This document shows, piece by piece, positions 1 to 64,000 of a stretch of 64,000 nt of DNA. Every line of letters starts with the position of its first letter. Within the stretch, counting starts at the first letter, position 1. The DNA lies in contig CAVPJU010000006.1 in NCBI GenBank assembly GCA_963705505.1, forward strand, positions 672,001 through 736,000, read 5' to 3'. This stretch comes from an uncultured bacterium. GTDB lineage: Bacteria; Desulfobacterota_D; UBA1144; Nemesobacterales; UBA2774. A program made the position numbers and the translations under genes. Under the pieces are notes generated by a model. It worked only from the letters and a program-made list of their open reading frames with translations, did no database searches and was not told the DNA's origin.

Positions 1-716
1 CGGCAAAACTCCCTTTGCCTAAAACGGTATTCGCGCACGGCTGGTGGACCGTCGAAGGGGAGAAGATGTCGAAATCCGTCGGCAATGTCGTCGACCCGTA
101 TCAGGTCGCGGATGAGTTCGGGGCGGATGTTTTCAGGTACTTTCTGCTGAGGGAGATACCGTTCGGGCAGGACGGTGACTTCTCGAAAAATGCGATGGTA
201 TCCCGGGTTAACGGCGACCTCGCAAACGGGCTCGGAAACCTGGTGAGCCGCGCGCTCGGCATGATAGAGAGATACCGCGGAGGGAAGATACCGAAGCCGG
301 GCCCTGCCGGCGGGGGCGAAGAAGCGGTTGGGGAAGGTTCACTGTTAGCAATAAAACTGGTAGAAAACGCGCTGGCCGAGACGGCCTTTCATAAGGCGCT
401 CGGTGCGATATGGGATTTTATAGCGCTTGTTAATAAGTACGTTGACGAAGAGGCTCCGTGGGTTCTGGCGAAAGAAAAAAAGGAGGAAAGGCTCGACACG
501 GTGCTCTGGACCGTCTCACGGTCGATAGCTGTTATTTCAATCCTTATTTCTCCTTTTATGCCGGTATCTTCGGAGGAGATATGGAAGAGGCTGGGCTCTC
601 AAGAACCCTTCAATTCCCTCACTCTCTCGAGTTTAAAGGATGGGGGTTTGATAAAGCCCGGTCAGGCCGTGTCCAAGGGGAGCAGCCTCTTTCCGAGATA
701 CGAAGAAAAATCCTGA
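1..716 (+). CDS. metG: Methionyl-tRNA synthetase, C-terminal part (5'-truncated by window edge)
   Basis: HGWW...KMSKS motif, RYFLLREIPFGQDGDFS, DLANGLGNLVSR, NKYVDEEAPW anticodon-binding domain, ends LFPR; no appended tRNA-binding domain. Confidence 0.95.
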   Translation, partial: AKLPLPKTVFAHGWWTVEGEKMSKSVGNVVDPYQVADEFGADVFRYFLLREIPFGQDGDFSKNAMVSRVNGDLANGLGNLVSRALGMIERYRGGKIPKPGPAGGGEEAVGEGSLLAIKLVENALAETAFHKALGAIWDFIALVNKYVDEEAPWVLAKEKKEERLDTVLWTVSRSIAVISILISPFMPVSSEEIWKRLGSQEPFNSLTLSSLKDGGLIKPGQAVSKGSSLFPRYEEKS

Positions 717-880
717 TTATTCTTTCCATTTAGCTATAGATGTAAACTCCGTTCTCATTCGCTACATTCGTAATAAAACCTGTTTTCCTCTTTTATATAT
801 GCATTTTTTTGCACAATTTGGGCAATTTTTGCATTTCCGAGATCCGATAGACCCTTTCCGTCAGCAATTATTTTCTATTA

Positions 881-924
881 TTTCAACCTGTTACGCATAT
901 AAAGGTTCTGGCATATTACTTGCA
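881..924 (+). promoter_or_regulatory. Sigma54 (-24/-12) promoter with upstream IHF-like site for the minor pilin operon
   Basis: TGGCATATTACTTGCA at 909-924 (GG 910-911, GC 922-923, canonical 10-nt spacing); TTTCAACCTGTTA at 881-893 resembles the IHF consensus WATCAANNNNTTR. Confidence 0.75.
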
Positions 925-957
925 CCTTGTAATATGTCCTATCAATATGGGGTAAAT

Positions 958-1665
958 ATGACTGCGCTCGGTAACCAAAAGGGTTTTACATTCACCGAAA
1001 TAATGATTGCGGTAACCATCATGGCTTTAGGATTTCTCGCGATGGCCCAGATGCAGTTTTTATCTATAAGGCAGAGGCAGCAGGCCGAAGAGGGAACAGT
1101 CGGCACGAATCTCCTTGAGTTCGTAGCCGACAGGGACATGGAAGAGGTGAAGAGGGCGCAATTGCTCAACTCCATCGCGTTCATGGAGGCGCAGGCAGGC
1201 AGGCTCGATCCCGGTAATGCTTCTGACCCACATTTACAGTATTGCAGCACCAGCAATTCGAAGAGGATGTGCGACACATGCCCCTGCAATCCTCTGGCTA
1301 AAGTGACTCCCGACCCGAGTCAGGCTCTGCAGGTAACATGCGCAGTCGTAAACGTACATGATTTCGACCCCAAGAAAGTCGTTTTTAAGAGTACGGCGGC
1401 CGGATGCTCCGGCAGTTCGGACGATTCTTTGATAGTAATAAAGCGGGTTACTTCCCAGACGGATAATTCGTCGGAACCTCCCGTGACTACTTTAGACGTA
1501 ACGTACGGCGTTAAAACAAACGAACAGTTCGCGGAAACAGGATTGAATAGTTTGAGCAAGAGGGACACGCTCGTAACGCAGAATATGGTATTCAGCGCTC
1601 ATAAGGAGGACTGGAGTCAGTTTATTCCTAATTGGACCGAGGTAAGTGTTCCGCACGTACCATGA
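958..1665 (+). CDS. pilV: Type IV pilus minor pilin, PilV-like
   Basis: Prepilin motif QKG|FTFTEIMIAVTIMALGFLAMAQMQ; ATG 958 preferred over 799 because the sigma54 promoter lies at 909-924. Confidence 0.8.
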   Translation: MTALGNQKGFTFTEIMIAVTIMALGFLAMAQMQFLSIRQRQQAEEGTVGTNLLEFVADRDMEEVKRAQLLNSIAFMEAQAGRLDPGNASDPHLQYCSTSNSKRMCDTCPCNPLAKVTPDPSQALQVTCAVVNVHDFDPKKVVFKSTAAGCSGSSDDSLIVIKRVTSQTDNSSEPPVTTLDVTYGVKTNEQFAETGLNSLSKRDTLVTQNMVFSAHKEDWSQFIPNWTEVSVPHVP

Positions 1666-1668
1666 CGG

Positions 1669-2922
1669 TTGACGATGAAAAAAGGACCGGAGACTGTGAT
1701 GAATAATAGGGGATTTACAATGATCGAGCTCATGATTGCCGTGTCCATACTGGCAATCATTATCGCGGGCATGACGATCGCTCTCCAGCAGCAGCAGAGA
1801 CAATTCAAAATGACGAAGGAAACGGTTGATGTGGACCAGACGGCAAGGGCGACTCTGAATTTCCTCGCAACTGAGATTAGGAACGCGGGCTCACGGCAGG
1901 GGAAGACATTCGCTGTTCAGTTTTTTAACGGCGGAAGCGAGGGGAATAACCCCTGCACCGTGGATACGAATAAAGCCGGGTCGGCCAACTCTCCCCCCGA
2001 TTGTATCACTTTGTATACGTGGGATATCAACCGCGGTCAGAAAGGAGAGGACTTGCCCTCAGTACCCGGTGTGATCGAAGTAATGCAGAACGATCCGCTC
2101 GTGCTTACCTTGCCGCCGCAGTGGTTCCCCGACGGTGGCAATGTATTAATCGGAGAGACCCAGGAGAATGCGGAAATCCTTCTGGGATTCAGATCCCGGA
2201 CCGCGCTCTGTAATCCCGACAGCACCGTTAACTGCAGCCTGACGCCTGACAAATGTACCGAATGCTCCGTGATTCTTCGCGCCAGCGTTGATGGAGGCGC
2301 AAAGACCGCTACGATCGATTCTGTCGACGATATAAAAGTGCATAACCTTCCGGTATCGTCATTCAGCGGGTTTTCGGATTTTATAAACGGCACGGCCGTG
2401 AACGGTGTGAATTACGGGTTTCTACCGACTTTTTCAGCACTTCCTTCTGAAATGACCATAGTTAATACAAAGACCTTGAGGGTCGACCTCCAAAACAAAT
2501 CGCTCCTATTGCAGCAGAACGGGGGTCAGGCTCAGCCTATCGCAGGCGGAGCGAACTCCCCCGGGATAGTGGATTTGCAGCTTGTATTCAATCTGCAGGA
2601 CCCCGACGGCGGGATTACGAAAGTGGGAGTTCCTCTTGCGGCAAACAACGGCCTCTATCCCGACTTTACGAATACGGCTCTTAACGGCAGGGAGCAGGAT
2701 ATAAGATCGGTCGAGATTTATCTTGTGGTCAAGTCCAAGTTAAAGCCGCGGAAGATCGAGGGCGGCCAGCTCACACAGACAATACCGGCAATGGCAGATG
2801 TGTCGCAGAGGACTGTCGCAGCGCCCTCTACTACCACTAATGAACCCCAGGAAGGGTATACATACCGTATTTTGTCCACGACTGTTTATATGAGGAATCA
2901 CTCAAGGGAGGAGTTCGGTTAA
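1669..2922 (+). CDS. pilW: Type IV pilus minor pilin, PilW-like (start may be 1675 or 1699)
   Basis: NRG|FTMIELMIAVSILAII, EIRNAG motif, IVDLQL, IRSVEIYLVVKS, ends TTVYMRN as in the PilW family. Confidence 0.8.
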   Translation: MTMKKGPETVMNNRGFTMIELMIAVSILAIIIAGMTIALQQQQRQFKMTKETVDVDQTARATLNFLATEIRNAGSRQGKTFAVQFFNGGSEGNNPCTVDTNKAGSANSPPDCITLYTWDINRGQKGEDLPSVPGVIEVMQNDPLVLTLPPQWFPDGGNVLIGETQENAEILLGFRSRTALCNPDSTVNCSLTPDKCTECSVILRASVDGGAKTATIDSVDDIKVHNLPVSSFSGFSDFINGTAVNGVNYGFLPTFSALPSEMTIVNTKTLRVDLQNKSLLLQQNGGQAQPIAGGANSPGIVDLQLVFNLQDPDGGITKVGVPLAANNGLYPDFTNTALNGREQDIRSVEIYLVVKSKLKPRKIEGGQLTQTIPAMADVSQRTVAAPSTTTNEPQEGYTYRILSTTVYMRNHSREEFG

Positions 2923-2926
2923 GTCT

Positions 2927-3586
2927 ATGATAGAGGAAACGGGAAAGATGCAAAAGGAAGAAAGACTAAATATGAAAACGATCTCTCTCAACATGTGCGG
3001 GAATGAAAATGGAGTTGCGATAATACTCGCATTGATAATGCTGCTTGTGATGTCGGTGCTGGCGACTACGGTTTCCTTTAACTCTAATAACGATTTCCAC
3101 GCCATGTCCAATTACAAGCAGGGTCAGGAAGCTTTTCTCGCAGCCGAGGATTGCATTCAGGAGGGGAGGAACAGATTCGAGATCGTGGGGATAGAGGTTC
3201 TGTATTTCCTTCTCCAGAATAAAGGCACAATAAGTCTCTCACAAGGAGGCGCGAACGATCTGCTGGTATTGAACGAAGAGCTCGATAACGGCGCGAAGTG
3301 CAGGTCGGGTCACAGGTTCCTCGACAGCACCACTGCCGGTCCCGGCCAGATCATTGAAATCCCCCCTATTACCAAAACAATACAGAGGCCTCTTAAGAAT
3401 ACGAGTATGTCGACGAGCGCTTCGGGAGGCGCCGGCCTCGTTCCCGTATCTTTTGTCGTGACGGGTAAGGACCAGGGGGACAAGGATTTAAACGACGTGA
3501 AGAACGAGATAAACACCGGGACCGAAATCGCTGTTGGGTTCGAATCTTTTATACCCGGAAACGCGAATCAGATGTACTCGCAGTAA
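2927..3586 (+). CDS. pilX: Type IV pilus minor pilin, PilX-like (start may be 2972)
   Basis: ENG|VAIILALIMLLVMSVL lacking Glu5, followed by AFLAAE, typical of the PilX N-terminus. Confidence 0.8.
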   Translation: MIEETGKMQKEERLNMKTISLNMCGNENGVAIILALIMLLVMSVLATTVSFNSNNDFHAMSNYKQGQEAFLAAEDCIQEGRNRFEIVGIEVLYFLLQNKGTISLSQGGANDLLVLNEELDNGAKCRSGHRFLDSTTAGPGQIIEIPPITKTIQRPLKNTSMSTSASGGAGLVPVSFVVTGKDQGDKDLNDVKNEINTGTEIAVGFESFIPGNANQMYSQ

Positions 3587-3628
3587 TACTGAGCGCATTG
3601 ACTCGTTGTCAGGAGTGATAAGATAGAC

Positions 3629-6600
3629 ATGTCGAGATTCATTACTAGACTTAAGATAGAATTTACACCGCAAAGGATAGCAATATTTTCCTTTATTTTT
3701 AGCTTGCTCCTCGTTACGGGCGCATGGGGAGACCCTATAACTAAAAACGAGGTCGAAGACCTGAACATCGTAATTTCCCAGATCGTCGGCGGCGAGCCCA
3801 ACGTCCTTTTGATAACGGATCTATCGGGATCCATGACAATAGCATCTGGTGGATCACAAGTCGGTACCTGGACTGGGGCTGCGGACGGGGGAGTCCTTAA
3901 TGCATGTGAGACCTACCAATGCGGTGGTATTGGACAATGTAGTAACTTTGTTCAACGATCCCTCGCGGCTGAGTGCGCGGAGAATATTACTAACCTCTCC
4001 GATTGTGGATCCAAATACTGTACCGGCACCCTGGGAACCTGTGACACCCAGGCACAGTTTAATAATTTACTTGCCTGCATACAGAGTAAGGGGACTGTGA
4101 CTCAGACGCAGATAAATAATGTTTTCGATAAGTGGTGCGGAAATAATAACGGTACATATAATCCGCTTAATGACGTGTGCGGTGCGAACGACGGCACTAG
4201 TCCTGACGGAACACAGGAATACGAAGGCGCGGCAGCGGCGTTTGGTTCGCTCGCGAATCTAACCCAGTGTTCGGCTACTTACTGCAGGACCAACAGCGAC
4301 CCTGCCTGTGACCTCTCCTCCGAGTATACGAATTTCCGTAACTGTATGCTCAGTAATCAGACAATAAATGTAAATAAGGTCGAAAACTGCACGGGCGGAA
4401 CTCAAAACTGCCAAGGTAAACCTGCATACGGCACCGCACGATTCGACTCACTCATGAATGTTATTTTCGACTTCCTAGACGCTGACGATTCGCTTGATGC
4501 TGCGAAGTGCGATGACCCCAGCCATTTTTATGATGGGACCAGCAATTCTATAAGTTGTCAGAACTTTATGTTCACACCGTACAGGAATGTCAGGAAATTG
4601 GTGAGAGAAGAAGGGACAAATGCTGAAAAATTACTCCCGATAACGGGAGCCGCCGATACGCCGTTGATAAATCAATTAACAGCCAATGACTGGGACCAGC
4701 TGGGAATTAGGATTCGGCCTATGACATATTCGGGACAGGGGAATTGGAACACGTGTACCAGCAGCAGTACGTTCAGACTCGGTGCGAACGGGTTTGTAAG
4801 CGGGAGCGATGCTAATCTAAGAGACGTATGGACGTTTTACAGAACACAGCAGGGTAGCGGCGGTACACCCTTGGCATGGGTTCTGGGCTTCGACGATAAA
4901 AATACAACAGGTTCACAGAACAGCAACGTAATAGACAACGATGCTATCAGGGCGTTCAAGACCGAGCTAGAGACCGATACTGCAGTCAATTGCAGGCCGG
5001 AGTTCGTGATAATAATAACTGACGGGGAGGATACCTGTTCTGGCGACCCGAACGGTCAAAGCGGTCAAACGTCAGGCAGCCTTACGACCAATGCCAACCG
5101 CAGGAGCTCGATACAGGCAGTGAGCAACCTCAGGACTTTCTACGCGAGAAACTCTGTCCAGAATGGTACGTAATGCGGTTAAGAAAGAGGTCCTCGTCTT
5201 TGTGATTGGTTTGGGAATAACTGACCCCGAAGCCAAAAGGACCTTGAACGCCATGGCCCTTGCGGGTGGTACTCATACTCAAGGAGTAATACAGCACGTG
5301 GGGCCGGACGGAGATGACGTACCCGGATCGGTAAATCTGGACGATACGCAAATATTCCCTCAGGACGCGGCATTTGATGTCTTCAAAAACCTTGCTAAAG
5401 CAAAAGATATAGATACGAGTCCGGCGACGGCCCAGCTTCAGGGTTGTAAAAACACTACCGCAAACAGAAGCGAAAACGGGCAATGCCAGTTCCAGAGTGT
5501 AAACATCTTTAACAATAATTTTTTCAATACGGGCGCTCCCTTTAACGATAGCGATAAGCAGCTTAAGGATTTCGCATTTTTTGTTAACAGCCCCGAGGAG
5601 CTGGCGGCGGCTCTGCACGACATAGCGGGGAAAATAAAGGTTTTCAGCACGTCGGGTGTGTCTCCTACCGCTCCCCAGTCATCAACCGCGGTCGCTTTAA
5701 GAGACCGTATCTTCATGTCGATCCTCACACCTATAACGACGGATAGACTGTGGCAGGGAAGACTCGCTCTTTACGGATTTGTGGATGTACCGGAGAATGA
5801 GGGGAATAAGGAAGTAATAAGAAGGCCTCCGGCCGGCGCTGACCTCGACGACCCCGATGTGGTAAAGGGTCTCGCGATATTCGACGACGATGGCAAGCTT
5901 AACAACAACGCAAAGCAGTTTTTCTGGGATGCCGGGAAGGAGCTGGCCGAGAGGGATATAGTATCATCCGCCCGGAATCTCTATACGGTTAAAGCCCCCG
6001 ATTTGATCGCCGGAGATAATGTCGAGGACCCGCCGTTCAGCGGATCGGATTTCGTGACCTCGGGAAACGTTATAAGGTATAAAGGCCCGCTTGTGAAGCT
6101 CAATGATGAAAACGCTCCCCTTAATCCGGGTCAGTTCGGTATAAGCGACAGCGATGTCGTCAGTCCTATACCTGATTACTGTGTTCCGACAGGCGGCAAC
6201 GCGACGGATTGTGACGGTTCTTCCGGAATTGTTAACTGTACTGATGTGACTACGACCGACTGCAGGACGTGTGTTAAGGAATGTATGAGGGATAAAATTA
6301 TAGACTTTTTAATCGGCAACACGGGCATAGCCACCGTGGGCGACCCGATGGGTTCGCCGTCTTTCGACCCCCAGCCCGCTCAGGACGACGGCGCAGAGCC
6401 CTTTACATCTATGGGATATAACTGCCCTGACCCCGAGGATAGCAACGGAAACGGGGATTTGGGCAGCCTGGATACATGCTCGGTTCGCCTCGGAGACATA
6501 TTCCACTCGAACCCTGTCGTCGTGGGCTCGCCGTCGCCGCTCTTTTTCGATGCGGGATTCCAGCAGTTCGCCGTCAATTTCAAAGACAGGTCAGCGGTAG

Positions 6601-8516
6601 TCTATGTCGGGGCGAACGACGGATTTATCCATGCATTTCATGCGGGCGAGTACAAGGACCCCAATGCTGAGGGAGCGCAGGCTGCGGACAAGACCAATCC
6701 TTTTACTTTGAAAGAGGAGCTATTCCCGTTCTTCGACGAGGGCACAGGGTTTGAGCTTTTCGGAGTCGCGATGCCGACCTATTTGGCGGACTCCCTGGCT
6801 ACACCGTCGAATACGGCTAACTCTCCGGCGAATATCGTGTTTGGCACGCCGGCTCCGCCTGATTACAGGACGGGTGATTTTAAATCGTTCGTGCTCGATA
6901 ATTTCGCCCAAAGGTCGTTCTCGGACGGGTCCCCCATAATCGGGGACGTTTTCATAGACGGCTTTCCCAACGGTATTGAATTGAATGATGATTCGCCGGA
7001 TACATGCGAGGAATCCGTTGATACTCCCGACGGGGAGATCGACCTGTGCGGCAGAGAATGGCATACGGTGCTTCTGGCGGGCTCACAGAATGGAGGCGGG
7101 GCTTACACAGCGCTCGACGTGACCAATCCGGCCTGCGGTGAGAATTGCGGGACAACCGATACTTTACATGAACATATTGAGAACGGCTCGGATACGCTCG
7201 AGTATCCGAAGCATATGTGGACTATTTTCGACAGAGATTTCGGCAATACATGGTCAACTCCCTCTATGGGCAGGATAAGGTTAAAAATTACAGAAGGTGA
7301 TGAGACTAAGACCGCGGACAGGTGGGTAATGTTCGTTGGAGGAGGTCTCGACCCTCTGGATATCGATCCTACTAACGGAGTTAATTTCGGAAATGCTTTT
7401 GTAGTCGTAGATATAAGCACCGGTAAAGAGATATTTAAGTTCCATCCCACACGCCCTATACCGTCCGGTGGTTCGGCGCTTCCGAATGTCAGCGATATGG
7501 TGTGTGATGTGCCGAGCAGGGTGGCTGCGGTGGATATCAATTCCGACGGTTATACGGACCTCGCTTATTTCGGTGATTCATGCGGAAGGATGTGGAGGTT
7601 CGATGTCTCTATGCCGATCGAGGTCGACGGAAGCATTTCTCAAAGCGGACCCGGCGGGAATATGACGATGGTGGCTGAAGACTGGGCCGGACAGATAGCG
7701 TTTTGTGCGAACACCAGCTCGCAATGTTTGACTAGCCAGAATCAACCCAAGGTCCCGACTGCTGACCTTGAACCGATTTATTTTGCTCCGACGATAGTTC
7801 TCGATGACCTGGGGAGACGACACGTGATCTTTGTTACGGGGGACCGGAGGGACCCGAGCAGCACAACTAAATCCGGAAAGCTTTATAATTTCATCGATGA
7901 CTACATACCCGCGTTCCTGGCAGGCGGGACTGCACAAGGCGGTCAGACTATCAAGACCGCCACGACTCTGATTTCTGCAAACCAGGTCATAGATCTTCAA
8001 GCGCAGTCTGGGATCAACGGGCAGTTTATTTCGTCCAAAGGTAACAATTTCAGCTCAACCCAGGGCGAGTTCTTAGTAAGATTCCCTGCTAACCTCGGCA
8101 ATCCGCAGCTCGGTGAAAAGGGGTTCGGCGTGCCCGTCGTTATCAACAGGGTCCTGATATTTACTACTTATGCTCCTGAGGTGGGTTCGGGTAACCCATG
8201 TACCAGCGGCACCGGGTTAGGACGGATATTCGCGCTCGATTTTATAACGGGAGCGTCTGCACTGTCGAGGATTCCGGGAGTCATCCGAAGCGATATACTA
8301 AAAGGCACAGACGCTCAAAAAAGCGCGGCGGCGGGCTCTACTGTCGCTGAGGGTATGCCGACGCCCGCTCAGCTTACGTTCGGTGCCAGGGGCTCGGTGC
8401 TAATGTCCGTAGCGTTTACGGGAGGCCCGGTTGAGGGCGGCTCACAGTTCATCGTCTGGGAGCTTCCGCCGCTTCCCACAAGGACACAGACGCTCTTCTG
8501 GGAAGAAGTGCTTTAA
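3629..8516 (+). CDS. pilY1: PilY1-like adhesin (vWA domain with Cys-rich inserts, C-terminal beta-propeller), split by a +1 frameshift near 5165-5173
   Basis: ORF 3629-5173: signal peptide, PNVLLITDLSGSM (MIDAS), GGTPL, IIITDGED. ORF 5163-8516: VLVFVIGLG...LNAMALAGG, LGDIFHSNPVVVG, VYVGANDGFIHAF, DINSDGYTD Ca loop. Deleting one base fuses them into about 1628 aa. Confidence 0.85.
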
Positions 8517-8531
8517 GGAGAAGGTGTATTA

Positions 8532-9197
8532 ATGAGGCTTTTCCGCAATTCCGAGGGATTCAGTCTTATCGAAGTCCTGGTAGTAATCTCGATCATGGTG
8601 ATCGTTATGGCGATAGGATCGTCCTATATTACGGGCAATTTCGCTAAACGCCGCTCTGTTGACGAGGTGACGAATAACATATCGTCCATGCTTCAGCTCG
8701 GCAAGCTGAAATCCGTGAGGGACGGGGTTGAATACAGGGTCGTTTTAGCTAAATGCAATAACGTAAATCAGACAATCCCCGATTGCCCCAAATGTAATTC
8801 ATTGGCAAGTTATGATGAATACCAGGCCGGGGATAAAGAAATATCGCTTATATTGGAGAGGGGTGACAGCAACATAGATTCCACAGTATGGTGCATACAG
8901 TCGGCTCACACGAAGAGGTTTCAATCCGAGCTCGAACTCGTAGCCTCCGATAATTTATCAGACCCCGATAACCCGCTTAACTTTACTTTCGTCCCCAACG
9001 GGCTGAGGAAAGATTTCGCGACCGATATAAATAATGAGATATTGACTATAAAGCCGGCAAGCGGTTCCAAGATAGAGAATTGCGGGCAGATACAAGTATC
9101 TCCGACGGGGGGCATATCCGTAATCGAGGGCAGATGGAATGGTTCCCAATGCAATCCGATCCTCGATGCAAGCGTATCGCCGACTCCGGGTCCTTAG
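8532..9197 (+). CDS. FimT/FimU-like minor pilin
   Basis: SEG|FSLIEVLVVISIMVIVMAIG, LQLGKLKSVR helix, FTFVPNG, IQVSPTGG; last gene of the pilin cluster. Confidence 0.75.
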   Translation: MRLFRNSEGFSLIEVLVVISIMVIVMAIGSSYITGNFAKRRSVDEVTNNISSMLQLGKLKSVRDGVEYRVVLAKCNNVNQTIPDCPKCNSLASYDEYQAGDKEISLILERGDSNIDSTVWCIQSAHTKRFQSELELVASDNLSDPDNPLNFTFVPNGLRKDFATDINNEILTIKPASGSKIENCGQIQVSPTGGISVIEGRWNGSQCNPILDASVSPTPGP

Positions 9198-9220
9198 ATA
9201 TATAATTACCAGGAGGTAAG

Positions 9221-9487
9221 ATGTTGAAAAGAACACTTATATTGATAGCCGCTCTGTTGTTTAGTTCATTAACTTATCCTGTCTTTGCTGCGGATAATAA
9301 CGGTGAATCTGACAACTCCTCCGCTCAACAGGATAAGAATTCGGATTTTGATGACTGGTACAAACCCGACGACGCCTACCAGCCGGATGATAAGAATCAG
9401 CCGACCGAGAACGTCGTTAGCCCCAATGGCGGCGAGGACGAGCCGAGAGTTGCCCCTCTTGAAGATACACGCCAAAAGGAGCAGTAG
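9221..9487 (+). CDS. Small secreted acidic low-complexity protein
   Basis: AGGAGG RBS, signal peptide ending VFA, D/N/P-rich mature region. Confidence 0.65.
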   Translation: MLKRTLILIAALLFSSLTYPVFAADNNGESDNSSAQQDKNSDFDDWYKPDDAYQPDDKNQPTENVVSPNGGEDEPRVAPLEDTRQKEQ

Positions 9488-9558
9488 CACCGGCTCCGTA
9501 AGAGGGGATCGATGCAGCCCGCTGATTGTTTCTCTTTCTCCGTTCGCATCTCATCAGC

Positions 9559-10638
9559 TCACTTCCTGATGATGTAGTAATAATTTATGGGGTCGTGAGG
9601 GAGCTCCTTAACTTCTACTTGCAAGAACCCTGCTTGTCGGAGCATATCGCACGCAAGCTCTTTCCCCCACATAGCGCCCAATCCTCTTCCGCCCTGTGCG
9701 AGGGACACGGTCATGCAGTGTGTGCATGATACGGTATAGAGAAAAGGTGCCAGAGGGTTATCCATATTTTTATCCACGTGGCTCGAGCCCTTAATATCCT
9801 GCATAAAATAAAAGCCCTCATCTTTTAATGCTCTGTATATATTGGATAAAACGCGGCCGGGGTCTGCCTGGTCGTGCACAGCGTCGAATGTCGTTATGAG
9901 ATCGTATTTTTTCTCGTCGTTGAATTTGGAAACATCTGTTGCTGCAAATGAGATATTGGTCAAACCGTGCTCCCTTGCCTTCGCTCTTCCTCGTTCTATT
10001 GCCTCGGGTAAAAGATCGTAGCCTGTAAATTTGCTGTTCGGATATGTTTTCGCCATCTCCACCAAAGCAAAGCCGCTCCCGCACCCGACGTCTAACGCCT
10101 CGATGCCGGCTTCGAGCTTTTCCTTGATTCCTGGGATGAGCGGGAGGAGATGATCCAAGAGCGGGACGACCACTGTCTGGTTGCTTTCCTCGGACATCAC
10201 CTCGTTGAAACGGTTGTATGCCTCATAAGGGACTCCTCCTCCCTTTTTAAAGCATTCGACCAATTTGTCTTCGACCGAACCCGCTATGGAAAACCACTGT
10301 GTCGTTACCGCGAAATTGTTAGGGGTCGCCTTGCGTGTAAGCCAGGCGGCATGCTCTCCGGGGAGGTGGTATGTCCCGTTCTGCGGGAAGTACTCGACTA
10401 TTCCGCCGGTGACCATCGCACCCAGCCATTCGCGCACGTAGCGCTCGTTAAGTCCGGCTTTTCCGGCGATCTCCGCGCTCGTCGAAGGCTGCAATTCGCC
10501 CATAGCGTCGAATAAGCCGGTCCTGTGCCCGATTGAGATCATTATAGTAAGGGCGCCGTGATTCAGAACAGATATCATTTTTTCTGCGAACTGCTCTGAT
10601 TTAGCCTCATTGATATTGATGTTGCAATTGCTGCACAT
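9559..10638 (-). CDS. Class I SAM-dependent methyltransferase with N-terminal winged helix (Rv2258c-like)
   Basis: GHRTGLF...ERYVREWL, LDVGCGSG, FDAVHDQADP, YTVSCTHCMTVSLA, GLGAMWG; ATG 10638 follows AGGAGG. Confidence 0.85.
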   Translation of the reverse strand: MCSNCNININEAKSEQFAEKMISVLNHGALTIMISIGHRTGLFDAMGELQPSTSAEIAGKAGLNERYVREWLGAMVTGGIVEYFPQNGTYHLPGEHAAWLTRKATPNNFAVTTQWFSIAGSVEDKLVECFKKGGGVPYEAYNRFNEVMSEESNQTVVVPLLDHLLPLIPGIKEKLEAGIEALDVGCGSGFALVEMAKTYPNSKFTGYDLLPEAIERGRAKAREHGLTNISFAATDVSKFNDEKKYDLITTFDAVHDQADPGRVLSNIYRALKDEGFYFMQDIKGSSHVDKNMDNPLAPFLYTVSCTHCMTVSLAQGGRGLGAMWGKELACDMLRQAGFLQVEVKELPHDPINYYYIIRK

Positions 10639-10678
10639 TCTAACATCCCTCCTTGTATGATATAAATTTACAATACAA

Positions 10679-10695
10679 ACAGACTGGTCTGTCAA
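10679..10695 (-). promoter_or_regulatory. Palindromic operator overlapping a TTGACA -35 upstream of the methyltransferase
   Basis: ACAGAC-TG-GTCTGT at 10679-10692; TTGACA on the minus strand at 10690-10695. Confidence 0.5.
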
Positions 10696-10793
10696 GTTGT
10701 ATTTTGGACCCGGACTAAAAGCTATATCGATAGCGATATGCTATGCCGGGGGGGTAGGCAAGGAAATAATCAAGATACGCGCATAATCATGCG

Positions 10794-11003
10794 TCACGCC
10801 ATAAAGGGGCTGTATGGAAATTCGGTCAGTTCCTGATCGTAACGTTTCCGCACGGCCTTGAGTTCGTCCGGATCGGGATCGCCATCGCGGAATAACCTGA
10901 CGAGTTCGCGAAAATATTCGTCCTGCGAACCCGAAGGACTGAGCAAAACCAAAAGCTTGGCTTAGGCCGGTCCATGATTGGTAAAGCCATGATGCACACC
11001 CAT
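10794..11003 (-). pseudogene. Cupin-domain gene remnant (C-terminal half) with internal stop
   Basis: Manual translation: MGVHHGFTNHGPA*AKLLVLLSPSGSQDEYFRELVRLFRDGDPDPDELKAVRKRYDQELTEFPYSPFMA*; in-frame TAA at 10962-10964. Confidence 0.65.
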
Positions 11004-11225
11004 GCAATGAGCGGCGTCCGCTGGGATTATGTCTTTGTTCTATGTAGAATAGAAATGCGGAACCACTCGCGGTATTCGGACCGCCCTCAATTATTACAGT
11101 CGTACTTTCAGGAGGGTAGTATGAGTGAAATCGGCCGCATAGACGTCCTTGACGACGGCCCGCACAAAGCTATAAATTTTATCGGTGAAAAAAATTGATA
11201 AGAGATAAGAAACAGGAGTATAGAG

Positions 11226-11780
11226 ATGGCTCTTACACCCTCGAAAATGATGCCTTTGGGGACCAAGGCCCCGCCTTTTAAGCTCTGGAGTCCCGTTAAC
11301 GAAAAGGAATTCAGTCTGGATGAGCTTAAATCCGATAAGGCTACGGTCGTTATGTTTATATGTAACCATTGCCCGTATGTAAAACATGTTCAAAGAGGGC
11401 TGGTCGAGCTCGCCAATGATTTTATTCCGGAGGGCGTATCCTTTATAGCTATTAACTCGAACGACGTAGAAAAATATCCCGAAGATTCCCCCGCGAACAT
11501 GAGGAGCGTCGCTCTCAGGCTCGGCTATCCTTTCCCGTATCTGTTCGATGAAACGCAGGAAGTGGCAAGGGCTTATGATGCCGCGTGCACACCCGATTTT
11601 TATATATTCGACGCCGGTCTCAGATGTGTATACAGGGGGCAGATGGACGATTCGAGGCCGGGTAACGGAAAGCCGGTCACGGGTAAGGATATCAGGGAAG
11701 CGCTCGACAGGATGTTAAAAGGCGACACGGTAGGAGCGGATCAAATCCCGAGCATAGGTTGCAATATCAAGTGGAAGTAG
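11226..11780 (+). CDS. Thioredoxin-family / AhpC-TSA redoxin
   Basis: FICNHCPYV, AACTPDF, YRGQMDDSRPG, SIGCNIKWK. Confidence 0.9.
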   Translation: MALTPSKMMPLGTKAPPFKLWSPVNEKEFSLDELKSDKATVVMFICNHCPYVKHVQRGLVELANDFIPEGVSFIAINSNDVEKYPEDSPANMRSVALRLGYPFPYLFDETQEVARAYDAACTPDFYIFDAGLRCVYRGQMDDSRPGNGKPVTGKDIREALDRMLKGDTVGADQIPSIGCNIKWK

Positions 11781-12028
11781 TAGTTACGAGCAATGTCGCG
11801 GAAAAATCTGCACTCCGATCTTATTTGAATGTTTGATTCAACATCGGGTAAGTTTAGCTTAGTAATGTACCGCTTTGATTTTATTAAAAGCCGGGATCTT
11901 CAAATTATCTTAAAAAATCCGGTGTAGAATTATTCAATTTGCTGGAATCCGCACAATTTATTTTTAGCTGCCCCTTTTTTTGTTTTAAAATTATCAGGTG
12001 ACTTACTGAGGTTGCAAAGGGCTTTTCG

Positions 12029-12907
12029 ATGGTAAGACATATCGCGAGAGAAACGGTTTCTTACGTCCTATGGCCACTCCTGCTTGGAATTCCCATATAT
12101 GTGGTTTCCGTGGGAATTGGATGGGGGAGACCAACGCTGTGCTTTAACGTCGCGTACTTAAGCCTGGCGGCGGCCCTATTCATACTGGAAAGGGTCATGC
12201 CCTATAGGGAAGAATGGGTGAGATCGGACGGGCAGGAATTCCCCGATTTCGCGCATACCATATTAAACAAAGGTCTAATACAGTTAGCGTTATTCCTTTT
12301 GCTGATAAGCGGAATCATAGAAACGATGGGCCATAAATCCGCCTACTCGTTCTGGCCGTCCGGGCTTCCTATGGCGGTTCAAGTCCTGATAGCGATGGTC
12401 GTAAGTGAATTCGGACTTTACTGGAAGCACCGTTTGGCTCATACCTGGGATTTTATGTGGCGTTTCCATTCGGTCCACCACAGCGTGGAGAAGCTCTGGT
12501 TCTTCAACACGGGAAGATTCCATTTCGTTGATACGTTCTGCAGTCTATTATTCAGCATACCTTTGCTTTTTGTTTTGGGTGTCCCGGGCGATGTGTTTAT
12601 ATACTTCAGCTCGATAACCGCATTCGTAGGTTTACTCACCCACTGCAATGTTTATATGCACGGAGGGATTCTTAACTATATATTCATCACCCCCAATATT
12701 CACAGGTGGCACCACTCGAAAAAGACAGAGGAGGGGAATAACAACTACGGAGAAAACCTGGTGATTTTCGATATACTTTTCGGGACCTTCTACTATCCGA
12801 AGGACCGCCACGTGGGACCGCTGGGGATCAAGGAACATATGCCGAGAGCGTTCCTCGGTCAGCTAGCGGCCCCTTTCCTCTGGCATAAATATCAGAAGAA
12901 GCGTTAA
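12029..12907 (+). CDS. Sterol desaturase / fatty acid hydroxylase family membrane protein
   Basis: His boxes HRLAH, HSVHH, HCN, HRWHH; NYG...FDILFGTF. Confidence 0.9.
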   Translation: MVRHIARETVSYVLWPLLLGIPIYVVSVGIGWGRPTLCFNVAYLSLAAALFILERVMPYREEWVRSDGQEFPDFAHTILNKGLIQLALFLLLISGIIETMGHKSAYSFWPSGLPMAVQVLIAMVVSEFGLYWKHRLAHTWDFMWRFHSVHHSVEKLWFFNTGRFHFVDTFCSLLFSIPLLFVLGVPGDVFIYFSSITAFVGLLTHCNVYMHGGILNYIFITPNIHRWHHSKKTEEGNNNYGENLVIFDILFGTFYYPKDRHVGPLGIKEHMPRAFLGQLAAPFLWHKYQKKR

Positions 12908-12921
12908 GAAACAGCTTGAAA

Positions 12922-13563
12922 TTATTTTTTCCTCGTATATACGATTTCCATCACACGGGATTCTTTTCCATCTTTGCCGGTGACGTACATTTCATAGGTG
13001 TAATTATCCGCGCTCACTAATGTTGTTACACCACGGTATGATTTTTCTCCCCCTTCCTGCGGGCAGGAAAAGGTGCCCTTCTCCGTAAATGATTTTGTGG
13101 AAGGATCATAACTGCCGGTGCTCTCCATCATGCCTGTCCCCATATTATCTATCCAGACGCCGGTATATTCTTTTTCCATATTGTCGTATCCCATAATTCC
13201 CATGCCGTGAAACTCCTGACCCATCGACATGCCTTTAGCCGTCTGCTCAAGGAAACGCCCTCCCATGATCCATTTTACTTCACTCGTCCCAGTGGATTTC
13301 TGGGGTTGAGAGTCCGGGGTTTCCCACCAGGTGACTGTATAATCCCAGTTGCCGACAAGGGGCTCAAGGGCTTTGTGACCCTCGCCTGGCGTGGCATATT
13401 CCTTCCACTTGGCCATCATCTCCTGATGCATTTTATCCATTGCATCTCCCTTGGCGGGCTCAGTATTATCCTGTGCCAGCACGTTCGCTGCTTGAGCGCC
13501 CATACACAAGATCGTAATAAGCACCGAAAAACGTAAAGATTTCATAATATTGATCGTAATCAT
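12922..13563 (-). CDS. DUF1579-family exported protein
   Basis: Signal peptide; PGEGHKALEPLVGNW, IMGGRFL, GYDN...WIDNMGTG, MEIVYTR. Confidence 0.8.
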   Translation of the reverse strand: MITINIMKSLRFSVLITILCMGAQAANVLAQDNTEPAKGDAMDKMHQEMMAKWKEYATPGEGHKALEPLVGNWDYTVTWWETPDSQPQKSTGTSEVKWIMGGRFLEQTAKGMSMGQEFHGMGIMGYDNMEKEYTGVWIDNMGTGMMESTGSYDPSTKSFTEKGTFSCPQEGGEKSYRGVTTLVSADNYTYEMYVTGKDGKESRVMEIVYTRKK

Positions 13564-13754
13564 TCTATATCGCCTCCTTTGCGTTTAATTACACCTAAAA
13601 TATTAACCGATTAATCGGGAGGATTGAAAGGTTTTTTATTGGCTGAAACGAGAGAATAAAATTTGAAGCTGTGGTTATAGATAATGTGCAATGACAGGAA
13701 GTTGGGGGATTCGGACGGCTAGTATTGGATTAGAGAGGTCGGGATTCACCGGGG

Positions 13755-14186
13755 TCAATGTATATCCGGGTCCTTATCTTTCTTTTTATCCCGCTGCCGC
13801 AGTCTTCCGAATTCTTCCCTCACCTGGTCCATGGTTTTGAATTCGTAGTTTCCCCATTCGATCGCCTCGGCTCCGAAATCAAGAAGGAGCTCTCCGGAAT
13901 TGTTGATAAGATTTAATACCTGCTCCAGGCCGGTGAATCCGATGAGGCCGGGTGTGCTTCCCTCCTCCATAAGCAGGGTGCCGTCTTTTTCGATATAGAA
14001 TTTAAAGTCAATTTCGGAACCGTAATAGACTGAAAGATAGACCGTTCCGTCTTCCCTGGTGCCGATTACGAAAACCGAATCCTGAGAGGAGAATCTCAGC
14101 TGCAGGTTATTCTCCCTGTAATAAAACTCTTTGTCCGCGAGTCTGACGAGTTCTTCAATCGATCGTATCATTTTAAGGACTTTCAT
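13755..14186 (-). CDS. Hypothetical protein
   Basis: 143-aa ORF with protein-like composition filling the gap; no recognisable motif. Confidence 0.55.
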   Translation of the reverse strand: MKVLKMIRSIEELVRLADKEFYYRENNLQLRFSSQDSVFVIGTREDGTVYLSVYYGSEIDFKFYIEKDGTLLMEEGSTPGLIGFTGLEQVLNLINNSGELLLDFGAEAIEWGNYEFKTMDQVREEFGRLRQRDKKKDKDPDIH

Positions 14187-14388
14187 TAATATCGTACCGG
14201 AGCTTGTATGGCCGCTGTATAATTTATTTTGCGTCCTCGTTAATTATAACAAAAGGAGTGTAGACATCGCGTATTTTCTACGGTCAATCAGAGCTTGATT
14301 TATCTCTGTAAGATGCCCTCCTTGCATTAGTTTTTCTCTCGACTATTATCTTTGCTTGAAAACCCGGTTTTCTGGTGCGTATAACCAT

Positions 14389-15168
14389 ATGGCGGAATCG
14401 CCCAAATCTATTTCGATAATACCTGTAAGGGGTATCCCGGAAATCAGGCCGGGCGACGACCTTGTAAAAATCGTATGCCTTGCGGTAAAGGAACAGGGGC
14501 TTTCGATCCTGGACGGGGATATAGTCGTTTTTGCTCAGAAGATAATATCGAAAGCCGAGAACCGTATAGTAAAATTACATGAAGTAGAGCCGTCGCCTTT
14601 CGCACTGACACTTTCGAAGGCAATCAGCAAGGACCCGCGTCTCATTGAAGTTATCCTCAGTGAAACAACGAAGATAATAAGGATGGATCAGAGGAAACCC
14701 GAAAAGGGGAGGCTGATCGTGGAGACCAGGGGAGGGATTATATCGGCCAACGCAGGCGTGGACGCCTCGAATGTATCGGGAGGCGACTCCGTGACCCTGC
14801 TCCCTGTGGATTCCGATAACTCTGCCGGGAATCTTGTACGTGGATTCAAGACCGAAACGGGCGCTCAGGTAGCGGTCATTATTACCGACACGGTCGGCAG
14901 GCCATGGAGGGAAGGGCTCGTGGATATTGCGATAGGGTGCTCGGGTATAAGACCGCTCAGGGACTATAGGGGCAGGGAGGATTCGAAGGGGCTCGTCCTT
15001 AGCGCTACCGTCATGGCCGTTGCCGATGAGATTGCCTCGGCCGCGGGGCTTGTCATGGAAAAGACTGATTCGGTCCCGGTTGTGGTAATCCGGGGGTACG
15101 GGTTTGAAAAGGGGGACGGAGGGGCAAGGGAGATGATAAGGAAGCCCGAAGACGATTTGTTCCGCTGA
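14389..15168 (+). CDS. cofE: Coenzyme F420-0:L-glutamate ligase (CofE family)
   Basis: GIPEIRPGDDL, QKIISKAE, ANAGVDASN, IITDTVGRPWREG, AVADEIASAA, PVVVIRG, DLFR. Confidence 0.9.
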   Translation: MAESPKSISIIPVRGIPEIRPGDDLVKIVCLAVKEQGLSILDGDIVVFAQKIISKAENRIVKLHEVEPSPFALTLSKAISKDPRLIEVILSETTKIIRMDQRKPEKGRLIVETRGGIISANAGVDASNVSGGDSVTLLPVDSDNSAGNLVRGFKTETGAQVAVIITDTVGRPWREGLVDIAIGCSGIRPLRDYRGREDSKGLVLSATVMAVADEIASAAGLVMEKTDSVPVVVIRGYGFEKGDGGAREMIRKPEDDLFR

Positions 15169-15289
15169 CGGACCTCCCGTCATTTCTCAGCCCCGAATTA
15201 TATCGGCTTCAATGGAAATGAGAGCATAATGTCAAGATGCTCCTCCCGGCAACAAAAGATCCCCTCCGGGTGATATAATTAGCTAACCT

Positions 15290-17095
15290 ATGGAATTAAT
15301 ATCAAAATTGGTCGGGAACAGGCTCCTTTCGGGCGTCCTTCTGTTTCTCTTCGCCTTTGCTCTTTATTCCCCTTCCCTCAAATACGATTTCGTCTGGGAC
15401 GATGTCGAAGTAATAGCTAAGAATAATTATTCGTATGCTGCTTCGACTATTATCTATTACATAATCCCTGGAGTCGAAAAAAACAAGCAGGAGCGTTATT
15501 ACCGCCCGGCAGTATATATATCGATGGTGATAGACAGGGGAATTTGGGGGATATCGCCATTCGGTTTTCACCTGAGTAATGTCATCTTCAACTCGATTTC
15601 AGTAGTACTTTTTTACATCATGATCCTCCTGATATTGAAGGAATTCAGCGCCAGAGTAAAGGAAGGAGCTGCTTTTCTTTCGGCGCTTCTCTTTGCCCTG
15701 CATCCAATGCATGTGGAATCCGTTTCCTGGGTCGCAGGTAGGACGGATGTGCTTTGTGCTCTTTTCCTGTTCCTCGCATTCATTTCCCATATCCTTTCAT
15801 ATAGAAGCGCATGGTTTTTACTGCTGACCGGCGTGAGTTTTACTATTTCCCTATTTTCAAAGGAGGTCGGGATTGTTTTTCCGATTCTTGTGCTGGTATT
15901 TGACCTCCTGAACCGCAGGCTTTTGAGTAGGGGCAACATACTGAAATATGCGGTTTATCTGGGGATATCGCTCGTCTATTTGTACCTCAGGGGAATGGCG
16001 TTCGTATATATACCGGAGGTGGCTCAGAATGTCGTAAATGAAGGTATGAGGCAAGCGGTAAACAGCGCTGAGCATGTGTCCAAGACCCCTTATTACCTGG
16101 GATTGATAAAAATCCTTTTAAGCTCATACCTCATATACCTGAATAAGCTCATCCTCCCCTTCAGCTTCAATGCTTTTATAACAGGCGTTCCCAGGGAATT
16201 CCCCTATTTAATTTCCTCCTTAGTCCTTATGACGGTGTTATCCGCGCTAGGTTTCTTATCGATAAAAAAGAAAGAAAATGTGACAGCCTTCGGTATATTC
16301 TGGATATTACTTACACTCGGCCCCTCGGCCCTCGTAGCCCTTTTCTCTATTTCATCCTCACCTCTCGCCGAGCGTTATTTATACATCCCTTCGGCGGGGT
16401 TCTGTCTTCTCATCGGCTATTGGGTCATAGAAGCTGGGAGCAGAATGCACTTAAAGAGCATAGCCTGGGGATTCGGCGTCCTCCTGATAATTTTGTATGC
16501 TTTTGCTGCATATCAGAGACAAGCCGTCTGGAAGGACGACCTCTCGCTCTGGCGGGACACGTCTCTCAAATCTCCGGACCATCCGCTGCCTCATTCGAAC
16601 TACGGCCTCGCTTTATCCAATATCGGTGAACAGGATGAAGCGGTAAAGGAATTTGAGATCGCGCTGTCACCGGAAATGAACGACAGTCCGAGGGGAAAAG
16701 CCGTAACCGCCAACAACATGGGACTCGTTTATATTGAGCGGGAGGATTATCCGAAAGCGGAGTTATGGTTCCGTAAAGCCCTTGAATATGATCCGGGGTA
16801 CGGGAAGACGTATTACCATATGGGGCTCATATACTTCATAAATGGCGAGCTTACCGGTTCAGCCGAAAGTTATACGGAGTCTGAAAGATATTTGAGAAAG
16901 GCTCTTGAGCGGTACAAATATTATGGAAAAGCCAATCTTTTGCTGGCGAAGGTCTATTTGAGAAGAGGGGAGAAGGATAAGGCGCTGGCAGAGGCCAGGG
17001 CGGCTATCGAGGTCGGAATCCCGGGTGATTTACTTAAAGAAGCCTACGATATCATTGAAATTGATCATCGCGGCAGTGATCAGAAACCACACTAA
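15290..17095 (+). CDS. GT-C fold multi-TM glycosyltransferase with C-terminal TPR repeats (TMTC-like)
   Basis: FVWDD, YYRP, HPMHVESVSWVAGRTD, SKE, AERYLYIPS, W..DLSLW, then TPRs. Confidence 0.85.
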   Translation: MELISKLVGNRLLSGVLLFLFAFALYSPSLKYDFVWDDVEVIAKNNYSYAASTIIYYIIPGVEKNKQERYYRPAVYISMVIDRGIWGISPFGFHLSNVIFNSISVVLFYIMILLILKEFSARVKEGAAFLSALLFALHPMHVESVSWVAGRTDVLCALFLFLAFISHILSYRSAWFLLLTGVSFTISLFSKEVGIVFPILVLVFDLLNRRLLSRGNILKYAVYLGISLVYLYLRGMAFVYIPEVAQNVVNEGMRQAVNSAEHVSKTPYYLGLIKILLSSYLIYLNKLILPFSFNAFITGVPREFPYLISSLVLMTVLSALGFLSIKKKENVTAFGIFWILLTLGPSALVALFSISSSPLAERYLYIPSAGFCLLIGYWVIEAGSRMHLKSIAWGFGVLLIILYAFAAYQRQAVWKDDLSLWRDTSLKSPDHPLPHSNYGLALSNIGEQDEAVKEFEIALSPEMNDSPRGKAVTANNMGLVYIEREDYPKAELWFRKALEYDPGYGKTYYHMGLIYFINGELTGSAESYTESERYLRKALERYKYYGKANLLLAKVYLRRGEKDKALAEARAAIEVGIPGDLLKEAYDIIEIDHRGSDQKPH

Positions 17096-17920
17096 CACAC
17101 ACAGGAAGAGCGGCCTGTCTTTCAGCAGGGATTCGGTTGGGTCCCCCCTCGTATCCGTTTGAACAAGGTACATGTATCTGAGGACGCCGTAGATTGCAAA
17201 CGGGACTGTGATCAGGAGTTTCCTCGATTCGATTTCTACGGTGTAGATTGCGTATGTTACTATTGCTGTCGTTGCGAAAATGCTTAGCGTCGTATCGAGG
17301 AATTTCGCATTGTACCTGGATAATACCTCCCTGAAAGAGTTTTCGGATTCGTTGTGCATGATAAGTTCGTGGCGCCTCTTTCCGAACGCAAGGAGCAGAG
17401 ATAAGAGGAATGTTGTAAGAAGGAGCCAGTTGGAGACTTCTATCGCCGATGCAATTCCCCCGGCTTCAATCCTGAGAACAAAGCCTATCGCGATACAGAA
17501 CACATCGATTATTTCTATTTTCTGGAGATAAAACGAATACGAGAGGCTTATTACCAGATATACCAGGGTTATGATGAGAAAATTAATGCCGATCTCGTAA
17601 GAAGCCGCTATCGATAAGCCGAGGGTGACTATAGCGAGTATGCTCGCGGCAGGGATGTTTATTCTCCCTGATGCCAGAGGTCTCAGCTTCTTTTTGGGAT
17701 GAAGGCGGTCGGCCTCGATATCGGAAATATCGTTTATGATATATGCGGTCGAGGAAGCGAGCGAGAAGGCTATGAATGCAAGGAACATCCTGAAGAACAT
17801 ATCGGAGCTCGTAAAAAGCACCCCGCCGAAAAACGGCGGTGCCAGGACCAAAAAGTTTTTTATCCAGTGCTCCGGTCTCAGTAAATAGATAACGTCTTTA
17901 AAAAGGGCGTGCATTTTCAT
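17030..17920 (-). CDS. UbiA-family polyprenyl-phosphate phosphoribosyltransferase (Rv3806c-like)
   Basis: LRPEHWIKN, YIINDISDIEADRLHPKKKLRPLASG, GFVLR, GKRRHEL, YGVLRY, GDPT. Confidence 0.85.
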   Translation of the reverse strand: MKMHALFKDVIYLLRPEHWIKNFLVLAPPFFGGVLFTSSDMFFRMFLAFIAFSLASSTAYIINDISDIEADRLHPKKKLRPLASGRINIPAASILAIVTLGLSIAASYEIGINFLIITLVYLVISLSYSFYLQKIEIIDVFCIAIGFVLRIEAGGIASAIEVSNWLLLTTFLLSLLLAFGKRRHELIMHNESENSFREVLSRYNAKFLDTTLSIFATTAIVTYAIYTVEIESRKLLITVPFAIYGVLRYMYLVQTDTRGDPTESLLKDRPLFLCVLVWFLITAAMINFNDIVGFFK

Positions 17921-17979
17921 AGCATTCTACTATTTTTCAGAATATTAGCAAAGACTTATTAATTATATATATTACTTGG

Positions 17980-18663
17980 ATGGATCGGCCGGCAGAATCC
18001 TATTTTGTAAAGATCGCTCACAGAGGGGCGAGCGCTTATGAGCCCGAGAATACAATTCGTTCTTTTAGCAGGGCGATAGAGTTAAAGGCGGATATGATTG
18101 AGCTCGATGTGAGAAAGTCCCTCGACGGGCGGCTCGTTGTAATTCACGACAGTAAAGTCGACCGGACAACGAACGGCAAGGGGCTTGTGGGCCGGAAATC
18201 TCTATCCGAGCTCAAGGAGCTCGATGCCGGTATGGGGGAAAAGATACCGACGCTCGAAGAGGCTATCGAGTCTGCGGCGGGGAAGACGAAGTTTGTAATT
18301 GAGCTTAAGGAGAACGGACTCGAAGAGCAGGTAATCAAAGTCATAAGGGGTTACGGATTGAAAGAGGATGTATTCATAGTCTCGTTCCGTCCCTTGCGGC
18401 TAAAAGCCGTGAAGGAGCTGGAGCCCGGACTAAAAACCGGCCTCATTCTTTTTGCATCCGTGAACCCATTGAGAATCGCCGAAAGGTGCGGGGCGGATGC
18501 GGTTGCGCCATTCCGCTGGTTTATCACGAGAAGCCTCGCCGAGAGGGCCCGCCTTAGTGGGCTGTATTTGTTTACGTGGACCGTCGATGACAAGGAAAAC
18601 GCAGAGAGGTTAAGGGAGTTAGGGGTAAACGGGATTGTAACCAACAAGCCCGATTTGTTATAG
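17980..18663 (+). CDS. Glycerophosphodiester phosphodiesterase
   Basis: IAHRGAS..PENT, IELDV, VIHD..VDRTTNG, IPTLEE, IELK, WTVDD, GIVTNKP. Confidence 0.9.
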   Translation: MDRPAESYFVKIAHRGASAYEPENTIRSFSRAIELKADMIELDVRKSLDGRLVVIHDSKVDRTTNGKGLVGRKSLSELKELDAGMGEKIPTLEEAIESAAGKTKFVIELKENGLEEQVIKVIRGYGLKEDVFIVSFRPLRLKAVKELEPGLKTGLILFASVNPLRIAERCGADAVAPFRWFITRSLAERARLSGLYLFTWTVDDKENAERLRELGVNGIVTNKPDLL

Positions 18664-18723
18664 CGAAAGCTTCATCAAACCGTGTATATTTGTGCCCGGT
18701 TACTTTAATTCGGGAATCTGAAT

Positions 18724-19401
18724 ATGGGAATTTTTAGCGACATCAGGTCAGATTTTCTGGCGGTATTTGAGCGAGACCCCGCGGCGAGGAACGGGATCGA
18801 GGTTATTTTTGCATATCCGGGTTTTCAGGCTGTGGTTTCTCACAGGATTTCTCATTACCTCTGGAAGAAAAACCTTAAATTCGTCTCCAGGGTTATGTCT
18901 CAGCTGTCGCGGTTCTTTACCGGAGTTGAGATCCATCCGGGTGCGGAGATAGGGAAGGGGTTTTTCATAGACCACGGTATGGGTGTCGTAATTGGAGAGA
19001 CTTCCGAGATAGGGGAAGATGTAACTATTTATCACGGCGTCACGCTCGGCGGTACGAGCTTTACAAGGGGGAAACGGCATCCGACAATAAGAAATAACGT
19101 CACAATAGGGGCGGGGGCTAAAATTTTAGGCCCCCTGACAATCGGAGAGTATAGCAAGATTGGCGCGAATTCCGTGGTTATAAAGGACGTCCCGCCGAAT
19201 TCGACGGTAGTGGGCATTCCGGGCATCGTAGTCTCGAGGGAGGTCTTCCCTGTTTATTCGGGACTCGAGCATAACAGGCTGCCCGATCCCGCTGAGCCGC
19301 TTCTGGAAAGGCTCAAGGAGCTTGAGGAGAGCATAGAGGCGTTAAAAGAAGAGCTTGAGGAAAGAAAAACCAAAGACAGCCAATATCGTAACGCTAAGTA
19401 A
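18724..19401 (+). CDS. cysE: Serine O-acetyltransferase
   Basis: [40 protein letters not shown], left-handed beta-helix repeats. Confidence 0.95.
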
Positions 19402-19446
19402 TATTTATCCCTTCCGAAACAAATACATTGTCGGTTTTCAGGAGCC

Positions 19447-19858
19447 TTATTTTGCCAGGAGGGCGGCTGAAATTACGGCAAGAACGACACCCGCAACCTC
19501 TCTCGGCCCCAGTCTTTTCGCCCAGGAATATGAGCGCCAGAACCACGGTCAGAGCTGGATAGACCGCGGATAAGGGGACCATTACCGACAGCTTTGCGTA
19601 TTTCAGCGCAATGATGAAAAGCACGGTTCCAATCCCCCAGCTGAGGCCCATAAGGAGTCCCGGAAAGTTCACGGAAAAATTATTGAATATGGCGTTCCTG
19701 TTGTAGACAACAAATGTCGTGAACACCGTCAGAGTCCCCACTCCCTCGAAAAAATAAACACGGTACGGGATATCCTTGAACGAAGCGACCTTCCCCAAGA
19801 AGCTCCCGAGAGAAAAACATACCAAAGCCAGAAGAGTCATCAGATACCATCTTTCCAT
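19447..19858 (-). CDS. EamA/DMT-family small transporter, +1 frameshift near 19513
   Basis: Hydrophobic helices to LALIFLGEK; deleting one base (AAGACTGGGG to AAGCTGGGG) gives the canonical tail LGPREVAGVVLAVISAALLAK* with stop at 19447-19449. Confidence 0.8.
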
Positions 19859-20013
19859 CTCTTTTCTCCCTTTATATTTTCATTCGAAAAATTAATGACC
19901 GCAGGAATCGGATTCAAATAACGACAAGGCGGAGCCAGCCGTCAATAACCGTATTAATCCATCCAAGCCTCCGGCTGTTTTTTTAAGTTTTATACAAGCC
20001 CGTCATTTCAAAC

Positions 20014-20068
20014 ATTAACACAACCTTAATTTTTTCTAAATATCTCCTTAACGCTCCGGTGGTGTACT
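20014..20068 (+). promoter_or_regulatory. Four direct repeats at 11-bp period (Pho-box/OmpR-type array) plus -10-like element
   Basis: ATTAAC (20014), CTTAAT (20025), CTAAAT (20036), CTTAAC (20047), then GGTGTACT. Confidence 0.6.
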
Positions 20069-20074
20069 GATAAT

Positions 20075-20165
20075 GCCACCTTTTATCCGGGCCAAAACCC
20101 TCCCTAACACCTTGGGTCCTTCTTGGCTACTGGGGGTGATTGAAAAATCGCCCCCAGTCTTTTTT
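20075..20165 (+). ncRNA. Candidate small RNA or leader, about 90 nt (5' end estimated)
   Basis: Lies between the repeat-array promoter and a strong terminator; no recognisable coding content; contains anti-SD-like CCCTCCCT at 20098-20105. Confidence 0.4.
20129..20165 (+). terminator. Rho-independent terminator
   Basis: ACTGGGGGTGATT-GAAA-AATCGCCCCCAGT 13-bp stem followed by CTTTTTT. Confidence 0.85.
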
Positions 20166-20274
20166 ATAGTTATAGATGTCTTCATAATGTGTTAACCTTT
20201 TTATGTTACGATCCACTATTATGTATATACAAATTAGAAACCAATATTGATTCGTCTTTCAACGGGGGCACCAA

Positions 20275-21060
20275 ATGAGCGAAATGAAAGAGTATACACC
20301 GGGGACTTTCTGCTGGCCCGAGCTAATTGCGATAGATTCGGATAGGGCGAAGGAATTCTATACGAAATTATTCGGATGGAATATTGCCGATATGCCCATA
20401 GGGGACGGCAAAGTCTATTCCATGGCTTCAATCGAAGGGAAGGATGTCGGCGCATTGTACGAGATGTGGCCGGAACAGAAAGAACACGGCGTTCCGACTC
20501 ATTGGGCGAGCTACGTGTCCGTATCTGATGTGGACGAAGCCTTAAAAAAAGTGAAGGCATCGGGCGGTGAAATTATAGTCGAAGCCATGGACGTATTCGA
20601 TGCGGGCAGGATGGCCTTGATTGCCGATCCCACGGGAGCGGTCGTTTCACTGTGGCAGCCGGTGAAACACATAGGGGCCCGGCTCGTAAACGAACACGGC
20701 GCTCTATGCTGGAACGAGCTCCTTACGAACGATACGGCAAAAGCGAGCGCATTTTATACTGGGCTCTTCAGATGGACCGCGCACGAGCAGGATATGGGCG
20801 GAATGATTTATACGGTGTTCATGAACGGTGACAGACCTGCGGGCGGAATGATGAAGATAGATAAGAATTGGGGGGAGGTGCCTCCGAACTGGCTCGTTTA
20901 TTTCGCAGTGAATGACTGTGACGCTTCCGTCGGGCTGGCACAATCGATGGGGGGAGAAGCATTTAGCGCCCCGATGGACATACCGGGTGTGGGGCGCATG
21001 GCGGTTATGAAAGACTCCCAGGGCGCCGTGTTTGCCGTAATAAAACTTGAACAAATGTGA
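20275..21060 (+). CDS. VOC / glyoxalase-family protein with two domains (CFP32-like)
   Basis: PGTFCWPEL...FYTKLFGW, DPTGA; second repeat GALCWNEL...FYTGLFRW, WLVYFAV, DSQGA. Confidence 0.9.
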   Translation: MSEMKEYTPGTFCWPELIAIDSDRAKEFYTKLFGWNIADMPIGDGKVYSMASIEGKDVGALYEMWPEQKEHGVPTHWASYVSVSDVDEALKKVKASGGEIIVEAMDVFDAGRMALIADPTGAVVSLWQPVKHIGARLVNEHGALCWNELLTNDTAKASAFYTGLFRWTAHEQDMGGMIYTVFMNGDRPAGGMMKIDKNWGEVPPNWLVYFAVNDCDASVGLAQSMGGEAFSAPMDIPGVGRMAVMKDSQGAVFAVIKLEQM

Positions 21061-21111
21061 TGGGCGTTGAATATGGATTCCGGATTTTTTGTTTTGTGAG
21101 GGGAGCAGTTT

Positions 21112-21870
21112 CTATAAAAGCTGCCTTCTCTTTATGAACGGGATATGTATCTGGTCTTCCTTATAGTTTCCGGTGAGGGCGTAGAGTATGAGGTTGATTC
21201 CGAGCCTGAATGCGAGCTCTCTTTGAGACTCTCCGCCGGGAATACACTCGAATTCCCATTTTCCGAATTCGTCTTCGGACCATGCTCCGCCCAGGTCGTT
21301 ACGTGAATAAAAGACAGCAGTCCTGTCCTCGTCGCTGAACGTAATTCCTTCCAGATAGGGACTGATGATTTTTCTCCCGCTCGCCGAGTACAGGAGATAA
21401 AAAGACTTGTAGACGACATGGTCCTGCGTCAGGCGCGAAAGAGGGACCTCAGGCAATATATACTTTAATTCCTCCCTGATCTGCGAATCGAACGAAGAGA
21501 CCTCCGTGCCCGATGCATCGTCTATTATGAGAGTGCCGCCCAGCTTGAGGTATTTCCTGAGCCTCCTCCTTTCTTCTTCCGTGAAGGGCTCGAAGCTTCC
21601 ATCGCCTGCCAGGTAAAGGAACGGGAAATTAAACAGGTCCGAGTCGTCCAGTCTCAGGACCTTCCTTTCATAGGAGGCTATGACGCTGGTCCTCATCTCA
21701 AGCGTGCTCATGAGCCTCTGATAATCTCTCGGCCGCGGATCCCATTGCCCGTTATATTCGAGCTGCGCAAAGTGGAATTTGGAACCTTCGTAGAGACTTA
21801 GAAGCGGAAAAGATACTGCTCCGATAGCTCCTGCAAGGACATTTCTAAGGAATTCCCTTCTCGTAAACAC
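21112..21870 (-). CDS. DUF4159-family protein with Tat signal
   Basis: TRREFL twin-arginine motif; FPFLYLAG, LRKYLKLGGTLIIDD, NDLGGAW, AFRLGINLILYALTGNYKEDQ. Confidence 0.8.
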   Translation of the reverse strand: MFTRREFLRNVLAGAIGAVSFPLLSLYEGSKFHFAQLEYNGQWDPRPRDYQRLMSTLEMRTSVIASYERKVLRLDDSDLFNFPFLYLAGDGSFEPFTEEERRRLRKYLKLGGTLIIDDASGTEVSSFDSQIREELKYILPEVPLSRLTQDHVVYKSFYLLYSASGRKIISPYLEGITFSDEDRTAVFYSRNDLGGAWSEDEFGKWEFECIPGGESQRELAFRLGINLILYALTGNYKEDQIHIPFIKRRQLL

Positions 21871-22025
21871 ACTGATTAATTATTGCTGGCATTCGATTGT
21901 GCTGTCAAGTGAATAAAAGCAGTGAGGCCGATTTGGACGAAAAAACGGACAAAGAAATCCGGATTAGCAATTTTGATGGGATCTTCTTAAAAAGAGAACG
22001 TACTTGCTATTCGAAAAACGTTTAT

Positions 22026-22244
22026 CTAAGAGGCCTGACCTGAATGCACCTTAACGACTTTCGTTGCCTGAGGTCCTTTTGGCCCTTCCGTAATATCGAA
22101 TTCTACGGTCTCGCCTTCGGTAAGGCTTTTATATCCGTCACCTTCGATAACGCTGTAGTGAACGAATACGTCCTTACCTATTTCATCCGACTGGATGAAT
22201 CCGTAACCTTTAGAACTGTTGAACCACTTTACTTTACCCTGCAT
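22026..22244 (-). CDS. Cold-shock protein
   Basis: GKVKWFN..KGYGFI, DVFVHYS, GPKGPQA. Confidence 0.95.
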
Positions 22245-22368
22245 AAAACTCTATTCCTCCTAAAATCTGCTTCAAAGTGTTAATATCGCACGTTTTTTTT
22301 AATTTGTCAAATAGTATTTTTCGTAATTCGTAATTGATGGGGGGCATTCTTTGCGTTAGCTTTATGCT

Positions 22369-23544
22369 GTGATGAACAATTATAAATATCCAAGGAGGGT
22401 AGAACGCTTAGTGCGGGAGTACAGGAAGGAGTTCCCGATAGTTAAAAACGCAATTTATCTCGACCATGCCGGCGTAGCCCCGGTTTCTCTGCGTGTGAAA
22501 ACCGAGGTTAAAAAATTCCTCGACGAAGCCGCTGAAAAGGCCGTTATGAGCTATGAATACTGGATGGAAAGGGTTGACGGGGTGAGGGCTATGTCCGCTG
22601 AACTCGTCGGGGCGGAGAAAGAGGAAATAGCCTTTATAAAAAATACCTCTCACGGTATTTCGATCGTCGCGGGCGGGCTCGAGTGGAGGGAGGGGGATAA
22701 TGTGCTCGTCTTCGAGAGGGAATTCCCGTCCAACATATATCCCTGGCTCGAATTGGAGAGAAAGGGGGTCACAGTAAAGTACATACCGCTTAAAGACGAT
22801 CGTATATGGCTTGATGATATCGAGAGGCTGATGGATAGGCGGACGAGGCTTGTCTCAATCAGCTCGGTTCAGTCATTAAACGGTTTCATGATAGACCTTC
22901 AAAGACTGGGAAAGTTATGCGGCGGTAAGGGGGTGCTCCTTTTTGTCGATGCAATTCAGAGTCTCGGTGTAATTCCCATGGATGTAAAAGCGCTCGGAGT
23001 GGATTTTCTCGCGGCCGACGGTCATAAATGGCTCCTTGCGCCCGAGGGCACAGGCATATTCTACTGCAGAAGGGGTCTGGCTTCGGGATTGAGGCCGAAT
23101 TTGATCGGATGGAAAACAGTCAAGAGCGACGAGAATTTTGAAATTATAGATTTCACTCTCAAGGATAACGCGCTCAGGTTCGAGGAGGGTTCGTTCAACG
23201 TAATGGGAATCAGGGCTTTGGGCGCCTCCCTGGGTCTCCTGTTCGAAATCGGGATCGACCGGATCGGAGCCAGAGTACAAGACCTCGGCGACTTGATTAT
23301 GGATGAGGCGGAGAAGAGGGGGTTAAATATCAGGACCCCTCGTGACAGAAACGAAAGAGGTGGAATCGTCTCCTTTTCAGGGGATTTCGATCCTGTGCTT
23401 ATGAAAAAGAAATTAAGGGAATCGGGCATCGTAGTCAACAACAGGGGAGGAGCGTTGAGAGTCGCCCCGCACTTTTACAACACCGAAGAAGAGATTTTAA
23501 AACTATTCGGGGAAATCGATGAGGCCTTACCCGCATTTCGATAG
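22369..23544 (+). CDS. Aminotransferase class V-fold PLP enzyme
   Basis: YLDHAG, NTSHG, EFPSN, VDAIQSLG, DGHKWLL (PLP Lys), RVAPHFYN; no desulfurase catalytic Cys motif. Confidence 0.85.
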   Translation: MMNNYKYPRRVERLVREYRKEFPIVKNAIYLDHAGVAPVSLRVKTEVKKFLDEAAEKAVMSYEYWMERVDGVRAMSAELVGAEKEEIAFIKNTSHGISIVAGGLEWREGDNVLVFEREFPSNIYPWLELERKGVTVKYIPLKDDRIWLDDIERLMDRRTRLVSISSVQSLNGFMIDLQRLGKLCGGKGVLLFVDAIQSLGVIPMDVKALGVDFLAADGHKWLLAPEGTGIFYCRRGLASGLRPNLIGWKTVKSDENFEIIDFTLKDNALRFEEGSFNVMGIRALGASLGLLFEIGIDRIGARVQDLGDLIMDEAEKRGLNIRTPRDRNERGGIVSFSGDFDPVLMKKKLRESGIVVNNRGGALRVAPHFYNTEEEILKLFGEIDEALPAFR

Positions 23545-23681
23545 GTTTTCCGGATTCCTTAATTTTGAGATTCCCGATATCCGGTATAGAGGTTTTGACA
23601 GCCTGAATTTTTGAAAAGATATAGTTTCAGTATCCTGGTCGTCAAAATCGGCCGAGGACGGTTAATCGGCATAAACTCTTT

Positions 23682-24137
23682 TCAACTGAAAAACCTGATT
23701 CCCGTGAGTCCGACTACGGCTCCGACGAGGACTCCATAAATGACGTGGCCGAGCAAATGTGCTACGGCGACCTCGAGGCCCGCGCTCCTGAACTGTTCGA
23801 GAGGGTGGTGTTCGGCTACGGCGACCACGAGTGTAAATCCGAACGCGATCCCATGTGCAAACCCGATCATTCCTCCGAGCGCAATTGCGCCTGCAAGAGA
23901 GGTCGGGGCAAAAAGACTTATCAGCGCGACATAAACGAACGCAATAATTATCCCGACGATAAAATGAACTGTGAGACCGAGTCCGAAAGAGTCTTCATAG
24001 GACTTTGTGAACAGGCTCCCTATCGCCCTTATCATCGCCGCGTTCGCGATCCCGGTGCGTGTTAACCCCCACAATACCGTGCTCATGCCCGCAGTGCCGA
24101 TGACCCCCGCAAGAACGGTTATTATAATTGCATTCAT
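23682..24137 (-). CDS. Four-TM membrane protein
   Basis: Hydrophobic helices with in-membrane His (VHFIVG, AHG, AHLLGHVIYG); GGAGG RBS before ATG 24137. Confidence 0.7.
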   Translation of the reverse strand: MNAIIITVLAGVIGTAGMSTVLWGLTRTGIANAAMIRAIGSLFTKSYEDSFGLGLTVHFIVGIIIAFVYVALISLFAPTSLAGAIALGGMIGFAHGIAFGFTLVVAVAEHHPLEQFRSAGLEVAVAHLLGHVIYGVLVGAVVGLTGIRFFS

Positions 24138-24351
24138 GGTACACCTCCGCCGCAATTGAGTTCGGACAAAGGTTCGAAAACGATTTCGGAGAACCGTCGG
24201 CCGCTCGTGTGATCCCCCCATCTATTAACATGATAGCCAGCGCTCGGGGACACTTTCAATTATTTTTTTCGGCGGAGGAATCGACAATTGACATAAAAAA
24301 GGATTGCGATGATAATTATTTAATCATCGTGATAGCTTAGACAGGAGGCTC

Positions 24352-26058
24352 GTGTTGGAAAAGAAATCGAACCCGGACTTGAAGTCAGATAAATTACGGA
24401 AGTACTCTTCGATAGTTGTGGAAGGGGCGGACAGGGCTCCCAACCGTTCCATGTTAAGGGCCGTGGGATTTAAAGACAGGGATTTTATAAAACCCGTAAT
24501 CGGGATTGCATCCACGTGGAGCATGGTAACCCCGTGCAACATGCATATAGACAAGCTCGCTTTGGAAGCCGCGCACGGCGCTGACAAAGCGGGCGGCAAA
24601 GCCGTCATATTCGGCACGATAACCGTGTCGGACGGTATATCGATGGGTACCCCCGGCATGAGGTACTCGCTCGTTTCGAGAGAAGTAATAGCCGATTCAA
24701 TAGAGACTGTCGCAGGGGCCGAGGGATTCGACGGGCTCGTCGCGATCGGAGGATGCGACAAGAACATGCCCGGATGCGTTATAGCCATGGCCCGCCTCAA
24801 CAGGCCTTCTGTTTTTGTTTACGGCGGGACCATAATGCCCGGGAACTACAACGGCAAGCCCGTCGATATCGTGACCGTTTTCGAAGCTGTCGGTGCCCAT
24901 GCGAATAATGATATCTCCGACAGCCAGCTTAAGAAGATAGAATCCTGCGCCATTCCCGGGCCGGGCTCGTGCGGCGGTATGTATACGGCGAATACAATGG
25001 CGTCCGCGATCGAAGCTCTCGGGATGAGCCTTCCGAACAGCTCCGCACAGGCCGCGATCTCCGTAGAGAAGAAAAATGACTGCGCCAACGCAGGTGCAGC
25101 CGTGCTGAACCTGATAAAGAACAATATCCGACCGACCGATATAATGACGCGAAAGGCTTTCGAGAATGCGATCACTGTTGTCATTGCGCTCGGGGGATCG
25201 ACGAACGCAGTTTTGCACCTTCTAGCCATGGCTAACGCGGTTAATGTCAAGCTCTCGATCGACGATTTCACGCGCGTCGGGAAAAGGGCGCCTGTTCTTG
25301 CCGATCTCAAGCCCAGCGGCAAATTCATGATGGCGGATTTTTGCAGGATCGGAGGGCTAACTCCGCTCATGAAAATGCTACTCGACGAAGGGCTCATTCA
25401 CGGCGACTGCCTCACCGTTACAGGCAAGACCGTAAAGGAGAATCTCCGGGATGCCGGAGCGTATCCGAAAGGCCAGGAGATAGTACATCCGGTCGATAAC
25501 CCTCTCAAGAAGGACAGCCACATAGTCATCCTGAGGGGCAACCTGGCGGCAGAAGGCGCCGTCGCAAAGATTTCGGGGCAGGAAGGACTTTCTTTCACCG
25601 GCAAAGCGATAGTTTTCGATTCTGAAGAGGAGAGCTTAAAAGCTATACTGGCCGGAAAGATTAAGAAGGGGCACGTCATAGTTATCCGCTATGAGGGTCC
25701 TCGCGGGGGACCGGGCATGCGGGAGATGCTGTCGCCGACCTCTGCCGTTATGGGGAAGGGTTTGGGCAAGGATGTGGCGCTTATCACTGACGGAAGGTTC
25801 TCGGGAGGAACTCACGGGTTCGTCGTCGGGCATATCACGCCCGAGGCTTATGACGGCGGGGTCATCGCCATTATTAAAAACGGCGATACAATCACGATCG
25901 ATGCTTTAAAGAGAGAGATAAATCTCGAAGTCCCGAAGAGCGAAATAAAAAAACGGCTCTCTGCATGGAAAAAGCCCAAACCAAAGGCGGAGAGGGGCGC
26001 CCTCGCAAAGTATGCGAAACTCGTCTCTTCGGCATCAGAAGGCGCTGTGACTGATTGA
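24352..26058 (+). CDS. ilvD: Dihydroxy-acid dehydratase
   Basis: [60 protein letters not shown]. Confidence 0.97.
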
Positions 26059-26320
26059 GAGCTTCAGACTTTATTTTGGTCCGGGGCGGTATTGGGTTAG
26101 ATCGGCAGGGGTTTTGGTCTCATACCGTCTAGAATTATGTGCTGCTTTGGCCAAGAACAGGGCTAATATCCACTCAGCTTGCATGGTATGCGTGTAAAGC
26201 ATACCCCCCCCGGAAAACCTGTGGAATTTGTTCAGCATTAATCCTGCAACTTTACACGCGACATGAATTTTGGCTCATAAAAGTCAAATAGAGCTGGATT
26301 TTTGCAGGATTTGCTCAATT

Positions 26321-26375
26321 ATTAACAATTCCTTAAACAATCCCTAAAACTCCCTTAAATTTCACCCGGTATAAC
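26321..26375 (+). promoter_or_regulatory. Four direct repeats at 11-bp period (Pho-box-like) plus -10 element
   Basis: ATTAAC (26321), CTTAAA (26332), CCTAAA (26343), CTTAAA (26354), then GGTATAAC at the same offset as in the 20014 array. Confidence 0.65.
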
Positions 26376-26488
26376 AATATCATGAGCACCGTTGATTAGG
26401 TCGACGAGATGTGAATGCGTAATAACTAATAAAGGAGGTTTTTTATGTTGTCAGGTAACCACATTAAAAGGAGGACGATGGATAGTTT

Positions 26489-27215
26489 ATGACTACACTG
26501 ATAGTTTCCGATGTACACCTCGGCTCCTACTATAACAGGGCAAGTGAATTGTCCGCGTTTATAAGGTCGGCAAGCTATAACAGGCTTATAATTCTCGGGG
26601 ACCTGTTCGATAAGCCGAGTATTGAAAGGCTCCGCGATGAAGAATGGGAATTCCTCGATCTCGTGAAGAGCATGTCGCATCGAAGGGAGATAATCTGGGT
26701 AGAGGGGAATCACGACGAAGGTCTTTACGAGACCATCCCTTCTCTCCTCAATATTCTGGCCGTAAAAGAATTCGAGTGGACATCGAGCGGGAAAAAATTT
26801 CTCGCGATTCACGGTCACCAGTTCGATTTCTATTGCAGGAATAAAACTGTCCTCGCCTCGTGCGCTGGGGGTTTATACAGAATGCTCCGGAGGGTAGACC
26901 TTTTCCTTGGAAAGGGACATATTCCACAGACTCTGCTTCGAGAACAGAGCATGGAAGCGTTCGTCGAACATCGTGACCGACGGAGCTCTTCAGTACGGTA
27001 AAAATCAGGAAGCTGATTTTGTGTTCTGCGGACACACACACAGGGCATTCAATATGAGAAGGGACGGGGTCGAGTATTTCAATACCGGCTGCTGGAACGA
27101 CAGGTATTGCCATTACGTGACTATCGATAATCGCGGAGTGAGCCTGAGAAAGTTCGCCGAATACGGGGAGGTAATCAAGTCGGGCGTTCGGCTTGCGGCA
27201 CAGCAGGCTACTTAA
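26489..27215 (+). CDS. Calcineurin-like metallophosphoesterase (LpxH/PlcP-like), +1 frameshift near 26900-26915
   Basis: SDVHLG, LGDLFD, GNHD, HGH in ORF 26489; CGHTH and NTGCW in ORF 26907; motifs are complete only when the two frames are joined. Confidence 0.85.
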
Positions 27216-27568
27216 TCTTTTGCGAGTTTTTCTAGATATTCTCTCAGCGCGGAAGCGCTGTTATACCGCTCTTCATTGGAACCATAGACGAAAGTGACAT
27301 CACTTTCCCCCGCAATTTCTATTATCTGCTTCAATGCATCCCGGTTTCGGTCAAGCTCGCGATAGTAGCGTCTCTTGAATTCTTCCCATTTGGATTGATC
27401 GTGGGAGAACCACTTGCGAAGCTCTGTCGAGGGCGCAGCATCCTTTAACCAGATGTCCACCTTGGCGTCTTCCTTCGATAACCCCCTCGGCCACAGTCTC
27501 TCCACCAATATACGAACACCGTCGCCCGCTTCGGGTTTATCGTAGACGCGTTTTAGCTTGATGGTCAT
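27212..27568 (-). CDS. DUF488 family protein (YeaO-like)
   Basis: KRVYD...[29 protein letters not shown]. Confidence 0.9.
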
Positions 27569-27665
27569 ATTCTTCAGAAGACTTTATCAGGAAGTATGAC
27601 TATGAGCGGATTTTCGCACGGTTGATTTTCTATTTGTTTTCTGAACCGGGTCTAAATAAATACGG

Positions 27666-27980
27666 TCAGTCCTCGATCAGGACGTAAATATCGTCCCCTT
27701 CCACTTTCACATCGAACGTCTCGACAGCATCGATTGCGGGGAGGCAGAGCGCGTCTCCGGTCTCGACATCGAATTCAGCACCGTGATAAATGCAGGTGAG
27801 CTTTTTCCCTTCGAGTATCCCGTCTGAGAGTGGATACGCCTGATGCGTACATTCGTCCTTGAACGCATAAAACTTCCCGTCCACGTTGCAGACCGCGATC
27901 ATCTCGCTCCCTGCGGCAAACGACCTGATCTCGCCGGGGGGCACGTCGGAGGTCTTAGCAAGTTTTTCGTATTCTGCCAT
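27666..27980 (-). CDS. Rieske [2Fe-2S] ferredoxin
   Basis: CTH...CIYHGAEFD Rieske ligands; follows sufD. Confidence 0.9.
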   Translation of the reverse strand: MAEYEKLAKTSDVPPGEIRSFAAGSEMIAVCNVDGKFYAFKDECTHQAYPLSDGILEGKKLTCIYHGAEFDVETGDALCLPAIDAVETFDVKVEGDDIYVLIED

Positions 27981-28020
27981 CCTGAATATCCCGTAGATTA
28001 GATAGGGTGGGGGGCATCAC

Positions 28021-29364
28021 TTAATTCGTCTCGGGCTGTTTTCTTTTGGAGAACCAGTCGGCGACGAGTGCTTCGCAATAATTTCTTATCTCTTCTATCT
28101 GCATGCTTTCAAGCGTGCCGCTCGTAAACGCGCTCAGGATTATTTCCCTCGCCGTTTCTTCCCGGATGCCGCGGGAGCGCAGATAAAAGACGGCATTTTC
28201 ATCCATCTGTCCTATCGTAGCGCCGTGTGTGCATTTTACGTCGTCGGCGTAGATCTCGAGCTGAGGCTTCGTATCGATCTGCGCGGTGTCGGAGAGAAGG
28301 AGGTTCCTGTTAGTCTGCTTTGCGTCCGTTTTCTGGGCGTCTTTATGCACTATTATGCGCCCGTGGAATACGCCCCTCGACTTCCCGTCGAGGACGCCGT
28401 TATAGAACTGCCTGCTGTCGCAGTGGGGGCTTGCGTGCTCGACCTTCATGTAATTATCCATGTGCTGTCTGCCCGTGGACATGAAAAGTCCGTTGATAAG
28501 GGAGTCGCATCCTTCTCCTGCAAGCACGGGATGGACGTTGTTTCTCACGAGCGCCCCGCCCAGGAGAACCGAGTGCGAGCGGATATTCGAGCTTCGCCCC
28601 TGCTGGACACGGAGGGTCGAAATATTAAAAGCTTTTCTGCTCTCGCATTCGATCATGTAGTGGCCGACCGAGCTGTTTTCGCCGACCACGAGCTCCGTCA
28701 CCACGTTCGAAAAGTAAACGCTTTCGTCGAGGGATACATAATGCTCGATTATATTGGCCTCGCAGTTGTCTTCGACTACTATGAGGTTCCGGGGGTTTGT
28801 TATCGTGGCATTTTCGCTGCGGGCCGTGATATAGAGGAGATGCACCGGCTCTTTTAAGTGCGTGCCCCCGGGGATATAAACGAATCCCCCGTCCTGCATG
28901 AACGCCGTATTCAGCGCCGTGAACGCCTCTTCATTAAAATCGGCGTATTTCGACAGATACTGTTTGACCAGTCCTTCTTCGCTTCCGAGAGCCGAAGCGA
29001 GGCTCAGGACCTTGGCTCCCGGAGGAATATCCGAAGAATCGGACAGCTCGGGCGAATACGATCCGTCAATGAATACGATCCGAATGGTTTTTAGCTTCGG
29101 GAACGTGAATTTTTTTAATGCATCCCTGGACACCGTGGGGCGGCCGTTAGTTTCAATATTGAATGCTGTCCTCGCTATGGGAGAGACGTTCGTGAACCGC
29201 CAGTCCTCGTTATCGGGTGTGGGAAATCCCAACTCCGAAAATCTCCTGAAACCCTCTTCGCGAAGCAAGTCGAGCCATAAGATCCCTTTTCCCGGGGCTT
29301 TTTTTCTGAATTCCTCAAATCCTTTCGAATACCCGTTTTCATCTCTGTTAAAAGTAATGCCCAT
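28021..29364 (-). CDS. sufD: Fe-S cluster assembly protein SufD
   Basis: EDWRFT, ALNTAF, PQLEIYADDVKCTHGAT, FYLRSRGI. Confidence 0.95.
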   Translation of the reverse strand: MGITFNRDENGYSKGFEEFRKKAPGKGILWLDLLREEGFRRFSELGFPTPDNEDWRFTNVSPIARTAFNIETNGRPTVSRDALKKFTFPKLKTIRIVFIDGSYSPELSDSSDIPPGAKVLSLASALGSEEGLVKQYLSKYADFNEEAFTALNTAFMQDGGFVYIPGGTHLKEPVHLLYITARSENATITNPRNLIVVEDNCEANIIEHYVSLDESVYFSNVVTELVVGENSSVGHYMIECESRKAFNISTLRVQQGRSSNIRSHSVLLGGALVRNNVHPVLAGEGCDSLINGLFMSTGRQHMDNYMKVEHASPHCDSRQFYNGVLDGKSRGVFHGRIIVHKDAQKTDAKQTNRNLLLSDTAQIDTKPQLEIYADDVKCTHGATIGQMDENAVFYLRSRGIREETAREIILSAFTSGTLESMQIEEIRNYCEALVADWFSKRKQPETN

Positions 29365-29378
29365 CGGGGTAATTCTCC

Positions 29379-30143
29379 TTAATTGTTGACCGCTTGTTTG
29401 GCTTCCTCTTCCACCCAGCCGTAGCCTTTGTCCTCGAGCTCGAAGGCGAGCTCTTTGCCGCCCGATTTTAATATCCGTCCGTTGACGAGCACGTGTACGA
29501 AGTCGGGAATTATGTAGTCGAGGAGTCTCTGATAATGGGTGATCACTATGAAGGCCCTCTCCGGGCTCCTGAGGGCGTTTACGCCGTCCGCCACCACTTT
29601 AAGCGCGTCTATGTCGAGTCCCGAATCGGTTTCGTCGAGAATCGCGAGCCTGGGCTCGAGTATCTGCATCTGAAAAATCTCGTTCTTCTTTTTCTCTCCA
29701 CCCGAGAATCCCTCGTTGACGGACCGCTTGAGGAGGTTGTCCGCCATCCCCATTATTTCCATTTTTTCTTTGGCGAGTCTGGCGAATTCCACGTGCTTGA
29801 GCGGCTCCAGCCCTCTGTACTTGCGTATCGAGTTCAAAGCCTCTCTCAAGAGGTACGTATTCGCCACTCCCGGTATCTCTACGGGGTATTGGAATGCCAT
29901 GAATATCCCTTCACAAGCCCTTTCCTCGGGAGCGAGCTCGAGCAGGTTTTTTCCCTCGAATATTATTTCTCCCTCTGTGACCTTGTAGGATTCGCGGCCG
30001 GCGAGGACCTGTGCCAGTGTGCTCTTCCCCGAGCCGTTCGGACCCATGATCGAATGCACTTCCCCCGCATTCACCTTGAGATCGAGCCCCTTGATTATTT
30101 CCTGATCTGCAACACTTACATGCAGATTCCTTATTTCCAGCAT
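29379..30143 (-). CDS. sufC: Fe-S cluster assembly ATPase SufC
   Basis: GPNGSGKST, FQYPVEIPG, FSGGEKK, LDETDSGLDIDAL, ITHYQRLL. Confidence 0.97.
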   Translation of the reverse strand: MLEIRNLHVSVADQEIIKGLDLKVNAGEVHSIMGPNGSGKSTLAQVLAGRESYKVTEGEIIFEGKNLLELAPEERACEGIFMAFQYPVEIPGVANTYLLREALNSIRKYRGLEPLKHVEFARLAKEKMEIMGMADNLLKRSVNEGFSGGEKKKNEIFQMQILEPRLAILDETDSGLDIDALKVVADGVNALRSPERAFIVITHYQRLLDYIIPDFVHVLVNGRILKSGGKELAFELEDKGYGWVEEEAKQAVNN

Positions 30144-30196
30144 TTCCTGTCTCCTTAGCTATTTTCTCTGTTGGTAATTATTCCGGGTGGCAATTA

Positions 30197-31633
30197 TTAT
30201 CCGACACTACCCTCAAGGCTTATGCTCAGAAGCTTCTCGGCCTCTATGGCGAACTCAAACGGGAGCTCCTTGAAGACCTCCTTGCAGAAACCGTTTACGA
30301 TCAGAGATACCGCGTTTTCGGCGGATAGCCCGCGCTGCTGGCAGTAAAAAATCTGATCGTCTCCGATCTTTGAGGTGGAGGCTTCATGCTCCATCTTGGC
30401 GGTCGAATTTTTTACCTCTATATACGGGAACGTATGCGCGCCGCACTTATCCCCTATGAGCATCGAATCGCACTGTGTGTAGTTCCGTGCGCCCGCTGCG
30501 TCCTTGCCGATCTGCACAAGGCCCCTGTATGTATTTTGTCCGTGGCCTGCCGAAATGCCCTTGGATACGATCGTGCTCTTCGTGTTCTTGCCTATGTGTA
30601 TCATTTTTGTCCCTGTATCGGCCTGCTGGCGCCTGTTCGTGAGAGCAACGGAGTAGAATTCCCCGACGGAGTCATCCCCTTCGAGGATGCAGCCCGGATA
30701 CTTCCACGTGATCGCCGAGCCCGTCTCTACCTGGGTCCATGAGATATGGGAATTACGTCCTACGCACCTTCCCCGTTTGGTCACGAAATTATAAATCCCG
30801 CCCTCTCCCTCGGCGTTGCCCGGATACCAGTTCTGGATAGTCGAGTACTTAATGGTCGCGTCTTTATACGCTATGAGCTCCACTACGGCCGCATGGAGCT
30901 GGTTCTCGTCCCTCTTAGGAGCGGTGCATCCCTCGAGGTAGCTCACGTAGCTTCCTTCTTCCGCGATAATCAGAGTCCTCTCGAACTGCCCCGTGCTTTC
31001 AGCGTTAATTCTGAAGTAGGTCGAGAGCTCCATAGGGCAGCGGACGCCCTTGGGGACATAAACGAATGACCCGTCTGTAAATACAGCCGAGTTAAGGGCC
31101 GCATAGAAATTGTCGTTGTAAGGGACGACGAATCCGAGGTACTTTTTGACGAGCTCGGGGTGCTCCTGTACCGCATCCGATATGGAGCAGAAGATTACGC
31201 CTGCCTCGGCAAGCTTCTCCTTAAAGGTCGTAATGACCGAAACGCTGTCAAAAACAGCATCGACGGCAACCCCTGCGAGCATCTTCTGCTCGTCGAGGGG
31301 AATTCCGAGCTTTTCATACGTCATTCTAATCTCGGGGTCTATATCGTCCAGGCTCTTGGGTCTGTCTGTAATTTTAGGCGCGGCATAATAGCTTATGTTC
31401 TGATAATCAATCGGCGGAAAGGTTACATTAGCCCACCTGGGCTCCTTCATGGTGAGCCAGTGCTTATAGGCTTTAAGTCTCCACTCAAGGAGCCATTCCG
31501 GTTCGTTTTTCTTCTGCGAGATCAGCCTTATTGTGTTTTCGTTGAGGCCTTTAGGGGCGATCTCCTGCTCGACGTCCGTGAAGAATCCGTATTTATATTC
31601 CTGCTCGGCCAATTTCTCCAAATCGATACTCAT
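30197..31633 (-). CDS. sufB: Fe-S cluster assembly protein SufB
   Basis: [46 protein letters not shown]. Confidence 0.97.
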
Positions 31634-31643
31634 TAAAGCCTCC

Positions 31644-32072
31644 TTAGTTTACCCTGGTAAGACCGCGTAAAGTTTTTTCGGTCAGCATATGCTCGAGTGT
31701 CGTCTCTTGAAGTATCTTTACCATGGATAGCTGTATTCTATCCCAAACCGGGAGCTGAGGGCATGTTTCATGCAGACGGCAGATAGCATTTTTGTCCATG
31801 CAGTCCACTATTCTTATCTCGCCCTCTATCGCTTCATAGATGTCCCGTAAGCTTATATCACTCGGCGGTTTACGGAGCGTGTAACCTCCGGCGGGCCCCA
31901 CCATCGATTTAACTATGCCCCTTGTAACGAGCCTCCGCATAATTTTGGCAAGATAGTTCAAAGGTATATGCTGATGCTCGGAAATTTCCTTCATGCTGTG
32001 TTTGCCAAAGGGCTCATTCCCCAGATAAGTTAACGACCTGACAGCATAGTCGAGAGTTTTCGTTACCTGCAT
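31644..32072 (-). CDS. Rrf2-family transcriptional regulator (three Cys, probably Fe-S binding)
   Basis: [21 protein letters not shown]6CX5C; first gene of the suf operon. Confidence 0.9.
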
Positions 32073-32103
32073 TTTTCTTCCCTAATATGGATATTAGAAC
32101 TCC

Positions 32104-32119
32104 ATAATATGCATATTAT
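32104..32119. promoter_or_regulatory. Perfect 16-bp palindrome, candidate operator in the divergent Rrf2-suf / sod intergenic region
   Basis: ATAATATGCATATTAT, about 30 bp upstream of the Rrf2 start. Confidence 0.45.
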
Positions 32120-32389
32120 TATATGGTAAAAATTACCAGTGAATACATGCGGTGTCAATCAAAGGTCTTACCCGGCCCGATGTTTAATATACCAGAACCT
32201 CCGTACTTGTTAAATAAATACCGCATGGGGAGAACGGAAAAAATCTTTGACACGACCAGTATTTAAGGTTACAATACGTTAGTTAACCGGTTTGCTGAAA
32301 CACGGTTGTTTTTAATCGATTTTTCAATGTGAAATGCCTGAAACATCGGTTCTCCATTTGAAAAAAATTTAGCTTAGGGGGGAGAAACC

Positions 32390-33001
32390 ATGCCACACCA
32401 ATTACCCAAACTTCCTTATGGTTACGATGCCTTGGAACCTCATATAGACGCCCGTACCATGGAGATTCATTATACGAAGCACCACCAGACTTATATAAAC
32501 AACTTAAACGCCGCTCTTGAAAAACACCCCGAGCTTGCGGATAAGAGTGTGGAGGCTCTGCTCAAGGATCTGAACGCAATCCCCGAAGATATAAGGACTG
32601 CGGTCCGAAATAACGGCGGCGGGCATGCCAACCATAGCCTTTTCTGGACCATAATGGGACCAAAGGGGGGCGGTGAGCCTAGCGGGGAGTTGGCTGAGGC
32701 GATAAAATCGACCCTCGGCGGTTTTGATAGTTTTAAAGACCAGTTTTCCAAAGCTGCCGCCGGAAGGTTCGGCAGCGGCTGGGCATGGCTCTCGGTCGAC
32801 GGAAAGGGTAAAATCTCGGTTACTTCGACACCTAACCAGGATAGTCCCTTGTCCGAAGGGTTGACTCCGATTCTCGGGCTTGACGTCTGGGAACACGCTT
32901 ATTATCTCCACTATCAGAACAGAAGGCCTGATTATATCGCCGCATGGTGGAACGTCGTAAATTGGAAACAGGTGTCTTTAAATTACGCAGCAGCAAAATA
33001 G
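32390..33001 (+). CDS. sodA: Mn/Fe superoxide dismutase
   Basis: [34 protein letters not shown] (GGGH and NQD favour the Mn type). Confidence 0.93.
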
Positions 33002-33273
33002 GTTGAATTAATTTTGAGAATTTGATAGAATTGGCGGTAACCGGAAGGCAGGACATTTTTAATTTGCGGTATCGATTTTTTGTTTTGGATGAAATTTCTG
33101 AGTAGACGGTTTAGGGTTGTATAAGGGTAATAGTTTATACGCTTTAGCATTCGTTTCAGGAGGAATGGTAATTTCCCACCCCCTAAGTTTCCGATTTTTA
33201 TTTGGAAAAATTCAAATCCAGAGACATCTTCACGTTTGTTTCAGCAGCTGAATATCGTTTAAAGGAAGAAGAA

Positions 33274-34455
33274 ATGGAGACAAAATATAACGAGTTCGAT
33301 GAAACTGCATCCGTCAGCGAGTTTGGTGAGTTCGAGAGGGAGGACGATGAGGTTTCATCCATCAATTTCAAGGATAGTTATGCAAGGGAAGACAGGCAGG
33401 AATCTGAGTACGAATCGGAAAACGTAAATTCCAAGTCCAAATCGGACGATACCCCCGATGAGCAGCTCAGGCTCCTTTACGTCTATTTTAAGGACATGTC
33501 GGTTGAGCCTCTTTTCACTGCGCAGGAAGAGGTCGAAATTTCAGCAAAAATTAAGAAATGCGAGTCCCGGACCCGTGAGCTCGTGATTCTCGTAGGCAAA
33601 TTGGCGGACGGGAAAGTAAAACTAAACGGATTTGCCAGACACAGGAACGGCCACGGCAGTCTGAAAAACGGTTACCTCGAAAAGCGAATTAAAAGCCTTA
33701 ACGCCTTCATAAGGGTTTATTCGGAAAACGCGAAGAGGTTCAAGCAGAGGTTTGTAAAGGCCAATCTGAGGCTCGTCATTACCATATCGAGGAAGTACAT
33801 GGGCCGGGGGCTTCCGCTTTCCGACCTTATACAGGAAGGGAATATGGGGCTCATGCGGGCGGTCGAAAGATTCGACCACAGAAAGGGTTTCAAATTCTCG
33901 ACGTACGCCTCCTGGTGGATACACCAGGCTATACTGAGGGCGCTTCAGGGACAGACAAGGACTATTAAGGTCCCTGTTTACCTTCTCGAGCAGGCAAACA
34001 GGGTTTACAAGGTCAACGCTCTCCTGGCCAAGAAATTGAGCAGGAAGCCCACACCCAAGGAAATTGCCCGTAAATCCGGCATATCGGTCGAGGTCGTCAA
34101 GCGTATATTGAGGTCCACGAAGGATGCTATCAGCCTCGATACCCCTATACTCGACGGAGAGAAAACTACGCTGCTTGACTCCATAGCGGATAACGATACG
34201 GTAATCCCCGAGTCTCTCGTGGCTAAGTCCGACCTCACGGATAAGCTGAGGGAGGCGCTCATGCTCCTTAATCCGAGGGAGGAAGAGATTTTAAGGCTCA
34301 GGTTCGGAATCGACCAGCAGAGCACTTACACGCTCGACGAGATCGGAAGGAAGTTCAATCTCACGCGGGAGAGAATAAGGCAGATCGAAAAAGCCGCTCT
34401 CGGGAAACTCGCCAATTCCGATATCAAAGACCATCTGGAAAGCTTCCTGAGATAA
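33274..34455 (+). CDS. Sigma70-family RNA polymerase sigma factor (RpoD/RpoS-like, no region 1.1)
   Basis: ANLRLV, DLIQEGNMGLMRAVERFD, FSTYASWWI, TLDEIG...TRERIRQIE. Confidence 0.92.
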   Translation: METKYNEFDETASVSEFGEFEREDDEVSSINFKDSYAREDRQESEYESENVNSKSKSDDTPDEQLRLLYVYFKDMSVEPLFTAQEEVEISAKIKKCESRTRELVILVGKLADGKVKLNGFARHRNGHGSLKNGYLEKRIKSLNAFIRVYSENAKRFKQRFVKANLRLVITISRKYMGRGLPLSDLIQEGNMGLMRAVERFDHRKGFKFSTYASWWIHQAILRALQGQTRTIKVPVYLLEQANRVYKVNALLAKKLSRKPTPKEIARKSGISVEVVKRILRSTKDAISLDTPILDGEKTTLLDSIADNDTVIPESLVAKSDLTDKLREALMLLNPREEEILRLRFGIDQQSTYTLDEIGRKFNLTRERIRQIEKAALGKLANSDIKDHLESFLR

Positions 34456-34559
34456 GCGCTGCGGCCGGATGGTGTAATTATATCTCGGCCCAAGGACTCT
34501 CTCTCGGCACTCAATTACAATTTCAGCACCGGAATAAACGCAGGCAAGCAGTGGGTCGA

Positions 34560-34880
34560 TTAATCGAGAAGTCCTCCGATTATCGCTCCTATGAGGAGCG
34601 GGCCCACGTTCGACGCGACAAGCACAAACGCTCCTGCCCCGGCAACGACACCGATAAGCGGAGCGCCCGTGAGCGCGGATGCGAATACGAAGAGTAAGCC
34701 TCCGAGAACAATCGCAGGCAATAAGGCTGCGATTATGGCATTCCCGACCCCTCCCGCTTTCTTGCCCCCAACAATGCCTGCTATGAGAGGGCCTACTGAG
34801 GGGAGCCAGAAAAGCAGGATAGATATAATGAGCATCCAGAACAGCCCCGCCAGTATGCTCCCTTTTTTTTGCTCATTCAT
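34560..34880 (-). CDS. Small Gly/Ala-rich membrane protein
   Basis: GPLIAGIVGG motif, 3-4 TM helices. Confidence 0.65.
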   Translation of the reverse strand: MNEQKKGSILAGLFWMLIISILLFWLPSVGPLIAGIVGGKKAGGVGNAIIAALLPAIVLGGLLFVFASALTGAPLIGVVAGAGAFVLVASNVGPLLIGAIIGGLLD

Positions 34881-34953
34881 ATCGCGTTCCGGGTTTTACC
34901 GATTCGGATGACATAAGATAAAAATATACTATCGAGATATTAAAATGTGAAAT

Positions 34954-34989
34954 AAAAAGCCCGATCTCATTTGCGAGATCGGGCTTTTT
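34954..34989. terminator. Bidirectional intrinsic terminator downstream of nrdJ
   Basis: AAAAAGCCCGATCTC-ATTTGC-GAGATCGGGCTTTTT. Confidence 0.9.
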
Positions 34990-35024
34990 GCTTCTCATCA
35001 TCCTCTCATGGAACTTTTATGATT

Positions 35025-37523
35025 TTAGTCGCATTTGGAGAACCCGCAGCTTCTGCATGTCACGCATCCCTGCTCGAATGCGAGTGCCCTGTCCCCGCAG
35101 TCGGGGCAGCGCTCGAGATTTAAATCAACTGCGCGCTTTGTAGTTTGCGAATCGTTTTCTGATGACTCTACGAAGTGTTTCTTTAAAACCGTGGCGATTG
35201 CATCCGGTATCGACATCACGAGCTTCCCTTCCGAGAAAACCGGAGACGATCCCCCTATCCCTTCGAGCTGCTCTACTACATCTTTTACGCTTATGCCCGA
35301 CCTCAGCGCAAGGGAAACGAGCCTGCCCGTCGCCTCGGCGTCCGCCATTGTGGAGTACCCCGATTTACCTATCTGTACGAAGACCTCAAACGGCCTTCCG
35401 TCATAGGTATTGATGGTAACGTACAGGTTTCCGTACCCGGTCTTTATGACTTCCGTAAACCCTTGCAGGAACTGAGGCCTTTTTATCGGCTTGATCTCCG
35501 GCATTTGGGTTGGACGAGGGGATGAGATGGGGTTGGGGTGATGGGTTTTTTTCATCCCCTCGTCCTGGGTCTGGGTCGGAAGCTTTATTTCGTCTTTTAT
35601 TTGCTGGGCCTTTATCTGGTCCTCTGTAACCAGTATGCCCTCTCTCGAGCCCTCCCTGTAAACGGTAATGCCTTTACAGCCGAGCTTCCACGCGAGGAAG
35701 TAGATCTTCTCCACTTCGTCCAGTGTTATGTCGGCCGGGAGGTTCACGGTGCTTGAAATACATGAATCGATATGCTTCTGAATCGCTGCCTGCATGCGCA
35801 CCCTCATTTCAGGCTCGATGTCGTGGGAGGTTACGAATGTCTTCGGAACATCTTTTTCATTTTGCAAATCGTATTTTTCTAAATATTCCTCTACTAGCGG
35901 GTGATAGACCTTAAATTCCCCTTTCGAGAGGGATTTGGAGCGCCTGAAGTAAGATAGTGCGAACATGGGCTCTACGCCGCTTGTCGTTCCGGCAAGCACG
36001 GAGCCGCTGCCGACGGGAGGGACGGTGAGTATGCACGCGTTCCTGAGCCCTTGTCTCTTTATTTTTTCCAGTACGCGGCCGTCGATCGTTTTCAGGAACG
36101 GAAGCGTCAAATGAGTGTCCCTGACGTAGGCGGGGAAAGTACCCTTCTCCGTTGCGAGATCGGAGCTCGCTTCGTACACGGTGTTTTTAATGTGTTCGAA
36201 CATCTTGTCGGCGAACTCAACGGCCTCGTTCGTATCGTATTTAATGTTCAGTTTTGCGAGCATGTCCCCGAATCCCGTAAAGCCGACCCCGATGCGCCTC
36301 GAGTGTGTAGACGCTTTTGTCTGATATACGAGGGGGTGCTTCTGCATGTTGTAGTCGAGCACGTTGTCCAGGAACCTTACAGAGTATTTGAACGCCTTTT
36401 CGAGGTTTTCCCAATCGATGGAAGCTTCTTCGGTGAATGCGTCCTTTACGAACGGCGACAGGTTAATGTTGCCGAGGCAGCAGTTTCCGTAGTCCTCAAG
36501 AGCCTGCTCGCTGCAGGGGTTGACGCCGTTTACTTCCATACCGCCGTACTCGGTGGGGGAATACCTCTTTACGGCATCCCAGAATATAACGCCCGGCTCT
36601 GCGGATGCCCATGCTGATTTTACGAGCTTTTCCCAGAGCGCTCTCGCTTGGACGGTCTTTGCGTACTTGACCTTCTCGTTTTCGAACTTGAGCTCGAAAT
36701 CCCTGTCTTCCTCGACTGCGCGCATGAACTCATCAGAGATCTTTACGGAGATGTTCGCGAATTTGACTCTTGACCTTTCGAGGTCGTTTTTAACGTCGAT
36801 AAATTCCTGTATATCCGGGTGGTTAACGTTGATTGTTATCATCAGGGCGCCCCGCCTCCCCGCCTGGCCGATCGTGCCGGTTGTTGTCGAAAGGAGGTCC
36901 ATGAAAGATACCGCACCCGTCGAGTATATAGCCGAATTGTTGACGGGAGCGCCTTTCGGCCTCAGGATGGATATGTCCGTCCCCACGCCGCCCCCGAACG
37001 AGTATGTCCTCGCCGCCTCCTTGCACCATTCGAATATGCCCTCTATGGAATCCTCTTTGATAGGCATGTAGTAGCAGTTAAGGAGTGTGGCCCTTCTGTT
37101 TTGCCCGGCTCCGAAAAGAATCCTGCCTCCGGGTATGAATTTGAAATCAGACAGCAGCCAGTAGAAATTGTCTTCCCATTCTTTCTTCTGCTCTTTCGTC
37201 TTCTCCGGAGAGGCTATTTCTCTTGCGACTCTATGCCACATGTCTTCAGGGGTCAGCTCCACGATCCTCCCGGTTTTGTCCCGGAGAGCGTACTTCTCAT
37301 AAAAAACGCGCGCGCGCAGCTCATCGCCGCCGAACGCCTTCAATGTCTTTTCCGGGAGATCCATGACCCCTTCCGTCTTCTGGACAAATTCTTCCTCTTC
37401 CTGGGTGTTTTGAATTGTCGATACCTCGATTTCCGGGATTTCCGGTTCGAGGCTTTTGTCCATCAATTTAGTCCCATGGCCGTTTCCGTTTGTCTGTGTG
37501 GGGCTGAGTTTATCAGAAGACAT
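35025..37523 (-). CDS. nrdJ: Class II (B12-dependent) ribonucleotide reductase with TSCPD-like domain and C-terminal zinc ribbon
   Basis: PGGRIL, LLNCY, GGGVG, QAGRRGALM, AEPG, NPCSE, RRIGVG, SSTVN, KGITVYREGSR; CPDC...CRSCGFSKC. Confidence 0.95.
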   Translation of the reverse strand: MSSDKLSPTQTNGNGHGTKLMDKSLEPEIPEIEVSTIQNTQEEEEFVQKTEGVMDLPEKTLKAFGGDELRARVFYEKYALRDKTGRIVELTPEDMWHRVAREIASPEKTKEQKKEWEDNFYWLLSDFKFIPGGRILFGAGQNRRATLLNCYYMPIKEDSIEGIFEWCKEAARTYSFGGGVGTDISILRPKGAPVNNSAIYSTGAVSFMDLLSTTTGTIGQAGRRGALMITINVNHPDIQEFIDVKNDLERSRVKFANISVKISDEFMRAVEEDRDFELKFENEKVKYAKTVQARALWEKLVKSAWASAEPGVIFWDAVKRYSPTEYGGMEVNGVNPCSEQALEDYGNCCLGNINLSPFVKDAFTEEASIDWENLEKAFKYSVRFLDNVLDYNMQKHPLVYQTKASTHSRRIGVGFTGFGDMLAKLNIKYDTNEAVEFADKMFEHIKNTVYEASSDLATEKGTFPAYVRDTHLTLPFLKTIDGRVLEKIKRQGLRNACILTVPPVGSGSVLAGTTSGVEPMFALSYFRRSKSLSKGEFKVYHPLVEEYLEKYDLQNEKDVPKTFVTSHDIEPEMRVRMQAAIQKHIDSCISSTVNLPADITLDEVEKIYFLAWKLGCKGITVYREGSREGILVTEDQIKAQQIKDEIKLPTQTQDEGMKKTHHPNPISSPRPTQMPEIKPIKRPQFLQGFTEVIKTGYGNLYVTINTYDGRPFEVFVQIGKSGYSTMADAEATGRLVSLALRSGISVKDVVEQLEGIGGSSPVFSEGKLVMSIPDAIATVLKKHFVESSENDSQTTKRAVDLNLERCPDCGDRALAFEQGCVTCRSCGFSKCD

Positions 37524-37548
37524 CTAGCCATCCTCCTTTTGTAACATT

Positions 37549-37595
37549 GCATTATATATTGTGCTATGAATCGATTGAACCACAATATGTTGTGG
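37549..37595 (-). promoter_or_regulatory. Tandem NrdR boxes
   Basis: GCATTATATATTGTGC (37549-37564) and CCACAATATGTTGTGG (37580-37595), 31 bp apart, matching acaCwAtATaTwGtg, directly upstream of nrdJ. Confidence 0.85.
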
Positions 37596-37936
37596 TTGTC
37601 AAGGGGGTTTTTATGGATTATTTATCATCAAAAAATAATGTTGTGTGAATTCGGAAGGTTATACAGAAAAAAATTTTTTGGCGGAAAAAATTTTTATGTT
37701 CGCATGGCGGTTGAAAAGCATAGTTAAAGCGTGATTTGAATAAGATTAGGGGATTGTCTGAAGATTTTCAGGCTGACTTCGCGATTCAATCTCAGGGCTT
37801 AAAAAAGCAGGCTCGGACATACTAACATCTTTTAAATTTTTTTGCAAGTAGGTGTTAATTTTTTGTTAAGATTATTAAAAAAACTCATGCTGTCCGGGGA
37901 CTATGTACAGGAAATCCCATATAATTAATCGAGCTT

Positions 37937-38561
37937 ATGGAACCGAATACCGAGGAGAGCAGGCAGGCATTCATACTGAATTTCTGGTTCGGCGATCTTA
38001 AGGAGGGAGATGTCCCTCCCGAAGAATTGAGCCGGATGTGGTGGGCAAAGGACGAAAAGACGGACGAATATATCAGGACTAATTTCGAATCCGACATTGC
38101 GGATGCAAAAGAAGGCAGGCTCCACGAATGGGAAAAGACTCCGCGCGGCACGCTCGCTCTCATAGTACTGCTCGACCAGTTCTCGAGGAATGTGTACAGG
38201 GACACGCCAGGGGCTTTTTCGCAGGATCGGCCAGGCATTGGAAATAGCCGTAAGCGGGATCGAAAAGGGGTTTGACAAGGAGCTCCATCCCATTGAAAGG
38301 GTGTTCTTCTATATGCCCTTCATGCACCGTGAGGATATCGATATGCAGAAGAGGTCGATAGCCCTGTTTGCGGCTTTAGAGAGGGGTTTCACTTCCCCTG
38401 CTGAACTTGCGGAAATGCTTTCTACCAACAGTGAATACGCCCGAAGGCACTATGCGATTATAGAGAGGTTCGGAAGGTACCCGCATAGGAATAAGATACT
38501 GGGTAGGGAATCGACGCCTGAGGAGGTCGAATTCTTGAAACAGCCGGGGTCATCTTTTTGA
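37937..38561 (+). CDS. DUF924 family protein, +1 frameshift near 38228-38231
   Basis: ILNFWFG...LALIVLLDQFSRNVYR in the first frame; FFYMPFMHRE...IIERFGRYPHRNKILGRESTPEE in the second. Confidence 0.85.
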
Positions 38562-38592
38562 GTTGATAGAGCGTCCGGGTTTGAACTCAAGC

Positions 38593-38970
38593 TCACTTTG
38601 GTTCGGCGTAATGAACGATTACCCTCTCGATTCTTCCCTCACTATCGAGGAACATGACCTCGGCGGCGAGCATCCCCTTTACGCTCCTATAATAGAGGGT
38701 AAGGCTCTTTACTCCCGTGAGTATATTTAACAGCTCGAATTTAAGGTCGGGATAGGCATCGAGCCCCTTTCTGAAATATGCCCTCAGCTTAATTTTTCCC
38801 TTGATTGTACCCGAGGCTTCCCCCATGAGTTTTTCGACGAAGGGGGAAGTGAATTCCACATCTTCTGCGTAGTGAGAGAGTATGGAATCGAGGTCATGCC
38901 TGTTCCATGCATCGATCCAATCCTTCGGCCATTTGTACGGGCTTCTTCCGAGGAAATCATAGAAATCCAT
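38593..38970 (-). CDS. SnoaL/NTF2-like protein (N-terminus uncertain)
   Basis: WIDAWNRHDLDSILSHYAEDVEFTSP, GKIKLRAYF, PDLKFEL. Confidence 0.85.
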   Translation of the reverse strand: MDFYDFLGRSPYKWPKDWIDAWNRHDLDSILSHYAEDVEFTSPFVEKLMGEASGTIKGKIKLRAYFRKGLDAYPDLKFELLNILTGVKSLTLYYRSVKGMLAAEVMFLDSEGRIERVIVHYAEPK

Positions 38971-39058
38971 TCTGGAGTCTCTTTTTAAAGCTTATTTGCC
39001 GAAACGCTCCGCGATATACTCCGGTTTGATATTAATTCTCACTCTGGCAGCGGTTGAG

Positions 39059-39466
39059 TTACTTTCCCTTGAGCTTAGCCTCAATCTTGCTGAGTACATA
39101 GCGCGACAGGCTCTCATCGCCGAATGTACCCACCCTTATCGATATGTCGGTCAGGTTATCTGTGACTCTTTTAAGCTGTATCTTTACGGTTTTATTGTCG
39201 GCTGTTTTCGATTCGAGCTCGGCCGAGACGTCGTCTTTTATCTTATTGACTACGAGGAACTGCAGATCATCGATTGCGGCGACAGTAGCCCCCCACGTTT
39301 TGTTAAGAGATGCTTCTTCAGTGGCTTTTAATTCGCCTTTTATATATGCTACCGTACCGGCTCCTGCTGCTGCCGCCCCGCCCACCGCTGCCGCCGCCAG
39401 GCACCCGGTCAATATGAACGGACATGCTGCCAGTAATAGTAAAATCAAGAGTTTCTGCTTTTTCAT
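39059..39466 (-). CDS. DUF3568-like lipoprotein
   Basis: Lipobox LTGC, GAGTVAYIKGEL, IRVGTFGDE. Confidence 0.8.
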   Translation of the reverse strand: MKKQKLLILLLLAACPFILTGCLAAAAVGGAAAAGAGTVAYIKGELKATEEASLNKTWGATVAAIDDLQFLVVNKIKDDVSAELESKTADNKTVKIQLKRVTDNLTDISIRVGTFGDESLSRYVLSKIEAKLKGK

Positions 39467-39778
39467 AACGTGCTTCCTCCGGTCTTCATGGTCTTAATAG
39501 ATTTGATTACGCGTAAGTCAATCAATTATATCCGGTGATAGTTGATTTTCGCAACTGGAATGTTCATTTGGCAAATATAACGCCGGCGGGCGTCGATCTT
39601 AATTATTACTGCGCCTCGGACAGGCGCATATACAAAGGGTCGAGCGGAGTCGGTCTCGGGAAAAAGAGCGTTTCCGAACAAAACCAGTCATATGACTGTC
39701 GTTATCGAGTTGTTGAATTATTACTCCCGCATTATTAGAATTGTAATATCACGGGGTAACAGCGGGGATTAAATTCGG

Positions 39779-40009
39779 ATGGGAAATAATAAAGCAATGG
39801 TCTATTCAGGGGAACTGAGACATTCTGAAACTTTTTATGGGCATAATCGTATTTTTATAAAGAGGGACGGCATCGTTATCAGGGCGGATGACGGGGAGTG
39901 CATCGCTGCCCCGGTGGAAGGAATAATGAAGAATCCAAGGTCAAAATTGCGAAGCGCGCGAGAGCGGTCGGAAGGATGTTTCCGGACAGTGACTGTATAT
40001 CCGTTTTAA
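39779..40009 (+). CDS. Possible small hypothetical protein
   Basis: 76-aa ORF ending 28 bp before 40038; weak RBS, no motif. Confidence 0.25.
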   Translation: MGNNKAMVYSGELRHSETFYGHNRIFIKRDGIVIRADDGECIAAPVEGIMKNPRSKLRSARERSEGCFRTVTVYPF

Positions 40010-40037
40010 AAACTATGAATACACCTGACCTTCGAGC

Positions 40038-41891
40038 ATGGCATCGATAAACGAAGACTATCTAATACCGCTCGTTATAGGGGTGACCAGCCGGAAGGGT
40101 ACCGTTGCGGATGAAGAACGTCTGTCCGGACTCATAAGCGGAGAGATGGTCAGGCTCAGGAATACGTTTCCGAATTCTCCGTTCATTGTCATTTCTTCTC
40201 TTGCGGAGCGGGAGGAACGCCTCACCGCCAGGCTTGCGATCGAGCACCTGCGGGCGAGGCTCATAGCAATACTTCCGCAACCGCCCGAGCAATGTGTAAA
40301 TACGCTTCAGAACGATATTAACAGGGAGGACTTTTCACGAATTCTCGACCTGGCGGAGTCCTCACTCGATATCTCATCGCTGATGCAACTGAGGCTCGGT
40401 GTGAAAAGATACGATTTATTGGAAGACAGCGCGTTGAGGGAGAGCTTTACTGCCGCCTTTATTGCCGAGCATAGCGAGATTCTGTTCGCGATTTGTGCGG
40501 ATGAAACTGAGGGAGAGACAGACACGACCGCTCAGATTATTAACTGGATAAGGGAAGGCAGCATCACACGCGAATTCTCTTTGAGGGAGAGCAAAACAGG
40601 CCTGGATAATTTGGACAAAAGCATGATAATCTCAATAAATCCCATAACCTGCCTGACAGCGACTGAATCCGCCCCGCCCGAGGAAAATACAGAAGCGGCA
40701 AATGATGAATCCGGGGATCAAACGGGATTTATGCGTTCTATTCTCAGCAAGTTCTCCGGGAGTATCTTCGGGTTCGTCGAGAACGTGAGTGATTCTCTCG
40801 ATAACCTATATGATTATTATTTCAAGCATACGGCAGCCCAGGCGACGGATAAATATGAAAAATCGCCCTTCATAAATATAATAGAGAGGATCGACGGATT
40901 TAACCTCGATATCAGGAATTATTATGAGGGTCACGGTGAGCAAGAGCTCAATCAATCTAAAAAGTATTTACTCCAGAGTGAATCAGATAACGAGCTCATT
41001 TCGGATAATCCGACACTCCAAAGAATTATATCCCTTTACTCGGGCGCGGATGTTTTATCCCAGTACTATCAGAAAAAAACCTCGGGCCTCATAAACTGGA
41101 TCTACGCCCTCTTTTTAGTTGCCGTCTTGCTCTATGGACTGATCAATATGAGTTCTTATCTGGTCCTTTTCTACATAGGTTTAATACCCGCCATTGCCCT
41201 TCTGGTTAAAAAGAGTCTGAAAGACAGGGTGGAGGATCGGTTTCTCGACTACAGGGCCCTCGCGGAGGGGCTGCGCGTACAGGTCTTCTGGACGCTGTGC
41301 GGGATAAATGAGAACGTTTCATCCCACTACCTGAGCAAGTATGAGGGATTGCTGACCTGGATCAGGAAAGCGGTGAGGAGCATCGAGATTATGACGTTAA
41401 GAACGGACAGCGGAGATGGGCGGCGGGATAAATCCGCGCTGGTGGATATTACAAAAAGATTATGGATAGACTCGCAGCTCGATTATTTCAGGTCGAAGAG
41501 GAGACCGATTTTCATGAGGTCACGGCAGTTCGGGAATGTTGTATTTTTATCTTTTGTATTTACTCTTCTGACGGACGTCGTGTACGGCGCATACGTTCTG
41601 ATAGCCGGAGTCGACAACGGCAAAGCGATAAATGATTTTCAGATTCTCCTGGGCGTGATTGCCGCTGTCGGAGTTGCCGCCCAGGCATATAAAAATAAGA
41701 AGGCCTACGACGAGCTCGAGAGGAGGTACAGCCTGGCCCAGCAAATTTACGCCGCCGCGAAGAGGGAGCTCGAAATCGGCAAAGTGCCCGCGGAGAAGAT
41801 TCTCGTCGCGGTCGGCAGGGAAGCTTTGCTTGAGAACAGTGACTGGCTCTGGACTCACAGGAATGTTCCGATAGAGCTGCCCAAAGGATAG
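40038..41891 (+). CDS. Degenerate SLOG-like domain fused to tandem SLATT-like 4-TM region
   Basis: LVIGVTSRK, ISSLAEREE, ILPQP, SEILFAICAD parallel the neighbour's motifs; YSGADVLS..YQ, 2 TM, RFLDYRALAEGLRVQ, WIDSQLDYF, 2 TM, EALLENSDW. Confidence 0.75.
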   Translation: MASINEDYLIPLVIGVTSRKGTVADEERLSGLISGEMVRLRNTFPNSPFIVISSLAEREERLTARLAIEHLRARLIAILPQPPEQCVNTLQNDINREDFSRILDLAESSLDISSLMQLRLGVKRYDLLEDSALRESFTAAFIAEHSEILFAICADETEGETDTTAQIINWIREGSITREFSLRESKTGLDNLDKSMIISINPITCLTATESAPPEENTEAANDESGDQTGFMRSILSKFSGSIFGFVENVSDSLDNLYDYYFKHTAAQATDKYEKSPFINIIERIDGFNLDIRNYYEGHGEQELNQSKKYLLQSESDNELISDNPTLQRIISLYSGADVLSQYYQKKTSGLINWIYALFLVAVLLYGLINMSSYLVLFYIGLIPAIALLVKKSLKDRVEDRFLDYRALAEGLRVQVFWTLCGINENVSSHYLSKYEGLLTWIRKAVRSIEIMTLRTDSGDGRRDKSALVDITKRLWIDSQLDYFRSKRRPIFMRSRQFGNVVFLSFVFTLLTDVVYGAYVLIAGVDNGKAINDFQILLGVIAAVGVAAQAYKNKKAYDELERRYSLAQQIYAAAKRELEIGKVPAEKILVAVGREALLENSDWLWTHRNVPIELPKG

Positions 41892-41897
41892 AGTCTC

Positions 41898-43676
41898 ATG
41901 ACAAGCACAAATGAAATGAAATCCCCTCCTAAAGCCCGCCTCGCGGTCAGGGTCGGCGTTACGGGACACCGTCCCTCGGGACTTGATAAGGCCGATATGA
42001 AGGTACTCAGGACGCAGGCAGCGGAAGTTCTTAAACATATCAAGAGTGTTGCTAACGCAGTGAAGTTTTCCTTGTATTCCGACGGAGCGCCGCCTGTGCT
42101 GAGGATAGTGTCGCCACTTGCGGAGGGCGCCGATACGCTTGTTGCGGAAGAGGCCTTGAAAGAAGGGTATGAGCTCCAGTGCGCGCTCCCCTTCGACCGA
42201 TACGAGTATGAAAAGGATTTTTGGGACAGTGATTCCGTCAGAAGGTACCGGACTATGCTGGGGGAAGCTACCTCCATACTCGAGCTCGACGGTTCACGGG
42301 CGACTGAGGACCTCGAGAAGGAATCATATCAAACGGTCGGCCGGATGGTGCTCATGCAGAGCGACGTTCTTATTGCGATATGGGACGGCGAGGACGCAAA
42401 AGGGAAGGGGGGGACCGGGCAGATCGTGAATGAGTCGCACATACACGAAATCCCCGTCGTCTGGATAAATTCTAATGCCCCGCACGAGGTCAAGGTGCTG
42501 ATGGGGGAGGAATACGGGAGGCAAATTGAAGTGCGCCTCCCGGACCTCGAGATCCGCTTGAAGAGGGTCCTTCAGCCTCCCGCCGCGAAAAAGCCCGACC
42601 TCAGCAGGACCTACTTTTCCGAAAGGCAGCCATCGTGGACGTGGGGATTTATATTCGAGACATTCTGCGATATTTTCTCGGGCGAAAGGATAGAGACCAG
42701 AGGCGTCAAGGTCAGGAATTTCGTGGAAGAAACCGAAGAAGAATGGCGGAGAGTCTGGGATTCATGCCCGGATTTTCCGCAATCGGTCAAGGACCAGATC
42801 AACGATAAATTCCTCGGGCATTACAGCTGGGCGGACAAGCTCGCCAATTATTATTCAAACATTTACAGGAGCTCATTCGTGGCTAATTACCTGATGGCCG
42901 GTCTGGCGGTATTCTTCGCCCTCCTCACTCCGACCGTACGGAGTCTGGAGACACTCTGGATAATCTGCGAGCTCGCTCTGATCATACTCATAATACTGAT
43001 AACAGGCATCGGCAACCTGAAGCGCTGGCACGAGAGGTGGATAGACTACAGGCTCCTCTCGGAGCAGCTCAGGCAGCTCAGGTTTCTTACACCGCTCGGC
43101 CTCACGACGCCGGCATTCAGGGTGCCTGCCCACGATACTTACGGCGATCCCAGGAGCACGTGGGTGAACTGGCATTTCCGGGCGATTGTCCGGGAAGCGG
43201 GCATGGTCGGAGCGAAGATCGACGGGGAGTACCTGAAATCCTACAGGGATTTCTTATCGCAGCAGGAGATTACTGCGCAGATTAAATACCATGAATACAA
43301 CGCCCCCCGCTTTCATACGATCCATAACGTACTGCATATAATAGGCACCGGTCTATTCGTACTTACGCTCATTGCGAGTTTGGCTCATTTATATGTGCAC
43401 AACGACTGGCTGACTCTCTTTACGGCTGTCTTCCCCGCATTGGGCGCAGCGTTTTACGGTATCCGGACACAGGGGGAATTCGAGCAGATAGCAAAGAAAT
43501 CCGAAGCGATGGGCGCTCAGCTGGACAATCTCAGGGACGAGCTGCTTAAAACGGATTTCGTCCCGTCATACGGCGTGCTGGGCAACATTGCGGAAAGTAC
43601 CGCGGAGATCATGTCGTCGGAGACTCTCGACTGGAGAATAGTATTTCAATCCAAGCGGTTAGTGTTGCCTGGGTAG
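41898..43676 (+). CDS. SLOG (SMF/DprA-LOG superfamily) domain fused to tandem SLATT/DUF4231-like 4-TM region
   Basis: VGVTGHRP, VSPLAEGADTLVA, CALPF, SDVLIAIWDG, GGTGQIV; YSWADKLA..Y, 2 TM, RWIDYRLLSEQLR, QIKYH, 2 TM, ETLDWR. Confidence 0.8.
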   Translation: MTSTNEMKSPPKARLAVRVGVTGHRPSGLDKADMKVLRTQAAEVLKHIKSVANAVKFSLYSDGAPPVLRIVSPLAEGADTLVAEEALKEGYELQCALPFDRYEYEKDFWDSDSVRRYRTMLGEATSILELDGSRATEDLEKESYQTVGRMVLMQSDVLIAIWDGEDAKGKGGTGQIVNESHIHEIPVVWINSNAPHEVKVLMGEEYGRQIEVRLPDLEIRLKRVLQPPAAKKPDLSRTYFSERQPSWTWGFIFETFCDIFSGERIETRGVKVRNFVEETEEEWRRVWDSCPDFPQSVKDQINDKFLGHYSWADKLANYYSNIYRSSFVANYLMAGLAVFFALLTPTVRSLETLWIICELALIILIILITGIGNLKRWHERWIDYRLLSEQLRQLRFLTPLGLTTPAFRVPAHDTYGDPRSTWVNWHFRAIVREAGMVGAKIDGEYLKSYRDFLSQQEITAQIKYHEYNAPRFHTIHNVLHIIGTGLFVLTLIASLAHLYVHNDWLTLFTAVFPALGAAFYGIRTQGEFEQIAKKSEAMGAQLDNLRDELLKTDFVPSYGVLGNIAESTAEIMSSETLDWRIVFQSKRLVLPG

Positions 43677-43730
43677 TCAATCACAGCTATAATCCTTCAG
43701 TATTTCCTCGGGAGGAGAGGGGGAAAACGC

Positions 43731-45074
43731 ATGGCTCACGATGTTTTTATCAGTCACTCTGCGAAAGATAAACCGATAGCCGACGCCGTATGCGCTACTC
43801 TTGAAAAAGGAGGCGTCAGATGCTGGATCGCCCCGAGGGATATCGTTCCCGGTACCCAGTGGGGGGAGGCGATCATTGATGCGATCAGCTCGTGCCGGGT
43901 TATGGTGCTCGTGTTTTCAGCCAACGCCAATGAATCCCAGCAAATTATACGGGAAGTCGAGCGCGCGGTCAGTAAGGGGGTACCGGTTATCCCTTTCAGG
44001 GTGGAGGACGTCGACCCCAATAAGTCCCTCGAATATTTTATAAGCGCTCCTCACTGGTTAGACGCTCTGACACCGCCTCTCGAGAAACACCTGGAACAGC
44101 TACTATCTACTATAAAGCTTCTGCTGACGAGAAAAGGAGCGCGCGCCGAGCCGACGCCCGATAAGGATACCCCCGGGTTAGAGACAATAAGGCCGCTCGA
44201 TACAAAGGGATATGTGCCGAAAAAGTCCTTTCTGGATAGTCTGGATGCAAAGAAAGTCGGGGGCGGCATAGTCGCTCTAATTATCATAGTCGCAGCCGTG
44301 TATTTCCTTTCCGGGGGCGGCAAGGATAATAATACAAATAACGATTCAAATAAGAATTCAAATAATAATAGCTCTCAAAATGTAGTACCGCCTGCACCTA
44401 CCAACTATAATCCTCCCGTTTATAAGACGTCTCCTCCGGGACCCCACGACAACGAGGGGACATGGGGAGCGATCTCCATCGCCCCTAGCGGCGGATGGGG
44501 TTTTTCTACTAATATGACCTCGAAACAGGCGGCCGAGCAGGACGCTATCGAAAGATGCAGTCAGTTCAACACGGGTTGCGAGGTGAGGGTCGCATTCAAC
44601 TCCTGCGCTGTCTATGCAACAGCGCCAGACGGGTCATACGGCTGGGCAACCAATACGACCGTTGACCTGGCGAGGAATAACGCGGTCACTGAATGTCATA
44701 AATACACGAGTGAAACATGCAGCTCGTTCATTGAGTTATGCTCGGACGGAAGCGTGAAGACAGTGAACGTATGGGCGGCCATAGCCACAGCCGATAACGG
44801 GCAATACGGAGTTTCATGGAACTATCCTACGCGTAGTCAGGCGGAGAAAGCGTCTATTGATGAGTGCACAAAATACGGGCCCAACTGTCAGATGAGGATT
44901 TCCTTCACCGACTGCGGCGCGGTAGCGCGGAGTGAGGACGGTGCTCTCGGTTGGGGGTACTATTCCGATATGAATGAAGCGGTAAAGGCGGCAATTGAGG
45001 AGTGTGACGGCCGAAGTGAGAAAAAATGCAGCATCCTTACTCAGCTGTGCGCCGACGGAAGCCAGAAGAAATAA
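43731..45074 (+). CDS. TIR domain - single TM - two DUF4189-like Cys-rich repeats
   Basis: DVFISHS.KD, CWIAPRDIVPG, IREVERA (E75); TM aa 176-194; N/P-rich linker; repeats start WGAIS (aa 245) and WAAIA (aa 348), 6 Cys each. Confidence 0.85.
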   Translation: MAHDVFISHSAKDKPIADAVCATLEKGGVRCWIAPRDIVPGTQWGEAIIDAISSCRVMVLVFSANANESQQIIREVERAVSKGVPVIPFRVEDVDPNKSLEYFISAPHWLDALTPPLEKHLEQLLSTIKLLLTRKGARAEPTPDKDTPGLETIRPLDTKGYVPKKSFLDSLDAKKVGGGIVALIIIVAAVYFLSGGGKDNNTNNDSNKNSNNNSSQNVVPPAPTNYNPPVYKTSPPGPHDNEGTWGAISIAPSGGWGFSTNMTSKQAAEQDAIERCSQFNTGCEVRVAFNSCAVYATAPDGSYGWATNTTVDLARNNAVTECHKYTSETCSSFIELCSDGSVKTVNVWAAIATADNGQYGVSWNYPTRSQAEKASIDECTKYGPNCQMRISFTDCGAVARSEDGALGWGYYSDMNEAVKAAIEECDGRSEKKCSILTQLCADGSQKK

Positions 45075-45094
45075 CACCCAGCCGGGAAAACTTC

Positions 45095-45967
45095 TCAATT
45101 GCCCGATTCTTTAAAGGACTCTTCTTCCATGACGACTTCGGGTGAGCTGCGGCCGTTCTCAAACCCCTCGTACCTGACCCATCTGTGCGGGGGCGCAACT
45201 CTAAACCAGAAATATGTCTTCGGAAAAAAGACTTTAAATATATTGAGCACGCCTAATTTGGGCACGAGCTCAACTTTGTAGCACTCTATTTCGCCGTCAG
45301 GCGTATTGATTTTCTCGATTCCCCTCTGTTTGAGCTCGATATTGTAAAGATCGGGCTCGTTTGTAAGGAATTGAGCTTTGACAGTATCATCCGTACCGAA
45401 CGGGAGCGAGCGGAGGGCCAGAACGATCCCCTCAACGAACAAAACGTTCCGGTCTGTCTCGTATGTCTTGTTCGCCGACCTGCCGCTTTCAAAATCCTGT
45501 CTTACGAATGACACTGTTCCGGTAGAGTCATCTACGGTTTTCCTTTCCGTCATAACTACTTTGCCCCGCATATCTTTAACCTCGGTTGAGGATTCAACTG
45601 GTGTGAATGCGGATCCGGCCTTCCACACCGATACGGTCTCCCATCTCATATCCCTCGTAAATGGGTTAGTAATTCCCTGCCCTTTCAGTGTGAGTCTTAC
45701 CGTGGTTTCTCCGTTGTCTGTGAATTTTTCGGTCGTCCAGTCCGCTTTCCATCTGGTCCCGCCCCCCTTGTAAGTGGTGACCATGGAGCCTTCCTCTCTT
45801 TTGCCAATAGGAGGTGTGCTAATCGGGTGTGCCGGCAGCGGGGTTACCAGGACTGTTAAAAGAAAGAAGGGAAATAATAGAAATGCATTTTTATGGGATA
45901 TACCGTAATTAGTCCTGCACCAGCTTCCGGCAAGTGAAGCTATTCTCCAAAATGTTTGCTTATACAT
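45095..45967 (-). CDS. Exported protein, DUF3108-like (start uncertain)
   Basis: Hydrophobic signal; LRSLPF, EKINTPDGEIECYKVEL, YFWF. Confidence 0.65.
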   Translation of the reverse strand: MYKQTFWRIASLAGSWCRTNYGISHKNAFLLFPFFLLTVLVTPLPAHPISTPPIGKREEGSMVTTYKGGGTRWKADWTTEKFTDNGETTVRLTLKGQGITNPFTRDMRWETVSVWKAGSAFTPVESSTEVKDMRGKVVMTERKTVDDSTGTVSFVRQDFESGRSANKTYETDRNVLFVEGIVLALRSLPFGTDDTVKAQFLTNEPDLYNIELKQRGIEKINTPDGEIECYKVELVPKLGVLNIFKVFFPKTYFWFRVAPPHRWVRYEGFENGRSSPEVVMEEESFKESGN

Positions 45968-46126
45968 CTATACGAGTTCTCGTAATCTCAGTTGTGTTGT
46001 TACTCAGTCAAAAATAGTACCATGTAAATTAATAATATGGTCGATTAACCGTGAAAAGTTCTTCGGGCAGTAATTCTTCAAGTCTCGATTATAATGAACT
46101 ATTCATTTGAAGATGGATCCGATCCG

Positions 46127-46294
46127 TTAAAGATCCGCAGCATTGAAAGTATTGCAGGAGTTGATGCCGCCCTTGTCGAGACCCCTTTTAAACCACCTTG
46201 CCCTCCGCTCCGAGCTGCCGTGAGTGAATGAGTCCGGGGTTACGTAGCCCCGTGATTCCATTTGAAGACGGTCGTCTCCTACGCTGCTTGCGCC
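46127..46294 (-). pseudogene. ypfJ: C-terminal remnant of a YpfJ-family neutral zinc metallopeptidase
   Basis: Manual translation: [55 protein letters not shown]; upstream in-frame TGA at 46316-46318 and no start codon before the homologous segment. Confidence 0.8.
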
Positions 46295-46344
46295 AGTATC
46301 TACACGTATGTATTTTCAGAAAGAACGTGTAATATTTATGCCAA

Positions 46345-47013
46345 ATGGACAAGAATGCTCTTTTCTCCTGGAGCGGCGGCAAGGACAGCGCGCTCGCTCT
46401 CTATGAAATTCTGAGAGGCCGTGAGTATGAAGTTAGAGCGCTCTTCACGACGGTTACGGGGGACTATGACAGGGTCAGTATGCACGGCTTGAGGCGTGCT
46501 CTCCTCGAAGATCAAACGGACTCGCTCGGGCTTCCTCTCGAGAAGGTAATAATATCCCGAAATGCATCGAACGAGGATTACGAGTCCGCTCTCGAGAAGC
46601 TGCTTCTGGCGTATAAAGAGTCCGGTGTGAGTTCCGTGATATACGGCGACATATTCCTTGAGGAGATAAGGAAGTACCGCGAGGATCATTTGGGTAAAAT
46701 AGGGCTCAGGTGCGTGTTTCCTATCTGGAGTATAGATTCAGTCCATCTTGCCCGGACGTTCATCGAAGCGGGTTTTAAAGCCGTTACTGTTTGCGTCGAT
46801 TCAAAGGTTCTCGACGGGAGCTTCGCCGGAAGGGAATACGACCAAGATTTCTTATCCGACTTGCCGCTGGGGATAGACCCCTGCGGGGAAAACGGCGAGT
46901 TCCATACTTTCGTATATGACGGACCGATATTCAGGAAAAGGATTGAATTTGACAGGGGAGAGGTTGTGCTGAGGGATAACCGTTTTTATTTCTGCGATCT
47001 CGTGCCGCGCTGA
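46345..47013 (+). CDS. Diphthine-ammonia ligase-like PP-loop ATP-binding protein
   Basis: SWSGGKDS, RVSMHG, YGDIFL, DPCGENGEFHTFVYDGPIF. Confidence 0.9.
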   Translation: MDKNALFSWSGGKDSALALYEILRGREYEVRALFTTVTGDYDRVSMHGLRRALLEDQTDSLGLPLEKVIISRNASNEDYESALEKLLLAYKESGVSSVIYGDIFLEEIRKYREDHLGKIGLRCVFPIWSIDSVHLARTFIEAGFKAVTVCVDSKVLDGSFAGREYDQDFLSDLPLGIDPCGENGEFHTFVYDGPIFRKRIEFDRGEVVLRDNRFYFCDLVPR

Positions 47014-47171
47014 ACTGTGAATTGCTGCGGAGCTTAGTCTTTACCAGTTAATGTACAAGCCGTGTTTCGTTTAATGGGATTCTATTTTCAAGCCCCTGCT
47101 TATGACCCTTCAAATTTGTCCGCCCTTAATTGGAAAAGGCCCGAGCAGTTTGTTTCTTCCATGAAGAACCT

Positions 47172-47396
47172 TCAGACCTCGATGATAATTTTATGGGAAT
47201 GACTTTTCAATTTCTTCAGGAATTTCTCGTTGAGCATTGATTCCGGCATGTTTCTCAGGATGATAGTGGAATTAAACATCTTCGCGGTTTCCAAAACGTC
47301 TTCCATATGCTCCTCGTATTCCTTTACATCTATCGAGACATTGAAGCCTATGTGCATGAGCTCGATAGCACTGAGAGAACTTGAATTTTTCGGCAT
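47172..47396 (-). CDS. Small hypothetical protein
   Basis: GGAGGG RBS before ATG; 74 aa with alternating alpha/beta pattern. Confidence 0.55.
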   Translation of the reverse strand: MPKNSSSLSAIELMHIGFNVSIDVKEYEEHMEDVLETAKMFNSTIILRNMPESMLNEKFLKKLKSHSHKIIIEV

Positions 47397-47493
47397 CTTG
47401 ACCCCTCCGTTTTTTTGTAATAATGATGAATTAGTTTTTCAAAAAGGAAAGACCGTATTTGATTCGGCATTAAAATAGAGGGAAGGAGCGGAT

Positions 47494-48159
47494 ATGAAGA
47501 GAATCACGGAGCGCGAGCTGATGGTTGACCCCGAGCAGGTTCTTGCATACGGAAGGGCCGATTTTGAGGATCCTCATTCCAATTTCATAAAGCTCCTTAA
47601 AACATATTTTCCCGCTCCGGGCACTATTAATACCGCTCTCGACATGGGGTGCGGCACGGGAGACATTACATTCAGGCTCGGAAGGGCTTTCCCCCGGACA
47701 AAGATAGACGCAATTGACGGTTCGTCCGCTATGCTGGATTTCGCTTCCGGGATGCTCGAAAGAGAGCCTGAGATTAAGGGGAGAGTCAGTTTTATACACG
47801 TATCGGTCCAGGAATTCCTGCCGGACAAATATTATGATCTTATAATCAGCAACAGCCTCCTTCACCATATGCCGGACCCGTCAGACTTTTGGGATGCCGC
47901 AAAGAGATTCTCATCTCCAGGGACCCGTGTTTTTGTAATGGACCTCATAAGGCCCGGGACGGCGGATGAAGCAATGAAGCTCGTCGAGCGCTATTCGCCG
48001 AATGAGCCCGAAATTCTGAAACGGGATTTTTATAATTCCCTTCTCGCGGCCTTCGAGATAGATGAGGTGAAACTGCAGCTGGAAACAGCTGGTCTCGGAT
48101 ATTTCAAAACCGGGCGGGCGAGTGACAGGCACGTGATAGTTTACGGGATTCGCGAGTAA
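47494..48159 (+). CDS. Class I SAM-dependent methyltransferase
   Basis: LDMGCGTG, IDGSSAML, SNSLLHH, MDLIRP, DFYNSLLAAF. Confidence 0.9.
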   Translation: MKRITERELMVDPEQVLAYGRADFEDPHSNFIKLLKTYFPAPGTINTALDMGCGTGDITFRLGRAFPRTKIDAIDGSSAMLDFASGMLEREPEIKGRVSFIHVSVQEFLPDKYYDLIISNSLLHHMPDPSDFWDAAKRFSSPGTRVFVMDLIRPGTADEAMKLVERYSPNEPEILKRDFYNSLLAAFEIDEVKLQLETAGLGYFKTGRASDRHVIVYGIRE

Positions 48160-48177
48160 AACCCGCCGCTATCGTAA

Positions 48178-48681
48178 TTATTCTGCCCTCACACGCTGTC
48201 CCGTGAATGTATCGGAAATGACGTTCTCAGGCACCGAATCCGGGTCGAGCGGGTTGACATCAGGGGCATAGAAACTGACCGTGAATCCCCCTTCTATTCC
48301 GCTGCAGCTATTATCGGTGAACGTGACATCTGCATTTACTTTCGCGATATCGGCGAGACCGCCATCGGGATCGAATGAAAAATCGAGTGAGGTTGCCGAA
48401 GCCCGGAGCTTCCCGGTCTTCCTCCATGCGCCCTGCTCGTCGGTGAAGTCAAGAGCGGCCTGCGCGGAGCTGGTTACGAAAAATACACCTCCGGTACCGA
48501 AAGTCCAGAGGCTTTTGGTACCGTTCCCTTCGTCGACAAGAAAAGTGCCGACGAAACACTTGGGAAAATTTTCTGAGCCTGCGTAGACATCCGGGGCATG
48601 TCCCAATACCGAAACTAAGGCGGCGGCAATGACGAAGAATGTCTGTCTTTTTAGACCTGCTAATGATTTCATGATACTCAT
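48178..48681 (-). CDS. Exported hypothetical protein (beta-rich)
   Basis: AGGAGG RBS, signal peptide ending VYA, QGAW motif, ends FTGQRV. Confidence 0.65.
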   Translation of the reverse strand: MSIMKSLAGLKRQTFFVIAAALVSVLGHAPDVYAGSENFPKCFVGTFLVDEGNGTKSLWTFGTGGVFFVTSSAQAALDFTDEQGAWRKTGKLRASATSLDFSFDPDGGLADIAKVNADVTFTDNSCSGIEGGFTVSFYAPDVNPLDPDSVPENVISDTFTGQRVRAE

Positions 48682-48885
48682 ATTCTTCCTCCTTGGGTGA
48701 TTTGGCCCCTGTTACTACATCAGTTCCCCTTTTTCACTCATATGTCCGGTTAAATTTACACCCATATTCCACCCGATGAGAAAATTAATCGATAAAATCC
48801 CTCTCCGTTGAAAAAAGCCCATGCTCGTCTACTATATTCTCGGGGATCGGGGTCGTTTCAAAGACACTGCGCAGGAGGCGATAAA

Positions 48886-49371
48886 TTGGGAAAAGAATCG
48901 ATCAAGGAATCGGTGGAAGTATCGAATTCCGAGCTTGTCTTCCCGACACATACGAACCACTACGGCACGATTTTCGGGGGAAGGGTGCTTGAGCTGATGG
49001 ACATGGCAGGCGCCATGGCCGCAATGCGTTTTGCCAACGAGGACACCGTTACCGCGTCTATCGAAGCAGTCGATTTCAAAAAGCCCGTGAAAGTCGGGGA
49101 CATCATGGAAGTCAAGGCGAAGGTTATATACACCGCCCATACCTCGATGGTCGTAAAGGTGGACGTTTATAAGGTCGGCAAATTCAGTCCGGGTATGGAA
49201 TTTACCTGCAGGGGTTATCTCGTTTTCGTCGCGGTGGATGCGGACGGCAGGCCGATACCCGTACCCGCTCTCAAGGTCGTAACTGAAGAGGACGAACGAT
49301 ACCGGAAGATCGGAGAAAGGGTGAAAAACAGGTCCAGAGAGAGACAAGCAAACGGAGATGATTTAGCTTGA
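48886..49371 (+). CDS. Acyl-CoA thioesterase (hotdog fold, YciA-like)
   Basis: VFPTHTNHYGTIFGG..LELMD, VDFKKPVKVG, FVAVD; TTG start after GGAGG. Confidence 0.9.
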   Translation: MGKESIKESVEVSNSELVFPTHTNHYGTIFGGRVLELMDMAGAMAAMRFANEDTVTASIEAVDFKKPVKVGDIMEVKAKVIYTAHTSMVVKVDVYKVGKFSPGMEFTCRGYLVFVAVDADGRPIPVPALKVVTEEDERYRKIGERVKNRSRERQANGDDLA

Positions 49372-49436
49372 TATCGTTTGTCGGGGCTCACGTCGCCCGC
49401 GTGATTGATGCTCTCGCATTACTCGTTTACCGCAGT

Positions 49437-49703
49437 CTACTCGGGCATCTGTGATTCCATCCGCTCACAGCTGACTTTCCCCTGCTCGCCCGCTGCCTTT
49501 TCGCAGTCGTATGAATATCCCTGACAAAGGGCATTCCAGGTTTCAGTTCCGTCGGGGTTTGTTTTATGCTCGATTACCTCGATCATCTCAGGCTCACACG
49601 GTATCTGTGTGGCGGACTGCTGCTGTATAGGGTCGATCACGTAAGGATTACCGCATGAAAGAACGGAGAAAAACACTGCCGGTATTATTAAATATCTTTT
49701 CAT
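49437..49703 (-). CDS. Small Cys-containing lipoprotein
   Basis: Lipobox VLSC; four more Cys. Confidence 0.65.
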   Translation of the reverse strand: MKRYLIIPAVFFSVLSCGNPYVIDPIQQQSATQIPCEPEMIEVIEHKTNPDGTETWNALCQGYSYDCEKAAGEQGKVSCERMESQMPE

Positions 49704-49820
49704 CTCTTCACCGCCTTTGTTGTTTTTGTGTGCCTTCAGACCGTAAAGCCTTGCAAGCTCGATTTATCATAATAAGCTAGAGTATAAAAATTTTCAATTT
49801 GGATATAAATATACGTCAAT

Positions 49821-50840
49821 ATGAAAGCAATAGTGCTTAGGAAAAACGGCGGGCCGGATGTTCTCATCTCTGAGGAAGTAAAAGTGCCTCTTCCCGGAAA
49901 GGGAGAAGTCAGTGTTTCGGTCAGTTTTGCGGGTGTTAACTATGCCGAGATACTCTCGAGAAAGGGGATTTACGGCTGGTCGCCGAAAAAACCGTACGTC
50001 CCGGGGATGGAGTGTGCGGGGGTGATAGAGGAAGCGGGGGAGGGGGTTGACCCGTCCCGGATCGGAGAGAAGGTGATGGTCGGATCGAAGTACGGCTGTT
50101 ATGCGGAGAAAATCGTCGTACCCGCGAAAAACGCGATCCCCGCAATAGGCGGGTTCTCTATGGAGGAAAGCGCTTCCTTTCTGGTGAATTATATGACGGC
50201 CTGGGTCTCACTTTTTAAGATGGCTAAGGTGTGTTCAGGGGAAAAATTGCTCGTGACCGCGGCCGGCGGCGGCGTGGGAACCGCAGCCATACAGCTTGCT
50301 TCCCGCGCAGGCTGTGAAGTGTACGGAATGGCCGGGAGCTCCGAAAAGATAGAACTGATTAAATCCCTCGGAGCCGCAGGCGGATTTAATTACAGGGACC
50401 CTGACTGCTTTAAAAACCTGATCGGGGTTACGGGCGGTGTGGATGCGGTGATAGAGATGGTGGGCGGGGATGTCTTCAGACGGGGCTTGGATTCGCTTAA
50501 CCCATTCGGGAGGATGGTAGTCACGGGATTTGCAAGCCTCGACCTCGTTAAGTGGAACCCTCTGTCGTGGCTTAAGACTTGGAAAGATATACCGAGGGTC
50601 GATGTCGGAGTGATGGCTCAAAGGTCTATCGCCGTGATGTCATCTCACCTGGGCTATCTGCTCGACCGGGAACCCGATACGATGGTACGGATTTATGAGG
50701 AGCTAAGGGATTTCGTAATTGAGCATCGAATAAGACCTGTCGTGAGCAGGGTATTTAAATTGGAGGAAGCCGGGTCGGCCCATGAATACGTCGAATCGAG
50801 GAAAAGCTTCGGCAAGGTGCTGCTAAAAGCCGGTCGGTAA
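49821..50840 (+). CDS. MDR-family quinone oxidoreductase (VAT-1-like)
   Basis: AGVNYAE, PYVPGMECAG, NYMTAW, AAGGGVG, FGKVLL. Confidence 0.88.
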   Translation: MKAIVLRKNGGPDVLISEEVKVPLPGKGEVSVSVSFAGVNYAEILSRKGIYGWSPKKPYVPGMECAGVIEEAGEGVDPSRIGEKVMVGSKYGCYAEKIVVPAKNAIPAIGGFSMEESASFLVNYMTAWVSLFKMAKVCSGEKLLVTAAGGGVGTAAIQLASRAGCEVYGMAGSSEKIELIKSLGAAGGFNYRDPDCFKNLIGVTGGVDAVIEMVGGDVFRRGLDSLNPFGRMVVTGFASLDLVKWNPLSWLKTWKDIPRVDVGVMAQRSIAVMSSHLGYLLDREPDTMVRIYEELRDFVIEHRIRPVVSRVFKLEEAGSAHEYVESRKSFGKVLLKAGR

Positions 50841-50925
50841 TCTTTAACGACCGTTGACGAGAGCAGAAAAGGTCAAACCGTATTTGGAATTTGATCAAAG
50901 AGCCCGGAATACGAATAAGACCGAA

Positions 50926-52077
50926 CTAAGCCATTTCTTCTTTACTCGATACAAGCCTGTCGAGGATCTCTCTCTGTATGCCTTCGATCTCTTCCCTGGC
51001 TTTCTTGATTTCCTCGGTGGGCTTTCCCCTTTCCCTGCATTCTTCGACAAGCTCCTCCAGCTTCGCCCCTATGTGCTTTAATTTTGTCTGCGCTTCGATA
51101 TTGGCTTTTATGAGCATTTCCTCGCTCTCCCATTCTCGCTTCGAATACGCATCGAGCTCTTTTGCCTGTATGAGCAGCTCCCTGAGACGGTCCCTCCAGC
51201 CGTGGAGAGATTGGTGTATAACCGACTGGACCTCGGTTTTCTCGCCGGGGTCTCTCCAGAGAACATTCTCCAGAAAGCGCAGGTCCTCCTCCGAGACCTC
51301 GCTCCTCCCCTCAAGATATGCCCTGGCTTTAAGGAGCGAAACCGATTGCTTGTACCTTCTGTCGGAGGGGATTATCCCCTTTTTCCTGAGATCTTTTCTT
51401 ATCCGCGATATAAGCTTCAACATATTGGGAGGCAGTTTTACTTTCTCCGTTTCGGTTTTGCATGTGTTGAGCTCATCAGCCGTTATTACTCCTTCGTCGG
51501 ATTTGTCGGCTTCAGTGTTAAGCATCTTCAGGAACCTGAAATCTTCTCTTATATAATCCACTACGTATCTCAGCAGGAACCTGTCGTAGAGCGCTTCGAG
51601 CTCGTCTTCCTCGGACGGCAGCTCGTTGCTCGCGCCGAAAAGAGAAATCAGGGGTATCTTTACCTTTTCCGTTCCGTTGTAAAAAATTCTCTCGTTCATG
51701 ATGGTGAGCAGGGTGTTGAGTATAGAGGAGCTGGCTTTAAATACCTCGTCCAGAAATGCGATGTGGGCCTCGGGCAGCTTCCCGGCTGTCACCCTTCTGT
51801 ATTCGTCGTTCTCGAGCCCTCTCAGGCTTACCGCTCCGAATAACTCCTCCGGTGTGGTGAACTTGGTGAGAAGCCACTGAAAATATTGGGCCCCCGCGAT
51901 CTTACGGCATAGCTCGTTTGCGAGCTGGGACTTGGCCGTGCCGGGCGGACCGATAAGAAGGAGGTGGCTTCCGGTAAGGAGAGCACAGAACGCCCCGTCG
52001 ATGACATCATCCCTTTCCAGATACCGCGTCTTCAGATCGGTTCTGATCTTCTTTAGTTTTTCTAGAATTCTTTCCAT
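50926..52077 (-). CDS. MoxR/RavA-like AAA+ ATPase
   Basis: GPPGTAKS, LLTKFTTPEELFG, FLDEVFKASSSILNTLL, ASNELP, ALYDRF, SDRR. Confidence 0.88.
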   Translation of the reverse strand: MERILEKLKKIRTDLKTRYLERDDVIDGAFCALLTGSHLLLIGPPGTAKSQLANELCRKIAGAQYFQWLLTKFTTPEELFGAVSLRGLENDEYRRVTAGKLPEAHIAFLDEVFKASSSILNTLLTIMNERIFYNGTEKVKIPLISLFGASNELPSEEDELEALYDRFLLRYVVDYIREDFRFLKMLNTEADKSDEGVITADELNTCKTETEKVKLPPNMLKLISRIRKDLRKKGIIPSDRRYKQSVSLLKARAYLEGRSEVSEEDLRFLENVLWRDPGEKTEVQSVIHQSLHGWRDRLRELLIQAKELDAYSKREWESEEMLIKANIEAQTKLKHIGAKLEELVEECRERGKPTEEIKKAREEIEGIQREILDRLVSSKEEMA

Positions 52078-53174
52078 GTCACTATATCCACTATGACGTC
52101 CTGGTCGCGCCTGGTTTTTTTAATCACGGCTTCGATAACCCTCTTTGTGGGGCTAGCTTCCCCCAGGCTGCCAACGGATCTAACGGAAAATATTTCGCTT
52201 TCTCCGCTGTTGAGGGTAACGCCGACAAGGCCGGCGTTCACTGTTGACTCAGGGTCGATGTTTCTTGCTATTTCTCTCGCCTTTTGCTGGTCGATCACCG
52301 GCGTTTCTTTTCTTGCTTCAATGACTTGATCTGCGATTTGCTCAGCCACGTCGTCGTCGACCTCATCTTCGGAGGAGCTTCCCTGCCCTCCGATCGCCGA
52401 TACGGCTGAGCCTTTAATGGCGGCCATTATCACTACCTTCGGGGCCGTGCTGAAATTAATTTTCTTATCGTGAGGATAGACCGTAACGTAATCCTTTATC
52501 CGGTTGTAGAATTCATCGTCCATGCCGTCGACCATTCGTATCTCCTGAAGTGTATCGAGATGGCCGTCCTTGATCCTGTAAGGATTCTCGAGGCCGGCAT
52601 AGAACTCTCCGTTTGCTCCCGCGGGGTCCTGATCGTTTTCCGCGCCCTGGATAGGTGCGTCTATCCAGTTAATCAGGCTCGAAATGAACCTCTCGGATTT
52701 ATTACTGTCTACATCAAGGAACTTGAAAAGCTCTCTTATTTCCGTAAGCACCTGCTGATCCACCTTGTTTGTCGACGTGTTTACCAGCGCATTAAGGTTT
52801 ATCTTGGACCTTTCGTCGGTCACCGTGACCGAGACGTTCCCGTCACCGACCGGGAAATAGGGCACGCTGATAGCCCAGAGGCCTTCGGAGTTCTGCGCTT
52901 GCCCGCCCATGGCGGCCGTAATCTCGGTGAGCTCTTCGAGCGGTCTTTCCTTAAGTGTGCCGGCTGCGACATGCACTCCCGATTTGGCTATATACCGGGC
53001 TTTGATTTCATCCCGCGTATTTGACGATATCTCCGTATCTATCTGGGTAAAATAGATCAGGTCCGTGACGAGTATCATGAGGATCGCTATGACGATGATC
53101 ACTATGACCAGAACGATCCCTTTTTCCGAATTTCTGTTTCTTGGAGCGCATGTAAAAAGCATTCTTTTTTTCAT
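52062..53174 (-). CDS. gspK: Type II secretion minor pseudopilin GspK
   Basis: EKG|IVLVIVI without Glu5, DERSKINLN, LINWID, EIRMVDG, INFSTAP. Confidence 0.9.
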   Translation of the reverse strand: MKKRMLFTCAPRNRNSEKGIVLVIVIIVIAILMILVTDLIYFTQIDTEISSNTRDEIKARYIAKSGVHVAAGTLKERPLEELTEITAAMGGQAQNSEGLWAISVPYFPVGDGNVSVTVTDERSKINLNALVNTSTNKVDQQVLTEIRELFKFLDVDSNKSERFISSLINWIDAPIQGAENDQDPAGANGEFYAGLENPYRIKDGHLDTLQEIRMVDGMDDEFYNRIKDYVTVYPHDKKINFSTAPKVVIMAAIKGSAVSAIGGQGSSSEDEVDDDVAEQIADQVIEARKETPVIDQQKAREIARNIDPESTVNAGLVGVTLNSGESEIFSVRSVGSLGEASPTKRVIEAVIKKTRRDQDVIVDIVTWKEF

Positions 53175-53222
53175 GGTTTCGAGGTTGTCTATTGATCCAT
53201 TTATATCGAGAGCATAACCATT

Positions 53223-53906
53223 TTAATTGACGACCGGTATCGTCACCGTCGTGTTGAATACGATATTCTCACCCCTGGGATTTCGCATAATCAGATTTAC
53301 ATTCACAGCGATCGGCAGGGATAATGTTTCGTTCGAATTCCATTCGCTTGCAGACTCCTGCGTTACACCGTCAACAGGACTATTTGCAACGTATGTAAGG
53401 TTGAAACCCACTACTCTTTCCGATAGCGCATATTGAGTCCCCCCTGTCTCGGGTTCTAAGGTAGGGTTGTCCCTTCTGATGAGTGCGAAGAGGTCCGAAT
53501 CCTGGACCGGCTCGAGAAAGTAGCTTATTAGCGTCTGATCTGATTCCCTCGAATTTTGTGTAGGGGTACGAGATAAGGATGTGAAGACCAGCTTGCTGTG
53601 GTCTCCTTCCTTGACCCCGAAAAAAAAGGGTGTTGTGATGTTCGTTGTCTGCGAGTTAACTAATCCCCGGGGAAATGCCGTCGTAAGGTCGTTAGTTATC
53701 TTCGAAATTACGACCCTTGCCTCGTGATAGAGATCAAGCTCTTCTTCTATCCTGTCTTTCGCCTTCGTTATCTGAAAGAATGAAGCATAGAGCACTGTAA
53801 GGACGATGGATCCGATAAATACCGCAAGCAGCACTTCGATGAGGGTAAACCCTCTATCCGTGGTTTGAAATCGCCGTAGCAACTGTGAACTCCTTATTTC
53901 CTTCAT
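53223..53906 (-). CDS. gspJ: Type II secretion pseudopilin GspJ
   Basis: [26 protein letters not shown]...LPIAV; position in cluster. Confidence 0.85.
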
Positions 53907-54288
53907 CCCAGGTTATTGTCAATATGACGATTCTTATCTCGGTTCCGAGCTGTTCTATGTTATACGGCTGGACGGATACGTACCATTTGAACTCCGGGTT
54001 ATCTTCAAACGTCCCCTGCTGGTCCCCTACTTCCGGAAATCCTCCGATCTCGACTTCTCCGAGCTTCCTTTGGGCAAGGAAAGACGCGATTGAAAGGTTT
54101 TTCGATTGTGACGCGAGGATGAGGTTCTTGTTGACCGCTCCCAGCAGTATTGCTAGGGATGAGCCGATTATCGCAACAGCTATAATGACCTCGAGAAGAG
54201 TAAACCCGGCGTTTCGGGTTTTCTGTTCCGGGCACGATTGCGGATTTTCAGAACAGCCTTGATTTGCGACCGGGACCAGTTTATTCAC
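53854..54288 (-). CDS. gspI: Type II secretion pseudopilin GspI
   Basis: [30 protein letters not shown]. Confidence 0.85.
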
Positions 54289-54796
54289 TCCTCATAAGCG
54301 CCACATATTCGTTATATACCTTGGTTCCGCCCGTATAAGGCTTCGTTTCCAGGGTGTAGTTGTCGTTGTTATCTGTTACAAGATGAATAACGGCGGGTTC
54401 GACAAAACCCGTGGGCAGAAACAGTATAAATACCTCGGAATCATCGAGAGCGCTTCTCCCCTGGCTGCGTTCGGTAACGACGTCCTTAAAATGGACGCCG
54501 CTCGGTAATGTCCGTTTTTTTTGTAAGAAATCGGTCGACACGACATACTCGTTGTCATTCAAAACCTCGACCCAGTATTCTCCCCTGTCGATATCGAAGA
54601 CAAGCCTGTAGATGTTTTTCTTGAACGCCGCTTCGTTGTATAGGTACTTGATCGTTCCGCTCAGGTTCCGGGAAGCGCTTTTAATATTCATCTCGGTCCC
54701 GCTTTGAATTTTCGGTAAGGCTATGAATACAAAAGTGCTGATGAGAATAATGACTACCAGGAGCTCTATGAGTGTAAAACCGTTCTTTGATTTCAT
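54281..54796 (-). CDS. gspH: Type II secretion pseudopilin GspH
   Basis: [17 protein letters not shown]; follows gspG. Confidence 0.82.
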
Positions 54797-55221
54797 TGTA
54801 TCGTACGGCTCGTAATATCGTCCTCGGACTGCTGTACTCCGTCTTCGCCCATGGAGATTATTTCATAGGTGCCGTCCCCGGTCTGGTCCGGGCCGATATA
54901 AATAAATTCGTTCTTCCAGCCGTCACGAGGGACCTGGCTCCCTTCCAGGTATCCTTCCTTGGAATAGCAGCAGGGTTCTCTCCCCACCGTCGGCTGCTGT
55001 ATCAGGGCGTTCAGGCCCTGCTGTGTTTCAGGGAAGAAACCGTTATCAAGCTTGAAAAGCTTAAGAGCCGACTCCAGGTTTTTTATCTGGATCTTGGTTT
55101 CCTCCTTCTTCGCCTGCCCGAATCTCCCGATAACATTGGTGCCCACAATATATGCGAGCCCCGCGATGATCAGCAGAACGACCATAATTTCAATAAGCGT
55201 GAAACCGCCTTCAGATTTCAT
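54793..55221 (-). CDS. gspG: Type II secretion major pseudopilin GspG
   Basis: G|FTLIEIMVV, ALKLFKLDNG.FP...QGLNAL, PRDGWKNEFIY, SMGEDG...DDI. Confidence 0.95.
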   Translation of the reverse strand: MKSEGGFTLIEIMVVLLIIAGLAYIVGTNVIGRFGQAKKEETKIQIKNLESALKLFKLDNGFFPETQQGLNALIQQPTVGREPCCYSKEGYLEGSQVPRDGWKNEFIYIGPDQTGDGTYEIISMGEDGVQQSEDDITSRTIQ

Positions 55222-55236
55222 ATCTCATACCTCCTT

Positions 55237-56442
55237 TTAACTTATAGTTGATGTCAAATTAAATATTGGCAGGAGAACAGCGAAAACAATAAATGCCATC
55301 ACGGCGCCGATTATCAAAATCATAACGGGCTCGAGAAGAGAAGTAAGGGTCGATACCATTGTCTCGACCTGCTGATCATATATATCGGCCACTTTTGTGA
55401 GCATCGCTTCCATTTCGCCGGTCTGCTCCCCGACCGCAATCATTCGCGTTACGAGCGGGGGGAATACTCCGCTGTCCTTCAAGGGCTTTGCAAGACTTGT
55501 CCCTTCCCTTACGTTGGACCTGACTTCTTCGAGAGTTTTACCGTAGACCCGATTCCCCATAACGGCTTCGCCTATCTTAAGCGCATCCAGAAGCGGAATT
55601 CCGCTTGCGAGCAGGGTCCCCAGAGTTCGTGTAAACCTCGATATCACGACCATGGTGGTTATTTTTCCGAATACGGGCAATTTCAAGGATAATCGATCGA
55701 AAAAGAACTTCCCCCTCTCCGTTTTGTTGAAGCGGTAAGCTGCAAAGACGAGTGCGGGGATTAAGATCAGGAGGAGCAGTATATTGTTGCTGAAAAAGCC
55801 GCTTACGTTTATGAGTATGACTGTCATGACGGGCAGAGCCTTCTGGCTGTCCTCGAAAATCTTCGCAATTCTTGGTATTACATATGTCATTGTGAAGAAG
55901 AGTACCCCGCCGCCGATGAAAAACATAAATATCGGATAGATCAGGGCGCTTTTTACTTTGGAAGTCAGGGCTGCCTGTTTTTCAAGAAAATCCGCGAGCC
56001 TGAGCAGCACGATGTCGAGCGTTCCGCTCGCTTCGCCGGCCCTTACTATATTTATGTATAGGTCGGAAAAAACGTTCCTGTGCTCGTTGAGCGCATTTGC
56101 GAGAGAGCTTCCCTCGCTGACCCTGTCCTTCACCTGTGTCAGTATTTGACCGAGTCTGGCGTCCTCCGTCTGTTCGGAAAGAGCCGTTAGAGACGCCTCG
56201 AGGGGCAGTCCTGCCGAGATCAGAGTGGAAAATTGCCTCGTCGTGATCGCGAGCTCGGAAATGTTTACGCCCCTGAAGGGAATGAAACTCCTTGCTTTTC
56301 CCTCCTTGACTTCATTCAGGGACGAGAGGAAGACTCCCTGATGCTTGAGCTTATCCGTTGCACCCTTGGGTGATTCCGCGTCTATAATTCCCTGAACGGT
56401 TCTTCCGGTCTCGTCAATGGCTTTATATTTATATACAGGCAT
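55237..56442 (-). CDS. gspF: Type II secretion platform protein GspF
   Basis: TRQFSTLISAGLPL, AGEASGTL, ALIYP, VGEQTG, LLEP. Confidence 0.95.
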   Translation of the reverse strand: MPVYKYKAIDETGRTVQGIIDAESPKGATDKLKHQGVFLSSLNEVKEGKARSFIPFRGVNISELAITTRQFSTLISAGLPLEASLTALSEQTEDARLGQILTQVKDRVSEGSSLANALNEHRNVFSDLYINIVRAGEASGTLDIVLLRLADFLEKQAALTSKVKSALIYPIFMFFIGGGVLFFTMTYVIPRIAKIFEDSQKALPVMTVILINVSGFFSNNILLLLILIPALVFAAYRFNKTERGKFFFDRLSLKLPVFGKITTMVVISRFTRTLGTLLASGIPLLDALKIGEAVMGNRVYGKTLEEVRSNVREGTSLAKPLKDSGVFPPLVTRMIAVGEQTGEMEAMLTKVADIYDQQVETMVSTLTSLLEPVMILIIGAVMAFIVFAVLLPIFNLTSTIS

Positions 56443-56497
56443 AACCTAATATAATATCCTTTTCTGTTGTAAAATCGGGGTAGACCCTATCGGCGGG

Positions 56498-58180
56498 TTA
56501 TATTATGCTTTCCTCTTCGGTAACCCTCATGACCTCGTCAACCGAAGTCAGACCTTTTGCCACCTTCTCCGCCCCGTCCATCCTGAGCGTAGTCATACCG
56601 TGCTCCATTGCCTTTCGCTTGATCTTTGTCGAATCGACCTGGCTAAGCGTCAGGTTTCTTATGTCGTCGTTGATTAAGAGCATTTCGAAAATCCCCGTCC
56701 TGCCGCTGTACCCCATATTAAAACATTTGTCGCACCCCTTTGCCCTATAAAGGATACCGTCATGAAGCTGATTTCGCTTAAGGCCGATCTTTATGAGTTC
56801 ATCGTCATGGGGCTCATACGGTTCTTTGCAGGAATTGCAAAGGAACCTGAGGAGGCGCTGTGCGATTACGGCCATGAGCGAAGAAGCCACCAGGAAAGGT
56901 TCGATCTCCATATCGATGAGCCTCGTGATAGCGCTTGCGGAATCGTTCGTATGGAGGGTGGAGAAGACGAGGTGTCCCGTGAGCGATGCGTGAATTGCGA
57001 TATCTGCGGTCTCTCTATCTCGGATCTCGCCGACCAGGATCACGTCGGGGTCCTGGCGGAGTATGGACCGGAGGCCGTTTGCGAATGTGAGATTTACTTT
57101 CGGGTTAACCTGGATCTGATTGATTCCCTGAATCTGGTATTCGACAGGGTCTTCGACAGTGATAATTTTTTTGTCAGGCGAGTTTATCCTTTCAAGTCCC
57201 GCGTAGAGGCTAGTCGTTTTACCGCTGCCCGTAGGTCCGGTGACCAGTATTATTCCGTGAGGGCGCAGAATAAGCCCTTCAAATATATGGAGCTTCTTGC
57301 CTGCGAGCCCGAGGTCCTCAAGACTGAGGAGCACCGAAGACCTGTCGAGAATTCTCATTACGACGCTCTCTCCCCAAGTCGTCGGCACGGTCGATATACG
57401 GACATCCACGTCCCTTCCCGCAACTTTTACGCGGATCCTTCCGTCCTGGGGCTTTCTCTTCTCGGCTATGTCGAGCTCGGCCATGATCTTGACCCTGGAT
57501 ATTATCGACGCCTGAAGCTTTTTGGGGACCGAGGTTATTTCGTGCAGTATTCCGTCCTTTCTGAATCTTACCGACAACTCCTTCTCGAAACACTCGAGGT
57601 GTATATCGCTCGCTTTTTCCTTTACGGCCTGAAAGAGGAGCGAATTGACGAACCTGATTATCGGCGCTTCGTCCTCGGCTTCGAGGAGGTCTTTGGGCTC
57701 CTGCAGATCGTATTCCGATATACCTGTCGAGTCGTCTTCGATCCCTTCCGTCATCTCCTTGCCGCGCTCGTAGACGCGGTTAATGCTGTCGAGCACTATG
57801 TGGTTCATGGTGAGTACGGGCTCGACTTCGCACCCGAAGAGGGATTTGACTTCATCTATGGCATAAAGGTCGAGCGGCGGCGCAAGGATTATAACGACTT
57901 TTCCGTTCTTCTTCTGGAACGGGATAAGCCTGAATTTTTTTGCGAAGCTGATGGGGAGGATCTTTACGAGTTCCGAATCGATATCCCTTTCGGATATTGT
58001 CAGCGTGTAGGGGAATTCATAGAATTCGGAAAGTACTTCGAGGACTTCCTTCTCGTCAAGAACTTTTGACTTGATCAGGACTTCTTCGAGGCTTTCCCCG
58101 TTCTTGGATATGAGTTCATCTATTTTAACCAGTGCGTCCGGATTTCGTTCGCTTATTATTTCCTGAATACTCTTCATCAT
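56498..58180 (-). CDS. gspE: Type II secretion ATPase GspE
   Basis: ASDIH, PQDGR, GPTGSGKTT, EDPVEY, LRQDPD, HLVFSTLHTN, two CxxC. Confidence 0.95.
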   Translation of the reverse strand: MMKSIQEIISERNPDALVKIDELISKNGESLEEVLIKSKVLDEKEVLEVLSEFYEFPYTLTISERDIDSELVKILPISFAKKFRLIPFQKKNGKVVIILAPPLDLYAIDEVKSLFGCEVEPVLTMNHIVLDSINRVYERGKEMTEGIEDDSTGISEYDLQEPKDLLEAEDEAPIIRFVNSLLFQAVKEKASDIHLECFEKELSVRFRKDGILHEITSVPKKLQASIISRVKIMAELDIAEKRKPQDGRIRVKVAGRDVDVRISTVPTTWGESVVMRILDRSSVLLSLEDLGLAGKKLHIFEGLILRPHGIILVTGPTGSGKTTSLYAGLERINSPDKKIITVEDPVEYQIQGINQIQVNPKVNLTFANGLRSILRQDPDVILVGEIRDRETADIAIHASLTGHLVFSTLHTNDSASAITRLIDMEIEPFLVASSLMAVIAQRLLRFLCNSCKEPYEPHDDELIKIGLKRNQLHDGILYRAKGCDKCFNMGYSGRTGIFEMLLINDDIRNLTLSQVDSTKIKRKAMEHGMTTLRMDGAEKVAKGLTSVDEVMRVTEEESII

Positions 58181-58192
58181 AGTTACGTGATG

Positions 58193-60916
58193 TCAGTTGT
58201 CAACGTCCTTATTGAACCCCCTCTCCTGTAAAAGCATATTGCGTCTTTGTCTTTCTTCAAGTAACCGCTGCATGTCTTGTTCGTTCTCGATGATTCTGGG
58301 CGTGAGGAGAATCATGAGATTGATTTTCGTGCTCGATCTCTGCTTGAATTTAAACAGGTTTCCTATCACGGGTATATTGCCGAGCACGGGTACCCTGTTC
58401 TGTAGCACGCTCTCTCTGTCCTGTACGAGTCCCCCTATCACTATGGTCTGTCCGCTTTTTACGACTACGGACGAGTCCGCCGTTCTGGTGGTCGTGGCAA
58501 TACCGAACTGTGCGGTGTTGAGTCCGGCGACCGGAGTGTCCTTGATGGAGGATACCTCGGTCAAAATATCTAAATTCATGAAGTCGCCTTCGCTGATCTG
58601 CGGTGTTATGGACAATCTTATTCCAACGGGCTCACGCTGGATTGTCTGCACCGTCACTCCGCTGTCCCCTACGGTGCTTCCCGTGGGGAACGGTATGACG
58701 TCCGCCACGATAATTTCCGCGGGTTCGTTGTCCGTGGTGACAATGCTCGGCGTGGAAAGGACATTTACGTCCGTCAGAGAGGTCAGTGCCTGAAAAAGAG
58801 CGCTAAAGGACGGTATCGGAGGTATCGGGCCCGAGCCGTCCGGGTCTACTTCCTGACCTATAACACCCATGAAAAGGCCGGAAAGGCTGTTCAGAACGGT
58901 TGTAGATGCTGTGGGGTCGGCTGCGACACCGAGGAGGCTGGGGACACCGGGGAGGACAGTTCCGCCGAAGCCGAGAGTATCGCCGTTTACCGTAAAACCG
59001 ATACTTAAATTGGTCCCGAACGACCTTATTTTATCGAGACCGACTTCGAGGATCGCAGCCTCTACGTATACCTGCTTTCTCCTCACGTCCAATTCTTGGA
59101 TTACTTGCTTGACTGTTTCGTAATCCCTCTTGGAGCCTATAAATATTATGGAATTTGTCGAAGTGTCGGCTGTAACCCTGAGCTCGTCCGTCTCCGCTAC
59201 TATGGCGGATCCGGCTGTTACGCCGCGCTGAATCGCCTGTCGGGACTGGGAGCCGGAGGTGGATCCGAATGCCGAGGTGGATGAGCTACCGAGCTCCGTA
59301 TTTGCCCCTAAGCCCGAGGTTCTTTGTGCCAGGTTCGATTGAGCCCCGGTTCTGGCGCCGCTTCCTCCGAATAAACTCGCGAGAACTGACACTATCTGCT
59401 CGGCATCGGCATTCAAAACCCGGATCACATATATACCCTCTTCCGGTTCGTCAGTTTCGACGTCTAATATTTCAATCACCGCTTTGATTTTTTTCATATC
59501 GTCCGGGTATGCGATAATTATCAGCGAGTTCGTCCTTTCGTCTGTGATTACCTTGAACCCCACTGCGGAGGTTTCGGTCGTCGACTGGGATGTTATAACC
59601 GGAGTTTCGGATCTGCTCTGAGAACCTGGAAGACTACGCGTGCGTGCCGTTGTTTGTCTTTGCGACTGGGATTGTTGTACGGGAGTGTTTGCTGCTCCTG
59701 TCGAAGCCGTTCCTCCGAATATCTCGACAAGCTTGGCTGCCACTTCCGCGGCATCCGCGTTGTGTATCTTTATAAATTCAATTTCGGTCTCTACATCGAG
59801 GTTCTCGATTATTTTCAGTATCCTGTTCAGGTTATCCACTGTTTCAATGATAATGAGCGTATTCGTGGCCGGGTAAACGACTATGTCTCCCTCACGGGAA
59901 ATAAGCGGCTTCAGGATATTCGCTACCTCGCTTGCCTGTACGTTCTTCAGCTGTACCAGTCTCGTGATAAAGCTGTCCGAGGACTCTCCCATCTGGGTGC
60001 CCACTTCCGTAGGTATGCTCGTGATTTTTATGTCTCTCTTGGGGACGATAATATTGGTTCCGTCTTTTTTGACCACCGAGAACCCGTTCAGGCTGAGGAT
60101 GGTTTCAAAGAGCTTCATTGCATTTTCCTTTTTGAAGCCTCCAGGCGCTATTACGGTGATTTTCTTGCCCTTGACCGACTCGTCCAGTATGAAGTTTTGA
60201 CCCGTGATCTCACTGATAGTTTGAATCAGATCCTGTATATCCATCTCTGATTGGAGATTTACTATTTCGCCGTCGGTTATTGTAACCTCCGGTTTTTCTT
60301 CTTTTGTCTCTGTTTCCGTCGATGCTTTTTTTTGAGTTTCCGTTCCGGTTTCTTTCGGCTTGAACTGCGGCAGTCCTTCGCTTTCCCTGCCCCTCGTTCC
60401 GTGATTCTGTCCCTGCTCTTGCTGGCGGTACTGCTGTCTTTGCTGTATCAGTTCCTGTCTTCTCTTTTCAATTTCGGCCTGCCTGTCCGAACTTTGCTGT
60501 TCCGTGTCCGAAGTGTTTCCTTCGCCGAGCGACTGAGTCATGGTTTGGGAGCTATCCGGATCACCGTAAGGAGCGTACTCATCCTTACTCGCAAGTTCAG
60601 GGCCTTTGGTTTCATTCTTGCCGGGTATGTCTATATATTCGCCGACCGATAACACGTCCTTCGTCAAACCGTTGAATTCTTTGAGCTCCCCGACCGACAC
60701 ATGAAACCTTTCTCCGATTTGAGATAAGGTATCGCCGTTCTGTACCCTGTAGCTTGTGTCCTGCTTCACGGCGGAGTTTTCGGATTCTGCAGTTTCGAGC
60801 TCGGTAGTTTGTGCGGAGTTCTCTTTAATAACAGTTTTTTCGTGGTCCGTGTTGACATAGACGTATAAGGTCAAAAGAAATCCCAGAATCAGAACATTGA
60901 TCAGCAATCCTCTCAT
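58193..60916 (-). CDS. gspD: Type II secretion secretin GspD with N-terminal LysM extension
   Basis: N0-N3 domains, LDVRRKQVYVEAAI, LSTPSI, GQTIVIGGL, VPVLGNIPVIGNLF, LTPRII; LysM YRVQNGDTLSQIG...IDIP at aa 54-98. Confidence 0.92.
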   Translation of the reverse strand: MRGLLINVLILGFLLTLYVYVNTDHEKTVIKENSAQTTELETAESENSAVKQDTSYRVQNGDTLSQIGERFHVSVGELKEFNGLTKDVLSVGEYIDIPGKNETKGPELASKDEYAPYGDPDSSQTMTQSLGEGNTSDTEQQSSDRQAEIEKRRQELIQQRQQYRQQEQGQNHGTRGRESEGLPQFKPKETGTETQKKASTETETKEEKPEVTITDGEIVNLQSEMDIQDLIQTISEITGQNFILDESVKGKKITVIAPGGFKKENAMKLFETILSLNGFSVVKKDGTNIIVPKRDIKITSIPTEVGTQMGESSDSFITRLVQLKNVQASEVANILKPLISREGDIVVYPATNTLIIIETVDNLNRILKIIENLDVETEIEFIKIHNADAAEVAAKLVEIFGGTASTGAANTPVQQSQSQRQTTARTRSLPGSQSRSETPVITSQSTTETSAVGFKVITDERTNSLIIIAYPDDMKKIKAVIEILDVETDEPEEGIYVIRVLNADAEQIVSVLASLFGGSGARTGAQSNLAQRTSGLGANTELGSSSTSAFGSTSGSQSRQAIQRGVTAGSAIVAETDELRVTADTSTNSIIFIGSKRDYETVKQVIQELDVRRKQVYVEAAILEVGLDKIRSFGTNLSIGFTVNGDTLGFGGTVLPGVPSLLGVAADPTASTTVLNSLSGLFMGVIGQEVDPDGSGPIPPIPSFSALFQALTSLTDVNVLSTPSIVTTDNEPAEIIVADVIPFPTGSTVGDSGVTVQTIQREPVGIRLSITPQISEGDFMNLDILTEVSSIKDTPVAGLNTAQFGIATTTRTADSSVVVKSGQTIVIGGLVQDRESVLQNRVPVLGNIPVIGNLFKFKQRSSTKINLMILLTPRIIENEQDMQRLLEERQRRNMLLQERGFNKDVDN

Positions 60917-61027
60917 CGTTCAGTCCTCACTGTCTGCACGCGCCCTTCTCGGCCTCTATTCGAATAACAGGGTCTCATCAAACCATAAAAGCAAGCCAAT
61001 AACGACTTTGAGCATTCTGAAGCTCTT

Positions 61028-61963
61028 TTATTTAACAGTGTACTCATATGTGTATTGTTTACCAGCCCTGGTAAAATCAATCGTGAAATTGCTCTGGGAT
61101 CTGAGTTCTTCAAACACACTGAGAGCCTTTTCCACATCATTCAATTCGACGTTGTTTATCCTATGGAGGGTGTCCCCGTTTTTTATTCCGATCTTCCAGA
61201 ATATGCTGTTCGACCTGATCCCGAAAAACCTGAGTCCGTCGCTTTGCGGTATTACCCGCGCCTGTTGTACAATATTCGTGGGATCACTGAGGACATCTTC
61301 CAATAACTCCCTGCTCACCTCATATTCATTATCTCCCACTTTATTTATGCCTCCGGCCTCGAGCGACCCCTCCGTACTTCCCGAGTCGAGACCCCTTGTT
61401 TGAGTCCTTCTGCCTAAAGCCGATTCAGGCGCTGCGGAAACTATTTCTCCCAAATTTTTACATTTAATCGTTTCGCGGCCGGTCTTTTGACGCTCTATGA
61501 CGGCCTTGCAGTTCATTACTTCTATGAGTTTTACATTCTCGGACTTGATTATGTCTACCAGCTCCCCGCTGCGGTAGCCGTTTACTTTATTATTATCCGG
61601 ATTCTTGATGATCGCTACTGAGGGTGCGTCGCGGTTTATGATCGTCCCCAGGAGCACTATGTTGAGCGTGGTGTCCGGCAACGCTTCCTGGCTTGTGCCG
61701 GTCGGCCCCGCGTCTGATAAATTTGTAATTCCGAAGATGTTTCTCGTAAGGATGATCTTGTAGTATGACGTCGGGTGTTTAGTGCTCGAATCCGGTTTGT
61801 CGCTTTTTTCGGAAGGCATGAATTTTTGTGATGCAGCCGCGCCGGGAGAGCTTATCATGCCTTCGATTTTTTGGTTTACGGCAACAGCTGTCAAGTAAGC
61901 GAGTCCCGTAAGCAGACATAAGTTAACAACCCAGACATATTTTTTTAAAATCGTGACAAGCAT
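61028..61963 (-). CDS. gspC: Type II secretion protein GspC with PDZ domain
   Basis: N-terminal TM, RNIFG, LLGTI..AII, ARVIP, KIGIKNGD..RINN. Confidence 0.88.
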   Translation of the reverse strand: MLVTILKKYVWVVNLCLLTGLAYLTAVAVNQKIEGMISSPGAAASQKFMPSEKSDKPDSSTKHPTSYYKIILTRNIFGITNLSDAGPTGTSQEALPDTTLNIVLLGTIINRDAPSVAIIKNPDNNKVNGYRSGELVDIIKSENVKLIEVMNCKAVIERQKTGRETIKCKNLGEIVSAAPESALGRRTQTRGLDSGSTEGSLEAGGINKVGDNEYEVSRELLEDVLSDPTNIVQQARVIPQSDGLRFFGIRSNSIFWKIGIKNGDTLHRINNVELNDVEKALSVFEELRSQSNFTIDFTRAGKQYTYEYTVK

Positions 61964-61991
61964 TTAAGTAGAATAGTTAATTTTACCTAAA

Positions 61992-62020
61992 AAAATAAAG
62001 TTTTTCACTTTATCTGTCAA
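61992..62020 (-). promoter_or_regulatory. Sigma70-type promoter of the gsp operon with internal palindrome
   Basis: TTGACA-17-TATTTT on the minus strand; ATAAAGT-N5-ACTTTAT at 61995-62013. Confidence 0.5.
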
Positions 62021-62257
62021 GCAAAACTTTATTCCATGCGGAATCGAACGAGAATCTGTTATAAATAGCCATCTCCCATTGCTGTATTGTTTTAGCTGTG
62101 ACGAACCTATCACAGCGGTTCTTTAAACCAGAATCATTGCTAGGGCATTTCGAGTTTTCAATAAACAATGGTAATGGGATGAATTCCCTGCCTCTTTATT
62201 ACACTTTACTTTTTCATTCGCCAAAAAGCAATTCCGGCATTCCAGCCGCTTTGTTTA

Positions 62258-63700
62258 TTAATTAACAGTTGAATCTTGCACGGTTCCCGCTCCGCAGCAT
62301 CCTACCAGTTCGGTAAGCAGGCTGTTCTGGAACTCCTTGGTTTTCCATCCGAGCCCGTTATCCAGAATAGAGAACACGAGCACATCGCCCTGCTTGGTGA
62401 AAACATATCCGGAGAGCGCTCTGACGTTGTTGAGATAGCCCGTTTTCGCCATTACCCTGCCCTGGACATCGGACTGTTTGAACCTTTTCTTCAGTGTTCC
62501 GTCCACACCTGCAATCGGAAGGGAGTCGACGAAGTCGGAGGCTATGACCCTGTTTGTATAAGCGTAGCTCAATACGTCTGTCAGAGTCCGGGGTGAAACA
62601 CGGTTAAGGAGCGAGAGACCCGATCCGTCCACTACCCTGAATCCGTCCTTTATGCCGATCCCGTTGAGAAATTCCGATATTACCAGGGAACCGTTTTCCC
62701 AGGACCCCGGGATACTTTTAAATTCGGCTCCGAGGGTCTTTATGAGATTTTCACCGATTATATTGACGCTGTTTTTGAGGTACTCGGTTATTATCGAGGA
62801 AAGGGGGTCCGAGTAATGCGTGTAAAACAGGGTGGCCCACTTGGGCACTTCGCCCGCTATTACGGGTCCGGTAACTTTTATACCCGCTTCCTCGAGGGCG
62901 TTTTTCAGGATATTTCCGGTGAGGAGTGTCGGGTTTTGGACCGGGATTTTCAAAATTACCGTCGCTTTGGATCTGATTTTTCCGCCTACCACGATTGTCT
63001 GGTCGTTACTCCAGGTCGTTGTAAGGACCCCCTGCTTTGAGCTCGTGACCGCGTTATTTATTATCGATATGTTCGAACCCTCCGGCAGGATTGTAACAGA
63101 CGGCTTCTGTCCCGAACCGGAAGAACTAACTTTTACCTCGATCGTATTGTAGTTAAAGGAAAGAGCGCTTATCGGCGGACTGTAAAAATCATCCGTCCAC
63201 TCTTGTTTCCATCCCACCGCCCGCCTTACCCTGCTGAAATAGGAGTCGTCTACGATTATTCCGTCTCTGATTTCCGCTATACCCCGCTTCTTCAACTCAT
63301 AGACGATGAACCCGAGGTGCGGCTCCCCGAGAGTCGGGTCTCCATAGCCCTTTACATAAAGGCCGCCGTGAAGGGTGCCTTTCGATACCCCGCCGCCGCT
63401 GTAGAATTCCGTTTTGAACCTGTAGTCTCTTTTCAGGAGGGAAAGCGCCGCAACCGATGTGATTATTTTTTCATTTGAAGCGGGGATAAAGAGACTCTGT
63501 GCGTTATACTCGAATAACGTTTCCCCCGAAGTGAGGGATTTGACTATTACGCCCAGCTTGCCGTTGTTCCTGGCTTCTTTAGGAACCAGGGTCGCGATTT
63601 TCGCTGAATATGTCGTAGTTGCGGAATTGGCTGATAATACGATCCGATCTGAAACAGCGACGAGAACGACCGCGAGAATAGGAACAAAATACCATTTCAT
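62258..63700 (-). CDS. dacB: D-alanyl-D-alanine carboxypeptidase/endopeptidase PBP4 (peptidase S13)
   Basis: PASNEK (SxxK), GYGDPTL, SVN (SxN), DGSGLS, AKTG. Confidence 0.93.
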   Translation of the reverse strand: MKWYFVPILAVVLVAVSDRIVLSANSATTTYSAKIATLVPKEARNNGKLGVIVKSLTSGETLFEYNAQSLFIPASNEKIITSVAALSLLKRDYRFKTEFYSGGGVSKGTLHGGLYVKGYGDPTLGEPHLGFIVYELKKRGIAEIRDGIIVDDSYFSRVRRAVGWKQEWTDDFYSPPISALSFNYNTIEVKVSSSGSGQKPSVTILPEGSNISIINNAVTSSKQGVLTTTWSNDQTIVVGGKIRSKATVILKIPVQNPTLLTGNILKNALEEAGIKVTGPVIAGEVPKWATLFYTHYSDPLSSIITEYLKNSVNIIGENLIKTLGAEFKSIPGSWENGSLVISEFLNGIGIKDGFRVVDGSGLSLLNRVSPRTLTDVLSYAYTNRVIASDFVDSLPIAGVDGTLKKRFKQSDVQGRVMAKTGYLNNVRALSGYVFTKQGDVLVFSILDNGLGWKTKEFQNSLLTELVGCCGAGTVQDSTVN

Positions 63701-64000
63701 AGTTGGAAAAATATTCTAACACCTCCGTGATTCAATGCAAAGTAATTATGAAATCTTATCGGAACTATTCCGATTAGTACAGTATATTTTCGATAGAATA
63801 AAAATTCAGGCGAAAGGTATTTCACTTTTATTGTTCCCATGAACGAATTAGAGGAACTTTACACTTATGCTATCATTTTCCATGTGCTGATGTGTAAACG
63901 ATCAGGGTGCATTGTTTAGAAAAATGGTGAGGGAATTGGTTTCAAAAAAGGCTTTTTTCTTTGATTTCGGAGATACTCTCGCATCTACGGATCCGCCTTA

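Follow-up and report, generated by a model that had tools for sequence, protein, structure and literature searches.

The window, the whole 64,000-nucleotide stretch of DNA that was analyzed, contains a three-gene operon encoding two related SLOG–SLATT membrane proteins, of which one (gene 2) retains every Gly-rich motif of the ligand pocket and the other (gene 1) has lost them, followed by a membrane-anchored TIR protein (gene 3). The analysis establishes the homology of genes 1 and 2, their modeled folds, the loss of the motifs, the purifying selection, the strict co-occurrence and the operon structure. There is an even chance that the trio constitutes a TIR nucleotide-signaling module of the Thoeris kind, in which gene 2 would serve as the receptor-effector and gene 1 as a non-sensing partner.

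Domain organization and fold of genes 1 and 2

Gene 1 (positions 40038–41891, forward strand) is an uninterrupted ORF of 617 residues, as the initial annotation had read it. Its product consists of a pocket-degenerate SLOG head and two SLATT modules of two transmembrane (TM) helices each, and it is classified as a derived member of subfamily B on the basis of the ORF, profile alignment (hhalign), AlphaFold2 models searched with Foldseek, a phylogenetic tree and dN/dS. The SLOG-like head comprises residues 1–215 (40038–40682, forward strand). The membrane half (residues 326–617; 41013–41888, forward strand) forms two SLATT-like hairpins and is the best conserved region of gene 1, with DYRALAEGLRV and ENSDWLWTHR..P.E.PKG invariant among the orthologues. 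Gene 2 (41898–43676, forward strand) encodes 592 residues, or 586 in its database entry, which starts at Met7. It belongs to subfamily A and combines an intact SLOG head (residues 1–225; 41898–42572, forward strand) with a membrane half of two SLATT 2-TM modules (residues 301–592; 42798–43673, forward strand), assigned from domain matches and from the hairpins of the model. The SLATT_1 model of NCBIfam matches gene 2 in two stretches with 60.3 bits (cut-off of 41), and Pfam DUF4231 matches it with 27.7 bits (cut-off of 24.7). Gene 1 alone is below the threshold of SLATT_1 (17.2 bits), and its membrane half is homologous over its full extent to the gene 2 family and to subfamily B.

The two proteins are homologous from end to end. 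A plain BLASTP comparison aligns only the first membrane module (25% identity over 170 residues, E-value of 1e-4), and hhalign, with profiles of 26 gene 1 orthologues and 40 gene 2 relatives, extends the alignment to 538 columns with a probability of 98.9% and an E-value of 1.8e-17. The membrane motifs AD.L..YY, DYR.L.E.LR, Q..Y and E..DW, which the initial annotation had regarded as common to both genes, are paired in this alignment. The four TM helices that it had assigned to each protein are consistent with two SLATT 2-TM modules and with the two helical hairpins in each model; a crude hydropathy scan places only three segments above threshold in each protein.

The AlphaFold2 models of both proteins match YpsA (PDB 2nx2) with a Foldseek probability of 1.00 and TM-scores on the target of 0.64 (gene 2) and 0.62 (gene 1). 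Further matches include DprA and LOG, likewise with a probability of 1.00, and the Moco carrier protein. A YpsA-like Rossmannoid fold of the SLOG type is thus supported for both heads by the models. No Pfam model, SLOG included, matches the head of gene 1 or gene 2, and the gene 2 profile found nothing meaningful when searched against the sequences of solved structures. In ESM Atlas, the head of gene 2 yielded no more than a lead, to the YpsA family, with a score of 0.84. SLOG–SLATT fusions and a YpsA clade of SLOG domains were reportedly described by Burroughs et al. in 2015, and genes 1 and 2 resemble such fusions in joining a YpsA-like SLOG fold to SLATT.

TRPM channels likewise carry an N-terminal SLOG-like domain on a transmembrane channel, and TRPM2 is gated by ADP-ribose. 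Foldseek searches with the whole models list TRPM4 and TRPM8 chains with probabilities of 0.6–0.75 and TM-scores below 0.2. The likeness, a SLOG-type head on a membrane channel, is one of analogy only; the membrane domains are of unrelated architecture.

Pocket motifs and selection on gene 1

Gene 1 departs from gene 2 in each of the four Gly-rich pocket motifs, and the motif pairs proposed in the initial annotation are reproduced by hhalign. On the forward strand, GVTGHR (gene 2 residues 20–25, positions 41955–41972) pairs with GVTSRK (gene 1 residues 15–20, 40080–40097), SPLAEGAD (residues 72–79, 42111–42134) with SSLAEREE (residues 53–60, 40194–40217), AIWDGE (residues 160–165, 42375–42392) with AICADE (residues 151–156, 40488–40505) and GGTGQIV (residues 171–177, 42408–42428) with DTTAQII (residues 162–168, 40521–40541). 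The head residues G20, G23, H24, R25, S72, A75, G77, D79, W162, D163, G164, G171, G172 and T173 are strictly or almost strictly conserved across the gene 2 family. The available part of PMC6459960 names GxD/E as the predicted substrate-binding motif of YpsA-clade proteins. This motif and the Gly-rich loops are present in gene 2, where G77-A-D79, GVTGHR, WDG and GGTG are invariant in the family, and are absent from gene 1, which has R58-E-E60, GVTSRK, AICADE and DTTAQ at these sites.

The loss extends across the gene 1 clade. None of the 26 orthologues keeps the His of GHR, WDG or GGT, and the objection that gene 1 orthologues might have intact motifs fails, with the complete set found in 0/26. 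The pairwise identities of the four motifs are 0.51, 0.44, 0.29 and 0.31 among the gene 1 orthologues (n = 26), compared with 0.96, 0.97, 0.79 and 0.96 among the gene 2 proteins of the paired clade (n = 14), and the membrane halves do not differ in conservation (0.70 in both genes). The initial annotation had left open whether gene 1 is ligand-blind or binds a different ligand. The drift of the four motifs in the gene 1 clade, compared with their conservation in gene 2 (0.29–0.51 vs 0.79–0.97), favors the first option and disfavors the second. The G-x-D/E signature at motif 2 still occurs in 4/26 gene 1 orthologues and the closer orthologues retain GxxGRK at motif 1, so that residual binding may persist in some species.

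The disfavored option holds that the remodeled, acidic head of gene 1 binds something else, such as another nucleotide, a cation or a protein like the TIR domain, which would make a two-input system. Such a head would account for the retained fold, the purifying selection on the head (dN/dS of 0.25), the strong conservation of the non-pocket stretches NTFPNSPF, AAAFIAEHSEILFA and REGSITRE and the G-x-D/E of the four orthologues. However, a newly specialized pocket would be expected to show conservation, and the pocket motifs rank with the most variable parts of the head (0.29–0.51; head mean of 0.45) and differ wholly from one genus to the other (for example, DTTAQII vs SEVERAL or GEVKKAL). 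A second ligand is therefore considered distinctly unlikely, and the ligand-blind head is the preferred reading.

Matched genome pairs yield dN/dS values of 0.25 (head) and 0.09 (membrane half) in gene 1, and of 0.19 (head) and 0.11 (membrane half) in gene 2. The value for the gene 1 N-terminal domain, a check proposed at the outset, thus reveals purifying selection. A decaying pseudogene copy would be compatible with the loss of every pocket motif and with a frameshift in one orthologue, which has a 1-nt insertion near codon 72 that may reflect either faulty assembly or a dispensable gene 1. Decay is nevertheless extremely improbable in view of the dN/dS range of 0.09–0.25, full-length gene 1 ORFs that persist in two genera at identities as low as 43% and a membrane half conserved as much as that of gene 2. 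The original view that gene 1 has not entered decay is therefore upheld by purifying selection, intact orthologues in two genera and a SLOG fold that is still predicted.

The description of genes 1 and 2 as a simple duplicated pair was not borne out. Gene 1 is placed in a different subfamily from gene 2, and other members of that subfamily keep all motifs. A recent tandem duplication was rejected; gene 1 is nested in the normally intact subfamily B, and gene 2 belongs to subfamily A. As gene 1 did not arise from gene 2 by recent copying, near-identity gives no ground for assuming a heteromer. The closest intact or partly degenerate relatives of gene 1 are P0361, P0363 and P0040–43. Nearest to the gene 1 clade from outside are P0361 and P0363, of which one is missing just the His and the other three of the motifs.

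Operon organization and the membrane-anchored TIR gene

The gene 1 stop codon (TAG, 41889–41891) is separated from the gene 2 ATG (41898) by 6 nt. An AAAGGA element read from the sequence (41883–41888, forward strand), which resembles a Shine-Dalgarno site for gene 2, lies in the final codons of gene 1 and would couple the two genes.

Among 120 genomes of the class, orthologues of genes 1 and 2 share the same 12, all from Dadabacteria, and neither occurs alone. Gene 1 adjoins gene 2 in all nine loci (9/9), and gene 3 is next after gene 2 in all eight loci that reach beyond gene 2 (8/8). In the congener G074, all three genes are gone together, leaving a remnant of the 3′ end of gene 3. The heteromeric channel proposed in the initial annotation, and any physical contact between the products of genes 1 and 2, are hypothetical, with indirect indications from the co-occurrence (12/12), the 6-nt gap and the gene 2 Shine-Dalgarno site inside gene 1. 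A complex prediction restricted to the membrane halves (gene 1 residues 270–617 and gene 2 residues 265–592), an uncontrolled run with the proteins' own alignments, returned a score of 0.05 against a mark of 0.32 and weighs neither for nor against contact.

Genes 1 and 2 could instead act independently, with gene 1 forming its own homo-oligomeric membrane assembly, ligand-free or under another input, and sharing merely the operon. Subfamilies A and B normally occur singly, as independent action would have it, and the available part of one report indicates that two different effectors can share one Thoeris operon, if rarely (10.64898/2025.12.03.692087). This arrangement is judged unlikely against the 12/12 co-occurrence, the joint loss of the three genes in G074, the tight spacing and the harm expected of an ungated SLATT pore. 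The preferred reading remains a partnership of gene 1 with gene 2.

In every locus, DUF3568 and DUF3108 genes flank the trio, and the ribonucleotide reductase is nearby. The same site in other genera is empty or holds P450 and DUF5995 genes or SDF symporter and Zn-peptidase genes, and the trio is patchy, occurring in 2/7 genera of the family. The trio occupies a fixed chromosomal site and has repeatedly been lost from it. No defense genes or mobile elements are visible around the trio, and the flanks are ordinary metabolic genes; the site is variable nonetheless. A core housekeeping locus was ruled out, since three other genera have nothing at the site and one congener has lost the trio by deletion.

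Gene 3 (43731–45074, forward strand) is a third conserved gene of the operon that had been absent from the initial annotation. It encodes a TIR domain (residues 1–130), one TM helix (residues 176–194) and two DUF4189 domains with 12 Cys residues (residues ∼246–440), with Pfam E-values of 7.7e-23 for TIR_2 and 3.1e-40 for DUF4189. The Glu75 residue of the TIR domain is invariant in 106/106 aligned family members, and its position suggests that it is the catalytic residue. In a sequence search of solved structures, the gene 3 TIR domain gave only weak TIR matches that end before this Glu. PADLOC reports gene 3 as weakly ThsB-like (17.2 bits) and gene 2 as a weak 2TM effector match. N-terminal TIR domains combined with varied outward-facing domains constitute a very large and highly conserved family. 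Gene 3 is likely the signal generator, providing the ligand and carrying a periplasmic sensor part. A promoter-like TTGCCT-17-TATAAT sequence is located directly upstream of gene 3; apart from it, the promoter and terminator scan, with 10 and 7 sites compared with 5.5 expected for each, is uninformative. Rfam gives zero matches over positions 39000–45500. Of 20 public runs containing part of the window, none is listed as RNA.

Putative signaling mechanism and relation to Thoeris

In the proposed mechanism, the cytoplasmic TIR domain of gene 3 probably makes an NAD-derived signal of the ADP-ribose type once the periplasmic, disulfide-rich DUF4189 domains are engaged. The YpsA-like SLOG head of gene 2 would bind this signal, and the two SLATT modules of gene 2 would then alter membrane permeability, possibly by forming a pore. 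With its pocket lost and its fold and, above all, its membrane half kept by selection, gene 1 would most likely be a non-sensing subunit or modulator of gene 2, either a co-assembling scaffold or a brake on the pore. A bolder version, which is considered somewhat unlikely, is a pathway in the style of Toll-like receptors, in which the DUF4189 periplasmic sensor acts through the TM helix on the TIR domain and the NAD-derived product gates a heteromeric SLOG–SLATT channel of one sensing and one pseudo-receptor subunit. If so, the pseudo-subunit would control the channel's threshold or stoichiometry, by analogy with pseudoenzyme partners elsewhere, and the N-terminal TIR family with varied outward-facing domains would represent a general, uncharacterized outside-in signaling system.

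The arrangement of a TIR generator adjoining an effector with a ligand-sensing domain, which is characteristic of Thoeris, is present in the trio (TIR_2, 7.7e-23; SLOG–SLATT genes directly upstream). According to the available part of the Thoeris report, type VII Thoeris consists of the TIR protein ThsB and the SLATT effector ThsH, uses canonical cADPR as its signal, and relies on ThsH that is thought to oligomerize upon binding a TIR-made ADPR derivative (10.64898/2025.12.03.692087). The trio resembles type VII in placing a TIR gene next to a SLATT membrane effector. It differs in that its effector joins a separate SLOG head to a pair of SLATT modules, which set it apart from ThsH as described, in that there are two SLOG–SLATT proteins, one of which is pocket-dead, and in that the trio, known here from its genes alone, lies outside any visible defense island. 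The trio TIR protein also differs from ThsB, as far as the same source describes it, in being membrane-anchored with periplasmic DUF4189 domains (10.64898/2025.12.03.692087). The SLOG domain is shared with types I and III, in which, in the part of the report at hand, it receives a TIR-made cyclic ADPR isomer: the SLOG domain of ThsA from type I binds 3′cADPR, and type III combines several TIR proteins with a SLOG effector (10.64898/2025.12.03.692087). The output is SIR2 in type I ThsA and a SLATT membrane module in the trio.

SLATT is described in the accessible portions of PMC9503650 and PMC7159879 as a predicted permeability effector regulated by ADPr derivatives. These portions, together with that of PMC6459960, contain no mention of a conserved dead-pocket partner for SLOG–SLATT proteins. 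In a conserved pair of this kind, the pocket-less member kept under selection would be a natural instance of a pseudo-receptor subunit in a TIR signaling pathway, and the pair offers a handle on the gating or restraint of SLATT assemblies. TIR-made nucleotide signals and SLOG or SLATT effectors are central to current work on bacterial immunity, with links to plant and animal immunity. A TIR protein that is anchored in the membrane and carries a periplasmic domain suggests extracytoplasmic sensing of the trigger, in contrast to the Thoeris sensors in the descriptions available. Because the flanks are metabolic, no defense island is apparent and the TIR protein is membrane-anchored, envelope or contact sensing is a candidate role of the trio in addition to phage defense. 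The trio genes are small and testable in E. coli. Single SLOG–SLATT genes of both subfamilies adjoin TIR proteins elsewhere as well, with TIR_2 neighbors in 10 of 80 metagenome loci and in L026.

Architecture of the three-gene unit

Gene 1 (40038-41891; 617 aa), gene 2 (41898-43676; 592 aa) and gene 3 (43731-45074; 447 aa) lie on the same strand, between a 540-bp divergent intergenic region adjoining a DUF3568 lipoprotein gene upstream and a convergent DUF3108 gene downstream. The ATG of gene 2 is located six bases past the gene 1 stop codon (TAG, 41889-41891), with AAAGGA ahead of it within the last codons of gene 1. Gene 3 is preceded by a GGAGG of its own and is separated from gene 2 by a 54-bp gap that contains a promoter-like TTGCCT-17-TATAAT.

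By BLASTP, gene 1 and gene 2 align in one membrane module only (25% identity, E 1e-4). A profile-profile comparison of the gene 1 set (26 of 39 close relatives, fragments and near-duplicates omitted) with the gene 2 set (40 of the 120 relatives listed) matched 538 columns (probability 98.9%, E 1.8e-17). The match reproduced exactly the four head-motif pairings read in the initial annotation (motifs 1-4; GVTGHR, SPLAEGAD, AIWDG and GGTGQIV of gene 2 with GVTSRK, SSLAEREE, AICAD and DTTAQII of gene 1) and also paired the membrane motifs described there as shared. The head motifs are invariant or almost invariant across the gene 2 family. Neither head matched a Pfam model. The AlphaFold2 models of gene 2 (pLDDT 89.4) and gene 1 (pLDDT 69.7; head mostly 74-93) both matched YpsA (2nx2; Foldseek probability 1.00) and DprA, Moco carrier protein and LOG, which are all SLOG superfamily members, and two helical hairpins are present in each model. 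Gene 2 scores above the cut-offs of NCBIfam SLATT_1 (two stretches) and Pfam DUF4231, and the SLATT scores of gene 1 are below threshold. From the fold matches, SLATT scores and modelled hairpins, each protein is predicted to consist of a SLOG head and two SLATT modules.

Gene 3 contains a TIR_2 domain (aa 5-124), a single hydrophobic helix (aa 176-194) and a C-terminal part in which a low-complexity linker is followed by two DUF4189 domains with 12 cysteines. DUF4189 is described as a periplasmic or secreted fold with three disulfides, whose member XAC2611 has VirB5, the tip protein of the T4SS pilus, as its periplasmic binding partner (10.64898/2026.05.09.723464); another member, Rv1813c, is described as secreted (10.1101/2021.01.31.428746). 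Because no signal peptide was found ahead of the gene 3 TIR, the predicted topology places the TIR domain in the cytoplasm and DUF4189 outside. The TIR domain, the only TIR_2 domain in the window's genome, has a mean pairwise identity of 96% among eight orthologues and a dN/dS of 0.016. Its family comprises 4889 proteins at E<=1e-5 among 8000 candidates scored, recorded from several phyla and with TIRs mostly 45-77% identical to that of gene 3; defence-system TIRs are not usually this conserved. A full TIR match was obtained for 117 of the 119 other listed proteins, and 116 of these have the domain at the N-terminus; the C-terminal partners vary and are often of extracytoplasmic type (FGE-sulfatase, DUF1080, TPR, WD40, DUF4189 and others). 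Glu75, the putative catalytic Glu by its position, is retained in all 106 aligned family members. The family also carries the signatures RCWIAPRD, S.Q..RE.ERAV and HWLDA..PP.E.H (window 43731-44120; database proteins P0264-P0360).

Pocket loss and origin of gene 1

Gene 1 orthologues were found in Dadabacteria and Thermodesulfobacteriota assemblies. Profile alignment bore out the earlier observation that all pocket motifs of gene 2 are altered in gene 1: the His of GHR, WDG and GGT are each kept in 0 of 26 aligned orthologues. GxxGRK is retained in the closer orthologues, and G-x-D/E in 4 of the 26. Conservation was compared as mean pairwise identity between these 26 gene 1 clade sequences and 14 gene 2 sequences from the same clade. 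The gene 1 and gene 2 values are 0.51 and 0.96 for motif 1, 0.44 and 0.97 for motif 2, 0.29 and 0.79 for motif 3, and 0.31 and 0.96 for motif 4; the whole heads give 0.45 and 0.62, and both membrane halves give 0.70. Over the deep split between the two trio-bearing genera, identity is 31-35% for the gene 1 head and 55-57% for the gene 2 head. The dN/dS values (Nei-Gojobori; matched genome pairs, dS below 1.5) are 0.25 (9 pairs) and 0.09 (7 pairs) for the head and membrane half of gene 1, and 0.19 and 0.11 (10 pairs each) for those of gene 2. The gene 1 head is thus constrained as a folded domain while its former ligand-contacting loops drift, a pattern more in line with a ligand-blind head than with a newly specialised pocket. 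One gene 1 orthologue (related locus L005, genome G076) carries an extra G near codon 72 (L005:7215-7218; CGGCGCC, where locus L002 reads CGCGCC) that shifts the frame; the insertion is either an assembly artefact or a sign of an incipient pseudogene.

Past the orthologues, identity to gene 1 drops to ~30% or below. These distant relatives have the same membrane motifs (DYRALAEGLRVQ.FW and EN.DW...HR..P.E.P) together with intact GVTGHR, LAEGAD, WDG and GGT, and make up subfamily B; subfamily A is the gene 2 type. On the subfamily B model, ORFs of the gene 1 type reach 269-362 bits, against 39-65 on the A model; for those of the gene 2 type the scores are ~175 bits on B and ~900 on A. In a maximum-likelihood tree of 66 proteins (quick search with SH-aLRT supports, without bootstraps), a support of 100 separates the 23 rows of A from the other 43, which comprise B and the gene 1 clade. 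Nine rows form the gene 1 clade (support 100), which has a long stem of 1.05 and, as its sister, the intact-motif B group P0040-43 (support 98). The initial interpretation of gene 1 is partly supported, the drifting motifs favouring its ligand-blind head. A recent duplication of gene 2 is rejected by the A/B split and the grouping of gene 1 with B.

Closer relatives of gene 1, with 33-39% identity, came from an exhaustive search of 1.8 billion representatives. The motifs are retained, where sequence is present, in 17 of 19 aligned non-clade sequences. The other sequences, P0361 and P0363, are the closest gene 1 relatives outside the clade. The sole change in P0361 (39% identity) is His to Cys in GHR; P0363 (33%) has lost motifs 1, 2 and 4 and retains WDG. 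These changes suggest that pocket loss may have started before the Dadabacteria clade or arisen more than once, with P0361 and P0363 as possible intermediates or independent losses.

Distribution and inheritance of the trio

Gene 1 and gene 2 are adjacent in 9/9 related loci, and gene 3 comes next in all eight that reach beyond gene 2. The flanks are constant, with ribonucleotide reductase, DUF924, SnoaL and DUF3568 genes before the trio and DUF3108 after it. In the window, a frameshift directly after ...GAFSQD breaks the DUF924 gene (37937-38561) into overlapping ORFs at 37937-38275 and 38190-38561; the L002 orthologue is a single intact ORF of 207 aa.

Of 120 genomes of the class, 12 have orthologues of both gene 1 and gene 2, and neither gene was found without the other. 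The 12 comprise nine of ten genomes of the window's genus (its own counted) and all three of a second genus. Three more genomes, from a sister family, gave weaker gene 1-profile matches: two that were inspected have a single subfamily B gene each, one of them directly downstream of a TIR-TPR gene, and the third (G013) has a broken, TGA-interrupted B-like ORF. DUF3568 directly adjoins DUF3108 in three other genera, and unrelated transport and peptidase genes occupy the site in a fourth. The only congener without the trio, G074, keeps the broken last ~64 codons of gene 3 between its DUF3568 and DUF3108 genes (L131:1724-1916), and the rest of the unit is deleted. DUF3568 of the window is more similar to that of trio-less genera (88% and 77-80% identity) than to that of the trio-bearing second genus (68-70%). 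The simplest reading is an old, vertically inherited unit that was repeatedly lost as a whole.

Proposed signalling and the wider SLOG-SLATT neighbourhood

In the proposed mechanism, engagement of the periplasmic DUF4189 part of gene 3 would activate the cytoplasmic TIR, which would generate an NAD-derived nucleotide. The nucleotide would bind to gene 2 at its intact SLOG head and so cause the SLATT modules to change membrane permeability. Gene 1, unable to bind it, would contribute by way of its conserved membrane half, either as a partner or as a brake. Beyond the domain assignments, we infer every step of this mechanism; association of gene 1 with gene 2 is suggested by co-occurrence, joint loss and gene spacing. 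The trio would be a variant of known TIR and SLOG/SLATT signalling modules, unusual in its conserved pocket-dead partner and receptor-like membrane TIR. The domains it contains and its patchy occurrence suggest a conflict system; a constant position among ordinary genes and the very slow evolution of its TIR suggest a stable cellular function. The candidate roles are phage defence, sensing of contact-dependent attack and reporting of envelope events.

SLATT is predicted to be a permeability effector under the control of ADPr derivatives, and YpsA-clade SLOG domains are predicted to sense cADPR variants, as described in PMC9503650 and PMC7159879. Type VII Thoeris is described as an experimental case in which a TIR and the SLATT protein ThsH use cADPR as the signal, and the SLOG domain of type I ThsA as having 3'cADPR as its ligand (10.64898/2025.12.03.692087). 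The trio shares with the ThsH system a TIR beside a SLATT protein, and the heads of genes 1 and 2 share the SLOG domain with ThsA.

The neighbour pattern of the SLOG-SLATT family fits these predictions and both Thoeris types. Domains were scanned in 93 of 110 immediate neighbour ORFs and in two neighbours from G001 and G015; the 17 omitted ORFs are short (90-161 aa), and 13 are on the opposite strand. A TIR_2 protein adjoins the SLOG-SLATT gene in 10 loci. Three of these neighbours are TIR-DUF4189, and the remainder are SIR2_2-TIR, kinase-iSTAND-TIR, DUF4062-TIR, TIR-TPR or, by Pfam, TIR_2 alone (268 and 817 aa). Only one other neighbour in the set, at L057, has a TIR of the gene 3 subfamily (55% identity). 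RyR-domain neighbours without TrkA_N occur in four loci and STAND/WD40/TPR neighbours in several. Among 80 subfamily A metagenome loci, a gene 1-type partner is found only in the three Dadabacteria-type loci that include the upstream side.

A recurrent, TIR-free pairing of a subfamily A gene with TrkA_N is seen in 13 of the 80 loci (L039, L041-L044, L046, L047, L061, L067, L070, L072, L075 and L097), five of which also have a RyR domain. Another kind of doubled arrangement is present at L078:3310-7097: a convergent, tail-to-tail pair of SLOG-SLATT genes, both of subfamily A, with A-model scores of 526 and 268 bits.
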